NCBI GenBank assembly: GCA_002387325.1
Contig: DGIN01000005.1
Span: 1 to 57,727 of the forward strand
Origin: Bacteroidales bacterium UBA4621
GTDB taxonomy: Bacteria; Bacteroidota; Bacteroidia; Bacteroidales; Paludibacteraceae
Direction: 5' to 3'
DNA: 57,727 nt
Part shown: one piece after another, positions 1 to 57,727 of the stretch
How the letters are laid out: the number at the start of each line of letters is the position of its first letter
How positions within the stretch are numbered: the stretch's first letter is position 1
Notes under the pieces: generated by a model
Told to the model about the DNA's origin: nothing
What the model saw: the letters and a program-made list of their open reading frames with translations, nothing else
Database searches by the model: none
Translations under genes and position numbers: made by a program

Positions 1-118
1 CGTGCTACTGCGGAGTCACGAAGAGTTTGTTGCAGTTTTTCTACCACAGTTTAGTCAATTTGTCAATTTATAAATGAAGAAATTTGTAAATGCCCTTTTC
101 ATTGTGCATTACGCATTA

Positions 119-235
119 TCACAATGCCTCGTCCTCAGGTTTCTGCGGACGGGGTAAGTGTGATTTCTTTTTGAGCCACGCAGCCTTGCGTTTCTCATAC
201 TCTTCGTAATGGGTTTCCAAATAGCCGTCAGCCAT
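119..235 (-). CDS. small hypothetical protein, 38 aa (below ORF-track cutoff)
   Basis: Hand translation of the minus strand, ATG at 235 to TGA at 119: MADGYLETHYEEYEKRKAAWLKKKSHLPRPQKPEDEAL. Charged and helix-like. Lies 38 nt downstream of the skp-like gene on the same strand. Homology not checkable here. Confidence 0.3.
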   Translation of the reverse strand: MADGYLETHYEEYEKRKAAWLKKKSHLPRPQKPEDEAL

Positions 236-273
236 TAGTTGCAAACAATGAACAAAGGACAATGACAATGAAT

Positions 274-765
274 CTACTTAATACCGAGTTCTTTCTTTAC
301 GGAAGGCATTACGTCTGCTGCATCCTGTGCGATATACACCATAGCGGCAGAATCAAAGATATAGGTATAGCCCTCTTTTTGCCCTACCGCTTGGATAGCC
401 TTTGACATACGCTCGTGTACAGGTGCAATCAATTCTTGCTGCGTCTTCTGAATATCCTGCTCTGCCGTCTGGTAGAAGAGTTGGATACGCTGCTGCATCT
501 CTTGCAACTCCTGCTGGCGTATCTGTTTTACACCGGCAGCCATTGTAGCCTCTTGTGCCTGATAGTCTTGTGCTTTCTTTTGCAGTTCTTCCTGCATCGA
601 AGCCAACTGATTCTCGTACTGTGATTGCACGGTATCCATCTTCAGTTTGACAGTAGCCATCTCAGGCATCAGTGCAAAAAGTTCCTGTGTGTTTACATGT
701 CCGAATTTCTGTGCCGAGGCAATCATCGGGAGTGCCAAAGCAAGTGCTAAAATAAGTTTTTTCAT
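274..765 (-). CDS. skp: OmpH/Skp-family periplasmic chaperone
   Basis: 163 aa. Signal peptide MKKLILALALALPMIASAQ. Q/E/K-rich coiled-coil body typical of Skp/OmpH. Second of two tandem skp-like genes downstream of bamA. Confidence 0.85.
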   Translation of the reverse strand: MKKLILALALALPMIASAQKFGHVNTQELFALMPEMATVKLKMDTVQSQYENQLASMQEELQKKAQDYQAQEATMAAGVKQIRQQELQEMQQRIQLFYQTAEQDIQKTQQELIAPVHERMSKAIQAVGQKEGYTYIFDSAAMVYIAQDAADVMPSVKKELGIK

Positions 766-815
766 TATTGTGTTTTGTTATTAATATCCGTGTTTGTTCC
801 GTTGAATGATGGTCT

Positions 816-926
816 ATCCACCTTATATCCACCTTATATCCACCTTATATCCACCTTATATCCTCCTTACTTTTCAATATATTTTCTATACATATCCACC
901 CGTCATCCACCCGACATCCACCCGAC
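816..926. repeat. two 11-bp-period tandem arrays: ATCCACCTTAT x5 (816-870) and ATCCACCCGNC x3 (894-926)
   Basis: Read directly. Units at 816, 827, 838, 849 and 860 (the last degenerate: atcctccttac) and at 894, 905 and 916. Lies in the spacer between the two skp-like genes. Confidence 0.95.
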
Positions 927-966
927 TTTTCATTACGCAATATACATTGCCCACTACCTATTGAAA

Positions 967-1497
967 TTATTTCGCTCCGAGTTTTTGCAGTACTTGGTCG
1001 CTAATATCCAGTTTGCTTGACATATAGATGAGGGACGGGTCGGAAGAGCGGTCTTTGACAATGTCTATATGCTTCTCGTTTGCAAGTTCCTGAATAGCCG
1101 TATAAATCTCGTCCTGTATAGGCTTGATGAGTGCTTCGCGTTTTTTGAACAGTTCGCCGTCCTGCCCAAAGTACTTGCGTTTCAGTTCCAGCACCTCCTG
1201 CTCTTTGGCAACAATCTCTTCCTCGCGACGGTGTTTCATCTCCTCCGAGAGGAAAATCTGCTCGGTCCGATAATTGGTTGCCAGTACCTGTGCCTCCCTG
1301 TTGAGTGCATCAATCTCTTTTTGCCAGCGTTTGCTAATCATTGTCAGTTGTTCGTTAGCCGATTCGTATTGTGGCAGATTTTTCAAAATGTATGCCATAT
1401 CGATATACGCAATCGACTGCTCCTTTGCTGCAAAAGAAGGAAACACACTCAACAAGCAAAACAGCAAACCCAAACCATATAATAATGTCTTTCTCAT
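967..1497 (-). CDS. skp: OmpH/Skp-family periplasmic chaperone
   Basis: 176 aa. Signal peptide ...LLFCLLSVFPSFAAKE. 'IAYIDMAYILKNLPQYE' N-terminus followed by a long E/K/Q coiled coil. Immediately downstream of bamA. Confidence 0.85.
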   Translation of the reverse strand: MRKTLLYGLGLLFCLLSVFPSFAAKEQSIAYIDMAYILKNLPQYESANEQLTMISKRWQKEIDALNREAQVLATNYRTEQIFLSEEMKHRREEEIVAKEQEVLELKRKYFGQDGELFKKREALIKPIQDEIYTAIQELANEKHIDIVKDRSSDPSLIYMSSKLDISDQVLQKLGAK

Positions 1498-1551
1498 ATA
1501 TAATCGTCTTTTTGTCTATAGTCCAACATCTATCAGCCCCGACGGTCCACT

Positions 1552-4245
1552 TTACAATTCCTGTCCGAGGACGAAGTGGAACTGGCTCTTACCGTACTGG
1601 TCGGAACCGTTGATTTTGTCGAAGCCCCATCCCCAGTCGATACCAAGCAAACCGAACATAGGCAGGAAGATACGTACACCCACACCTGCGCTACGTTTCA
1701 GGTCAAACGGATTGTATTGCTTGATGTCGGCGAAGCAGTTACCTGCTTCCAGAAATGCCAACGCCCAGATAGTGGCACTCTGCTCCAACGCAATCGGGTA
1801 GCGCAACTCCATTGTGAACTTGTTGTATACATAGCCCATATTTCGTCCTGTAGCGGCATCGTACGGAGTAAGCGAACCCGACGTATAACCGCGCATACCT
1901 ACATATTCGGTGGAATAACTGGTGTAACTTGACATTCCGTCCCCACCCATATAGAACGTTTCAAACGGTGATTTCGCATCTTTGTTGTAATTGCCGAGGT
2001 AACCGAATTCCGCACGCGTCATCAGCACCAGTTTAGAGTCTTTGCTCAGCGGTGTGAACACCTTTCCCGTAAATTTCCACTTGTGGTACTCAATGAGGTT
2101 GTAGCGTTCCGCCGTGGTCATCGTAGAGTAGTCCTTACCCGAAATAAGCGAATACGGCGGCGTGATCTTCAAACCGAGTGTAAACTGCGAACCGCGACGT
2201 GTGTAAATAGGGTTGTCGATACTGGAACGCGAGAACTGCAGATTGAGTGAAAGGTTGTGGCTTGTTCCGTTGGCAATCAGCAGATAAGGCCAGTCTTTCA
2301 TCATATACATCTGATAACTCAATTCGCCATAGAAAGTAAAATAGTCATCAGGCCAACGCAGACGTTTACCATATCCCAAACTTACACCAAAGGTGCGCAG
2401 ATATTTGTCTTTATCCGCATACGCCTCCTGCATCTGTTGATAATAATCCGAAGAGTTGCCGTATGCATAATAGTTGTTATAGTATGTATTATACAGATTC
2501 TGGTATGCGTTGTAATAACTCTGTGCATACCCTGTCTGCTGCGCAAAATAGATGCTTGCGCTCAACGAATTCGGACGTTTTCCGCCTAACCAAGGTTCAA
2601 GGAATGAGATACTTGCAGAAGTATAATAGATACCATTTGTACGGGCATTGATAGAGAACGTCTGCCCCTCGCCTTGCGGCACAATGCGGTACGCTTTTTT
2701 GTTGAACAGGTTCTGAATGGCAAAATTGGTAAATTTCAATCCCAACGAGCCGACCAGACCTGTAGCCCCCCACCCGAGTGAGAACTCAATCTGATCACTT
2801 GACTTGGTCTCCAACTGATATGTAATATCCACAGTCCCGTCCTCCGGATTCGGTTGTATATCCGGCACCAGTTTCTCTTGGTTAAAATGCCCCATCTGCG
2901 CCAATTCACGCAACGAGCGCATAATATCCGACTGACTATAGAGTTGTCCCGGCTTCGTATAGAGTTCGCGCCGCACCACATGCTCGTAAACACGGGTATT
3001 GCCTACAATATTGATTTGGTTAATCGTAGCGGGTTTGCCCTCGTACATACGCATCTCAAAATCAATACTGTCGTTCTCCACATTCACTTCCACCGGTTCC
3101 ACATTGAAAAACAGATACCCCCGATCGGTATATAGTTTGGCAACCGCGTCATCGTCCGACTGCAACCGTTCGTTGAGCGTCTTCAGGTTATAGACATCGC
3201 CTTTTTTCAACCCCAACGTAGCGTCCAGCAACTCATACGGATAGACTGTATTTCCGACCCATTTGATATTACGAACATAGTACTTATCTCCCTCGCTGAT
3301 AGTCATATAGACATCCACGCGGGTAGGGTCTTCCGGATTGGAAACCACACTGTCGGCAACGATATACGCATCGCGATAACCTATTTCGTTGTACTTCTCA
3401 ATTACCGCCTGTTTGTCTTTTTCATACTCTTCGGTAACAAATTTCTTGGTGCGGAAGAGATTGATGATGTTGTTGTCATTCGTCTTCTTCATCGCCTTAT
3501 TAATCTGATTGTGGGTCAGGGCTTTGTTACCGGTGATGTAAATCTTCCCGACCTTGGTTTTGGTCTTCTTATCCACATTGACAGCCACTTTCACATAGCC
3601 GGGGTGGTCTTGGTCATTGAACTCCAACACCTGCACCTCGGCATTATGAAACCCTTTTTCGGAAAGATACTTCTTGATAACCGTCTTTGCATGGTCGGAC
3701 AGGTTGGGTGTCATCTGGCTTCCGTTACGAATACCTACCTTGACCTCTACATCTTCTTTCTCACTCTTTTTCAAACCGTTATACACCACCTCCGATACAC
3801 GCGGACGCTGCTTCAGTTCAATAAGCAGCCATATTTTCTGCCCCTCTATCTTCTTTGCTTTGATCTTTACATCAGAGAAAAGTCCTTGTTTCCAGAATCG
3901 TTTTATAGCCTTGGTAATCTGATCTCCCGGCACTTCTATCTTATCCCCCACAGCCAGACCGGAGAAGCCTATCAGCACAAAGTCTTCATAACTATCCGCC
4001 CCGGACACTTCTATCCCCGCAATCTCATAGGTCTTACGCTGCAGCGAGTATTCTATTTCAGGAACATTCGTTTCCGCGCTGTCTTGTATGAACGGGGAAT
4101 CCGTCCCTATCGTATCTCCCGGCACGGGCTGCCCAACAGCCTGTGCCGATACGGCTACAGATACAAGCAAAAGAAAAAACAGTATATTAACGAACTTGTT
4201 CACCGGTCTTGCCAAATCTACGTTCACGATGTTGATAATCCACAA
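1552..4245 (-). CDS. bamA: outer membrane protein assembly factor BamA (Omp85 family)
   Basis: 897 aa. Signal-like 'NKFVNILFFLLLVSVAVSAQA', POTRA-like repeats, and a Y/G/N-rich C-terminal barrel. Conserved uppS-bamA-skp order. Start uncertain: ATG at 4245 overlaps uppS by 59 nt. GTG at 4203 would give MNKFVNILFF..., a cleaner signal peptide. Confidence 0.9.
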   Translation of the reverse strand: MWIINIVNVDLARPVNKFVNILFFLLLVSVAVSAQAVGQPVPGDTIGTDSPFIQDSAETNVPEIEYSLQRKTYEIAGIEVSGADSYEDFVLIGFSGLAVGDKIEVPGDQITKAIKRFWKQGLFSDVKIKAKKIEGQKIWLLIELKQRPRVSEVVYNGLKKSEKEDVEVKVGIRNGSQMTPNLSDHAKTVIKKYLSEKGFHNAEVQVLEFNDQDHPGYVKVAVNVDKKTKTKVGKIYITGNKALTHNQINKAMKKTNDNNIINLFRTKKFVTEEYEKDKQAVIEKYNEIGYRDAYIVADSVVSNPEDPTRVDVYMTISEGDKYYVRNIKWVGNTVYPYELLDATLGLKKGDVYNLKTLNERLQSDDDAVAKLYTDRGYLFFNVEPVEVNVENDSIDFEMRMYEGKPATINQINIVGNTRVYEHVVRRELYTKPGQLYSQSDIMRSLRELAQMGHFNQEKLVPDIQPNPEDGTVDITYQLETKSSDQIEFSLGWGATGLVGSLGLKFTNFAIQNLFNKKAYRIVPQGEGQTFSINARTNGIYYTSASISFLEPWLGGKRPNSLSASIYFAQQTGYAQSYYNAYQNLYNTYYNNYYAYGNSSDYYQQMQEAYADKDKYLRTFGVSLGYGKRLRWPDDYFTFYGELSYQMYMMKDWPYLLIANGTSHNLSLNLQFSRSSIDNPIYTRRGSQFTLGLKITPPYSLISGKDYSTMTTAERYNLIEYHKWKFTGKVFTPLSKDSKLVLMTRAEFGYLGNYNKDAKSPFETFYMGGDGMSSYTSYSTEYVGMRGYTSGSLTPYDAATGRNMGYVYNKFTMELRYPIALEQSATIWALAFLEAGNCFADIKQYNPFDLKRSAGVGVRIFLPMFGLLGIDWGWGFDKINGSDQYGKSQFHFVLGQEL

Positions 4246-4927
4246 TTGCTTTATAAAACTCCCCGGGCGTAAACTCGGGCCATAAACAATCGGTAAAATA
4301 GAGTTCCGAATATGCCAACTGCCACAACAAGAAATTACTCAGACGCAATTCCCCACTGGTGCGTATCAGCAAATCAGGGTCAGGCATATTACGTGTTGTC
4401 AAACACGATGATACAAACTCTTCATTGATATCCTCTATGCGCAATCCTCCTGCGAGTGCCATTCTTACAGCCTCCTGCATAGCGTGTGTAATCTCCCACC
4501 GAGCAGAATAACTGAGTGCAATCACCATATTCAGCCCCGTGTTCTTACTTGTTTCACGCATACATTGCTCAAATTTCAGCCGCGCAGTTTCCGGCAGACG
4601 ACTTATGTCGCCTATAGTGAGCAAACGCACGTTGTTCTGCATCAGCGTCGGGGTTTCTTTCACTATCGTATCCACCAACAGATTCATCAAAGCATCCACT
4701 TCCTCTTTGGGGCGGTTCCAATTTTCGGTAGAAAACGTATATAGTGTCAAATACTCTATTCCTAACTCAGCAGCGGCAACGGTAATATTGTGTACGGTCT
4801 GCACCCCTTGCCGGTGTCCGAACATACGCGCCAATCCTTGCCGTTTTGCCCAACGCCCGTTACCATCCATAATGACGGCCACGTGCCTCGGCATACGCGA
4901 TTTGTCTATTTGGTCTTTATAATCCAT
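4187..4927 (-). CDS. uppS: undecaprenyl-diphosphate synthase (cis-isoprenyl transferase)
   Basis: 246 aa. 'HVAVIMDGNGRWA', 'ENWNRP', 'RTSGELRLSNFLLWQ.AYSE' and C-terminal 'ERRFG' are UppS hallmarks. Confidence 0.93.
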   Translation of the reverse strand: MDYKDQIDKSRMPRHVAVIMDGNGRWAKRQGLARMFGHRQGVQTVHNITVAAAELGIEYLTLYTFSTENWNRPKEEVDALMNLLVDTIVKETPTLMQNNVRLLTIGDISRLPETARLKFEQCMRETSKNTGLNMVIALSYSARWEITHAMQEAVRMALAGGLRIEDINEEFVSSCLTTRNMPDPDLLIRTSGELRLSNFLLWQLAYSELYFTDCLWPEFTPGEFYKAIVDYQHRERRFGKTGEQVR

Positions 4928-5013
4928 ATATTCAGGTTATTCTTAATAAAAATCTTCAAGGTATTCAAGGCTCTACTGACCTTATTTATCAATATCCATA
5001 CAAGTACGATTTA

Positions 5014-5772
5014 TCAATCCATACAAGCACGGCAAACTTTCCGCTCTTTGGCAAATTCAAAAACTATGCCGAGAGTAAGTTGCGAGGTAACATCAAAGTT
5101 CAATATATTACTGCCGTTCATATCAAACGAATTGTTCAGTATTTTTACACCTTCCAGATTATCAGCCATATATATATTATGCTGCCAAGCCAGATTCAAG
5201 CCGAACCTTTGCGAAAATTTCCATTTCAAGCCGAAGCCCATCGGTATATAGAAAGCCACAGGCACCTTGCCACCGTAGTCGCTCCAGTCCCAGCCGCCTA
5301 TATTCATTCCGTTGCCATAGACTGCGATGCCCACGCCGAGGAACATATAAGGTGTCAGCGGCTTGATACGTGTGTCGTATGTTTTTCCTCCAAAGCGGAA
5401 AAAGTTAAATTCCGCCATCGCATCAAGGTTGATCATCTGCGTACTCCACAGAGTCTCCTGCTTCTGCATCCGGTCGTCGTATCCGTATCCCGTAATACGT
5501 TGCGTCAGTCCTTTCACCTGCAACGCCCACCGATTGGTAAACTTATACCGGAAATGCGCCCCGTATGCTTCACGCGGGTTGTTGAAAATATGCGTTGTAG
5601 CATCGCCCACATAGTATCCGCACCCTGCCTGCAAACCAAACTCGCACAAATAAGGTCTGTCATCGGCAAGGGCAGCCATAGAGCATACCATTCCTGCGAG
5701 CATTACCCATACCCGCAACAATCTCCCCGCGTTGCGACCGCCCCATGCCCTATGTACTTGCTTGCTGCCCAT
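5014..5772 (-). CDS. outer-membrane beta-barrel protein (DUF6089-like, from memory)
   Basis: 252 aa. Alternating aromatic/Gly beta-strand pattern. Sits directly upstream of uppS, as in many Bacteroidota. A signal peptide is more plausible from the internal Met (MLAGMVCSMAALA, start ~5703). Confidence 0.6.
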   Translation of the reverse strand: MGSKQVHRAWGGRNAGRLLRVWVMLAGMVCSMAALADDRPYLCEFGLQAGCGYYVGDATTHIFNNPREAYGAHFRYKFTNRWALQVKGLTQRITGYGYDDRMQKQETLWSTQMINLDAMAEFNFFRFGGKTYDTRIKPLTPYMFLGVGIAVYGNGMNIGGWDWSDYGGKVPVAFYIPMGFGLKWKFSQRFGLNLAWQHNIYMADNLEGVKILNNSFDMNGSNILNFDVTSQLTLGIVFEFAKERKVCRACMD

Positions 5773-6080
5773 TGATTTTCCAAATACGATTAGCGTGCAA
5801 AGTTACACAAAAAAAAAGACATACGCAAGTGCTCTGCCATTTTCTCCACAGGAAGCGCACCAATCGGGTCATTTTCTATTCTACGACGCTACCGGACAAA
5901 GGGCGTTTACCCGACACTTGACACTATGTTTTCCTCTACCGCAAGCGGCAAGAAAAATGAAAGACATACAGACAATAAACAGGGGCATTTTTCAGAGCTG
6001 ATGGCAATAGCGTGCAACTACAAATTTAGCATAAATTAACATATAAAATATAACTCGCTGTAATATAAGCAAAAACAGCC

Positions 6081-6173
6081 GAATCACATACGAATCACAT
6101 ACGAATCACATATGAATCACATAGACCTGATAGCACAAGGATAGGACAATGAACAATGGATAATGGACAAAAT
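6081..6173. repeat. GAATCACATAN x4 (11-bp period, 6081-6124) followed by ACAATGN x4 (7-bp period, 6146-6173)
   Basis: Read directly in the 600-bp divergent spacer between the DUF6089-like gene and dgt. Confidence 0.95.
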
Positions 6174-6221
6174 TATGTCTAACAAGTCTAAAAAAAATAA
6201 AACAAACAAGTCTGACGACTT

Positions 6222-6262
6222 GACCGCGGACGGGGCGTCCGCGTCCCCTGAATGGTGTTTGC
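6222..6262 (+). repeat. dispersed ~41-bp repeat, copy 1 (gaccgcggacggggcgtccgcgtcccctgaatggtgtttgc)
   Basis: 38/41 identity plus a 1-nt indel with 32450-32491, same orientation. Contains an internal CGGACG/CGTCCG mini-hairpin. Confidence 0.85.
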
Positions 6263-6317
6263 CGGTCCAGAATAATACATAATTCTGATGCGGTTGCCCT
6301 GACAAAATATATTATCC

Positions 6318-6349
6318 CTTGTTTATTTCACAAAAAAGCCGTATCTTTG
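6318..6349 (+). promoter_or_regulatory. putative Bacteroidota promoter for dgt-like gene
   Basis: -7 box TATCTTTG (6342-6349) matches TAnnTTTG. A partial -33 element, CTTG, lies at 6318-6321 (20-nt spacer). The ATG is 22 nt downstream. Confidence 0.45.
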
Positions 6350-6371
6350 CCCCATAAACAAAAAAAATATT

Positions 6372-7790
6372 ATGTATGCAGATGTAAAATGGTATGAATA
6401 CCTGTCTATTGAACGCGAACGCCAGTCGTTCTTTATATTCAACAGATATTCGCGGGAGAAGGTGTCCTACGATATTTTTCCCGACTACCGCAATTATTTT
6501 GAAAGTGATTTCGGTCGGGTGATTTTCAGCAACGCCGCACGGCGTATGCACGACAAGACACAAGTATTTCCTCTTACTAACGGTGACTCGGTACATACGC
6601 GTCTGACACACTCAATGGAAGTAATGAGTGTAGCAGCCTCGTTGGGTATAGGGGTATGCCGTAATCCCGAATTCAGGCACACCTACTATAACGATGACCG
6701 TAATTGGGAATGTGAGATATCCGCCATACTTAAAACGGCAGCCTTTGTACACGACATAGGGAACCCGCCTTTCGGGCATTGCGGAGAAAATATCATACAA
6801 GACTTTTTCAAGCACAAGGGAGCGTACCTGTTAGACGGATTAACAGAACAGCAACGCCTTGATTTTACCCAATTCGACGGTAATGCACAGGGCTTCCGCA
6901 TCCTGACAAAGATGCCATATCTCAATGATTTGTATGGTCTGAACCTTACCTACTCCACCCTCGGTGCATACTTGAAATACCCCAATACCGGTTCCAAAGA
7001 CACAAGCGGTAACGTGGCTTTGCACAAACACGGAGTATTCACATGCGAACAGACGATATTGGAACATACCGCCTCACATTGCCATCTCTACCGCGAAGAC
7101 GGCAGCATCAAACGCCATCCGCTGTCTTTCTTAGTGGAAGCGGCAGACACTATTTGCTACCGTGTAATGGACTTAGAAGACGGTATCTCCAAACAGTTGG
7201 TGAGCATTGAGCAGACTTTCAGTTACATAGCCCATAGTCTGCAATGCGAGACTACGGACATCGTCAAGATGGTGCATCTGGAAAAAAACTACAATCAGGG
7301 ACACTATACGAAAGAGAAGATGGTGGTTGATTTGCGTGTGGCACTGATGAATTATCTTACGCACACAGCCGTACGGACATTCATAGACCATCTGCAGGAA
7401 ATTGATTGCGGTACTTTCAACAGAGAACTATTGGAAGAGGACCCGCTTTGCAATGCTTTGGGAAACTTTGAATTGGAACAGATATTCCATACAGCGGAGA
7501 TTGCACGTGCGGAAATAACCGGAACTACCGTTTTATGCGGCATATTAGACAAGACCCTGCACCTGCTTATTGAAAAACAGGATTGGCGTGTAGAGAAACT
7601 GATTTCCATTTCAATGCAACGCTTGGCTGAAGCGGAATACAAAGCCATACACCCCGAAATTCCAGCGGACAAGGCTATTGATATTCTGCACCTTGACCGC
7701 TACAGCCAACTACGATTGGTAGTGGACTGGGTGGCAGGTATGACCGACAAATACGCCCTTGATACCTATCGTTTCCTATGCGGGTTGTAA
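6372..7790 (+). CDS. dgt: dGTP/dNTP triphosphohydrolase-like HD-domain protein
   Basis: 472 aa. 'FGRVIFSNAARRMHDKTQVFPL', 'RLTHSMEV' and 'HDIGNPPFGH' are the dGTPase-family HD motifs. C-terminal 'DWVAGMTDKYALDTY'. Confidence 0.85.
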   Translation: MYADVKWYEYLSIERERQSFFIFNRYSREKVSYDIFPDYRNYFESDFGRVIFSNAARRMHDKTQVFPLTNGDSVHTRLTHSMEVMSVAASLGIGVCRNPEFRHTYYNDDRNWECEISAILKTAAFVHDIGNPPFGHCGENIIQDFFKHKGAYLLDGLTEQQRLDFTQFDGNAQGFRILTKMPYLNDLYGLNLTYSTLGAYLKYPNTGSKDTSGNVALHKHGVFTCEQTILEHTASHCHLYREDGSIKRHPLSFLVEAADTICYRVMDLEDGISKQLVSIEQTFSYIAHSLQCETTDIVKMVHLEKNYNQGHYTKEKMVVDLRVALMNYLTHTAVRTFIDHLQEIDCGTFNRELLEEDPLCNALGNFELEQIFHTAEIARAEITGTTVLCGILDKTLHLLIEKQDWRVEKLISISMQRLAEAEYKAIHPEIPADKAIDILHLDRYSQLRLVVDWVAGMTDKYALDTYRFLCGL

Positions 7791-7810
7791 TGAATTAAGG
7801 ATAACATTCT

Positions 7811-7850
7811 ACGCAAACACCTGTCGCCTTATTCCGACAGGTGTTTGCGT
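7811..7850. terminator. perfect 16-bp stem hairpin between convergent dgt and yhhQ-like genes
   Basis: acgcaaacacctgtcg (7811-7826), 8-nt loop, cgacaggtgtttgcgt (7835-7850). The right arm encodes the last residues of the yhhQ-like ORF (..IRKHLSE*). No U-tract, so function as a terminator is inferred from position only. Confidence 0.5.
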
Positions 7851-8464
7851 ATCCAAGTCACAGTTACATACGCTAATGGTGTTGAGCAACATATTTCAAT
7901 CAGTACTTTGGCTAACACCTGAAAACCTATCATTGTCATTACTTGCGAAAAAGAAACCATACCCGCAAAGGCAATAAAGACAAATATAGTGGTGTCCAAT
8001 GTATATCCGATTAGCGAACTGCTGATAGTGCGTGTCCACATCGGTCCTCCGACACATTCTTTCAGCCTGCTCATTACCCAAGCATTTGTAGTCTCCCCTA
8101 CCAGAAACGCACATACCGAAGCAAACATAATACGCGGTACAAAACCAAATATCCTCCGATATGCCTCCTGCCTACCGACCGTCTCGACCGGCACCGGCAC
8201 CAAAGTTCCAATCCATGCGAAGAATGTGAAAAGGATTTGGCAACAGAAAGTCAGCAATATCAACCGGCGAGCGGTCCGAAAGCCCCACACTTCTGTCACC
8301 ACCTCGCCCAACATATATGTAATGGGAAATATAATAGTTCCAGCATCAAAGATACTCAAATCACCTATTTGGATGATTTGCGTAGCCATCACGTTTGCCG
8401 TCAAATAACAAGTAACCATTACGGCTGCAATGGCTACCAATATGTTGCTTTTGCCATATTTCAT
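7829..8464 (-). CDS. yhhQ: queuosine-precursor transporter (YhhQ/DUF165, VUT family)
   Basis: 211 aa polytopic membrane protein. 'IFPITYMLGEVVTEVWG' resembles the YhhQ signature. 4-nt overlap (ATGA) with the upstream MBL gene. Confidence 0.7.
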   Translation of the reverse strand: MKYGKSNILVAIAAVMVTCYLTANVMATQIIQIGDLSIFDAGTIIFPITYMLGEVVTEVWGFRTARRLILLTFCCQILFTFFAWIGTLVPVPVETVGRQEAYRRIFGFVPRIMFASVCAFLVGETTNAWVMSRLKECVGGPMWTRTISSSLIGYTLDTTIFVFIAFAGMVSFSQVMTMIGFQVLAKVLIEICCSTPLAYVTVTWIRKHLSE

Positions 8465-9009
8465 AGATAAGGATTGAACTGCTTCTCTTGTCCTATAGTG
8501 GTTTGATAACCATGTCCGGGGTAAACGATTGTATCATCAGGAAGTTGTCTGAGTTTATCAAGCGACTGTATCAGCAGATGCATATCACCACCTTCGAGGT
8601 CAGTACGCCCTATTGAATCCTTAAACAATGTATCACCGGTAAACACACATTTCTGCACCGGCCAATAGTAGCACACGCAATCCTCTTTATGTCCGGGAGT
8701 ACGCAGCACCTCTATTCCCTCAAAGTCCGGTATATGCAATATGCCTTCTGGCGGATAGATAACAGGCTTTATGTTATATGTACGCCGCATAAAATCCACC
8801 CCGCAAACATGATCAGGATGTGTATGTGTTATCAGCAAAGCGACCGGCGAAAGATTTTCTTTGTCAAGGAAATCCGCCATTCGCTTTTCTTCCGCCTCTC
8901 CATACATACCCGCATCAATCAGCAGAGCCTTATGATTCTGCTTTTTCTCGTCCCATACCACGTAGGTACATTCACGGTATGGATTGAAATAGAAAGGTTT
9001 GATTGTCAT
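8461..9009 (-). CDS. MBL-fold metallo-hydrolase
   Basis: 182 aa. 'LLITHTHPDHVCG' (HxHxDH), later 'TPGH' and 'GHG'. Confidence 0.85.
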   Translation of the reverse strand: MTIKPFYFNPYRECTYVVWDEKKQNHKALLIDAGMYGEAEEKRMADFLDKENLSPVALLITHTHPDHVCGVDFMRRTYNIKPVIYPPEGILHIPDFEGIEVLRTPGHKEDCVCYYWPVQKCVFTGDTLFKDSIGRTDLEGGDMHLLIQSLDKLRQLPDDTIVYPGHGYQTTIGQEKQFNPYL

Positions 9010-9064
9010 TCGTTATGCGACCACCCTTGTGGCAGTCCGGGATTAAATGATGGCAAAAACAGAG

Positions 9065-9097
9065 TATCCTATAACTATCCTATAACCATCCTATAAG
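9065..9097. repeat. TATCCTATAAC x3, 11-bp period
   Basis: Units at 9065, 9076 and 9087 (the last is catcctataag). Confidence 0.95.
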
Positions 9098-9133
9098 GAA
9101 TCACCTATACCTTATTCGGTGGAGAGATACAGG

Positions 9134-9751
9134 TTACATAGGTAAGTAGATGACTTGCTTGTTTTCAAACCAGTCGCCCGCAAAGAGTTGGCTAATAGGC
9201 GTAACCTCCACACGCTTTTGGAATGGACGCAGTTCGTTTGCCAAATCGCCCCCCTTGAGTACCAGCAGTCCGTTTGGCACGGCATTCCGCTGGGTACGAC
9301 TGATATTCTTCTGCACCAATTTGACCAAATCGGGCAAAGACATAACGGCACGCGAAACCACAAAATCAAACTTGCCTTTCTCCTCCTCTGCACGTTCTTG
9401 AATACAACGTACATTGGTCAGTCCCAGTGCATTGGATACCTCTTGTGCCACACGAACCTTTTTGCCGATAGAATCAATGAGTGTAAACTCACATTCAGGA
9501 AACAAAATAGCCAACGGCACTCCGGGGAAGCCCCCGCCTGTCCCTACATCAAGAATCTTGCTCGCCGGCTGAAAAGGCAGTATCTTAGCAACAGCCAACG
9601 AATGTAGGATATGGTGTTCGTACAGATTATCAATATCTTTGCGGGAGATGACATTAATCTTGCTATTCCAATCACGATAAAGCGCGTCAAGCGCAGCAAA
9701 CTGCTGCTCTTGACGCGCTGTCAGTGGAAAGTATTGACGGATAAGTTCCAT
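9134..9751 (-). CDS. rsmG: 16S rRNA (guanine527-N7)-methyltransferase RsmG
   Basis: 'WNSKINVISRKDIDNLYEHHILHSL' and the SAM motif 'ILDVGTGGGFPGVPLAI'. I place the start at MELIRQYFPL (9751). The ORF-track start at 9832 would overlap yebC by 44 nt. Confidence 0.88.
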   Translation of the reverse strand: MELIRQYFPLTARQEQQFAALDALYRDWNSKINVISRKDIDNLYEHHILHSLAVAKILPFQPASKILDVGTGGGFPGVPLAILFPECEFTLIDSIGKKVRVAQEVSNALGLTNVRCIQERAEEEKGKFDFVVSRAVMSLPDLVKLVQKNISRTQRNAVPNGLLVLKGGDLANELRPFQKRVEVTPISQLFAGDWFENKQVIYLPM

Positions 9752-9788
9752 CGAGAGAATTTGTAAATTGGTAAGTACGTCAATTCTC

Positions 9789-10508
9789 TTACTCTTCTGC
9801 CATATTGGTGAAGACATTTTGTACGTCCTCATCCTCTTCTATACGGTCAATGAGTTTCTGAACGGACTCTTTTTCCTCGTCAGTGAGGGTTTTGTAGTCA
9901 TTCGGAATACGCACGAACTCGCAACTCTGGATTTCGAAACCGTTGTCCTCCAGATATTTCTGAATTTGTGAATACTGGTTGAAATCACCATATATAATGA
10001 TGTTTCCGTCCTCATCATTGCCAAGTTCTTCTACACCGAAGTCTATCAATTCGAGTTCCAATTCGTCCAAATCAACCCCTTCTTTCGGGCTAACCGTGAA
10101 ACAGACCTTACGGTCAAAAAGGAACTGCAAACAACCTTGTGTACCCAGTGTTCCGCCATGCTTGGTAAAATACGAACGGATATTGGCAACTGTACGCATA
10201 TTATTGTCGGTAGCAGTCTCTATGAAAATCGCCACGCCGTGTGGTCCGTATCCTTCATAATTGATTTCTTTATAGCCTTCCGATGACTTATCGGTGGCTT
10301 TTTTGATAGCACGGTCAATATTTTCCTTCGGCATATTTTCACGTTTACACTGCTGAATGAGCGTACGCAAACGCGGGTTGCTATCGGGATCCGGACCGCC
10401 CTCACGAGCAGCAATTGTAATTTCTTTACCGAGTTTGGTGAATGTGCGGGCCATATGCCCCCAACGTTTCAGTTTGGTTGCTTTGCGATATTCAAATGCG
10501 CGTCCCAT
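9789..10508 (-). CDS. yebC: YebC/PmpR-family DNA-binding transcriptional regulator
   Basis: 239 aa. N-terminus 'MGRAFEYRKATKLKRWGHMARTFTKLGKEI', 'NMPKENIDRAIKKA' and 'YEGYGPHGVAI' are family hallmarks. Confidence 0.92.
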   Translation of the reverse strand: MGRAFEYRKATKLKRWGHMARTFTKLGKEITIAAREGGPDPDSNPRLRTLIQQCKRENMPKENIDRAIKKATDKSSEGYKEINYEGYGPHGVAIFIETATDNNMRTVANIRSYFTKHGGTLGTQGCLQFLFDRKVCFTVSPKEGVDLDELELELIDFGVEELGNDEDGNIIIYGDFNQYSQIQKYLEDNGFEIQSCEFVRIPNDYKTLTDEEKESVQKLIDRIEEDEDVQNVFTNMAEE

Positions 10509-10549
10509 ACTTGTTTATTTTTTTGTTTATAAGTTTATAAGTTTATGCG

Positions 10550-13180
10550 TTATTGGTTCTGTACCGTATCCATCGGCATAGTCTGAATGGTGTCCTGCTT
10601 GGGCAGCAAGGTAGAATCGGCGTGATCAAGAATTGTCTCATAGGTAATCTCCTCAAAAGTGATATTAAATTCCACGCGACGATTCAACGCACGTCCTTTG
10701 GCAGTTTTGTTGTCTGCTATAGGCACTTCCATTCCGTATCCGTGAGCAGTCATACGCTCTGCGGGAACACCTTTCTTCACAAGATAATTCATCACTGCGT
10801 GTGCCCGTTTATCGCTCAGTTTCTTATTAAAATCGGCTTTGCCTACATTGTCGGTATGTCCTTGTACCTCAATGATAAAAGTCGGATTTTCAATAAACGT
10901 TTTAGCAATTTGGTCAAGAAGCGGATACGATTTTTTCTTTATGTTCGCTTTTCCGTTTTCGAACTGGATGCCCTGCATAGCCTTTTTGAGAAGATTCCGC
11001 ACCGCACGTTTCACCTCAGGACAGCCCTTATTATATGCGGGGCCTACCACAGTAGGACACTCGTCTTTCCAATCGGGTACTCCGTCTCCGTCCGTATCAA
11101 TTTCGCAACCTCTCTCGTTTACAAAACCTTTAGCCTCTGCCGGAGTGCCAGGACATTCGTCAAGATAATCGGGTACACCATCATTGTCAGAGTCTATCGG
11201 GCAACCTTTCTCGTCCACAGAGCCATACGCCTCTTTGGGGGTATCGGGACACTCGTCCAAATAATCAGGAACACCGTCGCCATCGGTATCGAGCAGGCAA
11301 CCCTTTTCGTCAATGTAGCCTAATGCTTCTATCGGCGTACCGGGACATTCGTCGCGCCAATCGGGTACTCCGTCACCATCGGTATCCAGTTCGCATCCTT
11401 TCTCATCCACCATTCCGATAGCACCGGCAGGAGTGTTGGAACACTCGTCAATATAATCGGGTACACCATCACCATCGGAATCTACCGGACAGCCGGCACT
11501 ATCTATCAACCCGTAAGCCGATTCGGGTGTACCGGGGCAGCGGTCAAGATAGTCAGGAATCCCGTCTCCATCAGAGTCTATCGGGCAGCCAAGTGCATCC
11601 ACCTGTACATTCTTTGGCGTATTAGGACACATATCCAGACGATTGTAAATACCGTCCTTGTCAGTATCTTTCTTGTTTTGGTTGGTTCCCCATACAATAC
11701 TGAATCCTATTGCAAGATTGATACCTTTTGCTTTGTAAGGGATAGGACAATGAATTGTTTTTCCTCCCCCCTGCTCTATATCATAATAAGCATACGAGGT
11801 GGGTATATAGTCCATTGCCAACGTTAAGTTAACACCATCATACGGCATAAAACTGAGTCCAGCACCGAGATTACTATACTTGCCATTATTCACAAGCGAA
11901 TAACTGAGGGCGAGGTTGAACCAATTACACGGGCGCAAAGCCGCACCAAGCGTAACCTCTTCATACAAACGACGGTTGTACAAGCGTGTCTTGGACACGA
12001 CACCTATCCCTATGCGGTTGTCCCAAAAGTTGGCATCAACACCTACATTGAATTTGGCACTCAGCATACGGGCAAACCCTGTACCTACCATTGTAGCGGT
12101 AGTACCATCCACGATACCTATCAGATTGCTTTTTACATCATTGAGCAAACTATCCGAATCAAATTTCCCATCCACTACGTATTGGTCGTATGTAAAATCT
12201 CCTACGCCCGTGAAAGTAGTATCAACCGTGCAATTATAACGATGCCCCCCATTCCAATAGATAAATCCGAGATCATTTACAGCAGCTGTAATCTGCAACT
12301 GCTCAATGGGTTTATATGTAAAACCAAGATCTACAGCCGCTCCATAACCACTCGGAATCAGTGATGTTTTTATCAATTCTCCGATATCATCGGTATTGAC
12401 AAGGTCATCTGTATTTATGTCAGAAAAAGTCTCTTTGTTTATCTCTGTCGGAACGGCATCCCAATTTATAGGTGCCGCCACCATCAGATCGCCGGTACCG
12501 TGTATGCGCCACTCGGTAGCCGAGGCATCAATGCCGAGATTGGAACTTGTCAATCCTGCATACATTGTACCTAAGAGCAGTTTCAGTTTTCCACCGACCG
12601 TCCATTTCTCATTGATACGATGGGAGTAGCCGAAGCCTATTTCGGTGTACATTGTAGCACGCGAGCCCAATTGATTGAGATTGATATAGTTGAAGCCTCC
12701 ATTCAAATCCTGCATGCCTCCGCCGATAGCAAAGCCAAACAAGTCATAAGGCAGGGCTCCCCCCCCTTCGACACGCTCCATAATGTTAAAATGGAAGTAG
12801 CCTTTTTCATTCTTGGTACGGAAACCGAAACCCAACAAATTGGCGGTAACATCACCGTCCGCCAATGTTACCTTACGGAAAGTGCGCAGCAATGCAGCCT
12901 TGTCCCCGTTTGGGTGTAGTGCCGTAATGGTTTGCCCTGTTAGCGGATCTACATATATAAGGTCGCTCATTGTCAGAGAGTTGTTGCCGACCCACAAACC
13001 GGTATAGCCAATCGGGGTAAAGTTGACATATCCGTTGCTTACCGGTTGAAAAGCAGGGTTTACAATATGCCGCATAGGTGCATTTTCCAAGAAATAGAGC
13101 GTAGTTACCTGTTGTGCCTCCGCACTGACTGCACCTGTCAAAAGAGCAGCAACTAACAATTTATGAAATACGTTTTTCAT
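10550..13180 (-). CDS. large OmpA-family outer-membrane protein: N-terminal barrel-like domain + 7 thrombospondin type-3 repeats + OmpA_C peptidoglycan-binding domain
   Basis: 876 aa. Signal peptide ...GAVSAEAQQ. The N-terminal ~500 aa is beta-rich (resembles DUF5723/PorP-like, from memory). aa 505-720 hold seven 'D(T/S)DGDGVPDY.DECPGTP' calcium-binding repeats. The C-terminus 'IEVQGHTDNVG...LS.KRA..V..YL...G......GYG...P......GRALNRRVEF' is an OmpA_C domain. Confidence 0.85.
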   Translation of the reverse strand: MKNVFHKLLVAALLTGAVSAEAQQVTTLYFLENAPMRHIVNPAFQPVSNGYVNFTPIGYTGLWVGNNSLTMSDLIYVDPLTGQTITALHPNGDKAALLRTFRKVTLADGDVTANLLGFGFRTKNEKGYFHFNIMERVEGGGALPYDLFGFAIGGGMQDLNGGFNYINLNQLGSRATMYTEIGFGYSHRINEKWTVGGKLKLLLGTMYAGLTSSNLGIDASATEWRIHGTGDLMVAAPINWDAVPTEINKETFSDINTDDLVNTDDIGELIKTSLIPSGYGAAVDLGFTYKPIEQLQITAAVNDLGFIYWNGGHRYNCTVDTTFTGVGDFTYDQYVVDGKFDSDSLLNDVKSNLIGIVDGTTATMVGTGFARMLSAKFNVGVDANFWDNRIGIGVVSKTRLYNRRLYEEVTLGAALRPCNWFNLALSYSLVNNGKYSNLGAGLSFMPYDGVNLTLAMDYIPTSYAYYDIEQGGGKTIHCPIPYKAKGINLAIGFSIVWGTNQNKKDTDKDGIYNRLDMCPNTPKNVQVDALGCPIDSDGDGIPDYLDRCPGTPESAYGLIDSAGCPVDSDGDGVPDYIDECSNTPAGAIGMVDEKGCELDTDGDGVPDWRDECPGTPIEALGYIDEKGCLLDTDGDGVPDYLDECPDTPKEAYGSVDEKGCPIDSDNDGVPDYLDECPGTPAEAKGFVNERGCEIDTDGDGVPDWKDECPTVVGPAYNKGCPEVKRAVRNLLKKAMQGIQFENGKANIKKKSYPLLDQIAKTFIENPTFIIEVQGHTDNVGKADFNKKLSDKRAHAVMNYLVKKGVPAERMTAHGYGMEVPIADNKTAKGRALNRRVEFNITFEEITYETILDHADSTLLPKQDTIQTMPMDTVQNQ
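11021..11668 (-). repeat. intragenic tandem repeat encoding 7 TSP type-3 units (~32-aa period)
   Basis: Protein repeats: DTDKDGIYNRLDMCPNTP, DSDGDGIPDYLDRCPGTP, DSDGDGVPDYIDECSNTP, DTDGDGVPDWRDECPGTP, DTDGDGVPDYLDECPDTP, DSDNDGVPDYLDECPGTP, DTDGDGVPDWKDECPT. Coordinates computed from aa 505-720. Confidence 0.9.
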
Positions 13181-13193
13181 TGGTTACTCCTCC

Positions 13194-15059
13194 TTATTTG
13201 ATACCGACATTACTAAAATCGAAGACAGCATCTACCGTAGCGGTCAGCCCTAACTGTATCTTCAACTTATTATCCTCAGCAATACGTACATTGAAACCGC
13301 CGTGTTGGTATGCACTCTGCAACGAAGCATCATCAATACTTGCCGTATAAACAATGTATTTGATTTTGCTGAAAGTGTCAAAATGTTTCTTGTCTATTGA
13401 CAAAATCTCAATCTGTTCGCTTGCTGTCGGAATGGCTGTACCGCCTTCAAAATGATAAGCCGGCGCCTGAATACGAATGGTATCGGATGATGTCAGGCGG
13501 TATGTCTTGTTCGGGTCATCCGGTTCTGTAACGACATTGCCATTTTCGTCCAATGCATAGAATACAGCCTTGATATCCAACGGGATGGAATTGGTAATCT
13601 TCATTACAAGTTTCAAGTCGCTCGTTTTGACGGTATCAATCATATCAACCGATGCCAACAGGGAGTCCAATGTGTAGCGGCTGATATCCACATCCTTGAT
13701 AGTGTCGCTGTACTCCAATCCTACCCCTTCGTTGAAAATAAACGGCAACGTGGCAATAGCATCCACATAAACTCCCGTATTGGGCGTAATACGTATCTGC
13801 GGAGTGCGCTGGCGGTTAAAATCAATAGAGAATTTGTATCCGATCAAATCCGGACGGATGGCGAACAAACGATCAATATGCCCGAAAGCCTCTGTATTAT
13901 CAAAGCGCACATGCATTGTTGCCGAGTCGCCAATCGGGCTGGTCAATGGCAAATATTCATCGGGAGTAAAATAACGATAAAGCGTTTGATTGCCGTTAAA
14001 GGTGGCATATTTCTTCTGCGTATGGTCGGCTGTCTCCACAAAGAGATAGTCGCCCTGCATGACCAATGCCCCTGCCACTTTTGTAGTGATTTGCATATCT
14101 ACAACGGGTTCAGCAAACGGCAGTTTGGCTTTTTTGAGTTGCTCCCATGCTTTCCATTCCGCGGCTATATTTACAGTATCTTCATCATACATATCACTCG
14201 ACGGGGAAAACATACCCCAGATAGCCTTGTAGTCAATAAACTGTACTCCCAAATGGTATTCAAACGCCGCGTCATCGGCTATCGTTACTTTACCGGCAGA
14301 GGTAGGTACCGTAAAATTGAAATAGATAACAAAATTACAGGTATCCATCACATTGCCCCAATATGCCTCAGGGGAGTCTGGTGTTTTGTCTTTCATCAGA
14401 TTGACGGTGAACTCCGTAACATTGACGGGTATATCCTGACTATATCCATACCCGTCGCCTTTAGAATACACCACAACGTTTTTGCCTTGCGGACGTGAAA
14501 AAGCAGCCCCCAGGTCAATACTTACAGTATTTATCCATTCCCACTTCAGAGGCAGGTTTTTCGGCACAATCGTACTGATAAATTTGGCATTTTCTATCAG
14601 AGCACTGTCCAAACGCTCATCATTTTCATTGGAATTGATGCCTTTCAGTTTGAGCGTAAGCGGGAAAGCGAGCGTTATATCCCTGGTGTCATCACCGGTT
14701 ATCTGGTGATTTTCCAAATAACCAGTTCCCTGCAACTTGTCGTACACATTCATTGTGAGTGTTTTCTCCGACACGTATTGGCTCAAGTCCACCTGATGGT
14801 ACTTCTTGTCCACACTGAATGTGTCTTTGAAGACCAGCACCCCTTTGTTGTGAAGCGAATCCACATAGATATTGGACACTTGTCCATCAGCGAGAAAATC
14901 GCCGACAGCAGCACTCATAGAACCGACAGGAAGGGCAATGCCCATATCCAGTTCTGCGGTTTTGTCGATATTTTTCAAATCGACATCCGCCTTACACCCC
15001 CGCATAGCAAAGCCGACACAGCAGCCCGCCACGACCAAGAGCAGATGTTTTACTTTCAT
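13194..15059 (-). CDS. hypothetical lipoprotein (621 aa), co-operonic with the TSP3-OmpA gene
   Basis: Signal plus Cys ('LLVVAGCCVGFAMRGC'). No recognisable catalytic motif. Stop is 13 nt upstream of the OmpA-family start. Confidence 0.75.
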   Translation of the reverse strand: MKVKHLLLVVAGCCVGFAMRGCKADVDLKNIDKTAELDMGIALPVGSMSAAVGDFLADGQVSNIYVDSLHNKGVLVFKDTFSVDKKYHQVDLSQYVSEKTLTMNVYDKLQGTGYLENHQITGDDTRDITLAFPLTLKLKGINSNENDERLDSALIENAKFISTIVPKNLPLKWEWINTVSIDLGAAFSRPQGKNVVVYSKGDGYGYSQDIPVNVTEFTVNLMKDKTPDSPEAYWGNVMDTCNFVIYFNFTVPTSAGKVTIADDAAFEYHLGVQFIDYKAIWGMFSPSSDMYDEDTVNIAAEWKAWEQLKKAKLPFAEPVVDMQITTKVAGALVMQGDYLFVETADHTQKKYATFNGNQTLYRYFTPDEYLPLTSPIGDSATMHVRFDNTEAFGHIDRLFAIRPDLIGYKFSIDFNRQRTPQIRITPNTGVYVDAIATLPFIFNEGVGLEYSDTIKDVDISRYTLDSLLASVDMIDTVKTSDLKLVMKITNSIPLDIKAVFYALDENGNVVTEPDDPNKTYRLTSSDTIRIQAPAYHFEGGTAIPTASEQIEILSIDKKHFDTFSKIKYIVYTASIDDASLQSAYQHGGFNVRIAEDNKLKIQLGLTATVDAVFDFSNVGIK

Positions 15060-15104
15060 TGTGATGCGAATTTAGGAATTTGGTTTTGTTGTACAAAATA
15101 GCGC

Positions 15105-15137
15105 ACAAAGGTACGCTTTTTTTTTTACATACGCAAA
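15105..15137 (-). promoter_or_regulatory. putative promoter for lipoprotein/OmpA operon
   Basis: Minus strand TACCTTTG (15112..15105) with TTTG (15137..15134), 21-nt spacer, 45 nt upstream of the ATG. A second candidate is TAACTTTG (15220..15213) with TTTG (15244..15241). Confidence 0.4.
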
Positions 15138-15266
15138 CCTACTACAAAAAAACGAGAGCACAGATTCGACAAACATCTGCGGGTACTGTCCAATAGCAAA
15201 TGCAATTTTGTGCAAAGTTAGGGAAAATGATATGTTTACACAAAAGCAACTATTCTATGTGTTGGA

Positions 15267-16115
15267 TTATTTCTGCAGGTAGGTCTCCAGCAGGTTCCAT
15301 TCGCGGGTGGCGTCACGGAGACCAAGGTGATAAACCTGCTTGAGATGAAACGGATTGCGCTCCAAACGGCGTACAGGCAGCAGTGTCTCGGGTGAGAAAA
15401 CAAATATCTTCCCCTCCTCTTTGAGTTGGCGCACCTGCTGCATACGTCTGTTGTAGTTCGCACTACGTACCCGCAGAGCCTGTTGCAAGTTTTTCTCATG
15501 GGGATAGAATATCTTGCTGAGCAGATACATATGCTCGTTCAGACGAAATTCAATAGGTCGTGTCAGTACCACAATCACCTTGTCGCAGCCTTCCTCAAAG
15601 GCTTTATCCAAAGGGATATTGTCCACCAATCCTCCGTCGAGGTAGTCATTTCCGCCGATATGTACACGTTGTGATATAAAGGGCAACGTACCCGATGCAC
15701 GGAGCCAGTCGATCTGTGTTTTGCAGTTTTTGATGTGTATATATTCGGCTTTGCCGGTTTTGACGTTGGTTACCGTGGCGAACACTTTGGTCTTGGAGGC
15801 TTCGAATGCGACTTCATCGAACGGAGCCAGTTCGTTAGGAATACGATTGTATGAAAAATCCACGTTCACCATATTGCCTGTTCGGATAAGGGAACGTATG
15901 GACACATAGTCGGGATTGTCGCAATAGCGATAATTGTAGTCAAATGCTCTGCCCCTCTGTTTTGACGGCAGATTAACTCCGAACAACGCCCCTGCCGACG
16001 TGCCGCACAGCACATCGGGTTCAAATCCTTTGTCCATCATAATATCAAGCACGCCGCAGGTATAAATCCCGCGCATCCCGCCGCCTTCCAGCACCAGTCC
16101 TGTTTTCATATCCAT
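15267..16115 (-). CDS. patatin-like phospholipase
   Basis: 282 aa. 'LVLEGGGMRGIYTCGVLD' (oxyanion GGGxRG), 'GTSAGA' (GxSxG nucleophile) and 'DGG' (catalytic Asp) in order. Confidence 0.9.
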   Translation of the reverse strand: MDMKTGLVLEGGGMRGIYTCGVLDIMMDKGFEPDVLCGTSAGALFGVNLPSKQRGRAFDYNYRYCDNPDYVSIRSLIRTGNMVNVDFSYNRIPNELAPFDEVAFEASKTKVFATVTNVKTGKAEYIHIKNCKTQIDWLRASGTLPFISQRVHIGGNDYLDGGLVDNIPLDKAFEEGCDKVIVVLTRPIEFRLNEHMYLLSKIFYPHEKNLQQALRVRSANYNRRMQQVRQLKEEGKIFVFSPETLLPVRRLERNPFHLKQVYHLGLRDATREWNLLETYLQK

Positions 16116-16139
16116 TATTTATTTGAGAAATACAATTTG

Positions 16140-16171
16140 CAAAGGTACATCGCATTTGTGACATACACAAA
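16140..16171 (-). promoter_or_regulatory. putative promoter for patatin-like gene
   Basis: Minus strand TACCTTTG (16147..16140) and TTTG (16171..16168), 20-nt spacer. The ATG is 24 nt downstream. Confidence 0.5.
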
Positions 16172-16267
16172 GGTTTTATCGTTTTTTATTATTGTGTACG
16201 GAAGATTTATGCAAAATATGCCGTATCTTAAAAATTGACATATTTTATGTAACGGGCAAGCACCTGC

Positions 16268-16327
16268 TATCCACAGGGTATCCACAGGTCTTTTCAATAC
16301 ACAATGCATAATGCACAATGCACAATG
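16268..16327. repeat. TATCCACAGGN x2 (11 bp, 16268-16289) and CA(C/T)AATG x4 (7 bp, 16300-16327)
   Basis: Read directly in the patatin/relA divergent spacer. Confidence 0.95.
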
Positions 16328-16376
16328 GAATCTTAACAAAACGCACTTTTTTGAATGGCGTGTACGCGAAACAATG

Positions 16377-16476
16377 CCAACCTTGCCAACCAACCAACCT
16401 TTTATGAAACTCTATACACCCGTGTGCGCGGGTGGGGGTATATATTTTTGAAAAAGGTTGGTTGGCGAGGTTGGCG
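16377..16476. repeat. ~100-nt nested imperfect inverted repeat built from CCAACC/GGTTGG words
   Basis: The outer arms gccaaccttgccaaccaacc(aacc)tttt (16377-16403) and aaaaaggttggttggcgaggttggcg (16451-16476) pair at 20/21 positions with a 4-nt bulge. The inner arms tatacacccg / cgggtgggggtata form a second stem. Confidence 0.8.
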
Positions 16477-16528
16477 GGAACGAGCAGGTACTTTCTTTCT
16501 TAGGTATCAGACAAAAAGTGCGGGCGGG

Positions 16529-16560
16529 TTTGCGTATATGGAATAGTTTTCGTAATTTTG
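16529..16560 (+). promoter_or_regulatory. putative promoter for relA/spoT
   Basis: TTTG (16529-16532), 20-nt spacer, TAATTTTG (16553-16560). The ATG at 16578 is 18 nt downstream. This supports the shorter start. Confidence 0.5.
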
Positions 16561-16577
16561 CAGACCTTTTCAGTAGA

Positions 16578-18821
16578 ATGACAGAAAGCGAGTTTACACA
16601 GGAAGAAGAGCAGATGATTCAGCACGAGTTCGAGGCTTTGCTGGACGATTATGCGCATACGATGCACCGCCAGAAGGTGGAACTGATTACGCATGCTTTT
16701 CATTTTGCCAAGCAGGCTCACAAAGGAGTGCGCCGTTTGAGCGGCGAGCCGTATATTATGCACCCGCTGGCTGTGGCGCGTATCTGCGTGCGCGAAATAG
16801 GTTTGGGCAGCACGAGTATATGCAGTGCGCTTCTCCATGATGTTGTAGAAGACACGGACTACACAATAGAGGATATCCGGAACCTGTTCGGGGACAAGAT
16901 AGCCCAGATAGTGGACGGACTGACGAAGATCTCGGGCGGCGTATTCGGCGAACACGCCAGCGAGCAGGCGGAGAATTTCCGCAAGTTGCTGCTCACCATT
17001 TCGGACGATATACGTGTGGTGCTGATCAAGATAGCCGACCGTCTGCACAACATGCGTACCCTCGGCGCCCAGCCCAAAGACAAGCAATACAAGATTGCGG
17101 GCGAGACACAATATATCTATGCCCCGCTGGCACACCGTCTGGGTCTGTTCCCCATCAAAACGGAGTTGGAAGACCTGAGTTTCAAATACGAACACCCCGA
17201 TACCTACGCCCAGATAGAAGCCAAATTAGCGGCGAACAAGAACGCCCAGATGGCGACTTTCGAGACCTTTTCCGCGCCTATCCGCACGAAATTGGAGGCT
17301 ATGGGTTACAGGTTCAGCATTACGGCGCGTATCAAATCGGTGTATTCGATTTGGAAGAAGATGACCACCCAGCAGATACCATTTGAGGACGTGTACGACC
17401 TGCTGGCAGTTCGTATTGTGTTTACGCCCAACGAGTCGATGTCGGAGAAAGACCAGTGCTGGATGATTTACTCCGCCATCACGGAGATTTACCGCCCGCA
17501 TCCGGAACGTATCCGCGACTGGATCAGTACGCCAAAAGCCAACGGTTACGAGGCGTTGCACGTAACCGTGATGGGGCAGGACGGTGAGTGGATAGAGGTA
17601 CAGATACGCACCGACCGTATGCACGAACTGGCGGAACGCGGTCTGGCGGCGCACTGGAAATACAAGACGGGCGAGTCGGACGAGTCGGAATTAGACAAAT
17701 GGCTCTGCGAAATAAAAGAGATTCTAGAGCACCCCGAGAAGGACGCGATGGAGTTTCTCGACACGTTCAAGTTGAATCTGTTTGCGCAGGAGGTATTTGT
17801 TTTCACGCCGAAAGGGGAAATCAAGACTATGCCGCAAGGGGCGACCGCCCTCGATTTTGCGTTCCTGCTCCACTCGGAGTTGGGCGAGCATTGTATCGGG
17901 GCGAAAGTGAACCATACGCTGGTGCCGCTCAGTTACGTGCTGAAGGGGGGCGACCAGGTGGAGATCCTGACCTCGGGAAGCCAGCACCCTCAGGAGAACT
18001 GGCTCGATTTTGTAACGACCGCCAAGGCCCAGTCGTGTCTGCGCGAGTATTTCCGCAGGGAGGAGCGTCAGTATATCAAGCGCGGCGACAAACTGTTCCA
18101 TGACGCATGGAATATGTTGGAGGCGAAAGGCAGCGAGGATATGGCATTGCAGCGTATGCTCAACCATTACCAACTCACCCGCCCGAGCCAACTGTATCTA
18201 CAAATAGGTCAGGGGGTTATCCGTCTTGACGATATGCAGCAGATTATCTTTCCGAAGAAAGGTTTCTGGGCGCGTCTCAATCCCTTTTCCACGTCGGACA
18301 AAGACAGTTCGAAGCCGGCTTTACAGCCTCAGTTGCCGGCACAACCGGCTCCCAAATCGCACCAGACGATTGTCCTGACAGATGAGAATCTCGGACACGA
18401 TTATATCCTTGCCGACTGCTGCCATCCCATTCCGGGGGACGAGGTGCTGGGGTATCTTGGCGATGACGGCAAGATGTATATCCACAAGATTGACTGCAAC
18501 GAGGCGATGCTGCTCAAGTCCTCGCAAGGCAAGCGCATCTATGCCGCCACATGGAACACCCACCGCGTGCAGTCATTTGTAGAGACGATTGAAATTCAGG
18601 GAATTGACAAATTTGGTGTGTTTATCCATGTGCTGACGATCATCACCGAGGAGTTCCACATCAACATACGCTCCATGCAAGTGGCAGCCGATGATGGCAT
18701 TTTCAAGGGCGAACTGGAACTCTATGTCTATGACCGCAAGGAACTGCAAGACCTGTTCCAAGCCCTCAGAAAAATAGAAGAAATCAAGGTAGTGAAACGG
18801 ATTGAGACCAACAACAGTTAA
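16578..18821 (+). CDS. relA: bifunctional (p)ppGpp synthetase/hydrolase, RelA/SpoT family
   Basis: HD hydrolase motifs 'HPLAVA' and 'LLHDVVEDT'. Synthetase 'RIKSVYSIWKKM' and 'YEALHVTV'. TGS ('VFVFTPKGEIKTMPQGATALDFAF') and a C-terminal ACT-like domain. I prefer the start at MTESEF (16578) over the ORF-track 16458 because of the promoter position. Confidence 0.92.
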   Translation: MTESEFTQEEEQMIQHEFEALLDDYAHTMHRQKVELITHAFHFAKQAHKGVRRLSGEPYIMHPLAVARICVREIGLGSTSICSALLHDVVEDTDYTIEDIRNLFGDKIAQIVDGLTKISGGVFGEHASEQAENFRKLLLTISDDIRVVLIKIADRLHNMRTLGAQPKDKQYKIAGETQYIYAPLAHRLGLFPIKTELEDLSFKYEHPDTYAQIEAKLAANKNAQMATFETFSAPIRTKLEAMGYRFSITARIKSVYSIWKKMTTQQIPFEDVYDLLAVRIVFTPNESMSEKDQCWMIYSAITEIYRPHPERIRDWISTPKANGYEALHVTVMGQDGEWIEVQIRTDRMHELAERGLAAHWKYKTGESDESELDKWLCEIKEILEHPEKDAMEFLDTFKLNLFAQEVFVFTPKGEIKTMPQGATALDFAFLLHSELGEHCIGAKVNHTLVPLSYVLKGGDQVEILTSGSQHPQENWLDFVTTAKAQSCLREYFRREERQYIKRGDKLFHDAWNMLEAKGSEDMALQRMLNHYQLTRPSQLYLQIGQGVIRLDDMQQIIFPKKGFWARLNPFSTSDKDSSKPALQPQLPAQPAPKSHQTIVLTDENLGHDYILADCCHPIPGDEVLGYLGDDGKMYIHKIDCNEAMLLKSSQGKRIYAATWNTHRVQSFVETIEIQGIDKFGVFIHVLTIITEEFHINIRSMQVAADDGIFKGELELYVYDRKELQDLFQALRKIEEIKVVKRIETNNS

Positions 18822-18866
18822 TTATTGATAAAAACAAACACCTTTCGTCCGTATTGAAAACGTAGG

Positions 18867-18895
18867 AGGATGGTTATAGGATGGTTATAGGATAG
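18867..18895. repeat. GGTTATAGGAT x2 (reverse complement of ATCCTATAACC), 11-bp period
   Basis: Units at 18872 and 18883, flanked by partial units. Confidence 0.9.
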
Positions 18896-18950
18896 AAAGG
18901 GTTTGTACATTGATATAATAAAGCATTTTTAACAAAACAAACATAGCGAT

Positions 18951-20048
18951 ATGAAAAAGATTTTTGCAACTCTCTCTATGGCTCTGGTGGCAGTAGCCAT
19001 GATGGCACAACAACCGGTCATCACATTTGAGAAGACAGAACACGACTTTGGCAAGATTAACGAGGCAGATGGTCGTGTTACTACGGTGTTCAAATTCAAG
19101 AACGAGGGAATGGAGCCTCTTGTATTGAGCAATGTACGTGCCAGTTGCGGTTGCACCACGCCTAAATGGACGCGCGAACCGATAGAACCGGGTCAGAACG
19201 GAGAAATCACCGTTACCTACAACCCTAACGGTCGCCCCGGTCGCTTCCAGAAGACCATCACCATTACCTCCAACGCTACGGAGAGTACCAAACGCCTGTA
19301 TATAAAAGGTGAGGTGATTCCGAAACCTGCCAAACCGATCAACCAGTATGCCGTGAAGATGGGCGAACTGAGTCTCAAATCGAAAACCGTTGATTTCGGC
19401 ACAATCAAAAAAGGTGAGAGCGTTATCCGCGAGATTGAGTACGCCAACCTGACCCAAGCAGACATCACCGTGGAATTGGCAACTCGCGACCAGGACAACT
19501 ATCTCCTGTCGCAAGTTACGCTCAGCCCTGTGAAAGCCACACAAACCGGCAAATTAGTATTTATCTTCGATTCGAAGGTTTGCAAGAACTACGGTCCCAC
19601 CACGCTCTATGCCTATGTGGTAGTGAACGGCAAGCAACAACACATCGACGAGTATATGATTACGCTCCGTGCCGATGTAGTGGAGGACTTCTCTACCCTA
19701 ACTCCCGCACAGCGTCAGAATGCCCCGATTATGGATATGGATACTCAGTTCGACCTTGGCACCGTGGCTGCAGGCAAGCATCTAAAAGGCACCATCAGCC
19801 TGAAGAACAGCGGTACCAACGCCCTGGCTATCCACCGCGTGTACAGCAGCGACCAGAACGTGGTCTGCACAGCACCGAAATCGGTAAAGGCAAGTCCGAA
19901 AGCCGCAACAATCAAAGTGGACATCAACACGATGGATAATAACGGCAAGCCGATGGAACCGGGCAAGTATGCACGCCAGATTTTGGTAATCACCAACGAC
20001 CCGAACCACCCCCGTCACACAGTCAATCTGACATGGACGGTGAAATAA
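18951..20048 (+). CDS. DUF1573 domain-containing secreted protein (three tandem Ig-like/DUF1573-like modules)
   Basis: 365 aa. Signal peptide MKKIFATLSMALVAVAMMAQQ. 'FEKTEHDFGKI......FKFKNEG..PLVLSNVRASCGCTTP' is the DUF1573 signature (CGCT). Confidence 0.8.
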   Translation: MKKIFATLSMALVAVAMMAQQPVITFEKTEHDFGKINEADGRVTTVFKFKNEGMEPLVLSNVRASCGCTTPKWTREPIEPGQNGEITVTYNPNGRPGRFQKTITITSNATESTKRLYIKGEVIPKPAKPINQYAVKMGELSLKSKTVDFGTIKKGESVIREIEYANLTQADITVELATRDQDNYLLSQVTLSPVKATQTGKLVFIFDSKVCKNYGPTTLYAYVVVNGKQQHIDEYMITLRADVVEDFSTLTPAQRQNAPIMDMDTQFDLGTVAAGKHLKGTISLKNSGTNALAIHRVYSSDQNVVCTAPKSVKASPKAATIKVDINTMDNNGKPMEPGKYARQILVITNDPNHPRHTVNLTWTVK

Positions 20049-20052
20049 TGAC

Positions 20053-20080
20053 GAATTAAGAATGATGAATTAGGAATTAT
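20053..20080 (+). repeat. GAATNAN heptamer array x4 starting 5 nt after the stop codon
   Basis: gaattaa, gaatgat, gaattag, gaattat. The 17-mer TAATGACGAATTAAGAA (20046-20062, stop codon included) is identical to 22793-22809. Confidence 0.9.
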
Positions 20081-20111
20081 ATGCTTTGTAGGTTTCTCCC
20101 CCACCTGTATG

Positions 20112-20146
20112 TTAATTGTTAATTGTTAATTCTTAATTGTTAATTG
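20112..20146 (+). repeat. TTAATTG heptamer x5, 11 nt upstream of meaB start
   Basis: Units at 20112, 20119, 20126 (ttaattc), 20133 and 20140. Confidence 0.95.
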
Positions 20147-20157
20147 TACATTGAACC

Positions 20158-21246
20158 ATGCATCATCCTGAAAACGAGCAACAATACAAAGGTCTGACGG
20201 TGAACGCCGGGGTGGAGAATCTCCCCAGCGTTAATCCGTATGCCACCTTTCGCCGCAAGAAACGTACATTGAGTGCCGAAGAGTATTTCGAGGGCATCCG
20301 TCGCGGCGATGCGTCCATTCTCGGTCAGGCGGTAACGCTGGTCGAGAGCAGTCTCCTGTCCGACCAAGCCATCGCCCAGAAAGTGATTGAGATGTGTTTG
20401 CCCTATTCGGGAAAATCTATCCGCGTAGGTATCACAGGCGTGCCGGGTGCAGGCAAATCGACGTTTATTGAGGCACTTGGCACCGAACTCTGCGAGCAAG
20501 GCAAACATCTTGCCGTCTTGGCGATTGACCCCTCGAGCGAGCGCAGCAAGGGCAGTATTTTGGGCGACAAAACACGTATGAACGAACTGTCGGCTGCTGC
20601 GAATGCGTTTATCCGCCCCAGTCCGTCAGCAGGTTCGCTTGGCGGGGTGGCACGCAAGACGCGCGAGACGATTGTGCTGTGCGAAGCCGCAGGGTTCGAC
20701 ACGATACTGGTTGAGACGGTAGGTGTCGGACAGTCGGAGACCGCCGCCCACTCGATGGTGGACTATTTCCTGCTCCTGCAGGTAACCGGCACGGGAGACG
20801 AACTGCAAGGTATCAAACGCGGCATTATGGAGATGGCGGACGGCATTGCCATCAACAAATGTGACGGTAACAACATTGAGCGTGCGCAGGCTGCACGCGT
20901 GAGTTTCCGCAATGCGCTGGCTCTTTTCCCGCCCTCGGAGTCGGGCTGGAAACCCGATGCGATATGCTGCTCATCGGTGGAGCATACGGGCGTAGCGGAG
21001 GTATGGAAAAACATCGAAGATTATATCGCTTTCGTCCGCAAAAACGGCTATTTTGACCGGCATCGTACCGAGCAGGCGAAATACTGGATGTACGAGACCA
21101 TCAACCAAGCCCTGTTGGACGGGTTCTACAAAAACGAGCGTATGGAGCGATTTATCGAACAAGCCGAAAAACAAGTACTGGACAATGAGATAAGCAGTTT
21201 TGTCGCTGCACACAACCTGCTGACCGAATATGGCAGAAACCACTAA
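20158..21246 (+). CDS. meaB: methylmalonyl-CoA-mutase-associated G3E GTPase MeaB/ArgK
   Basis: 362 aa. 'GITGVPGAGKSTFIE' (P-loop), 'ETVGVGQSE' and 'INKCD' (NKxD). Confidence 0.88.
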   Translation: MHHPENEQQYKGLTVNAGVENLPSVNPYATFRRKKRTLSAEEYFEGIRRGDASILGQAVTLVESSLLSDQAIAQKVIEMCLPYSGKSIRVGITGVPGAGKSTFIEALGTELCEQGKHLAVLAIDPSSERSKGSILGDKTRMNELSAAANAFIRPSPSAGSLGGVARKTRETIVLCEAAGFDTILVETVGVGQSETAAHSMVDYFLLLQVTGTGDELQGIKRGIMEMADGIAINKCDGNNIERAQAARVSFRNALALFPPSESGWKPDAICCSSVEHTGVAEVWKNIEDYIAFVRKNGYFDRHRTEQAKYWMYETINQALLDGFYKNERMERFIEQAEKQVLDNEISSFVAAHNLLTEYGRNH

Positions 21247-22795
21247 AAATACACGCAGACGCAACCCTTCCGCCCCCGCCAAGGTAGGTGCCAACGAAAT
21301 GGGCAAACTGCCCCCACAAGCCCCCGAATTGGAGGACTCTGTGCTGGGCGCACTGATGATAGAGAAAGAGGCATACGGTACCGTAGCCGACTTGCTCACG
21401 CCCGAATCGTTCTACAAAGACCAGAACCGTATTATCTTTGAGGCGATACGTGCTTTGGCTTCCAAAGACCAGCCGATTGATTCCCTGTCGGTAGCCGAGA
21501 AACTGAAAAGTATGGGTACGCTGGAGGAGGCAGGCGGATTGCTCAATCTGACCGAACTCACCCGTCGTGTGGCTTCTACCGCCCACCTGCGCTACCATGC
21601 GCAGATCATTGCGCAGAAAGCCACCGCCCGCGACCTCATACACCTTGCCGCCGAGATAGAAGAGGCAGGGTACGACGAGACACAGGACATCGAAGAACTG
21701 ATGCAGCGTGCCGAGGCTGGTGTGTTCGAGATTGGGCAGCGTGCGCAGAAGCGCGATGTTACCCAGATTGACCCCGTTGTAGCGGAGGCATTGCGCCGCA
21801 TGAACGAAGCCGCCAAAAACGACAGTAACATTTCGGGTATTCCATCGGGATTCGGTGCTTTGGACAAGATTACTGCCGGTTGGCAGAAGTCCGACCTTGT
21901 TATTCTTGCCGCCCGCCCCGCTATGGGCAAGACCGCCTTTGTGCTTTCAATGGCAAAGAATATAGCCGTCAACTATGGACGCCCGGTGGCGATGTTCTCG
22001 CTTGAGATGTCCAACGTGCAGTTGGTCAACCGTCTGATAATGAACGTGTGCGAGATAGAGGGCGACAAGATCAAGACGGGGCGTCTGACCAAAGATGACA
22101 AAGCCCGCCTCAACACGAAGATCAACGAATTGTACGGTGCCCCGCTGTACATTGACGATACGCCCTCGCTCTCGGTATTCGAGTTGCGCTCCAAAGCACG
22201 CAAGTTGGTACGTGAACACAATGTGGAAATGATTATCATCGACTACCTGCAATTGATGAACGCACAGGGAATGAGTTTCGGTAGCCGCGAGCAGGAGATA
22301 AGTATCATATCCAGAAACCTGAAAGGACTGGCGAAAGAACTGGATATTCCGATTATCGCCCTCAGTCAGTTGAACCGTGGTGTGGAATCACGTCAAGGCA
22401 ACGAGGGAAAGAAACCGCAGTTGAGCGACTTGCGCGAGTCAGGTGCCATTGAGCAGGACGCCGATATGGTGTGCTTTATCCACCGTCCGGAATATTATCA
22501 TTTCTATAATGATGAAAAAACGGGAAAAGACCTGCGCGGATTAGCGGAAATCATCATTGCCAAGCACCGTAGCGGTGCCACCGACGAGGTGTTTCTGCGC
22601 TTCCGCCATAAATTTGCGAAGTTCCAGAACGAGGACGAGGCTGCACCGGATGACGATTACGGCATACCGCCTGCACCCGCACCCGGCGAAGGAGGCGGTT
22701 ACCAGAGTTTCCGGTCGAAGATGAACAGTATGAACCCCGACGGAGCGGCTATGAACCAGAATAGCATGGGAGACTTTGAGGATGCACCGTTCTAA
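21230..22795 (+). CDS. dnaB: replicative DNA helicase DnaB with ~45-aa acidic/low-complexity C-terminal tail
   Basis: 521 aa. 'PPQAPELEDSVLGALM', 'GFGALDKITAGWQKSDLVILAARPAMGKTAF' (Walker A), 'IIDYLQLM' and 'ALSQLNRGVE'. The tail ends ...GDFEDAPF. Confidence 0.93.
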   Translation: MAETTKNTRRRNPSAPAKVGANEMGKLPPQAPELEDSVLGALMIEKEAYGTVADLLTPESFYKDQNRIIFEAIRALASKDQPIDSLSVAEKLKSMGTLEEAGGLLNLTELTRRVASTAHLRYHAQIIAQKATARDLIHLAAEIEEAGYDETQDIEELMQRAEAGVFEIGQRAQKRDVTQIDPVVAEALRRMNEAAKNDSNISGIPSGFGALDKITAGWQKSDLVILAARPAMGKTAFVLSMAKNIAVNYGRPVAMFSLEMSNVQLVNRLIMNVCEIEGDKIKTGRLTKDDKARLNTKINELYGAPLYIDDTPSLSVFELRSKARKLVREHNVEMIIIDYLQLMNAQGMSFGSREQEISIISRNLKGLAKELDIPIIALSQLNRGVESRQGNEGKKPQLSDLRESGAIEQDADMVCFIHRPEYYHFYNDEKTGKDLRGLAEIIIAKHRSGATDEVFLRFRHKFAKFQNEDEAAPDDDYGIPPAPAPGEGGGYQSFRSKMNSMNPDGAAMNQNSMGDFEDAPF

Positions 22796-22882
22796 TGACG
22801 AATTAAGAAATTCACTGAGGTTTCCATGCTTTTAACCAGTGGATAGCCTCACCCTAAACTGCAAATAGAAAACAACAATATA

Positions 22883-24280
22883 ATGCAAAGAACAGTAATC
22901 ATTGATGCGCTCAAGCGCACTGACTTCGGCGCAGAAATCAACGTCCGCGGTTGGGTCAGAAGCCGTCGTGGCAACAAAAATGTATCGTTTATCGCCCTCA
23001 ACGACGGTTCTACTATCAAGAACATTCAGATTGTAGCCGATCTGAGCAAGTTCTCCGAGGAGCAACTCAAGCCCGTTACCACAGGGGCTTGCCTCTCTGC
23101 AACGGGTATCCTTGTAGAGAGCCAGGGTGCAGGGCAGACAGTGGAGATTCAACTCACCGGTCTCGAAGTTTACGGCACAGCCGACCCCGAGAAATACCCG
23201 CTTCAGAAAAAAGGCTTGAGTATGGAATATCTTCGTACCATTGCGCACCTACGCCCGCGTACCAACACCTTTGGGGCGGTATTCCGTATCCGCCACAATA
23301 TGGCGATGGCGATTCATACCTATTTCCATAAGCACGGCTATTTCTATTTCCATACCCCGATTATCACGGCTTCGGACTGCGAGGGGGCAGGACAGATGTT
23401 CCAGGTTACGACCAAGAACCTTTACAACCTGAAATTTGACGAGAACGGCAAGATTGACTACTCCGATGATTTCTTCGGCAAACAGACTTCGCTGACCGTC
23501 AGCGGGCAGTTGGAGGGCGAGTTGGCGGCTATGGCACTCGGCAAAATATACACTTTCGGACCTACGTTCCGTGCCGAGAACAGCAATACACCGCGCCACT
23601 TGGCGGAGTTCTGGATGATTGAACCCGAAGTGGCTTTCATACAGAAAGACGAACTGATGGACCTCGAAGAGGACTTCATCAAATACTGCGTCCGTTGGGC
23701 ATTGGAGAACTGCAAAGACGACCTTGAGTTCCTCAACCAGTATGTGGACAAAGGGCTGATTGCCCGTCTCGAATCGGTTATCAACACCGAATTCGTACGT
23801 TTGACCTACACCGAGGGCGTGAATATCCTGCAAGAAGCAATGAAGAATGGTAAGAAATTCGAGTTCCCTTGCAACTGGGGCGATGACCTATGCTCCGAGC
23901 ACGAGCGTTTTCTGGTAGAGGAGCATTTCGGAAAACCCGTCATTATGACCGACTACCCGAAGGACATCAAGGCATTCTATATGAAGATTAACGAAGACGG
24001 CAAGACCGTACAAGGTACCGATGTGCTTTTCCCGCAGATTGGCGAGATTATCGGCGGTTCGGTACGTGAGGAGAGCCTTGACAAACTGAATGCGGAGATA
24101 GAACGTCGCCGGATTCCGATGAAAGATATGTGGTGGTATCTTGATACCCGCCGTTTCGGTGCCGCACCGCATGCCGGTTTCGGACTGGGCTTCGAGCGAC
24201 TGATGCTCTTCGTTACGGGTATGCAGAATATCCGCGATGTCATCCCCTTCCCCCGTACTCCGAAAACCGCAGAATTCTAA
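22883..24280 (+). CDS. asnS: asparagine--tRNA ligase
   Basis: 465 aa. N-terminal OB domain, class II motifs '[25 protein letters not shown]' and 'GFGLGFERL'. Confidence 0.93.
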
Positions 24281-24285
24281 TCTAA

Positions 24286-24293
24286 TAAATTTG
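24286..24293 (+). promoter_or_regulatory. possible -7 box (TAAATTTG) for the ATPase/DUF4276-like pair
   Basis: Matches TAnnTTTG, 8 nt upstream of the ATG at 24301. No clear TTTG -33 partner, so the pair may instead be read through from asnS. Confidence 0.3.
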
Positions 24294-24300
24294 TACCGAT

Positions 24301-25308
24301 ATGATACAAACACTTACCATACAAAACTTCAAATCCATTGCCAATGTTACCCTCAATTTGGGAAACATCAATGTATTAATTGGAGCAAACGGTTCGGGTA
24401 AGTCCAACATCTTGGAGGCTGTAGGTATGGCTTCAGCCGAAAGAGACGGACATATAAAAACAGATGAATTGTTCTACAAAGGTGTCCGAATTGCAAAACC
24501 GAATTTGGTTGTCGGGTCATTCTTCGGGCATAAACCTTCTCAAAAAATTGCTATTACCATTGGCAATGAAAAAGAACAATTAAACTACCTTATCACCAAC
24601 GAACATCCGGATGACATATATGCCGATTGGAACGCATCTGTCAATATATCAGAATCCATTGAACTAAAAAATACCCTATCTAAGTACCTCATCTATTCCG
24701 CCTCTATTGATGCACTGCGTGGTTTCACTACAGGCAGTTACCAAATGCCGTTAGGGTTGAATGGTGAAGGATTGGATGTCTTGCTAAGTACTATGTCGGA
24801 AACAGACAAAAGGCTTATCAGAGATGAGGTAGCAGAATGTATTCCTTGGATGCAGGATATTTTCATAGATACCAATGATACATATAAAATGGAAGGGTAT
24901 AAGTTAGGACGAAGTAAATCTAATTTGTATTTTCAAGATCGGTATATGCAAAAAAACAATAACATATTTTCTGCAGAAAATGCCAATGAAGGCATATTGG
25001 AGTTACTATTCTATTTAACTCTCTTTGTTAGTAGAAAAACACCCTCCTTTTTTGCAATAGATAATATTGACAATGGTTTGAATCCGCGCTTGTGCAGACA
25101 TTTGCTTACTATTCTTGCCAAATTGGCAAAAAACAATGGTAAACAAGTGATTCTTACCACTCAAAACCCCGCAGTTTTAGATGGTTTGAATTTGAATGAC
25201 GATAGTCAGAAATTGTATATTGTAGAGCGAAATGATGAAGGGTACACCATTGCCAAACAACTGCGCACAAAGGAAAGTTCTTCCAAAATGAAACTTTCGG
25301 AAATGTAG
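24301..25308 (+). CDS. P-loop ABC/SMC-like ATPase (AAA_15/AAA_21 type)
   Basis: 335 aa. 'MIQTLTIQNFKSIANVTLNLGNINVLIGANGSGKSNILEA' is the RecF/SMC/OLD-type N-terminus with Walker A. C-terminal 'SFFAIDNIDNGLNP' is Walker-B/D-loop-like and 'VILTTQNP' is switch-like. Low-GC coding sequence (~33% in the first 60 nt). Confidence 0.8.
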   Translation: MIQTLTIQNFKSIANVTLNLGNINVLIGANGSGKSNILEAVGMASAERDGHIKTDELFYKGVRIAKPNLVVGSFFGHKPSQKIAITIGNEKEQLNYLITNEHPDDIYADWNASVNISESIELKNTLSKYLIYSASIDALRGFTTGSYQMPLGLNGEGLDVLLSTMSETDKRLIRDEVAECIPWMQDIFIDTNDTYKMEGYKLGRSKSNLYFQDRYMQKNNNIFSAENANEGILELLFYLTLFVSRKTPSFFAIDNIDNGLNPRLCRHLLTILAKLAKNNGKQVILTTQNPAVLDGLNLNDDSQKLYIVERNDEGYTIAKQLRTKESSSKMKLSEM

Positions 25309-25349
25309 ATGAATGGTTTAATTGGTGGCGTCCCTAACAACTTTTAAGT

Positions 25350-26042
25350 ATGAGATATGGAATTATTGCCGAAGGCATTGCAGATGTATATGTCATTCGC
25401 AACATATTAAAATATCTGCTAAAAGTAGATAGCACAGATATTTTTTCCATTCGTCCTACAGAGATTTTTGATGAGACAGATGTTTTAAAAATGCGTTTCA
25501 GCAATTGGGAATTGGTAATGCGTACCTGTGCTGATACTGATGTTCTTTCTGCCTTTTTCGATTCTTTTGAAGAAGAAGGGATTATCATTGTACAGATTGA
25601 TACAGCGGAACGAGGTGAAACGAACTATAACATCCCTCTACCTATACGAACGAAAGATACAGACTGGATGACCTATTCAGAGACGCTCCGCCAAGCAGTA
25701 AAAGCCAAATTGGAAACATTTATTCCTTCGCAATACCGATGTAAAATGGTATATGCTGTTGCAATCAGAGAGACAGATGCGTGGCTGATACCTATTTTCT
25801 GTAAGTCAGATAACGATACATCTTCATTGGCAAATCCTAAGGAACGCTTGCAGGCTACGATTGGTTCTTTAGGAAACAAAAAGAAGAAATTTATTAACAC
25901 AAACAAAAGACATTTGGATTATCAAGAAATTGCAAAACAATTCAAACGAACCCTACCGGACTGCAGAAAAGCCAATCGGAGTTTGGACTTATTCTGCACG
26001 GATTTGGAGAGTATTAGCACAAAAACGAATGATCAAAACTAA
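25350..26042 (+). CDS. DUF4276-like / TOPRIM-like protein, partner of the upstream ATPase
   Basis: 230 aa. 'MRYGIIAEGIADVYVIRNIL' (strand-E-G), 'IVQIDTAERGE', 'AIRETDAWLIP'. Length and the N-terminal Glu fit my recollection of DUF4276. Lies 41 nt after the ATPase stop. The family call needs HMM confirmation. Confidence 0.55.
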   Translation: MRYGIIAEGIADVYVIRNILKYLLKVDSTDIFSIRPTEIFDETDVLKMRFSNWELVMRTCADTDVLSAFFDSFEEEGIIIVQIDTAERGETNYNIPLPIRTKDTDWMTYSETLRQAVKAKLETFIPSQYRCKMVYAVAIRETDAWLIPIFCKSDNDTSSLANPKERLQATIGSLGNKKKKFINTNKRHLDYQEIAKQFKRTLPDCRKANRSLDLFCTDLESISTKTNDQN

Positions 26043-26048
26043 TTTTAT

Positions 26049-29000
26049 ATGAAAAAAATTTTTTTAATGCTCCTTACAACATTTGTTGTTGCCGGAACTA
26101 CCTTTGCTGAAGATACACCGCCACGACAAATAGAATATCAAGTAGGAGATACTGTAACCGTAAATCGCAGTGCCACTCACTATATAACAGGTGAGCGTAT
26201 ATCCCAATGGGTATATGATGTCAAACACACAATACGGCAAGTAGGTTCACTATTTCATAAAGACGGTATCTTGCTTAAAGGTATAAGATCTTGGATTGCC
26301 CCATCCAACATTTCTCCAGCCGGAGAATACTACAAAAAAGAAATAAAGGTTATTCCTGAACAACAAATCACAGATAATCAAGTAGAGGATACTACTGACC
26401 ATTCTACTCCGATAGAAGTTCCTACAACGGAGAATAAAGAAATTGTATCTAACAAACAGGTAGTGGAAAATCAAGCCACTATAGAACCACAAAACAAATC
26501 TACTACTCCTACACGTATAAGAGGGCGTATATTATCAATGGATAGTGATAATCATTCCATTGCAGGAGCAAAAATAACTTTAGGAAATCAAGGAATCTCC
26601 ACCACCACCAATGCTAATGGTGAATTTTCTCTTACCTATCTGGAACCAATAGACGAAGAAATTATTATTGAGGCAGATGGTTATATATCTGATATTCAAT
26701 TGGCTTTGTTACAAGAAGGTGAATTAAATGATTTAGGAAACATTAGTTTGCAACGTGATTTGGCACGTGATGCGCAGGAGGAGATACTCCTCAACCTTGC
26801 AGACGAGGACCTCAACGATGATGAAGGCAAGTCGCAAGCACAGGCATCGGCTTCTTCGGCAAGCACCGATGTATTCAACTCAACCACCTCATTTGCATGG
26901 TCCACAGCCCGTTACCGCAAGCGCGGTTACGACCAGACCTACGAGCAAAACTACATCAACGGTATCAACTTCAACTCTGCCGAGCGCGGTCAGTTCAATT
27001 TTTCGTCGATGGGCGGTTTGAACGACGCCAGCCGCAATAAAGAGGTGCTGAACCCGATTGAGGCGACCAATTTCGCTTTTGGCGGTCTCAGCACTTCGAC
27101 CAACTATCTGATGGACGCTTCGCGCTATGCACAGGGATGGAAAGTGGGAGTTGCCGGCACCAACCGCAACTACAAAGCCCGCGTAAATGCCACCTACGCC
27201 AGCGGACCGCTTGCCAACGGTTGGTCGTTTATCGGACAGATGGCATTCCGTTTCTCGCCATATATCGACCAGAAGGGAATTATCGGTGAGGGTATCAAAT
27301 ACTACTCGCTGGGCTATTTCTTCTCGGCAGAAAAGAAATTCAACAACGGCGACAAACTGTCCATTATCACTTTCGGCGCACCTACCGAGCGAGGGCAGTC
27401 GGCAGCTGTAACACAAGAAGTGTATGACTTGACCAATGCCTACAACAAGACCTCATGGGGGCACAATAGTTATAACCCATATTGGGGCTATCAGAATGGC
27501 AAAGTACGCAACTCGCGCATTGTCAAATCGTATGACCCGATGGCCATCTTGAATTATGACCTGAAGATTGACGACTACAACAAGATGAAGTTTGCTGTCG
27601 GTTACCACTATAGTTTCTACAGCAACTCGGCACTTACGTTCTATAATGCACCCGATCCGCGTCCGGACTACTACCGCAACCTGCCTTCGTTCCTTTGGGA
27701 CGGACAGATAGCCGACTCCAACTCGGAACAACTCTATGACCTCAACGGCGGGCATTACCAATATGGTAATTTCATCGGAGCGGATATGAACGGTCTCGAA
27801 ATGGGTATGGGGCAAGTGGCACACGACGGCAACATCATCGGTCCGAGTATCAATGCGCAGCAATACAATGCGTTGGTGGACCTGTGGCAGAGCCGTGACA
27901 ACAAAACCACCCAAATCGATTGGGACAATATCTACGCTTCAAACATTGCCAGCAATTACACCAACCCGAATGGCTCGGCACGCTATCTGTTGGAACGCCG
28001 CCATAACAATATCCAAGAGGCTATGGCGAACATCAACTACGTGAATACGCAATTTGATCACCTGAAGATTACCGCCGGTTTGGAGGGCAAATTCTCACAG
28101 GGTATCCACTACAAGACTGTGGATGACCTGCTCGGTGGCAACCAGTGGATTGACGTTGATCCGTTTGCCGACCGTGATATAAAAGAGTTGGCAACCAATG
28201 CAGGTCTGTCGCAAACCGACATCGCCAATGTGAAAAAGAACGACATTGCTGCCGACTACAACGATGTGAAGCACGATGGCGACCGTTTCGGTTACGACTA
28301 CCGTATCAATATGGGTACTGCCAAACTGTGGGCGCAGAACGAGTGGACATTCAACGAAGTGGATTTCTACTACGCCCTGCAACTCACCTACTCTTCGATG
28401 CAGCGTACCACCAATATGATCAACGGTCGTGCATGGTATCTCTCGCAACTCAATCCGCAATACGCTTCCCGCTATCTCGGTACCCAAGCCGATGAGATTA
28501 TCGCACGTGCCAATGCCGGTACACTCAAAGCAGGAACCACCTATATGGGACGGGCACACCATTTCATTGATCCTGCCTTCAAACTCGGTGCCATCTACAA
28601 GATTGACGGGCGCAACAAACTGAAGATTAACGCACTGGCAGAGACACGCGCTCCGTTGGCACGCAATGCCTACATCTCGCAGCGCGTACACGACCGTGCT
28701 ATCGGAACCATCTATACCCACGACAATGCCCAAAGTCTCAAAGATTTCTATGCAGCCAGCGAGAAAGTGGCAGGCGGCGACCTCTCCTACGAGTTCAATT
28801 TCCCCATTGTGCGCGGTCGTATCACGGGTTTCTTCACCCAGTTCTGGGACGGAAGCGAACTGAACGGCTACTATGATGACGAGGCGCGTACGTTTGTCAA
28901 TCAGGCACTGACGGGTATCAACCGCCGCCATATGGGAATTGAGGCTGCCGCTGCCGTAAAACTCGGTACGTATTTCACCCTGACAGGTGCAGCCAGCGTG

Positions 29001-29753
29001 GGCGACTACCGCTATACGAGCAACGCAATGGCTGTTACTTCTGCCGAGAATGGTATGGCTCTCGCCGAGGATAAAGATGGTAAGTCGGTCTTCGAGTTGC
29101 AAGACGAAGTACTACTCAAAGGCATCCGTGTAGCAACCGGTCCGCAAGTGAACGCCAGTCTCAAACTGTCGTTCTTCCACCCGAAGATGTGGTTTGCCGA
29201 TGTAACGGTAAGTTACTACGACTGGAATTTCCTCGATGTGGCTCCTTCGCGCCGTATGAAAGGTCTTTACACGGGTGTACGTGCCGACGGAACACCGGTA
29301 AACGGTTGGTATGGCGACAGTTACGCTAATGCCATAGAGACCACCGACGGCAAAACCGCTATGATAACGGGCGATGGCTCTTTCCCGACCAATGCCGTGC
29401 TTGATAAGAATGGCGTTCCTGTACTGCGCTATCCGTACAACATCCTTTCGATGCAGGAGTCGCTGGCAGCCACCAACCCGCTCAACCGCTTCATTATTGA
29501 TGCCAGCGTGGGCAAGTTGGTCTATCTGAAGAACCGTCAGTCGCTGTCAATCAACCTGACTGTAACGAACCTGACGAACAACACCCACTTCAAGACGGGC
29601 GGCTACCAGCAGGCACGTCTGCCGCGCTACACGCGCCAGGGTGTGGGCGAGAACGAGAACTCGGTTATCTCGCCCAATGCGTGGAAATTTCCGAGCAAGT
29701 ACTACTACGCATGGGGTATGAATTTCTTCTTGAATATAACCTATAAATTCTAA
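26049..29753 (+). CDS. TonB-dependent-receptor-like outer-membrane protein with N-terminal extension (SH3b-like module + linker) and CarboxypepD_reg-like domain
   Basis: 1234 aa. Signal peptide MKKIFLMLLTTFVVAGTTFA. aa 27-90 'YQVGDTVTV..ATHYITGERISQWV....HTIRQV.....GILLKGIRSWI' is SH3b-like. aa 157-235 'IRGRILSMDSDNHSIAGAKITLGNQGISTTTNANGEFSL' is CarboxypepD_reg-like. Then plug-like 'RYRKRGYDQ..EQNYINGINFNS', a long barrel and a C-terminal '...LNITYKF'. Confidence 0.8.
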   Translation: MKKIFLMLLTTFVVAGTTFAEDTPPRQIEYQVGDTVTVNRSATHYITGERISQWVYDVKHTIRQVGSLFHKDGILLKGIRSWIAPSNISPAGEYYKKEIKVIPEQQITDNQVEDTTDHSTPIEVPTTENKEIVSNKQVVENQATIEPQNKSTTPTRIRGRILSMDSDNHSIAGAKITLGNQGISTTTNANGEFSLTYLEPIDEEIIIEADGYISDIQLALLQEGELNDLGNISLQRDLARDAQEEILLNLADEDLNDDEGKSQAQASASSASTDVFNSTTSFAWSTARYRKRGYDQTYEQNYINGINFNSAERGQFNFSSMGGLNDASRNKEVLNPIEATNFAFGGLSTSTNYLMDASRYAQGWKVGVAGTNRNYKARVNATYASGPLANGWSFIGQMAFRFSPYIDQKGIIGEGIKYYSLGYFFSAEKKFNNGDKLSIITFGAPTERGQSAAVTQEVYDLTNAYNKTSWGHNSYNPYWGYQNGKVRNSRIVKSYDPMAILNYDLKIDDYNKMKFAVGYHYSFYSNSALTFYNAPDPRPDYYRNLPSFLWDGQIADSNSEQLYDLNGGHYQYGNFIGADMNGLEMGMGQVAHDGNIIGPSINAQQYNALVDLWQSRDNKTTQIDWDNIYASNIASNYTNPNGSARYLLERRHNNIQEAMANINYVNTQFDHLKITAGLEGKFSQGIHYKTVDDLLGGNQWIDVDPFADRDIKELATNAGLSQTDIANVKKNDIAADYNDVKHDGDRFGYDYRINMGTAKLWAQNEWTFNEVDFYYALQLTYSSMQRTTNMINGRAWYLSQLNPQYASRYLGTQADEIIARANAGTLKAGTTYMGRAHHFIDPAFKLGAIYKIDGRNKLKINALAETRAPLARNAYISQRVHDRAIGTIYTHDNAQSLKDFYAASEKVAGGDLSYEFNFPIVRGRITGFFTQFWDGSELNGYYDDEARTFVNQALTGINRRHMGIEAAAAVKLGTYFTLTGAASVGDYRYTSNAMAVTSAENGMALAEDKDGKSVFELQDEVLLKGIRVATGPQVNASLKLSFFHPKMWFADVTVSYYDWNFLDVAPSRRMKGLYTGVRADGTPVNGWYGDSYANAIETTDGKTAMITGDGSFPTNAVLDKNGVPVLRYPYNILSMQESLAATNPLNRFIIDASVGKLVYLKNRQSLSINLTVTNLTNNTHFKTGGYQQARLPRYTRQGVGENENSVISPNAWKFPSKYYYAWGMNFFLNITYKF

Positions 29754-29758
29754 TCAGT

Positions 29759-30952
29759 ATGCAACGTAAAATCTATTATATAGCCGCTCTGTTTGCCGCT
29801 ACGGCAACCGCCCTGTTCACCTCTTGCGAACCGCGTGCCCTCACAGAAGACGATGTGTTTCAAAAGACCGGCAACATAGACAGTCTCATTCAGCAGCGTG
29901 AAACAGAATATCATCTCTACACGCTCAATGAGTTTGTGGACACTTATATGACCGAACAGGGGAATTTCTGGAGCGATACATCGCAATACCGCAGCCGCGC
30001 CACCAACGGCGACGGAATCTATCTGTTCTCGCTTGACACCCTGCCCACCAACGGTGCGGGCATCTATATCCGCGGACGTGTTACGACCGATGACTACGGA
30101 GGAAATTTTTACAAATCCTTGGTTATCCAACAGGTGCTTGACGGCAAGCAGCAGAACCTGCGTGTATCGGTGGACCTTGGTTCGGTAGGCGGAATGTACC
30201 AATTGGGACAAGAGATACTCATCCGTTGCAACGGTCTGTGCATCGGTCGTTATGGCGACCAGCCGCAACTCTGCGTACCCGCATACAACAACAATATCTA
30301 TGCGCAAAACGCCACGCAAAAGGTCGGTTGGGCTCCCGGACGTATTCCGAATGGTATCTTCCGCAATGCTGTAACACTGATTGGTGTACCCGACCAATCA
30401 AAACTGCAATATGACACCATCACCATTGCCGACTTTATCAATCTCAAAGACGAGAAAGAGATGCGTACAATGGACGGGCGTCTTGTAGTGCTAAAGAACG
30501 TATGGTTCACAGGCAAATACGAAAACAAGGGTACACTTGCCGACTGCACAACAGGCGATCCGGAAACGGACAGTTATGCCAATGTATTTGCACCGACTAC
30601 CGACAATATCGGTTTTCCGCAGAGTCGTCTTATTAGCGATGGCACCAATGAAACTCTTGTCGGCAGTTCGGAATACAGCAAGTTCTCCCATTTTTATATT
30701 CCCGGTGCGGACTCTACAGGTATTGCCAACTGCACCAAATACAAAGGGACTATCACGGGTATTCTCGGTCAATTCCGCGATAATGCACGCTATGCGCACG
30801 ACAAATATGACTGGTCCATCACCCCTCGCAACATCAATATCGGCAACAGCAACCCGCTGAACGACATTGTGATGTTCCATACCGAGACGGGCGAAGAGTG
30901 GATACCGCAGGAGTACACCGCTCCCAAAGAAGAGAGTACTCCCGCTGAATAA
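29759..30952 (+). CDS. lipoprotein partner of the receptor (OB-fold-like, possibly DUF5689-like)
   Basis: 397 aa. Lipobox 'ALFTSC'. 'GIYIRGRVTTDDYGGNFYKSLVIQQ' resembles OB-fold modules I recall from DUF5689 proteins. Starts 6 nt after the receptor stop. Confidence 0.6.
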   Translation: MQRKIYYIAALFAATATALFTSCEPRALTEDDVFQKTGNIDSLIQQRETEYHLYTLNEFVDTYMTEQGNFWSDTSQYRSRATNGDGIYLFSLDTLPTNGAGIYIRGRVTTDDYGGNFYKSLVIQQVLDGKQQNLRVSVDLGSVGGMYQLGQEILIRCNGLCIGRYGDQPQLCVPAYNNNIYAQNATQKVGWAPGRIPNGIFRNAVTLIGVPDQSKLQYDTITIADFINLKDEKEMRTMDGRLVVLKNVWFTGKYENKGTLADCTTGDPETDSYANVFAPTTDNIGFPQSRLISDGTNETLVGSSEYSKFSHFYIPGADSTGIANCTKYKGTITGILGQFRDNARYAHDKYDWSITPRNINIGNSNPLNDIVMFHTETGEEWIPQEYTAPKEESTPAE

Positions 30953-30966
30953 GGAATAAAGCCTGT

Positions 30967-31017
30967 GGGACAAAGAACAATGAACTAAACAGCATTGGTT
31001 CTTTGTCCCGCTTTTTA
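30967..31017 (+). terminator. rho-independent terminator after receptor/lipoprotein pair
   Basis: gggacaaagaacaatg (30967-30982) pairs with cattggttctttgtccc (30993-31009) with a 1-nt bulge, followed by gcttttta. Confidence 0.8.
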
Positions 31018-31086
31018 TTATTCTTTGTTATATATTTCCCATTGTTCATTGTTATCTATTTCTCTATTCTATCTTTCTGTTAAGAG

Positions 31087-31593
31087 ATGAATTGGCTTGA
31101 TGCCCTACTCCTTTTGCCGTTGCTCATCGGACTTATCCGCGGTCTGATGCGTGGTTTCATTACCGAACTTATTGCCATACTGGCCGTTGTGTTCGGTGTA
31201 GTGGGTGCACGTCTGTGGGGTGCACGGTTCTCTGCGTGGGTTTTGTTGCAAACCGAATGGCCTGCGGGTGTATGCGATGTGATTGCCTATGCGCTGCTGT
31301 TTTTGGCTATTGCCATTGTACTGAATATTCTCGGTCGTCTGCTGTCCAAACTGCTACGCGCTATCCATCTCGGTTTTCTCAACCGTCTCGGTGGCGGGTT
31401 ATTCGGTGTTGCCAAATGGGCGTTGGTGGTTTTGCTTGTTGTCTTTCTTGCCGACCGCATAGATCGCCAATTCGGGTGTTTTGGCAAGACGGAAATCGTA
31501 AAGACCTCCGTTCTCTACCGCCCTATGGTAAACGCTTCAAATCATTTGCTGAATGTGGTAACCACTGCCGCAACAGATTATTCGCAAAAATAA
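31087..31593 (+). CDS. cvpA: CvpA-family membrane protein
   Basis: 168 aa. 'MNWLDALLLLPLLIGLIRGLMRGFITELI' N-terminus. 4 TM helices. Confidence 0.85.
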   Translation: MNWLDALLLLPLLIGLIRGLMRGFITELIAILAVVFGVVGARLWGARFSAWVLLQTEWPAGVCDVIAYALLFLAIAIVLNILGRLLSKLLRAIHLGFLNRLGGGLFGVAKWALVVLLVVFLADRIDRQFGCFGKTEIVKTSVLYRPMVNASNHLLNVVTTAATDYSQK

Positions 31594-31594
31594 A

Positions 31595-32065
31595 TTGTAC
31601 GCCCCTAATCCTATAGAAAAAGGGAAATCCATAGTATATTTTTCCCTAGGCAGCAACCTCGGTAAGCGTGAGCAGAATATCAACTATGCGTTGCAATTGC
31701 TTGAGCAACACACAGGTCTGCTTATCCGCCGGTCTGCTTTTTTTTATTCTGCGCCATGGGGCTTTGCGTCGGACCACCCGTTCTGCAACCTCTGTGCGGT
31801 TTTCTGCACATCACTTTCACCTTTCGACATTCTCAGTACGACACAGCATATTGAGCGTACACTCGGGCGCACCCATAAATCGTTACACGGGCTGTACACA
31901 GACCGTATTATCGATATAGATATGCTTCTGTACCTCGCTCCCGAAGGTCATTCCCTATCCCTTCACACCCCTATGCTCACTCTCCCCCACCCGCTTATGC
32001 ATCTCCGTCCATTTGTTATGCTGCCTTTGATAGAAATACTCCCGAAACCATATTGTAGCCTATAA
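31595..32065 (+). CDS. folK: 2-amino-4-hydroxy-6-hydroxymethyldihydropteridine diphosphokinase
   Basis: 156 aa. 'VYFSLGSNLG', 'SAFFYSAPWGF', 'RIIDIDMLLY', 'LPHPLMHLRPFVMLPL'. The only available start is TTG at 31595, 1 nt after the cvpA stop. Confidence 0.88.
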   Translation: MYAPNPIEKGKSIVYFSLGSNLGKREQNINYALQLLEQHTGLLIRRSAFFYSAPWGFASDHPFCNLCAVFCTSLSPFDILSTTQHIERTLGRTHKSLHGLYTDRIIDIDMLLYLAPEGHSLSLHTPMLTLPHPLMHLRPFVMLPLIEILPKPYCSL

Positions 32066-32088
32066 CTATCCTATGCGCATCCTATAAC
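32056..32088. repeat. TA(G/T)CCTATAAC-type 11-bp array x3, overlapping the folK stop codon
   Basis: tagcctataac (32056), tatcctatgcg (32067), catcctataac (32078). The folK TAA is 32063-32065. Confidence 0.9.
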
Positions 32089-32093
32089 AAAGC

Positions 32094-32128
32094 AGAGGCT
32101 GTCTGACAAGTACAGGCAGTCTCTTTTA
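32094..32128 (+). terminator. rho-independent terminator after folK
   Basis: agaggctgtctg / caggcagtctct form a 12-bp stem (2 G-U pairs) with a 7-nt loop, then TTTT. Confidence 0.7.
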
Positions 32129-32178
32129 TATTCTGACAGGCGTTTTGGTATATGGTGGAACGATTTGTAACCTCAGCG

Positions 32179-32222
32179 TATCCTATAACGAATAACCCGT
32201 TAATAACCCGATAATAACCCGA
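32179..32222. repeat. 11-bp array: TATCCTATAAC x1 + (G/T)AATAACCCGN x3
   Basis: Units at 32179, 32190, 32201 and 32212. Confidence 0.95.
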
Positions 32223-32390
32223 TGCGGTTATACGGAAGGTATTGATAGTTCGGCAGAGCCGGTAATGATGCGGGACGATAAGGAGTTCTGCTCAAGCCAC
32301 AGGTTTTCGCTTCGCGATGGCACTCAGTGCGCGCTGTGCACCTGCCTTACGCTTCACGTCTCCACAAGCACAGTGCAGATTCAATAACTT

Positions 32391-32411
32391 GACGACGCGA
32401 GACGCGTCGTC
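32391..32411. repeat. perfect palindrome GACGACGCG-aga-CGCGTCGTC; its 15-mer gcgagacgcgtcgtc recurs at 32839-32853
   Basis: Read directly. The 13-mer cgtctccacaagc also occurs twice (32357-32369 and 32407-32419). Confidence 0.9.
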
Positions 32412-32449
32412 TCCACAAGCGTGCATAGTCATACGGTTTGTACCAAACC

Positions 32450-32491
32450 GACCGCGGACGGGGGCGTCCGTGTCCCCTGAATAGTGTCTGC
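32450..32491 (+). repeat. dispersed ~41-bp repeat, copy 2
   Basis: gaccgcggacgggggcgtccgtgtcccctgaatagtgtctgc; see 6222-6262. Confidence 0.85.
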
Positions 32492-32550
32492 ATCCACAAA
32501 ATGGCGTCCGCGTCCGCAGTGATACGGTATATTTTACGAAAAAACGACAT

Positions 32551-32585
32551 CAAAAATGGGCTGTCCGCACTTGTCAGACAGCCCC
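32551..32585 (-). terminator. rho-independent terminator for the small minus-strand membrane ORF
   Basis: The minus strand reads ggggctgtc-tgacaagtgcg-gacagccc followed by ATTTTTG. It shares the 15-mer ggctgtctgacaagt with the folK terminator. Confidence 0.7.
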
Positions 32586-32612
32586 ACTCCATCTATTGTT
32601 TGTATTTTATCC

Positions 32613-32768
32613 TTATTTGTCGGCTTTATCGGCTTTCTCCGTGCCGGTCACGGTATTTTCCTGATTCTTTTTGCCATCTTTGCGGCGATTCATCAAACCT
32701 ATCACACAGAAAGGCACAATGAACATTGCCAAAAAGACCAAAGTAAGGATAATAATAGAAGTATCCAT
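32613..32768 (-). CDS. small single-pass membrane protein (51 aa)
   Basis: MDTSIIILTLVFLAMFIVPFCVIGLMNRRKDGKKNQENTVTGTEKADKADK: one TM helix plus a K-rich tail, followed by a good terminator. I prefer the internal ATG (32768) to the ORF-track start at 32828. Confidence 0.4.
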   Translation of the reverse strand: MDTSIIILTLVFLAMFIVPFCVIGLMNRRKDGKKNQENTVTGTEKADKADK

Positions 32769-32904
32769 AATCGTCTTATTTGTAAATTTGTAGATTAGAA
32801 AATTTGTACATTGCTTTGTCGGCAACATACATCACGATGCGAGACGCGTCGTCGCCATCGCGGCATACTCTGCTTGGGGTATGCACATCTTACAAGGGGA
32901 GCGA

Positions 32905-33309
32905 TTACCAGAAAGTATTGAACGGGTAGGATATATCTTCGGCAGGCAGGCCGACAACCAACGCCTCTGCATAGGATATATCGCTGTTCAAACGATGTGA
33001 AGCAGCCGATTCACCGGCTGCGGAAAGAGCAAAAACAGGTGTATGTGTATTGGTGTTCTGCGCAGTGCGCGAATAGGATTCACAACGGCGGTTGAATATA
33101 TTGTTTGTCCATGCGGGCGAATATCCTGATAATGCAAAATCGGACAGATAATCGCTCTCAGAGAAGGTCTGTTCCTTCTCTGCAGAAAGCGTTGCCTGCT
33201 GTACCCTATTCTCCTGTATGCGTGGAGGATAGCCGTTGAGCCGCAAAACCGCACTGACGGCAAGCATCAAGAATATGTAGAACCAATGTCTCACGTTTTG
33301 TAACGTCAA
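32905..33309 (-). CDS. hypothetical membrane-anchored/secreted protein
   Basis: 134 aa. N-terminal hydrophobic segment 'WFYIFLMLAVSAVL'. Non-ATG start (TTG at 33309 or GTG a few codons in). Starts 11 nt after the NUDIX gene stop on the same strand. Confidence 0.4.
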   Translation of the reverse strand: MTLQNVRHWFYIFLMLAVSAVLRLNGYPPRIQENRVQQATLSAEKEQTFSESDYLSDFALSGYSPAWTNNIFNRRCESYSRTAQNTNTHTPVFALSAAGESAASHRLNSDISYAEALVVGLPAEDISYPFNTFW

Positions 33310-33320
33310 TTACCATATAA

Positions 33321-33893
33321 TCAGTTGTTATAGTGCTGTGTGGCAAAGTATTTCCAGAGAGGAGCGGCATGGAGGGCTTGGATGATTTCGCCCTTTTCCA
33401 ACAACTGCCGCACATCGGCTTTATCCATGATATGCACATGTATGTCCTCGGTGCGCTCCTGATGCTGCTCGCGGACTTTCTCCACCCCCACAGCAAGGAA
33501 AGTATAAGAGAGATTGTTCTGATTGCCGGGGTTGGGTGCCAAGACCATAAACTGCTGCCATTCGCCCCCTTCGTATCCCGTTTCCTCACTCAGTTCGCGC
33601 TTTGCCGCTTCGAGCGGAGTCTCTCCCGGGTCGATTACACCGGCTACCAGTTCATAGTGCGTCTCGCCAAGTCCGTGCCGGTACTGGTCTTCCATTACCA
33701 TCTGTCCGTCTTTTGTGATAGCGATGACGTTAATCCAACAAGGGAACTCCATCACGAAATAGGCGGGTACCACTGCCCCTGTCGGCAGTTCGACCGTGTC
33801 CTGACGCACATTAAGCCAAATACCTTTGCTGAGCAGTTTTTCACTTTTGAGTACTTTCCACTTGCGATTTTCCAATTTCTCTATCATATACAC
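33321..33893 (-). CDS. NUDIX hydrolase (ADP-ribose pyrophosphatase-like)
   Basis: 190 aa. Nudix box 'GVIDPGETPLEAAKRELSEETGY'. Overlaps the MATE 3' end by ~50 nt. Confidence 0.88.
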   Translation of the reverse strand: MYMIEKLENRKWKVLKSEKLLSKGIWLNVRQDTVELPTGAVVPAYFVMEFPCWINVIAITKDGQMVMEDQYRHGLGETHYELVAGVIDPGETPLEAAKRELSEETGYEGGEWQQFMVLAPNPGNQNNLSYTFLAVGVEKVREQHQERTEDIHVHIMDKADVRQLLEKGEIIQALHAAPLWKYFATQHYNN

Positions 33894-35169
33894 TTTTCCA
33901 TTTGAGTGTCATATAGCCCACTCGTGCTACCAGATGGGCGAAATAGCCGACATACAGGGCTTGTGCGCCGCCCCATCGGCAAGTCAGTCCGTAGCCGAAC
34001 ACAAAGGCTGTTGCAGCAAAAATCATACCATTGCGAATCTCTTTCCCCGCTGCGGCACCTACAAAAATACCATCCCACATAAATGCCAGTGCCGAAACCA
34101 CCGGCATTGCTATCAACCAGCCCATATAAGGGACTATGCCTGACAAAACAGACACCTCATCAGTAAGCCATCCAATGCACTCTCCGCCCGCCATCCAATA
34201 GAACAACGAGAACGCCCCGCCGATGCCGATTGCCCACGCAAACAGTATGCGAATGGCATTGTTAAGGGGTGCATGTTGTTTTTCGCCGACAAACCGTCCG
34301 ACCAATGCTTCGCCTGCATACGCAAATCCGTCTATGAAATAGGAGAATAGCATAAAGAGTTTCATCATAATGGACGATACCGCCAGTTCGGTATCGCCGT
34401 AGCGGGAAGCCAAGGCGGTGAATCCGACATAGACCACCATAAAACAGATCGATCGGACAAACAGGTTGCCGTTAAGTACCAGCAAGCGGCGCATAGAGCG
34501 GAAGTCTGTCAGTCTGTGCCAAATGGCAGTGCCTTGCAGTATCGTGCGGTATTTGGCAGTCACAATAACAACCGAAAGCAGCCCCCCTGAGTATTGGGCG
34601 ATAAGCGTACCATACGCCACGCCGACCGCCCCGAGAGGAGTATAGACAGCAAGCCGATAACTGACCACGATATTCACTACATTGACCAGAATATCGGTTG
34701 CCATAGGGCTGACAGTGTCCTGCATGCCAATAAACCAACCTTTGAGAGCCATCAAACAAAGTGTAGCGGGTGCTGCCCATATACGCACAAAGAAATACCT
34801 GCGTGCAAACTCTGCCACTTCCGTTGAGCAAGGCACACATGCCAAAACGGCAGTAACAAACAGCCATTGTACCGCCCATACGAACAGAGCACCCACGATG
34901 GCGATAGCGATACTCTGCGTAAAAAGGCGGCTGCACTCCGCCATATCCTTTCGTCCGAATGCCTGCGCAGTCAATCCGGACGTACCAATCCGCAGAAAAC
35001 CGAAATTCCAATAGAGCAAGTCGAAAAGCATTGTGCCGATAGCAATACCGCCAATGGCAGACGCATCGGATATATGCCCCACAATAGCCGTGTCCACCAA
35101 TCCGACCAGCGGAATGGTGATATTCGCCAATATACTCGGCAAGGCAAGATGGAGAATGCGGCGGTTCAA
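33841..35169 (-). CDS. MATE-family efflux transporter (DinF-like)
   Basis: 442 aa, ~12 TM. 'ILHLALPSILANITIPLVGLVDTAIVGH' is a typical MATE N-terminus. The start is TTG, the last 3 nt of a TTAATTG repeat unit. Confidence 0.88.
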   Translation of the reverse strand: MNRRILHLALPSILANITIPLVGLVDTAIVGHISDASAIGGIAIGTMLFDLLYWNFGFLRIGTSGLTAQAFGRKDMAECSRLFTQSIAIAIVGALFVWAVQWLFVTAVLACVPCSTEVAEFARRYFFVRIWAAPATLCLMALKGWFIGMQDTVSPMATDILVNVVNIVVSYRLAVYTPLGAVGVAYGTLIAQYSGGLLSVVIVTAKYRTILQGTAIWHRLTDFRSMRRLLVLNGNLFVRSICFMVVYVGFTALASRYGDTELAVSSIMMKLFMLFSYFIDGFAYAGEALVGRFVGEKQHAPLNNAIRILFAWAIGIGGAFSLFYWMAGGECIGWLTDEVSVLSGIVPYMGWLIAMPVVSALAFMWDGIFVGAAAGKEIRNGMIFAATAFVFGYGLTCRWGGAQALYVGYFAHLVARVGYMTLKWKSVYDREIGKSQVESTQK

Positions 35170-35194
35170 TTAACAATTAAAAATTAACAATTAA
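35167..35194 (-). repeat. TTAATTG heptamer x4 (gene-sense on minus strand), abutting/overlapping the MATE start codon
   Basis: Plus strand caattaa x2, aaattaa, caattaa at 35167, 35174, 35181 and 35188. Confidence 0.95.
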
Positions 35195-35217
35195 TATGCA
35201 GAGTGAGATATGTTTTC

Positions 35218-35258
35218 AATACAATGCTCTGCCTGCAAAACAGACAGAGCATTGTATT
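35218..35258. repeat. perfect 14-bp inverted repeat (aatacaatgctctg / cagagcattgtatt), 13-nt loop, downstream of the MFS gene
   Basis: Read directly. There is no U-tract on either strand, so it may be a terminator or processing hairpin. Confidence 0.6.
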
Positions 35259-35284
35259 CTTTGTTCTTCGTTCCTTGTTCTTTG
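35257..35284 (-). repeat. CAAAGAA-type heptamer array x4, starting 6 nt after the MFS stop codon (gene-sense)
   Basis: Plus strand ttctttg, ttcttcg, ttccttg, ttctttg. Confidence 0.9.
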
Positions 35285-35290
35285 TCTTGC

Positions 35291-36637
35291 TTATTTCTTT
35301 TCCCTGATCAGCAAGACCGAAACGGCACCCAAGAACAGGAGTACACCTGCGATGACCAACATACCGACCTGCATATCGCGGCAGATGCCATTCAGCAGCA
35401 CACCTCCCAGCAAGGCAGCCACTATCTGCGGAAGACAGATGGTACAATTGAACAAACCGAGCAATGTCCCCATACGCTTGCTGCCCTCGATAGCGTTGGT
35501 AAACAGCGTAAACGGCAAAGCCAACATTGCCGCCCACGCCGTACCTATAACGGCATAACAGAGCAACAGCACATATTGATTATGCACCCAACAGGTGGAG
35601 GCGAAACCGATACCGCCAATCACAAGCGACAGGATATATGCGCCTTTGTTACCGATTCTGTGTTCTACAGCTGGCAGCAGCGAAGCCCAAACCAACGACC
35701 CCACCGCTTGTACGGCAAAGCATACACCGACCCAGTTGCCGGCATTCTGGAATGCCTCTTCGGCGGTGTTCAAGCCGTCCCAACCAAAGCATTGGGTAGC
35801 AATCGCGCCGTTGGAGTATGTCCACATATACATAAACGCCGCCCAGCAGAAAAACTGCACCAAACCGATAGTAACGAAAGCACTGACAATGCGTTTGTTA
35901 TCTGCGGCATCATCCGTCGCAGCAGTCTCGTCTTTCTTTTTATTCAGCCCGTGGAACTCGGCATACTCCTGCGGATTCATTTCCTTAACGGCAAAGAACG
36001 TATATAGTACGCATAGAATCAGGATAGCGGCTCCCACATAGAAGGACCACTTGACAGAATCGGGGATAACCCCATCGGGTGCGGTATTGGCAAGTCCAAT
36101 CCACGTAAAGAATATCGGGAAAAGATAGCCGACCAGCGAGCCTGCATTGCAGAGTGCCGACTGGATGGCATAAGCAGTACCTTTCTGCTCCTCGTTGACC
36201 ATATCGCCCACCATCATCTTAAACGGCTGCATGGCGATATTGATGGACGTATCTAGAAACATCAACGAGAAAAGCCCGAACCACATAGCGGCATTCAATC
36301 CGAGGAACAGCCCCTGCCGGAACGTGAAATCCCCCGCATTGGGAAGCAAAACCATTACTGCCACGGCAATGATAGCACCGATAAGCAAATAGAATTTACG
36401 GCGTCCGAAGACCGGACCGAACCAAGTCTTGTCCGATAGCAGCCCAATCAACGGTTGCACAATCATACCCATCAGCGGAGGCAGTATCCAAAAGAAACTG
36501 AGAGTGTGCGGGTCTGCACCGAGCGTGGCAAAAATACGGGATATATTGGCACTTTGCAAGGCATACGCAATCTGCACGCCAAAGAAGCCGAAACTTAGAT
36601 TAAAGAGTTGTCCGAAAGACAAATTACGTTTTTCCAT
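35291..36637 (-). CDS. MFS transporter (GPH/SLC45-like sugar:cation symporter)
   Basis: 448 aa, 12 TM. N-terminus 'LSFGQLFNLSFGFFGVQIAYALQSANISRIF' and 'LSDKTWFGPVFGRRKFYLLIG' resemble SLC45/GPH-type MFS proteins. Substrate unknown. Confidence 0.75.
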   Translation of the reverse strand: MEKRNLSFGQLFNLSFGFFGVQIAYALQSANISRIFATLGADPHTLSFFWILPPLMGMIVQPLIGLLSDKTWFGPVFGRRKFYLLIGAIIAVAVMVLLPNAGDFTFRQGLFLGLNAAMWFGLFSLMFLDTSINIAMQPFKMMVGDMVNEEQKGTAYAIQSALCNAGSLVGYLFPIFFTWIGLANTAPDGVIPDSVKWSFYVGAAILILCVLYTFFAVKEMNPQEYAEFHGLNKKKDETAATDDAADNKRIVSAFVTIGLVQFFCWAAFMYMWTYSNGAIATQCFGWDGLNTAEEAFQNAGNWVGVCFAVQAVGSLVWASLLPAVEHRIGNKGAYILSLVIGGIGFASTCWVHNQYVLLLCYAVIGTAWAAMLALPFTLFTNAIEGSKRMGTLLGLFNCTICLPQIVAALLGGVLLNGICRDMQVGMLVIAGVLLFLGAVSVLLIREKK

Positions 36638-36674
36638 TTGTGTTCTCTGATATTGATATTTGTTTAACTAAAGG

Positions 36675-36706
36675 CAAAAGTACTGCTTTTTTCCGAGCCG
36701 CACAAG
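36675..36706 (-). promoter_or_regulatory. putative promoter for MFS gene
   Basis: Minus strand TACTTTTG (36682..36675). Partial -33 CTTG (36706..36703), 20-nt spacer. Confidence 0.45.
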
Positions 36707-36732
36707 TTTTTTCTCTTTTTTCAAATAAAAAG

Positions 36733-36763
36733 TTTGCAGAACAAAAAAAAATGACTACCTTTG
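36733..36763 (+). promoter_or_regulatory. putative promoter for recQ
   Basis: TTTG (36733-36736), 19-nt spacer, TACCTTTG (36756-36763). About 100 nt upstream of the ATG. Confidence 0.5.
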
Positions 36764-36861
36764 CACTATAAATATCAGCCTTATCGGGGGGGGTAAAAAG
36801 CGGATAAATCCCAATAACCGGCAGCCGAAAATTATACACCTTATATATTTATATATAATAG

Positions 36862-39045
36862 ATGAACGTAACACACGAACAGTTGACCGAAGCACTGCAA
36901 CGCTACTTCGGTTTTGACAGTTTCAAAGGTAATCAGGAAGCCATCATACGCAATGTGATGGAGGGGCATGACACATTTGTACTGATGCCTACCGGTGGTG
37001 GCAAGAGTCTGTGCTACCAGTTGCCTTCGTTGATTATGGATGGTGTGGCAATAGTTATTTCGCCATTGATAGCATTGATGAAAAACCAAGTGGATGCTAT
37101 GCGCAACTACTCGGACGAACAAGGCGTTGCCCATTTCATCAACTCTTCACTCTCGCGTCCGGAAATCAATGCCGTCAAGGAAGATGTGATTGCGGGCAAG
37201 ACCAAACTGCTCTATTTAGCCCCAGAGAGCCTGCAAAAAGCGGAGAACGTGGACTTTCTGAAGAGTGTAAAAATCTCATTCTATGCGGTGGACGAGGCAC
37301 ATTGTATCTCGGAGTGGGGGCATGATTTCCGCCCCGAATACAGCCACATCCGTTCTATGGTACAGCGTATCGGCAAGGCCCCCATCATAGCCCTGACCGC
37401 TACGGCAACGCCCAAGGTGCAGAAAGACATACAGAAAAATCTCGGTATGCCCGATGCTACCGTTTTCAAGAGTTCGTTCAACCGTCCGAACCTTTACTAT
37501 GAAGTACGCCCCAAGACCAAAGATATAAACCGTGAGATTATCAAATATGTGCGTTCCATGGAGGGGAAATCGGGTATTATCTATTGTCTGGCGCGTAAAG
37601 AAGTGGAAGAGTTGGCGCAAACATTAACCGTCAACGGTATCTCGGCACGCCCCTACCATGCCGGTATGGACGCAGCCACCCGTAGCGCCACACAGGATGC
37701 GTTCCTTATGGAAGAATGCCAGGTGATTGTGGCAACCATCGCTTTCGGTATGGGTATTGACAAACCCGATGTACGTTTTGTTATCCACTATAATGTACCC
37801 AAATCGCTCGAAGGCTACTATCAGGAAACCGGTCGCGCCGGACGAGACGGCGGTGAAGGACAATGTATCTGTTTCTATTCGCCCGATGATATTGAGCGTT
37901 TGCGCCGTTTCCAACAGGGAAAACCCGTCAAAGAGATAGAGATCGGCAATCAGTTGCTGTTTGAGACACAGTCGTACGCCGAATCGACCATCTGCCGTCG
38001 CAAACTGCTGCTGCACTATTTCGGTGAAGAGTACGACCAGGACAACTGTGGCAACTGCGACAACTGCAAGAAAACCTATCGTATGATGGATGCGCACGAG
38101 TTGCTCAGTCTCACACTCGAGACCATTCAGCAACTCAACGAGAAATTCAAAGCCGATCATATCGTGGATATTCTCCACGGCAACAATACCGCTGATATTC
38201 AGAGTTACAAGCATACCGAGTTGGAAAACTACGGTGCTGCTTCCGATGTGGACGAATCAACGCTCTATGCCATTATCCGTCAGGCGATGCTCAGCGGGTA
38301 CATCAATAAAGACATTGACTCATACGGAGACCTGAAAATCACCTCCGATGGCAAGAAATATATCCGCCGCCCGACCAAGTTTGAAGTACCCATTGAGGTA
38401 CACGATGAAGAGAACGAAGAGATGGGGAGTAGTTCCGTTGCCTGTGCTGCTGCCGATGATGTGCTGTTCTCCATACTGAAAGACGTGCGCAAGAAATTGT
38501 CGAAGAAATGCGATGTGCCGCCATTTGTCATCTTCCAAGACCCGTCTCTGGAAGCAATGGCGACCACCTACCCCATCACGATAGAAGAACTGATGACCAT
38601 ACCGGGTGTGGGCGTGAGCAAAGCAAAACGCTATGGCGATGAGTTTCTGCGCGTCATCAAGGAGTATGTGGAAGAAAACGAGATTATACGCCCCGAAGAC
38701 CTGCGCATACGTACCGTAGCCAAAAAATCAACCCGCAAAAAACAAATCATTGCGGCTATCGACCGCCGTGTGGATCTTGACGACCTTGCAGAGTCCAACG
38801 GGATGTCGATGGAGGAGATGCTTGACGAGTTGGAAGCGATTGTTTTCTCCGGCACAAAGGTAAATATCAACTATTTCATCGAGGAGGTATTAGACCCGGA
38901 CGAGGAAGAGGAGATATACGACTACTTCAAGAATGCCGAGAGCGATGACATCAAAACGGCTATGGATGAATTGGGAGAAGACTATTATGATGTCATACAT
39001 GTACGTCTTGTACGTATCAAATTCCACTGCGACCTCGGAAACTAA
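36862..39045 (+). CDS. recQ: ATP-dependent DNA helicase RecQ
   Basis: 727 aa. 'MPTGGGKSLCYQLP', 'AVDEAHCISEWGHDFRPEY', 'ATIAFGMGIDKPDVRFVIH', 'YYQETGRAGRDG', a Zn cluster 'C..(x)..CGNCDNC' and an HRDC-like C-terminus. Confidence 0.95.
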   Translation: MNVTHEQLTEALQRYFGFDSFKGNQEAIIRNVMEGHDTFVLMPTGGGKSLCYQLPSLIMDGVAIVISPLIALMKNQVDAMRNYSDEQGVAHFINSSLSRPEINAVKEDVIAGKTKLLYLAPESLQKAENVDFLKSVKISFYAVDEAHCISEWGHDFRPEYSHIRSMVQRIGKAPIIALTATATPKVQKDIQKNLGMPDATVFKSSFNRPNLYYEVRPKTKDINREIIKYVRSMEGKSGIIYCLARKEVEELAQTLTVNGISARPYHAGMDAATRSATQDAFLMEECQVIVATIAFGMGIDKPDVRFVIHYNVPKSLEGYYQETGRAGRDGGEGQCICFYSPDDIERLRRFQQGKPVKEIEIGNQLLFETQSYAESTICRRKLLLHYFGEEYDQDNCGNCDNCKKTYRMMDAHELLSLTLETIQQLNEKFKADHIVDILHGNNTADIQSYKHTELENYGAASDVDESTLYAIIRQAMLSGYINKDIDSYGDLKITSDGKKYIRRPTKFEVPIEVHDEENEEMGSSSVACAAADDVLFSILKDVRKKLSKKCDVPPFVIFQDPSLEAMATTYPITIEELMTIPGVGVSKAKRYGDEFLRVIKEYVEENEIIRPEDLRIRTVAKKSTRKKQIIAAIDRRVDLDDLAESNGMSMEEMLDELEAIVFSGTKVNINYFIEEVLDPDEEEEIYDYFKNAESDDIKTAMDELGEDYYDVIHVRLVRIKFHCDLGN

Positions 39046-39300
39046 ATGATTAGGAATGAAAAATTATGAATTAAGAATTATTATGTATGTCCGGTTCATT
39101 CATAATTCATAATTATCCTATCCACAGGGTAAGATCAGGGAAAGCACAGGGAAAATCAAGCATCTCTTGCGGGTACATTTCAGGGAGAAAAGCAAGGTGG
39201 ATATAAGGTGGATGTAAGGTGGATGTAAGGTGGATAAGCCTACCCTAATCACCCCGAAAAACAGAACATACTGCGTATGTTAATTATTAATTGTTAATTG
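39046..39300. repeat. composite intergenic module: GAATNAN heptamers (39054-39081), CAGGG-type 11-mers x3 (39123-39155), AAGGTGGATNT x4 (39194-39237), TTAATT(A/G) x3 (39280-39300)
   Basis: Read directly. The block order matches 48615-48755. Confidence 0.9.
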
Positions 39301-40626
39301 AACGACTTGCATAAAAACGAAATAGATATTATCACTTTGGGCTGCTCCAAAAATCTTGTGGATGCCGAGCGACTGATGCACCAATTGGAATTGGCAGGCT
39401 ATCGTTGTGTACACGATGCGGAAGACCCGAAAGGTGAGATTGCCGTTATCAACACCTGCGGATTTATCGGTGATGCCAAAGAGGAGAGTATCAATACCAT
39501 TCTCCAATTTGCCGACCGCAAGACGCACCGCAAACTGCGCCAACTGTACGTAATGGGCTGCTTGAGCGAGCGCTACCTGCACGAATTGGAAACCGAAATC
39601 CCCGAGGTGGACAAATGGTACGGCAAGTTCGATTTTATGCACTTGATAGACGACCTCAAAGCGCAATCCAAGAGCGACAACGGGTGTGGCTACAAACGTA
39701 CACTTACCACGCCGAAACACTATACCTACATCAAGATTTCGGAGGGGTGCAACCGTTTCTGCTCCTATTGCGCCATTCCGCTTATCACAGGCAGACACAC
39801 TTCGCGCCCGATAGAAGAGATACTCGAAGAGGTACAATGGCTTGTAGGTCAGGGAGTAAAAGAATTTAACGTCATTGCACAAGACCTGTCGAGTTACGGA
39901 CTTGACCTCTACAAGGAGCACCGTCTCCCCGAACTGATAGACCGGATGGCGCAGATAGACGGTGTACATTGGATTCGTCTCCACTATGCCTACCCCACCG
40001 ATTTTCCCGATGGTATCCTTGAAGTAATGGCAAAACACCCGAATGTATGCAAGTATCTTGACATTGCCTTGCAGCATTGCAGCGACCGTATGCTCAGTCT
40101 AATGCGCCGGCACATCACACGTGCGGAGCAAGATGCACTCCTCGCACGAATACGCACGGCAGTACCAAACATCTGCATTCGCACAACATTGCTTGTCGGA
40201 CACCCCGGCGAAACAGAAGAAGATTTCGAAGAACTGAAACAATGGGTGCAGGAGATGCGCTTCGACCGTATGGGAGCCTTTGCCTACTCCGATGAAGAAG
40301 GTACCTACGCCAACCTGCATTATAAAGACGATATTCCGCAAAAGGAGAAAGAGCGGCGTGTAGCAGAGATAATGGCAATACAACAGGAAATATCGGGCGA
40401 ACTGATGCAGCAAAAGACAGGCAAGACAATGGAAATAATCATTGATCGTGAAGACCCCGACTACTATATCGGACGCACACAATTCGATTCTCCGGAAGTG
40501 GATTGCGAAGTCTTGATTGACAAAAAACACATATTGCAAACAGGTAATTTTTATCCGATTAGGATTGTTCGTGCCGAAGAATTTGATTTGTACGGCACAC
40601 TCGGAACTGAAAAAGATTTATGCTGA
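39298..40626 (+). CDS. rimO: ribosomal protein S12 methylthiotransferase RimO
   Basis: 442 aa. 'IDIITLGCSKNLVD' (UPF0004), radical-SAM 'EGCNRFCSYCAIP' and a C-terminal TRAM domain. Non-ATG start (TTG at 39298, the last 3 nt of a TTAATTG unit, or TTG at 39307). Confidence 0.92.
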   Translation: MNDLHKNEIDIITLGCSKNLVDAERLMHQLELAGYRCVHDAEDPKGEIAVINTCGFIGDAKEESINTILQFADRKTHRKLRQLYVMGCLSERYLHELETEIPEVDKWYGKFDFMHLIDDLKAQSKSDNGCGYKRTLTTPKHYTYIKISEGCNRFCSYCAIPLITGRHTSRPIEEILEEVQWLVGQGVKEFNVIAQDLSSYGLDLYKEHRLPELIDRMAQIDGVHWIRLHYAYPTDFPDGILEVMAKHPNVCKYLDIALQHCSDRMLSLMRRHITRAEQDALLARIRTAVPNICIRTTLLVGHPGETEEDFEELKQWVQEMRFDRMGAFAYSDEEGTYANLHYKDDIPQKEKERRVAEIMAIQQEISGELMQQKTGKTMEIIIDREDPDYYIGRTQFDSPEVDCEVLIDKKHILQTGNFYPIRIVRAEEFDLYGTLGTEKDLC

Positions 40627-40898
40627 CAAAAGACTTGATAAATAATATAGCAGAGACTACGGGAATGACCAAAAGACGTGTAGAGGAACTGCTCAACGCC
40701 ACCAATGCAGCAGTGCGGGACGCATTGTTGGAGGGAAAATCCGTATCCCTACAAGGTCTCGGCACTTTGGAAATCAAACAAAAAGACGAACGCACTTTTG
40801 TCCACCCCCGTACCGGTGAGAAAAGCATTGTGTCTGCCAAAAACCAACTCTGCTTCAAGCCCGCCGCCAACATCAAAGACGAACTGAAAAACCTCTAA
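40620..40898 (+). CDS. hup: HU-family DNA-binding protein
   Basis: 92 aa. 'LQGLGTLEIKQKDERTFVHPRTGEK' is an HU arm motif. Overlaps the rimO 3' end by 7 nt. Confidence 0.88.
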   Translation: MLTKDLINNIAETTGMTKRRVEELLNATNAAVRDALLEGKSVSLQGLGTLEIKQKDERTFVHPRTGEKSIVSAKNQLCFKPAANIKDELKNL

Positions 40899-40901
40899 AC
40901 C

Positions 40902-42047
40902 ATGGCAGACAAACTGAGTAGTACAGACCTACGTCGTGCCGTCATGGTACGTACCGGTGCCTCCGAAAAAGAGGTTGCCTTGTTTCATACTGCCCTCAGA
41001 GAGCAGATACTGGCAGCGATGCAGACTGACAAGCAAGTTAAAATAAACGGGTTAGGTACATTCCGTCTGCAAGCCGTCGCCCCCCGCAAAAGTGTGAACA
41101 TCGCCACCGGACAAAGCATTACGATTGAAGGTTACAACAAACTGACTTTTGCTCCGGAAATCAGTATCAAAGAATTGGTCAACAACAATCCGTTGAAAAC
41201 AGATGTCTCTACTGCCACAAAACCGCAGCCTGCAAACAAGCAAACGGATAACGAGTTCGACCCGTTGAAAAAACTCGGCGAACAAGCAGATGAAATAGTG
41301 GATATTTTAGCCTCTCTCGGACAAGGTCCGAAAGCGCAAAGCGAAGAACCTAACTGCGCCCCCACTCCCCCAATCCCCCTCAATGAAGGGGAGGTGCAGG
41401 AAACGGTATCTCCAAAAGAGCCGGTTACTCCGCAAGAGGTACCTGCTCCCAAGGAAACGCCCATTGAACCGATAGAAATAGAGCCCGTTTCTCCTACTCC
41501 CAAAAAAGAAGAGGAAAAACCGCAAACGACCTCCAAGCCAAAGAAGAAATATCATTTTCTGCGCGATACTCTGATTTGTGTCTGCTGTTTGCTGCTGGTA
41601 TTAGCCGGCGGATATATATTTCTGCGTGAGATTTTCAGCCAATGGGTGGATTCGCTCCGTGAACAACCTGCCGGACAAATAACGGCAATCGCTCCTATAG
41701 ATTCTATAGAAACAAAAGACACTATAACCATAGATACTGTTGAAACTATCCGCACTGTGCCGGAGACTACGCCTACGGCATACACAGAATTTATCGCCAC
41801 AGAGCGTGTGCGAAACGGGAGCCGTCTCGCCCAAATTGCCCGCCGCCATTACGGCGAAGACAAGATGGATCTGTGGGTCTATATCTATGATGCCAACAAG
41901 GATATTATCGGCAATCCCAATGAAATCAAAGTAGGAACGGAACTGCGTGTTCCCCACCTGACGGAACAGCAAATGGATTTGACCAATCCCGAGACACAGG
42001 CACAGATAGAGCAACTCAAAGCGCAAATAGAAGCACTCGGCAAGTGA
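40902..42047 (+). CDS. HU-like (HU-CCDC81-type) domain protein with Pro-rich linker, one TM helix and C-terminal LysM-like domain
   Basis: 381 aa. aa 1-95 are HU-like ('INGLGTFRLQAVAPRKSVNIATGQSITIEGY'). aa 100-215 are P/E/K-rich. TM helix 'LICVCCLLLVLAGGYIFL' (aa ~221-241). aa ~297-352 'RVRNGSRLAQIARRHYGEDKMDLWVYIYDANKDIIGNPNEIKVGTELRVP' are LysM-like. Confidence 0.75.
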   Translation: MADKLSSTDLRRAVMVRTGASEKEVALFHTALREQILAAMQTDKQVKINGLGTFRLQAVAPRKSVNIATGQSITIEGYNKLTFAPEISIKELVNNNPLKTDVSTATKPQPANKQTDNEFDPLKKLGEQADEIVDILASLGQGPKAQSEEPNCAPTPPIPLNEGEVQETVSPKEPVTPQEVPAPKETPIEPIEIEPVSPTPKKEEEKPQTTSKPKKKYHFLRDTLICVCCLLLVLAGGYIFLREIFSQWVDSLREQPAGQITAIAPIDSIETKDTITIDTVETIRTVPETTPTAYTEFIATERVRNGSRLAQIARRHYGEDKMDLWVYIYDANKDIIGNPNEIKVGTELRVPHLTEQQMDLTNPETQAQIEQLKAQIEALGK

Positions 42048-44779
42048 ACGGACAGGTAATACATATAGAAAACGCTTGCACCAACAATCTGAAACATGTA
42101 AGCGTTGACATACCTCGTAATCAATTGGTCGTGATTACAGGTGTGAGCGGTAGCGGCAAGTCGTCGTTAGCGTTTGACACACTTTATGCAGAGGGACAAC
42201 GCCGCTATGTGGAGAGTCTGAGTGCCTATGCACGCCAGTTTCTCGGACGTATGCAGAAACCCGAAGTGGACAAGATAGAGGGCATTCCGCCAGCAATCGC
42301 CATCCAGCAGAAAGTGAGCAGCCATAACCCGCGTTCCACCGTGGGGACAAGCACCGAGATATACGATTATCTCAAACTCCTTTTCGCCCGTATCGGACAC
42401 ACCTACTCACCCGTTAGCGGCAAGGAAGTACGCCGCAAGAGCATACGCGATGTAGTGGATGCAATGACCTCGCAGCCGGTTGGGACACGCATCTATCTGA
42501 TTGCACCTATTGTATTAGAGAACAGGACACTGCGGGAGCAGTTGGATATATGGCAGAGCGAGGGTTTCTCCCGCCTGTTGGATAACGGCGATGTGGTGCG
42601 TTTGGGTGCTACTACCGACCAGCAGATCACTGCAAACGGACAGTTCAAAGAACACGTTTTTTTGTTGGTTGACCGTGTGGTTTCCGATGGCGAACCTGCC
42701 ACGGCAAACCGTTTTGCCGATTCCGTACAAACCGCTTTTTTTGAGGGACACGGCGAGTGCGGGCTGTACATCAACGGCAACTACGAAATGTTCTCCGAGC
42801 GTTTCGAGATGGACGGTATTCGCTTTATGGAGCCGAGCGAACATCTCTTTGATTTCAACAATCCCATAGGTGCCTGCCCTACCTGCAAAGGCTTTGGCAG
42901 TATCATTGGTATCGACCCCGATCTGGTAGTGCCGGACAAGACAAGGTCGGTCTATGACGATGCCATCGCCTGTTGGCACGGGGAGAAAATGAGTGTTTGG
43001 CGGGATCAACTTGTCTATAATGCTGCAAAGTTTGGATTTCCGATACATACTCCATTCATAGAACTCACCCCTGAACAAAAAAGACTTATCTGGACAGGGA
43101 ACGAGTATTTCCGAGGACTGAACGATTTCTTCCATGAACTGGAATCCAAACAATATGGGAAAATACAGTATCGTGTAATGCTCGCACGCTACAAGGGCAA
43201 GACCATCTGCCCCGACTGCAACGGTATGCGTTTGCGCAAAGAGGCTGAATATGTACGAGTCGGCGGCAGGAACATCGCCGAACTATGCGCTATGCCGGTT
43301 TCCGATCTGACACATTGGTTTGCCCATCTGTCGCTCAACGAGACCGAGCAGAAAACTGCCGAAATACTGCTCCACGAGATAACCTCCCGTTTGCAGTTTA
43401 TGGAAGATGTCGGACTTGGCTATCTGACACTCAGCCGTATGAGCAACACGCTTTCCGGGGGTGAGAGCCAGCGTATCTGTTTGGCAAAATCGCTTGGCAG
43501 CAGTCTGGTGGGGTCTCTCTATGTGTTGGACGAACCCTCTATCGGTCTGCACGCCCGCGATACGGAACGGCTCATTCACGTACTCAAAGAATTGCGGGAC
43601 CTCGGCAACACGATTGTAGTAGTAGAACATGACGAGGAAATTATCCAAGCCGCCGACTACATCATCGAGATTGGTCCTGCCGCAGGTATCCACGGTGGTG
43701 AAATCACCTATGTAGGCAAACCGAAGGCAGGCGAATTTGTCTATACGATCCCTGCGCAACGGCGCAAATGGAACAACTATATTGAGATACAGGGAGCGTG
43801 TGAGAACAACCTCAAGAATCTTAACGTACGTTTCCCGCTTAACGTGATGACCGTGGTTACAGGTGTGAGCGGTAGCGGGAAATCCACTCTCGTAAGCAAA
43901 ATTTTCTACCCCGCTTTGAAAAAGCACTATGGCGGAATGGCAGAACATACGGGCAGTTACTCTGCTCTCAAAGGCAGTATGCACCTTGCCACAGACATCG
44001 AGTTCGTGGATCAGAACCCGCTCAGCCGTTCTTCACGCTCCAATCCTGTTACTTATCTCAAAGCCTATGACGAGATACGCCGCTTGTTTGCCGAGCAACC
44101 GTTGAGCAAGCAACTCGGTTTCACTGCCTCTCATTTCTCATTCAACACCCCGGGCGGACGTTGCGAGATGTGTCAGGGCGAAGGCACCATCACCATCGAA
44201 ATGCAGTTTATGGCGGACATCACTCTCGAATGCGAGCAATGTCATGGCAAACGTTTCAAACAAGATGTGTTGGACGTTCACTATCGCGGCAAATCAATCT
44301 ATGACATACTGACTATGACAATCAATCAGGCTATTGACTTTTTCTCGGAAGATCCTGATTGCGAGAAGATTGTAAAACGACTCAAACCGCTGCAAGACGT
44401 AGGTATCGGTTATATCCGCTTGGGGCAGTCGAGCAGTACCCTTTCGGGCGGCGAGAGTCAGCGGGTAAAACTGGCATCGTTCCTCGCCCAAGAGGATGCA
44501 CAGCCGACTATCTTCGTTTTCGACGAACCTACTACCGGTTTGCATCACAAAGATGTACAAGTGCTGTTAAAAGCCCTTGATCAACTGATCAGCAGGGGAC
44601 ATACTGTCATTGTTATTGAGCATAACCCGAGTATGATTCTGGCGGCTGACCACGTCATCGACCTCGGTCCCGAAGGTGGGGACGAAGGAGGACATATCGT
44701 GTACGAAGGTACACCGGAAGGTTTGGCGCAATGCCAAGAAAGTTATACCGGACAATTTATAAAGAAATTATTCCATTAA
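42044..44779 (+). CDS. uvrA: excinuclease ABC subunit A paralogue (UvrA-like, zinc module 1 cysteines absent)
   Basis: 911 aa. 'ITGVSGSGKSSLAFDTLYAEGQRRYVESLSAYARQF', 'LSGGESQR' x2 and a second P-loop 'VTGVSGSGKSTL'. Zn modules 2 and 3 are present ('GACPTCKGFG', 'CPDCNGMR', 'GGRCEMCQGEG...CEQCHGKRF'). GTG start overlaps the upstream stop by 4 nt. Confidence 0.9.
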   Translation: MNGQVIHIENACTNNLKHVSVDIPRNQLVVITGVSGSGKSSLAFDTLYAEGQRRYVESLSAYARQFLGRMQKPEVDKIEGIPPAIAIQQKVSSHNPRSTVGTSTEIYDYLKLLFARIGHTYSPVSGKEVRRKSIRDVVDAMTSQPVGTRIYLIAPIVLENRTLREQLDIWQSEGFSRLLDNGDVVRLGATTDQQITANGQFKEHVFLLVDRVVSDGEPATANRFADSVQTAFFEGHGECGLYINGNYEMFSERFEMDGIRFMEPSEHLFDFNNPIGACPTCKGFGSIIGIDPDLVVPDKTRSVYDDAIACWHGEKMSVWRDQLVYNAAKFGFPIHTPFIELTPEQKRLIWTGNEYFRGLNDFFHELESKQYGKIQYRVMLARYKGKTICPDCNGMRLRKEAEYVRVGGRNIAELCAMPVSDLTHWFAHLSLNETEQKTAEILLHEITSRLQFMEDVGLGYLTLSRMSNTLSGGESQRICLAKSLGSSLVGSLYVLDEPSIGLHARDTERLIHVLKELRDLGNTIVVVEHDEEIIQAADYIIEIGPAAGIHGGEITYVGKPKAGEFVYTIPAQRRKWNNYIEIQGACENNLKNLNVRFPLNVMTVVTGVSGSGKSTLVSKIFYPALKKHYGGMAEHTGSYSALKGSMHLATDIEFVDQNPLSRSSRSNPVTYLKAYDEIRRLFAEQPLSKQLGFTASHFSFNTPGGRCEMCQGEGTITIEMQFMADITLECEQCHGKRFKQDVLDVHYRGKSIYDILTMTINQAIDFFSEDPDCEKIVKRLKPLQDVGIGYIRLGQSSSTLSGGESQRVKLASFLAQEDAQPTIFVFDEPTTGLHHKDVQVLLKALDQLISRGHTVIVIEHNPSMILAADHVIDLGPEGGDEGGHIVYEGTPEGLAQCQESYTGQFIKKLFH

Positions 44780-44796
44780 CAGTTAAATTCAGCATT

Positions 44797-46758
44797 ATGA
44801 ATGAAAAATTAAATGAATTACACAACTCTGATGTCTTTTCACATCTCGCCTCTGCCAATTATCTGCCACGCTGGTGTGTATTGTTGATTGATGTTTTGTT
44901 ATGTTCGATTGCTTATTGGGTCAGTATATTGATTGGCAACGGTATCTTTTCTTATGGGTTTGTGTGCAGTGGTGTATTGCCCTTTGGAACACAGTATGCT
45001 ATTTTGACAGGCATACAGATACTTTGTTTTTGGCTGTTTCATTCCTATTCGGGTATCCTGCGTTACTCTACATTTATTGATACTATCAAGTGTCTGCTTG
45101 CTATACTTACTTGCGGTGGTTCGTTGTTGGTTTTCAATATAGTGTTTGCCACCATTACCGGTAACAAACTGTTTCTCAATACAGCGTTGGTTATTTATAC
45201 TCCCATCGCTTTCATATTCCTTTTTGCCTTGCGCGTCAGTGTCAAAACACTGTACGAATTTATCCGCCACCACGCTTCCGGTACAAAGAGGGTAATGATC
45301 TGGGGTACCAAGTCCGCCGGTATTGCCATTGCCAAAATGCTCCGTAGTGCCGGTGATGCAGCCCAGTATTGTCCTGTCGGTTTTTTAGGAAACAAAGAAG
45401 ACAAAAATGATAGTCAACATAGTTTGGTCGGACTGAAAGTTTTTCCGTTCAATGACAAGACTTTCAAATGGATGAAAGACCACAATGTCCACGATGTGAT
45501 TATCTCGCCGCTCAAAATGCGGGCTATCAATCCGTCCAAAGATCTGCAGGTATTCTTTGATAATGGTCTGCACGTCCTGACCACTCCCTATTTCACACAA
45601 TTTGATAATATGGAAGAGGTGGACAACCAGCGTATCGGACGTATTGAGAACATCCAGATAGAAGATTTGTTGGAGCGTCCCGCTATCCATATCAATACTG
45701 ATAATGTATTGCAAATCATACAAAACCGTGTGGTATTGGTTACCGGCGCAGCAGGCAGCATTGGTTCGGAATTGGTTCGGCAAGTGCAGAAATACCAACC
45801 GAAAATAACCATTCTTCTGGAGCAGGCGGAATCGCCCTTGCACGACCTGACACTTGATTTGAGAAAACAGTTTCCCGATGCACAGTTTGTACCGGTCATT
45901 GCCGACATCCGCAACCGTGAACGGTTGGAAGAGGTGTTCAACCAGTTCCACCCCGCAGTGGTCTATCATGCTGCCGCCTACAAACATGTGCCGCTGATGG
46001 AGTTGCACCCCAACGAGGCGATACGCGCCAATGTCATGGGTACGAAAAATATGGCGGATATGGCAGTCAAATACGGTGTGGAGCGTTTTGTAATGATTAG
46101 CACCGACAAAGCGGTGAACCCGACCAATATCATGGGTGCCAGCAAGCGTATTGCCGAGATTTATGTACAATCGCTCTTCAAGAAACTCGTAAAGGAAAAC
46201 CCGGATTGTACCAAATTCATCACTACCCGTTTCGGCAACGTACTCGGTAGCAATGGTTCGGTCATTCCGTATTTCAAAAAACAGATTGCCGCAGGCGGAC
46301 CGGTTACGGTTACCCACCCCGACATCATCCGTTATTTTATGACTATCCCCGAGGCGTGCTGTCTCGTAATGGAAGCCTCTACGCTCGGCAACGGCGGCGA
46401 GATATTCGTCTTCGATATGGGACACCCCGTGAAAATACTCGACCTTGCCAAAAATATGATTCGACTTGCCGGTTTCATCCCCGGCGAGGAAATACCGATT
46501 GTCTTCACAGGTCTGCGCCCCGGCGAGAAACTCTACGAGGAACTGCTCAACCAAAAGGAGACCACCCTGCCCACTTCCAACGAGAAGATTATGGTGGCAC
46601 GGGTGCGTGAGTTTGAATTCGATGAGGTTTCCAAGAACATAGACTCGCTCATTGACTTGACCACTAAAAACAAACCATTTCTCACCGTACAACTTATGAA
46701 AGAGATTGTGCCGGAATATATCAGCAACAACTCCATATTTGAGAAGTTAGACAAATAA
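44797..46758 (+). CDS. membrane-bound polysaccharide biosynthesis protein, CapD/WbpM/PglF-like NDP-sugar 4,6-dehydratase
   Basis: 4-5 N-terminal TM helices, Rossmann 'VLVTGAAGSIGSEL', 'HAAAYKHVPLME', 'STDKAVNPTNIMGASKR'. I place the start at MNEKLNEL (44797), after the uvrA stop. The ORF-track start is 44731. Confidence 0.88.
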   Translation: MNEKLNELHNSDVFSHLASANYLPRWCVLLIDVLLCSIAYWVSILIGNGIFSYGFVCSGVLPFGTQYAILTGIQILCFWLFHSYSGILRYSTFIDTIKCLLAILTCGGSLLVFNIVFATITGNKLFLNTALVIYTPIAFIFLFALRVSVKTLYEFIRHHASGTKRVMIWGTKSAGIAIAKMLRSAGDAAQYCPVGFLGNKEDKNDSQHSLVGLKVFPFNDKTFKWMKDHNVHDVIISPLKMRAINPSKDLQVFFDNGLHVLTTPYFTQFDNMEEVDNQRIGRIENIQIEDLLERPAIHINTDNVLQIIQNRVVLVTGAAGSIGSELVRQVQKYQPKITILLEQAESPLHDLTLDLRKQFPDAQFVPVIADIRNRERLEEVFNQFHPAVVYHAAAYKHVPLMELHPNEAIRANVMGTKNMADMAVKYGVERFVMISTDKAVNPTNIMGASKRIAEIYVQSLFKKLVKENPDCTKFITTRFGNVLGSNGSVIPYFKKQIAAGGPVTVTHPDIIRYFMTIPEACCLVMEASTLGNGGEIFVFDMGHPVKILDLAKNMIRLAGFIPGEEIPIVFTGLRPGEKLYEELLNQKETTLPTSNEKIMVARVREFEFDEVSKNIDSLIDLTTKNKPFLTVQLMKEIVPEYISNNSIFEKLDK

Positions 46759-46820
46759 AATCTTTCGCTGTAACACCGATAAATTTACATATACGGTGTG
46801 TAATGCACGGAATAGAAAAA

Positions 46821-48614
46821 ATGCTTAGTGTAGAACACTTATCCATAGAATTTTCTTCCCACCCCGTTCTGGAAGACATATCCTTTATGATCAACAAAAA
46901 GGATCGTATAGCCCTTGTAGGCAAGAACGGTGCGGGCAAGAGTACACTCCTGCGCCTTGTGGCAGGCGAATATCAGCCGACTTCGGGGCGTATCTCGCGC
47001 GACTCGGATATGACGATCGGTTATCTCCCGCAAGTGATGATGCACATCGACGGCAAGACGCTCCGAGAGGATGTGATGAGCGTGTTTGACGGCGAACCCG
47101 ATGAGGAGAAAGCCCGCCGCATCGCCGAGATGGACAGAACCATCATCGGTCTCGGTTTTGAGCGCAAAGACTTTGACCGCCCCTGCTCCGAGTTCTCCGG
47201 GGGGTGGCGTATGCGTATCGAATTGGCTAAGATTCTACTCCGCCACCCAGACCTGCTTCTTCTTGATGAGCCGACCAACCACTTGGATATAGAGTCTATC
47301 CAGTGGCTCGAAGACTTTCTGAAATCTTCACAAAGCGCTATTCTGTTAGTTAGCCACGACAAGAAGTTTATTGACAACGTTACGAACCGCACCATCGAGA
47401 TTACTCTCGGGCGTATCTACGACTACAATGTCAATTACTCCCGCTTCCTTGAACTGCGCAAGGAACGCCACGAGCAGCAGGTACGCGCCTACCTCAATCA
47501 GCAAAAGATGATTCAGGAGACCGAGGACTTTATCGAGCGTTTCCGTTACAAAGCGACCAAGGCGGTGCAGGTGCAGTCGCGTATCAAACAACTGGAAAAA
47601 CTGGAGCGTCTGGAAGTGGATTTGGAAGATACATCACGTCTCAGCCTCCGTTTTCCTCCTGCTCCCCGAAGCGGTGATTTCCCGCTGATCGTGGAGGACT
47701 TGCGCAAAGATTTCGGCAACCATACCGTCTTCTCCGATGTTACGTTTACCATCCGCCGCGGCGAGAAAGTGGCGTTTGTCGGCAAGAACGGCGAGGGTAA
47801 ATCGACCCTTGTCAAATGTATTATGGGGCAACTCGACTATATGGGTACGCTCAAAATCGGGCATAACGTCAAGATCGGTTATTTTGCACAGAATCAGGCA
47901 GCGTTATTAGATGGGGAATTGACGGTTTTTGATACGATAGACCGTGTGGCGGTAGGCGATATCCGCACCAAGATACGTGATATTCTCGGCGCATTTATGT
48001 TCGGCGGAGAGGCTTCGGAAAAGAAAGTGAAGGTGCTTTCCGGCGGCGAGCGAAGCCGTTTGGCAATGATTCGTCTGCTTTTGGAGCCATGCAATCTGCT
48101 TATTCTCGACGAGCCGACCAACCACCTTGATATGCAGTCCAAAGATGTACTGAAAGCCGCCTTGCAGGACTTCAACGGCACCGTCATCTGCGTCAGCCAC
48201 GACCGTGATTTCCTCGACGGGTTAGTCAGCAAAGTCTATGAGTTCGGTGGCGGGAAAGTGCGTGAACACCTTGGGGGCATCTACGATTTTCTGCAATCGA
48301 AAAAGATTGACAGTTTGCAGGAATTAGAGAAGAAAAATCAGGAAACCAAGCAACCGACCAATGCGGACAAAACAGGAGCCGGTTCGGCAGCGGACTATGC
48401 GGCGCAGAAAGCCGAAGCCGCAGCCCGCAGGAAAAAGGAGAAACAGATTGCGGAAACCGAAGCCTATATCGCCAAGTTGGAGGCAGAGCAGAAGCAGTTG
48501 GAGACACTAATGTCCGATCCGGCACAACAGACACAGGAGAATTTCCAACGCTACGAACACCTCAAACGCGAGATCGAGCAGAAAATGTACGAGTGGGAGA
48601 TACTAAGTGAGTAA
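46821..48614 (+). CDS. ABC-F family ATPase (translation-factor type, no TM domain)
   Basis: Two ABC cassettes: 'GKNGAGKST'/'FSGGWRMR'/'LLLDEPTNHLD' and 'GKNGEGKST'/'LSGGERSR'/'LILDEPTNHLD', plus a K/E-rich coiled-coil tail. Start at MLSVEHL (46821) preferred; ATG at 46803 is also possible. Confidence 0.9.
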   Translation: MLSVEHLSIEFSSHPVLEDISFMINKKDRIALVGKNGAGKSTLLRLVAGEYQPTSGRISRDSDMTIGYLPQVMMHIDGKTLREDVMSVFDGEPDEEKARRIAEMDRTIIGLGFERKDFDRPCSEFSGGWRMRIELAKILLRHPDLLLLDEPTNHLDIESIQWLEDFLKSSQSAILLVSHDKKFIDNVTNRTIEITLGRIYDYNVNYSRFLELRKERHEQQVRAYLNQQKMIQETEDFIERFRYKATKAVQVQSRIKQLEKLERLEVDLEDTSRLSLRFPPAPRSGDFPLIVEDLRKDFGNHTVFSDVTFTIRRGEKVAFVGKNGEGKSTLVKCIMGQLDYMGTLKIGHNVKIGYFAQNQAALLDGELTVFDTIDRVAVGDIRTKIRDILGAFMFGGEASEKKVKVLSGGERSRLAMIRLLLEPCNLLILDEPTNHLDMQSKDVLKAALQDFNGTVICVSHDRDFLDGLVSKVYEFGGGKVREHLGGIYDFLQSKKIDSLQELEKKNQETKQPTNADKTGAGSAADYAAQKAEAAARRKKEKQIAETEAYIAKLEAEQKQLETLMSDPAQQTQENFQRYEHLKREIEQKMYEWEILSE

Positions 48615-48814
48615 TTATGAATTATGAATGGGATTGCTATCCTCAGGGTAACCACAGGGAAAGAACAGGGAGAAAAAGCATATAATTCCTAATTTTTCAT
48701 TCATCATTCATAATTAAAAAGTAAGGTGGATGTAAGGAGGATATAAGGTGGATAGACTTTTTAACATATCTATCCTATAACCATCCTATAACGATCCTAT
48801 AACGATCCTATAAC
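48615..48814. repeat. composite intergenic module: GAATTAT/GAATGGG (48619-48632), CAGGG-type 11-mers x3 (48652-48684), inverted GAAT-type words (48686-48718), AAGG(T/A)GGATNT x3 (48723-48755), NATCCTATAAC x4 (48771-48814)
   Basis: Read directly. Parallels 39046-39237 block for block. Confidence 0.9.
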
Positions 48815-48904
48815 AAAACGAGCAAAGAATTAACGGTTAAATTAACTAAGTTTTTTAATGGTCGTTTAATGGTTTTTAATAGATAAAATCTTTTTACGGA
48901 GAAT

Positions 48905-50101
48905 ATGGACGACATAATCGAATACATCAAGTCGTTTCTCCTCTACGGAGACACCACGATGACGCAGCACATCGGCTACACCGCCGACGAGTCGCTTTGG
49001 TCGCGCTACAAAGTGGTTATCGTGCCTTGCGGGCATCTCGGCAAAGATCCGGTTTTGCCCGATATGGAGCACCCCGTAGTGGAGCAAACGGGCAAGACGT
49101 TTGTTGTCCGCACCGACCTCATCTACAACACGTTTTTCTTTATCTCCCGTGCGGAGGAACTGCTCAATCCGCAGCGCGACGAACACGGACGTTTTGCCGC
49201 CCGTTTCTCTATTCTCGGGCAAGGCAACAACCTCGAGATACCGCTCGTGGACGAGTACGCGCGTATCTTGATGAAGTTGCTTGAAATGGATATGCCCCAA
49301 CCACACTATTCGCATATCTATCTTACCCACGACATTGATATCCTTGACTATTATCGCCACCTGCGCGGGGCTTTGGGCGGAATCCGCCGTGGACACTGGC
49401 ACGATGTGCTGTCCTCGTGGCAGGACATTCACCACGACCCCGCCTATACATTTCCGTGGCTCATAGAACAGGACGCTAAAGTGCCGACTGCCGATGTAAT
49501 TTATTTTATAAAGCACACTGGAGGCAAAGGCTTCGACTATCCGCAATACAATACTAACGGACACGATTTCAATCAATTGGCTGACAGCCTCAGCCACTCC
49601 GGTGCACGTTTGGGACTTCATTCGAGTTACTACGGTTTGCCCGCGGAGGGCAAGCAGGCGGACTATTTCCGCACCATTCTCGCCCCTGCCTGCCCGCTCC
49701 ACCGCAGCCATTATCTGCGTTGCTCTATCGACAATATGCAACGCCTCGCCGACCTCGGTTACACCGACGACTTCACTATGGCGTTCCCCGACCGTGCGGG
49801 TTTCCGTCTCCAGACCACCCGTCCCGTGCGGTGGATTAACCCCAAGACGCTGACGCTCACCCCGCTTACCCTCCACCCGCTCACACTGATGGACTGCACG
49901 CTGAGCAACAGCAACTATATGAACCTCTCCGAAGACGAAGCCTACTTCTTCTCGGAACAACTCCTCGACCGTGTCCGCCAGCACGCCGGCGAAGTAACGC
50001 TGCTATGGCATAACAGCATTTTCAATTCCGCAACTTATCATATTTCACTATATCAAAAACTTCTGAAAGGTCTGCGCCATTATACCAACCATCCGCAATG
50101 A
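48905..50101 (+). CDS. hypothetical protein, possibly polysaccharide-deacetylase-like (CE4-superfamily relative)
   Basis: 398 aa. 'IYLTHDIDIL', 'LGLHSSYY' and 'HRSHYLR' resemble divergent polysaccharide deacetylase (WalW/DUF7033-associated) motifs from memory. First gene of an overlapping six-gene operon. The 372-aa antisense ORF is rejected. Confidence 0.45.
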   Translation: MDDIIEYIKSFLLYGDTTMTQHIGYTADESLWSRYKVVIVPCGHLGKDPVLPDMEHPVVEQTGKTFVVRTDLIYNTFFFISRAEELLNPQRDEHGRFAARFSILGQGNNLEIPLVDEYARILMKLLEMDMPQPHYSHIYLTHDIDILDYYRHLRGALGGIRRGHWHDVLSSWQDIHHDPAYTFPWLIEQDAKVPTADVIYFIKHTGGKGFDYPQYNTNGHDFNQLADSLSHSGARLGLHSSYYGLPAEGKQADYFRTILAPACPLHRSHYLRCSIDNMQRLADLGYTDDFTMAFPDRAGFRLQTTRPVRWINPKTLTLTPLTLHPLTLMDCTLSNSNYMNLSEDEAYFFSEQLLDRVRQHAGEVTLLWHNSIFNSATYHISLYQKLLKGLRHYTNHPQ

Positions 50102-51180
50102 GACTCATTACTATCATAGGTGCCCGTCCGCAGTTTGTGAAAGCCGCAATGGTCAGCCATGCTATACAAGTTCACAATGCACACTCTTCTTTACAAATAG
50201 AAGAGCGCATTTTGCATACGGGGCAGCACTATGATTACAATATGAGTCGTATATTCTTCGACGAATTGCATATTCCCGCCCCCGTATGGCACTTGGGCAG
50301 TGGCAATAATGTAGAGGAAATGAAACAAGCGATTGTGCCGATTATTCGGGGCAATGCCGATTATATTCTTGTATATGGCGATACCAATTCCACTTTGGCG
50401 GGAGCGTTGGCAGCGGAAGAATGTCGTATTCCTCTTATCCATATAGAAGCGGGATTACGCAGCCACAATATGCAAATGGCGGAGGAATACAACCGCATTG
50501 AGACCGACAAACGCTCACAAATACTCTTTTGCCCGACCCATACGGCGGTGGAAAACCTGCGCACGGAAGGAATTACACAAAACATCTACCATGTGGGCGA
50601 TGTGATGTACGATGCGGCACTTACTTTCGGAGACATAGCCGATAATCAGTCGCACATATTGTCCGATTTGACCTTGGCGGACAAACAATATCTGTTAGCC
50701 ACGGTGCATCGGGCAGAAAATACTGGCTCGGCATCCACCCTGTTGGCTATATTCCGCGCCTTGGAACAACTTCCTATGCCCGTTGTTTTGCCATTACACC
50801 CGCGCACAAAACACGTGTTAGAATCAGATGCAGCCCTATCCGCTTTTGTAGATGGTGCAAAGAATATACATATCATAGAGCCTGTTAGTTACATCAATAT
50901 GGTGATGTTGGAGAAGCATACTTTTCGTATTCTGACAGACTCTGGCGGGGTACAGAAAGAAGCCTGTTTCCATCATGTGCCGTGTATCACACTCCGCAAC
51001 GAAACAGAATGGGTTGAAACCCTGCAAGCGCATTGGAATATCCTTGCCGGTATTACCACACAAGGTATTTTGGATGCGTACAAAACCTCTCTTACACCTA
51101 CCCGGACTTCTATTACCGAATACGGTAACGGACATTCCGCCGAAACCATCATTGATATATTATGCCAAAACGAATATTGA
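50098..51180 (+). CDS. wecB: UDP-N-acetylglucosamine 2-epimerase (non-hydrolysing)
   Basis: 360 aa. 'IIGARPQFVKAA', 'GDTNSTLAGALAA', 'HIEAGLRS', 'TDSGGVQKEA'. ATGA overlap with the upstream gene. Confidence 0.9.
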   Translation: MRLITIIGARPQFVKAAMVSHAIQVHNAHSSLQIEERILHTGQHYDYNMSRIFFDELHIPAPVWHLGSGNNVEEMKQAIVPIIRGNADYILVYGDTNSTLAGALAAEECRIPLIHIEAGLRSHNMQMAEEYNRIETDKRSQILFCPTHTAVENLRTEGITQNIYHVGDVMYDAALTFGDIADNQSHILSDLTLADKQYLLATVHRAENTGSASTLLAIFRALEQLPMPVVLPLHPRTKHVLESDAALSAFVDGAKNIHIIEPVSYINMVMLEKHTFRILTDSGGVQKEACFHHVPCITLRNETEWVETLQAHWNILAGITTQGILDAYKTSLTPTRTSITEYGNGHSAETIIDILCQNEY

Positions 51181-52970
51181 TCATATCAGATGGTTTTACA
51201 CCACCTCTGTACGGAGTGCGGATGACCCAACTTTGTAAGTATCTCAATCAAGATGGTTGGGACATCACACTTGTTACAGAGCAGATTACAGGGGATAATT
51301 ACATCGTACCACATTGCCGTTTCTTGGCAATGCCTTATTATTCTCAATCACCTTTTTTACATAAAATCCAGTGGCTTTCAGATAAATTATTTAGCAGAAA
51401 AGAACATTGCCTGTATCGCTTTGCCAAACAAAACATACGGTTAGAAGAATTTACACTGATTTTATGCAGCACATTCAACTTATTTCCACTCCTCACAGCA
51501 TCCAAATTAGCCCGAGAAGCAGGAATTCCTCTTATTGCTGATCTGCGAGACATCACGGAACAATGGAATGCTGACAGTTATTTGGCTTCAAACATACATT
51601 TGCCTCATAAACTAAAAAGTTGGTTGGTCAACACTTACGAACACGAATGCATCCGCCAACGCAATACTATTTTGCACACTGCCGATGCAATTACCACTAT
51701 ATCTCCTTGGCATCAATGGTTCCTGCAATCTATCAACCCCAATACACACCTTATATATAACGGATTTGACCCGGAAATATATACCACATCATCTGTCAGA
51801 ACATCACAATGTATCATTAGTTATATCGGGCGCCTGTACGATTTCCACTCCCGCAATCCGCAATTGTTCTTGGAAGCCGTCAAAGAATTGCACAGAGAGA
51901 GACAAATCAATTCTTCATTTCTGCATATAGAATTTCATATAGAACCCGATATGGTCATCGCTTTGCAAGAACGGGTTGATCAACTCGGCTTGCAAGACTA
52001 TTTTCATATTAGCAGTTATATCCGGCGTAAAGACGCATTGTCCTTATTACAGCACTCCGCCATCAGTCTGCTGTTTGTCGCCGCCCAGTCCCCCAATGCC
52101 CCGCAAGGAGTAATGACCACAAAGTTTTTTGAGGCGCTCGGGTGCGAAAAGCCGATATTGTGCGTGCCGTCCGACGAGGGGTGTCTGGCACAGACTATCT
52201 ATGAGACGAATGCGGGTATTGCCACATCGGATATAGGGGAAATCAAGGCATTTATCTTGGATAAATACCACGAATGGCAACAAAACGGCTATACACACCA
52301 ACCCGTTACAAATAAAGAACAATTCTCCCGCCGACGCCAAGCAGAGCAGTTCGAGCAACTTTTTTTGTCGCTTACAGAAGGACATCAACGCCCTTTGCTG
52401 ACAGACATATGTTGGACGCTATACCGCTCTAATACTACCTTCGATTTTTTAGACAGCATCATTGCTGCACCACGGTACAGACGTATGCGGTGCTTCTTTA
52501 CCACTCGTTTCGGGAAATACGTCAATCTCTTGCTACTCAAAGTATTCCGCATTGATTTGCAACGCACATTGGCTTTGCGCTATACCCGCCATTGGGATAA
52601 AGACACCCTATTAGATAAAGCACGTACGTTCTGCAGTACCTATCTGGAACCGCGGAAAAATGAAGAAGTATTCCGCATTCTACAAGGGCGACAGATTATA
52701 TTAGCCTCGGGGACAATGGATGCGATTGCCCAAGCCGTAGCCGAACAACTCCAGCCCACCGCTGTTCACTCATCACATTTACTGAAACACCACCTGCTTG
52801 ACATGTACTGCGATTTTGATATTATCACAGATAATACCGCCGACCTGCCACTCATCCGCAAAGCGCATCACGCTTACATTGTGGTGTATGACGACCTGCC
52901 CCGTTGGAAAAAACTGACAAAAGACCTGCAAAACACGGAATTTATCTATGCAGACGGAACCAAATATTAG
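51162..52970 (+). CDS. glycosyltransferase family 4-like domain fused to a C-terminal HAD-IB-like domain
   Basis: 602 aa. aa 1-~395 are GT-B/GT4-like ('KRILIISDGFTP', 'TTKFFEALGCEKPILCV'). aa ~405-602 are HAD-like ('LLTDICWTLYRSNTTFDFL' motif I, 'IILASGTMD' motif II, 'IITDNTADLPLI' motif IV). Confidence 0.7.
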   Translation: MPKRILIISDGFTPPLYGVRMTQLCKYLNQDGWDITLVTEQITGDNYIVPHCRFLAMPYYSQSPFLHKIQWLSDKLFSRKEHCLYRFAKQNIRLEEFTLILCSTFNLFPLLTASKLAREAGIPLIADLRDITEQWNADSYLASNIHLPHKLKSWLVNTYEHECIRQRNTILHTADAITTISPWHQWFLQSINPNTHLIYNGFDPEIYTTSSVRTSQCIISYIGRLYDFHSRNPQLFLEAVKELHRERQINSSFLHIEFHIEPDMVIALQERVDQLGLQDYFHISSYIRRKDALSLLQHSAISLLFVAAQSPNAPQGVMTTKFFEALGCEKPILCVPSDEGCLAQTIYETNAGIATSDIGEIKAFILDKYHEWQQNGYTHQPVTNKEQFSRRRQAEQFEQLFLSLTEGHQRPLLTDICWTLYRSNTTFDFLDSIIAAPRYRRMRCFFTTRFGKYVNLLLLKVFRIDLQRTLALRYTRHWDKDTLLDKARTFCSTYLEPRKNEEVFRILQGRQIILASGTMDAIAQAVAEQLQPTAVHSSHLLKHHLLDMYCDFDIITDNTADLPLIRKAHHAYIVVYDDLPRWKKLTKDLQNTEFIYADGTKY

Positions 52971-53811
52971 ACCACGATTTGCGAGCGAGCATATACCGCA
53001 ACGGGTATTTTATATACCTTTTGCCTACTATTATCGTGTACGTTTAGGAACACCTGCCAAACTGCTATCATGGGGACTGATTTACTTGTTCCCGACTGCA
53101 TTTTATGCTTGTTTGGCAGCGGGCGAAGTGTCTCTTGCCATCCTGTACAACTATATATTATTGCTGTTGGCGGTTTTTACTCTGTATGAAACCGGCTATA
53201 TCTACAACGATACATTTGCCACACGTAAAGAAACGAATCCTTCCATACGTCTGTATCCGGATAATCTGCAATACTTCTACGCCCACTATAGAACTATTAT
53301 TGCAGTACGTATACTATTGGTTATCTGCGTATTGGTTATTCTGTTGTGTCTCCACCCTACTCTTCTGTGGCTGCTTACCTGCGTTAGTGTATTGCTTATC
53401 GCACCCATATTCTACACCTACAACCGGATACGCAACCGTTACAACGTATTTCTCTATCCGCTGTTGGTTTTCTCGCGCTATATTCCTTTCATAATCCCGT
53501 ACTTGAATAGCAACAACATCGGTTATGTCGGTTGGCTGTTTCTCTCTTTCCCATTACTCAATGCCATAGAGCGTTTCTCTATACCGCGCTACCGATACCC
53601 CCTGATACGCTGTCTGATTCCGAGCGAGGAAGCCAAATCCCTGTTCCGAGTAGGATATTATGCGTTGGTAAACCTGATTGCCACACCGATTCTAATTGTT
53701 TCACACTCCTCGCTTTTTCCATTGATACCCATATACATACTTGGCATATATCGCCTTTTACTCTATATACTTACCCGCTTCTACACACCTAAAAATTACC
53801 TGAAAGGATGA
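52948..53811 (+). CDS. polytopic membrane protein (~8 TM), weakly UbiA-prenyltransferase-like
   Basis: 287 aa. 'LYETGYIYNDTFATRKETNPSIRLYP' loosely resembles the first UbiA motif (NDxxDxxxD) but reads NDxxAxxxE. The function call is weak. Confidence 0.5.
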   Translation: MQTEPNIRPRFASEHIPQRVFYIPFAYYYRVRLGTPAKLLSWGLIYLFPTAFYACLAAGEVSLAILYNYILLLLAVFTLYETGYIYNDTFATRKETNPSIRLYPDNLQYFYAHYRTIIAVRILLVICVLVILLCLHPTLLWLLTCVSVLLIAPIFYTYNRIRNRYNVFLYPLLVFSRYIPFIIPYLNSNNIGYVGWLFLSFPLLNAIERFSIPRYRYPLIRCLIPSEEAKSLFRVGYYALVNLIATPILIVSHSSLFPLIPIYILGIYRLLLYILTRFYTPKNYLKG

Positions 53812-55505
53812 AAGATCTATCCAAAGACAAGCAACTCGGTATCTGTATTTTGCTGTGGTTGATACTACTGATACCCAATATCTTTGCGCTGTTTACCGCA
53901 GAGGACTTGCACGTATCTTTTATCAAGACTGCAGGTTATATAGCAGTGCTTCTTGCATGCTTGTTTCTACCCGCTTTTATTTTCAAAGCCCGCACTTATT
54001 TTATTTTAGAGGGAGTATTATGCCTATTCTGTGCACCGATTGAACTTGCCAGCCTACATTTGAACCACCGCCCGACATCGGATCTGTTTCTGCAATCGGT
54101 CTTTGCCACCAACCCGCAGGAAGCAGCCGAAGTGGTTACATCCGTATGGTGGCTGTGCATCATAGTGATTGCAATATGGATAGCCTATTTCGTATTGGCA
54201 AGCCGTTTGGACAACCGGTATATATTTCCCCGACTGGTAAACTACTGCGGGTTAGGCGGAATAATAGTACTATTAGTTGCTTTATATGGCGCAATGTGGC
54301 TACATATCAAACATGTTGCAGAAGAGTTACCAACAAAGGAAATATGCGCCCGTGCATGGGAATCCACCATAGTCAAATGGGACAAGATCTATCCGTACAA
54401 TATCTATCGCGGGTGCGGGTATCTCCTGAAAGAAAAGCATAAAGCACAAAAGATGCAGGAGAAAATAGAACATTTCTCATTTGGTATTCCCCAAAAAGAT
54501 TCGATAGAAAACGAGTTGTATATTCTGTTTATAGGCGAGTCCTCGAGGTATGACCACTGGGGAATCAACGGGTATGAACGCAATACATCGCCAAGGCTTT
54601 CTTCACAACCCAATCTGGTTTCCTATTCCTCTGTTTATTCGCAAGCCAACCTGACTATGCACTCGGTGCCGCTGCTGCTTACCCGTGCCACGGCGGCGAC
54701 CGCCGATATTCAGAACAAAGAGAAAGGGCTGACCGATGCGTTTGCCGAGGCGGGCTATTCCACGGCTTTCATCACACGCAACGAGACCACCAATTTTATC
54801 AACCGCACGATGGAGGATTGCGACTATCATTACGCTTTTTCGCAACTGTTGGATATTGATTTTGCCAACGATTGCGACAGTTACGATATGGATATACTGA
54901 CCAAAGTACGCGAAGCCCGCACCGATACAGGACAGATGATGATTCTTCACTCTTTGGGCAGCCACTATAAATACAGTCTCCGCTATCCCGTCAACGAGAA
55001 TGTGTTTACCCCGTCTTTCGGGCGTACCGACAGTTATCGGCTGATGAACGAAGCGCACAAACCGCTCATTATCAATGCTTATGACAATACGATTCACTAT
55101 ACCGACAAAGTACTCGGGGAGTTGATCAACTATGTGGATTCACTGCAGATACCTGCTGTGGTACTCTATATTTCAGACCACGGTGAGAGTTTTTGGGACG
55201 ATGAACACAAGTTCTCCATGCACGGCTCATATATTCCAGTTGAAGCCGAATACCATGTGCCGTTCTTTGTCTGGTACTCCGTATCCTATGCACAACAGCA
55301 CCCCGACAAGGTGCAACAAATATCTGTCAATCGGGATGTTCCCATTACCTCACAGGTAGTATTTCATTCTCTATTGGATATGGCAGATATTCCGATTGCA
55401 GACAGCACATACAGCATCTGCTCTACGTATCTGCAATCCCAAGATACTATTAGCGTCATCTCCGGCGGCGGGCAACTGACCGATTTTGTTATTTCCGAAC
55501 AATAG
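53808..55505 (+). CDS. phosphoethanolamine transferase, EptA/MCR (sulfatase-fold) family
   Basis: 565 aa. 5 N-terminal TM helices. 'LFIGESSRYDHWGINGYERNTSPRL' (compare MCR-1 'GETARADHVSFNGYERDTFPQL' from memory), 'LHSLGSHYKY..RYP', 'ISDHGESFWDD'. Confidence 0.85.
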   Translation: MKDLSKDKQLGICILLWLILLIPNIFALFTAEDLHVSFIKTAGYIAVLLACLFLPAFIFKARTYFILEGVLCLFCAPIELASLHLNHRPTSDLFLQSVFATNPQEAAEVVTSVWWLCIIVIAIWIAYFVLASRLDNRYIFPRLVNYCGLGGIIVLLVALYGAMWLHIKHVAEELPTKEICARAWESTIVKWDKIYPYNIYRGCGYLLKEKHKAQKMQEKIEHFSFGIPQKDSIENELYILFIGESSRYDHWGINGYERNTSPRLSSQPNLVSYSSVYSQANLTMHSVPLLLTRATAATADIQNKEKGLTDAFAEAGYSTAFITRNETTNFINRTMEDCDYHYAFSQLLDIDFANDCDSYDMDILTKVREARTDTGQMMILHSLGSHYKYSLRYPVNENVFTPSFGRTDSYRLMNEAHKPLIINAYDNTIHYTDKVLGELINYVDSLQIPAVVLYISDHGESFWDDEHKFSMHGSYIPVEAEYHVPFFVWYSVSYAQQHPDKVQQISVNRDVPITSQVVFHSLLDMADIPIADSTYSICSTYLQSQDTISVISGGGQLTDFVISEQ

Positions 55506-55542
55506 TAATCAACTACACAAAACACTAATCAACCAATATGAT

Positions 55543-57654
55543 ATGAATAAGTTATACTCTCTATTTATCCTGCTGTTTACAGGGAGTTTGCATATTTTTG
55601 CCACAACCTATTATGCCTCGCCAACCGGTTCAGGGAATGGCAAAACCTACGGCACACCTTGCCCGTTGAACAAAGGGATTAGCAGTCTCGCACAAGGAGG
55701 AGACACGCTGTATCTGCTCGGCGGACAATACGACTTGGACAAGACCTCTATCAGCAACAAAAACGGCACAATGGGGAAATACATTGTTATCTCGGGCTAT
55801 CCCGGTGAGAAAGCCATTTTAGACTTCCGCAGTACGGCTTACGGTACACGCGGACTACAGATAGCCGAGACCTGTACTTATCTTCATATCAAAGATTTGA
55901 CACTTCGCTATTCGGGCAAGAACAACCTCTACAACGAGGGCAGCAACTGTCTTTTTGAAAACCTTGATATTTACGGTTCCGCCGATACGGGCTGCCAAAT
56001 GAAGAAAGGCGGAAATAACATTATTAAAAACGTGGATTCACACGATAACTTCGACTACCAGTTGGACAAGTCAGGGAACCTGACCCAGTGCGATTTCGGT
56101 GGTAATGCAGACGGTTTTGCCGACAAGCAATTTACCGGCAACGGCAATCACTATATAGGTTGCCGCAGTTGGAACAACTCGGATGACGGTTGGGACTTTT
56201 TCCAACGTGCTTCCAATTCCGAGACCATCATAGAGGGGTGTATATGTTACAAGAACGGTCCCGCCTGGTATGATATGCGCAACCACCCGCGTTACGAGAC
56301 CGACAAGGCGTGGTTTGACCAGTTCAAGAACGGCAAAACCGTCACAGATGCGGACGGCAACAAAGTGGCAGTTACATTAGAAAAATATCCCAATATGGGG
56401 AACGGCAACGGGTTCAAATTAGGCGGGGGCAGCACCCGACACGATGTGCTGGTTCACCATTGTCTGTCAGTAGCCAATACCGTGAAGGGTTATGACCAGA
56501 ACAGCGATGCGGGGGCGGTACGGCTGTACAACAACACAGCATATCTCAATAATTCCGACTATAGTTTCTACAATGCCAACGGTTGCACCTTGGATATTCA
56601 GAACTGCATCAGTTTTCAATCGAAAAGCAAGAATACGTTTGACAGCAAGATTGTAGAAGTGAGCAATAATAACTCGTGGTCAGCGGGTTTCTCGGTGTCG
56701 GCATCGGATTTCCTTTCCCTTGACACCACGCAGATTACCGCTCCCCGCAAAGCGGACGGCAGTCTAAGCGAAGGCACCCTATTCCGTTTGGCGAAGGGGT
56801 CTGCCCTTGTTGATGCGGGAGTGGATGTGGGGTTGGATTATATGGGCGATGCACCCGATATAGGTTGCTATGAGACCGATGGTGCAAAGCCCCAACCGGA
56901 GCAAGGTCGCCAGGTGGCGTATATCACCACTCCCGGCAGTGCGGAAGACGCTTCCATTCTCAGCCTCCTGCGGCAAAACGATTCGATTGCCGTAAAGATT
57001 GTGAATGCAGCCTCTTCAAGCACGGATTTTTCCAAATATGAATTACTGATTATCAGTCCAAAACCGAGCAGCAGTGCGAAAGCATTTACCGCACTCAAGG
57101 GGTACGACAAGCCGATGCTGGTACTCAAGCCGTTCTTGTTCAAGAGCGGGGTATGGGACTGGGGTACTGCGGCAAATACACAAGATTTGTCGGTTGTAGT
57201 GAGCGATACGACACACGCATTGTTCCGCGGTATCACTTTTGACGACACACAGACTATCCAACTATTTGAGACTTGCACGACCAATGCCGTGACGGCTATC
57301 AGCAGTTGGACAGGCAGTCCGTCAGGGATAGTTTCATTAGGTGTACCCATTTCTCAATCCGACTACACGACTATTGCCGATATGCCTGCGGGGACGGTTC
57401 TTAACGGCACAACACTCACGCAACGCATAGTGATGCTCGGTATATCGGAATACAGCACCGCCAACCTTACGGACACTGGTCTGCAAATCATTGACAATGC
57501 AGTCCGTTATCTATTAGGTATTCCCCACTCCGATGATACAACCGACCTTGTCAATTCCGCAATTGTTCCGCAAGCAAAGAAAATACTGACCCCGCACGGT
57601 ATAGTCATTGTGCGCGAAGAAAAACGCTACACGGTTTTGGGAATTTGTATGTAG
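55543..57654 (+). CDS. secreted right-handed parallel beta-helix protein (pectate-lyase-fold) with additional C-terminal domain
   Basis: Signal peptide MNKLYSLFILLFTGSLHIFA. 'TTYYASPTGSGNGKTYGTPC......GGDTLYLLGGQY' is the typical beta-helix N-cap. 'GNADGF', 'SWNNSDDGWD' and 'GNGNGFKLGG' are helix-turn motifs. Start at 55543 preferred to the ORF-track 55486. Confidence 0.75.
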   Translation: MNKLYSLFILLFTGSLHIFATTYYASPTGSGNGKTYGTPCPLNKGISSLAQGGDTLYLLGGQYDLDKTSISNKNGTMGKYIVISGYPGEKAILDFRSTAYGTRGLQIAETCTYLHIKDLTLRYSGKNNLYNEGSNCLFENLDIYGSADTGCQMKKGGNNIIKNVDSHDNFDYQLDKSGNLTQCDFGGNADGFADKQFTGNGNHYIGCRSWNNSDDGWDFFQRASNSETIIEGCICYKNGPAWYDMRNHPRYETDKAWFDQFKNGKTVTDADGNKVAVTLEKYPNMGNGNGFKLGGGSTRHDVLVHHCLSVANTVKGYDQNSDAGAVRLYNNTAYLNNSDYSFYNANGCTLDIQNCISFQSKSKNTFDSKIVEVSNNNSWSAGFSVSASDFLSLDTTQITAPRKADGSLSEGTLFRLAKGSALVDAGVDVGLDYMGDAPDIGCYETDGAKPQPEQGRQVAYITTPGSAEDASILSLLRQNDSIAVKIVNAASSSTDFSKYELLIISPKPSSSAKAFTALKGYDKPMLVLKPFLFKSGVWDWGTAANTQDLSVVVSDTTHALFRGITFDDTQTIQLFETCTTNAVTAISSWTGSPSGIVSLGVPISQSDYTTIADMPAGTVLNGTTLTQRIVMLGISEYSTANLTDTGLQIIDNAVRYLLGIPHSDDTTDLVNSAIVPQAKKILTPHGIVIVREEKRYTVLGICM

Positions 57655-57656
57655 AA

Positions 57657-57696
57657 TATGCACTATATGCAGTTTTGTTTCTGCATATAGTGCATA
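57657..57696. terminator. perfect 16-bp inverted repeat after the operon (putative terminator)
   Basis: tatgcactatatgcag, loop ttttgttt, ctgcatatagtgcata. It is followed by an A-run, so on the minus strand the T-run precedes the stem. Not a canonical plus-strand intrinsic terminator. Confidence 0.45.
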
Positions 57697-57727
57697 AAAA
57701 AAACGGCTTATCCTATCGAAAAAAGCC

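Follow-up and report, generated by a model that had tools for sequence, protein, structure and literature searches.

A PDC-M31-type pair of an ABC-class ATPase, truncated by a nonsense codon, and a DUF4276-like protein in a Paludibacteraceae genome

The window, that is, the whole stretch of 57,727 nucleotides of contig DGIN01000005.1 of Bacteroidales bacterium UBA4621, carries two adjacent genes, ORF1 and ORF2, which lie with asnS inside a run of co-oriented housekeeping genes, dnaB among them, and which are followed by an outer-membrane receptor gene (Table 1). Re-reading the sequence gave the ORF coordinates, the spacing and every quoted peptide motif exactly as an earlier note on this DNA had them: the stop codon of ORF1 is separated from the start of ORF2 by 41 nt, and the next long ORF begins at 26049, after a gap of 6 nt (the gene callers, on identical contigs, place the start of the downstream gene 25 nt past ORF2). 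Over the pair, the GC content drops from about 0.50 to values of 0.33-0.40. The low-GC islet described earlier is thus present, but it is wider than the pair, because the dip extends some 750 nt further, into the gene that follows. No direct or inverted repeats of note flank the pair, no Rfam family was found between 20 and 31 kb of the window, and the window contains no tRNA gene. One can also notice the motif TAAATTTG at 24286-24293.

Table 1. Positions, in the window, of the pair and of the features discussed in the text.
Feature	Coordinates	Strand	Length	Description
asnS	22883..24280	same strand as ORF1		stop 20 nt before ORF1
ORF1	24301..25308	+	335 aa	PDC-M31A-family ABC/SMC-type ATPase, C-terminally truncated allele
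Premature TAG, ORF1	25306..25308	+		at a Trp codon conserved across homologues
ATPase tail remnant	25309..25347	+		ORF1 frame, MNGLIGGVPNNF plus stop; from the alignment of homologue C-termini
ORF2	25350..26042	+	230 aa	PDC-M31B-family DUF4276-like protein, putative metal-dependent (TOPRIM-like) nuclease

ORF1 matches the Pfam families AAA_21 (6.5e-25), AAA_15 (1.1e-15) and SMC_N (1.2e-12), in agreement with its first description as an ATPase of the ABC/SMC/OLD class with an AAA_15/AAA_21 layout. Its best PADLOC model is PDC-M31A (2.1e-76, 255.7 bits), the second being PDC-M25A (6.2e-30), and there are secondary matches to the HEC-01A models (5e-27), the AriA models (3.5e-24), mad3 (8.7e-23) and AbiLi (4.4e-20). 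The scores of this protein with the NCBIfam housekeeping models all stay far from the cutoffs; for RecF, the score is 43 bits and the cutoff 172.

The protein contains a Walker A motif G28-x-N-G-x-G-K34-S, a signature-like region FSAENANEG (223-231), a Walker B motif A-I-D254-N255-I-D257 and an H-loop T-T-Q288-N-P, and we assessed the conservation of these motifs across 47 sequences. In alignments, N255 stands where SMC1 (DEvD) and HEC-01A (VEEPE) have their catalytic Glu; this position is occupied by Asn in 46 of the 47 sequences of the PDC-M31A family, and an E or D is conserved two residues further, at 257. The His of the H-loop is replaced by Gln in the ORF1 clade (6/47 sequences). The lack of a catalytic Glu following the Walker B Asp and the nonsense truncation of ORF1 are both points which the earlier note did not contain. 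An Asn at this position can be compared with the engineered EQ mutants of ABC proteins. Because a Walker B of the form D-N-I-E/D is without the usual catalytic Glu, ATP may serve these proteins less as a fuel than as a switch that works by binding. The D-N does not prove, however, that the ATPase is dead: HEC-03A, which defends, reads EQPE there, and the acidic residue at 257 is conserved.

ORF2 matches the PADLOC model PDLC04571 of PDC-M31B with a modest score (2.6e-8, residues 2-210 on positions 5-217 of 233 of the model) and a second PDC-M31B model, PDLC04573, at 2e-7; its C-terminal half matches a HEC-01B model (1e-5). ORF2 has no match in Pfam at E<=1, DUF4276 (PF14103) included. The gathering threshold of PF14103 is 30.2 bits, and matches below it occur in 17 of 63 distant members of the ORF2 family, the best family score being 28.3 bits (P0262); a few members of the sister clade have a precomputed PF14103 match, and RloB matches weakly in 3 of the 63 distant relatives. 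The profile of the ORF2 family (A1), which gathers 768 clusters at E<=1e-3 and finds nothing below E=1 among PDB sequences, was aligned by hhalign with WP_126391102, a protein recorded in RefSeq as 'DUF4276 family protein' and belonging to a pair on a Pseudanabaena plasmid (Prob 98.1%, E 1.1e-13, 194 columns). The proposal that ORF2 is a DUF4276 protein is therefore kept in the sense of a remote relationship, as seen by hhalign and in the distant members, and not in that of a Pfam match of ORF2 itself.

DUF4276 has been placed in the Toprim superfamily (PMC12065111). In the ORF2 family, E8 and D84 are invariant in 124/124 sequences across clades (E8 in 104/104 of the ORF2 set), E8 being the conserved N-terminal Glu expected of DUF4276; E87, E141 and K164 are invariant inside the ORF2 clade. 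The acidic residues come after predicted strands: E8/D12 after strand 1, D84/E87 after strand 3 and E141/D143 after strand 4. In the AlphaFold2 model of ORF2 (pLDDT 90.3), strand 2-6 precedes E8 and D84 ends strand 77-84. The TOPRIM DxD site reads D-T-A-E in the ORF2 clade, the second Asp being replaced by A86, with D84, A86 and E87 all invariant, and is aligned with IDTD and IDSD in the sister clade and in the annotated DUF4276 protein. As far as the order of its secondary-structure elements goes, the model is compatible with the parallel TOPRIM sheet (strand order 2-1-3-4). The TOPRIM fold that had been expected did not emerge from three Foldseek comparisons. With neither the full-length ORF2 (pLDDT 90) nor its N-terminal domain (pLDDT 84) does any PDB entry reach E<=1e-3, and the top 50 PDB rows contain no TOPRIM protein, Foldseek being possibly insensitive for so small a fold; the full model likewise gave nothing significant against BFVD. 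The matches of ORF2 are weak, generic alpha/beta ones with TM below 0.4.

PDC-M31 stands for phage defence candidate, multi-gene, number 31 (Payne et al. 2024, bioRxiv 10.1101/2024.01.29.577857); in the guilt-by-embedding screen which defined this cassette it consists of two families, FAM_00005 then FAM_00304 (10.1101/2024.01.29.577857). The PADLOC check suggested for the window gave defence-candidate models of this set for both proteins, PDC-M31A for ORF1 and PDC-M31B for ORF2, and the Pseudanabaena plasmid pair, annotated as 'AAA family ATPase' and 'DUF4276 family protein', matches the same two models at 2.3e-79 and 4e-9. Hence, from the PDC-M31A and PDC-M31B matches and from the alignment of the DUF4276 profile, we concluded that the pair is a member of PDC-M31. 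It has the A-then-B order on one strand, and both models are the best match for the window's proteins. It differs in that PDC-M31 was nominated because some of its copies lie inside BREX, DISARM or type I restriction-modification loci, whereas the window's copy lies in no defence system, and in that its ATPase is truncated by a nonsense codon. This means that the architecture, which had been taken as uncatalogued, is already catalogued: what looked like an 'uncharacterised novelty' becomes a member of a known candidate. The statement that the pairing of such an ATPase with DUF4276 has no experimentally characterised member must also be given up, as HEC-01 has already been tested and Mad3-Mad4 is also such a pair. 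For PDC-M31 itself, no experimental test of any member was found in the literature searched.

The conserved two-gene pairing which had been supposed is found throughout: an ORF1 homologue lies immediately upstream, on the same strand, in 47/47 genome loci having upstream DNA, and the arrangement is the same on Acinetobacter MOBQ plasmids and in cyanobacteria. The distribution of the pair is patchy across phyla; the PDC-M31 branch is common in gut Bacteroidales, where a single allele cluster comprises 429 sequences. Among the 47 loci, about 37 flank contexts can be distinguished; mobile islands beside type I restriction-modification genes are among them, as are plasmids of small size and sites amid ordinary housekeeping genes. 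The pair is carried by a conjugative element in Bacteroides ndongoniae and by a Bacteroides primase island, on which type I restriction-modification genes lie at a distance of 6 kb and which is also labelled viral in IMG/VR. The 2 matching contigs, out of 2.9 million in IMG/VR, are both this island, known from bacterial genomes, and the phage collection contains no match to the family. The varied flanks, the conjugative element, the primase island and a GC content lower than that of the flanks give the module an accessory, mobile character.

At one site the pair is next to a GmrSD_N-domain protein and to another AAA_21 ATPase, which has a partner of 245 aa, and the neighbours across the loci include nSTAND3, Mrr_cat, methyltransferases and other PDC matches, while many copies, the window's included, stand alone among housekeeping genes without a defence neighbour. 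By qualitative counts of families among the neighbours, the supposed enrichment near defence genes is partial: such genes occur at some loci (type I restriction-modification, GmrSD_N, nSTAND3, Mrr_cat) and not at the many solitary ones.

Compared with the sister species, dN/dS is 0.083 for ORF1 and 0.194 for ORF2, and dS is in line with that of the flanking genes; both genes are under purifying selection. Together with the matches of ORF1 to AAA_21 and PDC-M31A and the 768 clusters of the ORF2 profile, this shows the pair to be much more than a product of chance. The synteny of the pair with asnS is shared with two related species, and the pair is inherited vertically with asnS across three lineages. 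We found no empty site among the contigs with an identical asnS; the pair is present in every one of them, so that no gain or loss is seen at the level of strains.

The reading which explains best the whole of these data, and to which we give slightly better than an even chance, is that of a PDC-M31 copy in which an ATPase and a TOPRIM-type nuclease have a defence role, the copy being an old resident with a truncated ATPase. An ABC-type ATPase (AAA_15/21, with an SMC/RecF-like head) is followed by a translationally coupled DUF4276-like partner, whose acidic residues appear to be placed as in a metal-dependent nuclease of the TOPRIM type. If the pair resembles PARIS, HEC-01, AbiL and OLD/Gabija in its mechanism, its ATPase would be an ATP-dependent sensor and regulator, which would hold the nuclease inactive until a signal comes from a phage or a mobile element; the released nuclease would cut DNA or tRNA, and the invader would be restricted or the infection aborted. 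In the source species, the module is old and vertically inherited between asnS and the outer-membrane receptor gene. The membership in a conflict-system class claimed at the outset is borne out in part, by the defence-candidate models and by the conserved pair, while the TOPRIM fold was not confirmed and the defence enrichment is partial. Also weighing against the defence reading are the D-T-A-E in place of DxD, the many solitary copies, the phage collection without a match, the negative test of one HEC-01 representative described below, and, for this copy, the missing ATPase tail and the Gln of the H-loop. If PDC-M31 works in defence, it would be a new branch of the group of ABC ATPases with TOPRIM-like nucleases formed by OLD, Gabija, PARIS, AbiL, HEC-01 and Mad3-4.

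The best-understood template in this group is PARIS, made of the AriA ATPase and of the DUF4435 TOPRIM nuclease AriB: the ATPase sequesters the nuclease and frees it on trigger binding, and the nuclease cuts tRNA. The window's pair is similar in that an AAA_15/21 ABC ATPase is combined with a separate, small, putative TOPRIM effector, and differs in that ORF2 has no AriB or DUF4435 match in PADLOC and Pfam. The Walker B Glu of AriA, E393, is needed for ATPase activity (E393A is ATPase-defective), whereas the PDC-M31A family has an Asn in its place. The Walker B D-N would make the family a useful natural test of whether such putative sensors need ATP hydrolysis or only binding. PARIS is common on phages and satellites, in contrast to the near absence of PDC-M31 from the viral collections mentioned above.

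HEC-01 (Pseudomonas agarici, 10.1101/2024.01.29.577857) also has an ABC ATPase followed by a DUF4276-type protein of about 200 aa, in which strand 1 is followed by a Glu and strands 3 and 4 by acidic motifs, and its ATPase has at the C-terminus a motif L-x-x-[LM]-W-x-x-G which is common to the ORF1 family (with tail). The similarity is far weaker than to PDC-M31. The BLAST alignment of ORF1 with HEC-01A is confined to the N-terminus, and HEC-01A has the acidic pair of VEEPE in Walker B and a His in the H-loop, where ORF1 has IDNID and Gln. The hhalign comparison of the ORF2 family with the single sequence of the tested HEC-01B gave no significant match (Prob 0.3%), and we discarded a direct link of ORF2 to this protein for that reason. 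The test results on HEC-01 are mixed: Payne et al. saw no defence with the representative that they assayed (10.1101/2024.01.29.577857), and in E. coli a HEC-01 system (ATPase and DUF4276) gave protection from at least one phage (PMC12881386).

In the multi-gene, methylation-associated defence system MADS, Mad3-Mad4 is again an AAA_15/21 ATPase beside a DUF4276-type protein, and is grouped in the literature with the ABC ATPase and TOPRIM systems. The NCBIfam MAD3 model, however, gives ORF1 51.2 bits against a cutoff of 420, ORF2 has no mad4 match, and neither a methyltransferase nor any other mad gene adjoins the pair. OLD, GajA of Gabija and AbiL share with ORF1 the class of ATPase (AbiLi as above, and N-terminal matches to OLD and GajA) and, with the pair, the broad principle by which an ATPase and a TOPRIM-like nuclease are combined. 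In OLD and GajA both domains are fused (about 570-600 aa) whereas the window has two ORFs, and only the N-terminal 40-60 residues of ORF1 match; ORF2 has no RloB, AbiLii or TOPRIM-Old match.

The end of ORF1 departs from that of its relatives. A change from TGG to TAG closes the gene early; the sister species (L013) has TGG, and the consensus ...LSE[ML]W[MV]xG... is found in 46/46 homologous ATPases when their C-termini are aligned. Translated in the frame of ORF1 (24301-25350), the 41 nt after the stop, TAG-ATG AAT GGT ..., read stop, MNGLIGGVPNNF, stop. The tail remnant opens with an ATG adjoining the TAG, and its own stop lies 2 nt before the start of ORF2, which is the ancestral coupled arrangement. 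The length of 41 nt given for the distance between the ORFs was right, but this is no spacer: it is what remains of a conserved C-terminal tail. The nonsense codon removes 13 conserved residues from the ATPase, and the 12 residues which the remnant encodes are identical to those of the sister species. The TAG is fixed in 11/11 same-species sequences read at the junction (10 contigs and the window), which represent 4 haplotypes with only 4 SNPs among them. Since a fixed nonsense codon removes a conserved tail, this copy may be altered or weakened; lacking the tail and having Gln for the His of the H-loop, it may not work like its relatives. The species-wide nonsense allele and the intact allele of the sister species provide a natural experiment on the function of the tail.

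These observations also bear on a reading which we regard as rather unlikely, namely that the pair is a decaying or disabled relic in the source species, uncoupled or inactivated by the nonsense codon and heading for loss. A fixed loss of a tail kept in all homologues would fit such a decay, as would the Gln of the H-loop, the disappearance of the 2-nt stop-start coupling, the new stop being 41 nt from ORF2, and R140 of ORF2, where 102/104 relatives have Glu. This Arg matches, by eye, the Arg of HEC-01B at what is apparently the same position (RELEAF versus RETDAW), so that it need not be harmful, and a view of E140R as an inactivating lesion is unsupported. Both ORFs are otherwise intact, the low dN/dS of the two genes with a dS as in the flanking genes speaks against a relic, and the remnant keeps both its 12 residues and its ATG. 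With only 4 SNPs in the 4 haplotypes, a recent relaxation of selection is not measurable.

A second alternative, quite unlikely in our opinion, is a selfish toxin-regulator module for addiction or stabilisation, in which a toxic nuclease would be checked by the ATPase without any dedicated anti-phage role. The pair indeed sits on small mobilizable Acinetobacter plasmids, by replication genes and with BrnT/BrnA, a toxin-antitoxin pair, in the vicinity; it is also found on conjugative and primase islands and as lone insertions at many unrelated housekeeping sites, and AAA_21 carries in Pfam the description 'putative AbiEii toxin, Type IV TA system'. Addiction alone would not predict the vertical persistence at a single chromosomal site, in three lineages and under purifying selection, and PARIS, HEC-01 and AbiL, which come nearest in architecture among the systems tested, are active in phage defence; one module could, besides, serve both addiction and abortive infection.

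We see only a slim chance for the combined proposition that PDC-M31 ATPases are naturally 'hydrolysis-poor' and that the module of this lineage has been remodelled and not broken, its tail being either translated on its own, as a peptide of 12 residues, or lost; it would then be a stable variant kept by selection, its nuclease regulated otherwise or co-opted beside dnaB and asnS. A domesticated housekeeping role on nucleic acids (RecF/SMC-like repair or RNA processing), co-expressed with dnaB and asnS, would suit the position just downstream of asnS on the same strand of a housekeeping run, the synteny in two related species, the presence in every contig with an identical asnS and the purifying selection, but it is very improbable in view of the patchy distribution across phyla with its many flank contexts, the low GC, the RecF score far below cutoff and the fact that all best matches are defence-candidate models.

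Homologous ATPases of 204 aa, seemingly truncated, are annotated in the loci L008-L012. This is an artefact of gene calling: the ORF is intact there and matches the 362-aa version of L007, to which the ATPases of L008, L009, L011 and L012 are identical, that of L010 having one substitution.

By the scores of its two proteins, the pair is a member of PDC-M31, an already catalogued phage defence candidate. PDC-M31A (PADLOC) is by a wide margin the top defence model for ORF1, the upstream ATPase gene (2.1e-76), followed in order by PDC-M25A, PDC-M07A, HEC-01A, AriA (3.5e-24), NsnB, mad3, AbiLi, GajA and Old, while ORF2, its downstream partner, matches PDC-M31B over its full length (2.6e-8) and HEC-01B over its C-terminal half (1e-5). 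The PDC systems are 145 untested candidates, picked by "guilt by embedding" from loci of the Hma, BREX, DISARM and type I restriction-modification systems; among them PDC-M31 is cassette CAS_00126 (FAM_00005>>FAM_00304), which was not mentioned in the literature that we searched. The earlier note had called the module uncharacterised, a novelty which was overstated, but its coordinates, spacings and co-orientation of the two ORFs are exact and all the peptide motifs quoted there are found. ORF1 starts 20 nt after the asnS stop, 41 nt separate it from ORF2, and another 6 nt lie between ORF2 and the long ORF that follows. GC is 0.33-0.40 across the pair, down from about 0.50; the low-GC islet described in that note does cover the pair but is wider, as it also takes in the first 750 nt or so of the receptor gene that follows (1234 aa, CarboxypepD_reg). 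In L014, a syntenic locus of a more distant Bacteroidales MAG, the receptor match begins only at residue 155, so the N-terminal region of the receptor appears variable or separately acquired. The -7 promoter consensus of Bacteroides is TAnnTTTG. The octamer TAAATTTG, 8 nt 5' of the ORF1 ATG, fits this consensus and may be a promoter, from which a transcript would be nearly leaderless; failing that, transcription of the pair probably comes from asnS by read-through.

Features of the locus in the window
Feature	Position	Strand	Description
Putative promoter	24286-24293		fits -7 consensus
ORF1	24301..25308	+	335 aa
TAG codon	25306-25308		Trp codon in all homologues
ORF2	25350..26042	+	230 aa
ORF2 residue 131	25741		Cys/Tyr variation
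ORF2 residue 140	25767-25769		Arg
Start of receptor gene	26049-26800		GC about 0.36

The 41-nt "spacer" between the two genes is a remnant of the ATPase tail. All 46 ATPase homologues finish in a tail of the form LSE[ML]-W-[MV]-x-G-x-x-G-[GA]-x-P-x-x-F, and their stop lies about 2 nt 5' of the start of the partner gene or overlaps it. In the window, LSEM is followed by TAG at the position of the Trp codon (TGG in the sister species, L013), and the ORF1 frame then continues as ATG AAT GGT TTA ATT GGT GGC GTC CCT AAC AAC TTT TAA, reading MNGLIGGVPNNF between the two stops. Ten contigs of the same species, derived from several samples, have this TAG as well; counted with the window, they make up four haplotypes. 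As a similar motif, L-x-x-L-W-x-x-G, is carried by the C-terminus of HEC-01A, the tail probably matters to the working of the protein. A 204-aa "truncated" ATPase upstream of one ORF2 homologue (P0024, loci L008-L012) was rejected as a start-codon artefact of metagenome gene calling: the intact ORF has 362 aa and matches the version of an isolate genome, without any difference in four of these loci and with one substitution in L010.

The order asnS, pair, receptor, DUF5689 is common to the window, to Bacteroidales bacterium UBA6828 (L013) and to L014, and the pair is present in every contig with an identical asnS. Identities to the window are 98% for asnS, 92% for ORF1, 86% for ORF2 and 94% for the receptor in L013, and 69%, 64% and 68% for ORF1, ORF2 and the receptor in L014, where only the last 28 residues of asnS are on the contig. 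Against L013, the dS of the pair (0.38-0.43) matches that of the flanks (0.44-0.75), and dN/dS is 0.083 for ORF1, 0.194 for ORF2 and 0.02-0.07 for the flanks. The shared synteny, the flank-like dS and the low dN/dS mean that the pair is an old resident, inherited vertically and under purifying selection, although its rate of evolution is somewhat above that of the adjacent genes. Of flanking repeats, tRNAs and Rfam elements, none points to an insertion at the locus. Twelve same-species sequences differ by 4 SNPs in 1742 nt; at one position, ORF2 residue 131, the window and four contigs have Cys and seven contigs, including that of the database representative P0001, have Tyr. With the TAG on one side and these dN/dS values on the other, we consider it unlikely that the pair is, in this species, a disabled relic.

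The ABC/SMC class that the earlier note had assigned to ORF1 is borne out by Pfam (AAA_21 6.5e-25, AAA_15 1.1e-15, SMC_N 1.2e-12), and no NCBIfam model came near its cutoff (MAD3, 51 bits against 420). In an alignment of ORF1 with 46 homologues from the collected loci (n=47), the Walker A G-x-N-G-x-G-K-[ST] is kept, a signature-like FSAENxNEG is invariant, and the H-loop reads T-T-H-N-P in 41 sequences, with Gln instead in six, the window included. The Walker B is I-D254-N255-I-[E/D]257; the Asn is shared by 46 of the 47 sequences, and N255 is aligned to the Glu that is catalytic in SMC1 (DEvD) and HEC-01A (VEEPE). Since mutation of the corresponding Glu in AriA (E393A) makes that protein ATPase-defective, this Asn suggests that PDC-M31A ATPases may bind ATP with poor or unconventional hydrolysis. 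This is a lead and not a conclusion, because HEC-03A, which reads EQPE where the ORF1 family reads D-N, does defend. The D-N Walker B, the long vertical residence beside asnS and the nonsense-truncated ATPase tail all go beyond the first reading of the locus.

No Pfam or NCBIfam model matches ORF2 at E<=1, and the DUF4276 affinity claimed for it holds only remotely. Its first search gave 122 relatives, all free of Pfam domains; a profile built from 104 of these reached 768 clusters (50% identity, E<=1e-3), and among 63 distant members DUF4276 appears below threshold in 17, RloB in 3 and DUF3226 in 2. One homologue, P0262, is hit by the ORF2 profile at 5e-29 and reaches 28.3 bits (cutoff 30.2) on PF14103, of which it covers almost the full length, and it finds at 1e-32 a Pseudanabaena plasmid protein annotated "DUF4276 family protein". 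By hhalign, the ORF2 family aligns with this protein over 194 columns (Prob 98.1%, E 1.1e-13). The protein scores PDC-M31B at 4e-9, and the "AAA family ATPase" upstream of it, 32% identical to ORF1 and with the same IDNIE Walker B, scores PDC-M31A at 2.3e-79. Hence, judging from these profile matches, ORF2 is a divergent DUF4276-type protein beyond the reach of the Pfam model. Its residue 140, next to the invariant E141, is Arg, against Glu in 102 of the 104 sequences of the clade; by eye, HEC-01B, a canonical DUF4276 protein, also has Arg there (RELEAF against RETDAW). Public annotations of the family are misleading: Bacteroides ndongoniae and JGI records are labelled "TetR family transcriptional regulator" and several cyanobacterial members "phage tail protein" (P0024 and P0015 among the homologues; P0362, P0396, P0420 and P0446 in a sister clade), and domain hits support neither name.

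The AlphaFold2 model of ORF2, a confident one (pLDDT 90.3, pTM 0.88), runs strand 2-6, helix, strand 31-33, helices, strand 77-84, long helix, strand 133-138 and a helical C-terminal part. E8 and D84 are invariant in 124 sequences of all clades, E87, E141 and K164 inside the ORF2 clade, and the conserved acidic residues come after predicted strands. DUF4276 has been placed in the Toprim superfamily by a Glu after strand 1 and a DxD after strand 3 (PMC12065111), a pattern which the acidic residues of ORF2 would fit; the DxD position is D-T-A-E in its clade and IDTD or IDSD in relatives. Foldseek gave nothing significant and ranked no TOPRIM entry high, with the full model against PDB and BFVD or with the N-terminal-domain model against PDB, and a PDB sequence-profile search found nothing. 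The TOPRIM assignment is therefore putative and based on remote homology, the residue pattern and the literature: of the earlier interpretation, the ATPase class and the DUF4276 affinity stand, but the fold is unconfirmed.

That note had made its reading depend on conserved pairs and a defence neighbourhood. In 47/47 genome loci with upstream DNA, the gene just before the ORF2 homologue is a co-oriented ORF1 homologue, amid about 37 unrelated flank contexts; the arrangement recurs on 10-13 kb Acinetobacter MOBQ plasmids, in Myxococcota and in cyanobacteria. The contexts include a conjugative element (integrase, HTH_17, 1900-aa methylase-helicase, topoisomerase III); a widespread Bacteroides/Phocaeicola island (DnaG-like primase, WYL, YpsA, with type I restriction-modification 6 kb off), labelled viral by IMG/VR and whose ORF2 cluster comprises 429 sequences; and sites in capsule loci or amid housekeeping genes where the pair is inserted alone. 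Locus L079 (1-4842) has, beside its PDC-M31 pair, a 1771-aa GmrSD_N-domain protein, a second and different AAA_21/AAA_15 ATPase (333 aa) with a 245-aa partner free of Pfam domains, and two PRiA4_ORF3 genes, and looks like a small defence island with two ATPase-partner modules. Among 129 neighbouring proteins are nSTAND3, Mrr_cat, methyltransferases, mad3/mad8, IetA and other PDC models, but also ordinary metabolism proteins, so the defence neighbourhood is found only in part; from these qualitative counts, the pair has the look of an accessory module that moves between genomes and is found in defence islands in some cases only.

What the analysis shows is the family identity, the obligate pairing, an ancestral coupling of stop and start, the mobility of the module and the purifying selection on it. 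On function, we lean towards defence, in which an ATP-dependent sensor ATPase and a nuclease would restrict the invader or abort infection. PARIS is the best mechanistic template: the ATPase would sense, ATP-dependently, an invader-derived cue and control a putative metal-dependent nuclease, whose activation would lead to restriction or abortion. In the literature, the Mad3-Mad4 pair of MADS counts as another ATPase with a DUF4276-type partner. HEC-01, an ABC ATPase with a "DUF4276 family protein", comes from the study which defined the PDC set and gave no defence there; elsewhere, E. coli B was protected from at least one phage by a representative of HEC-01 (PMC12881386). A pure addiction module seems to us rather improbable. 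Domestication for a housekeeping role, despite the long stay beside asnS, is very improbable for a module seen in so many contexts. A distant PDC-M31-like pair is carried by the Acinetobacter haemolyticus plasmid pAhaem11616e (L077, 1927-3929); on such mobilizable plasmids (MOBQ, 10-13 kb) the pair is close to the genes for replication, with a BrnT/BrnA toxin-antitoxin pair in the vicinity, and the Walker B of the L077 ATPase, A-I-E-S-I-D, is also devoid of the canonical D-E.
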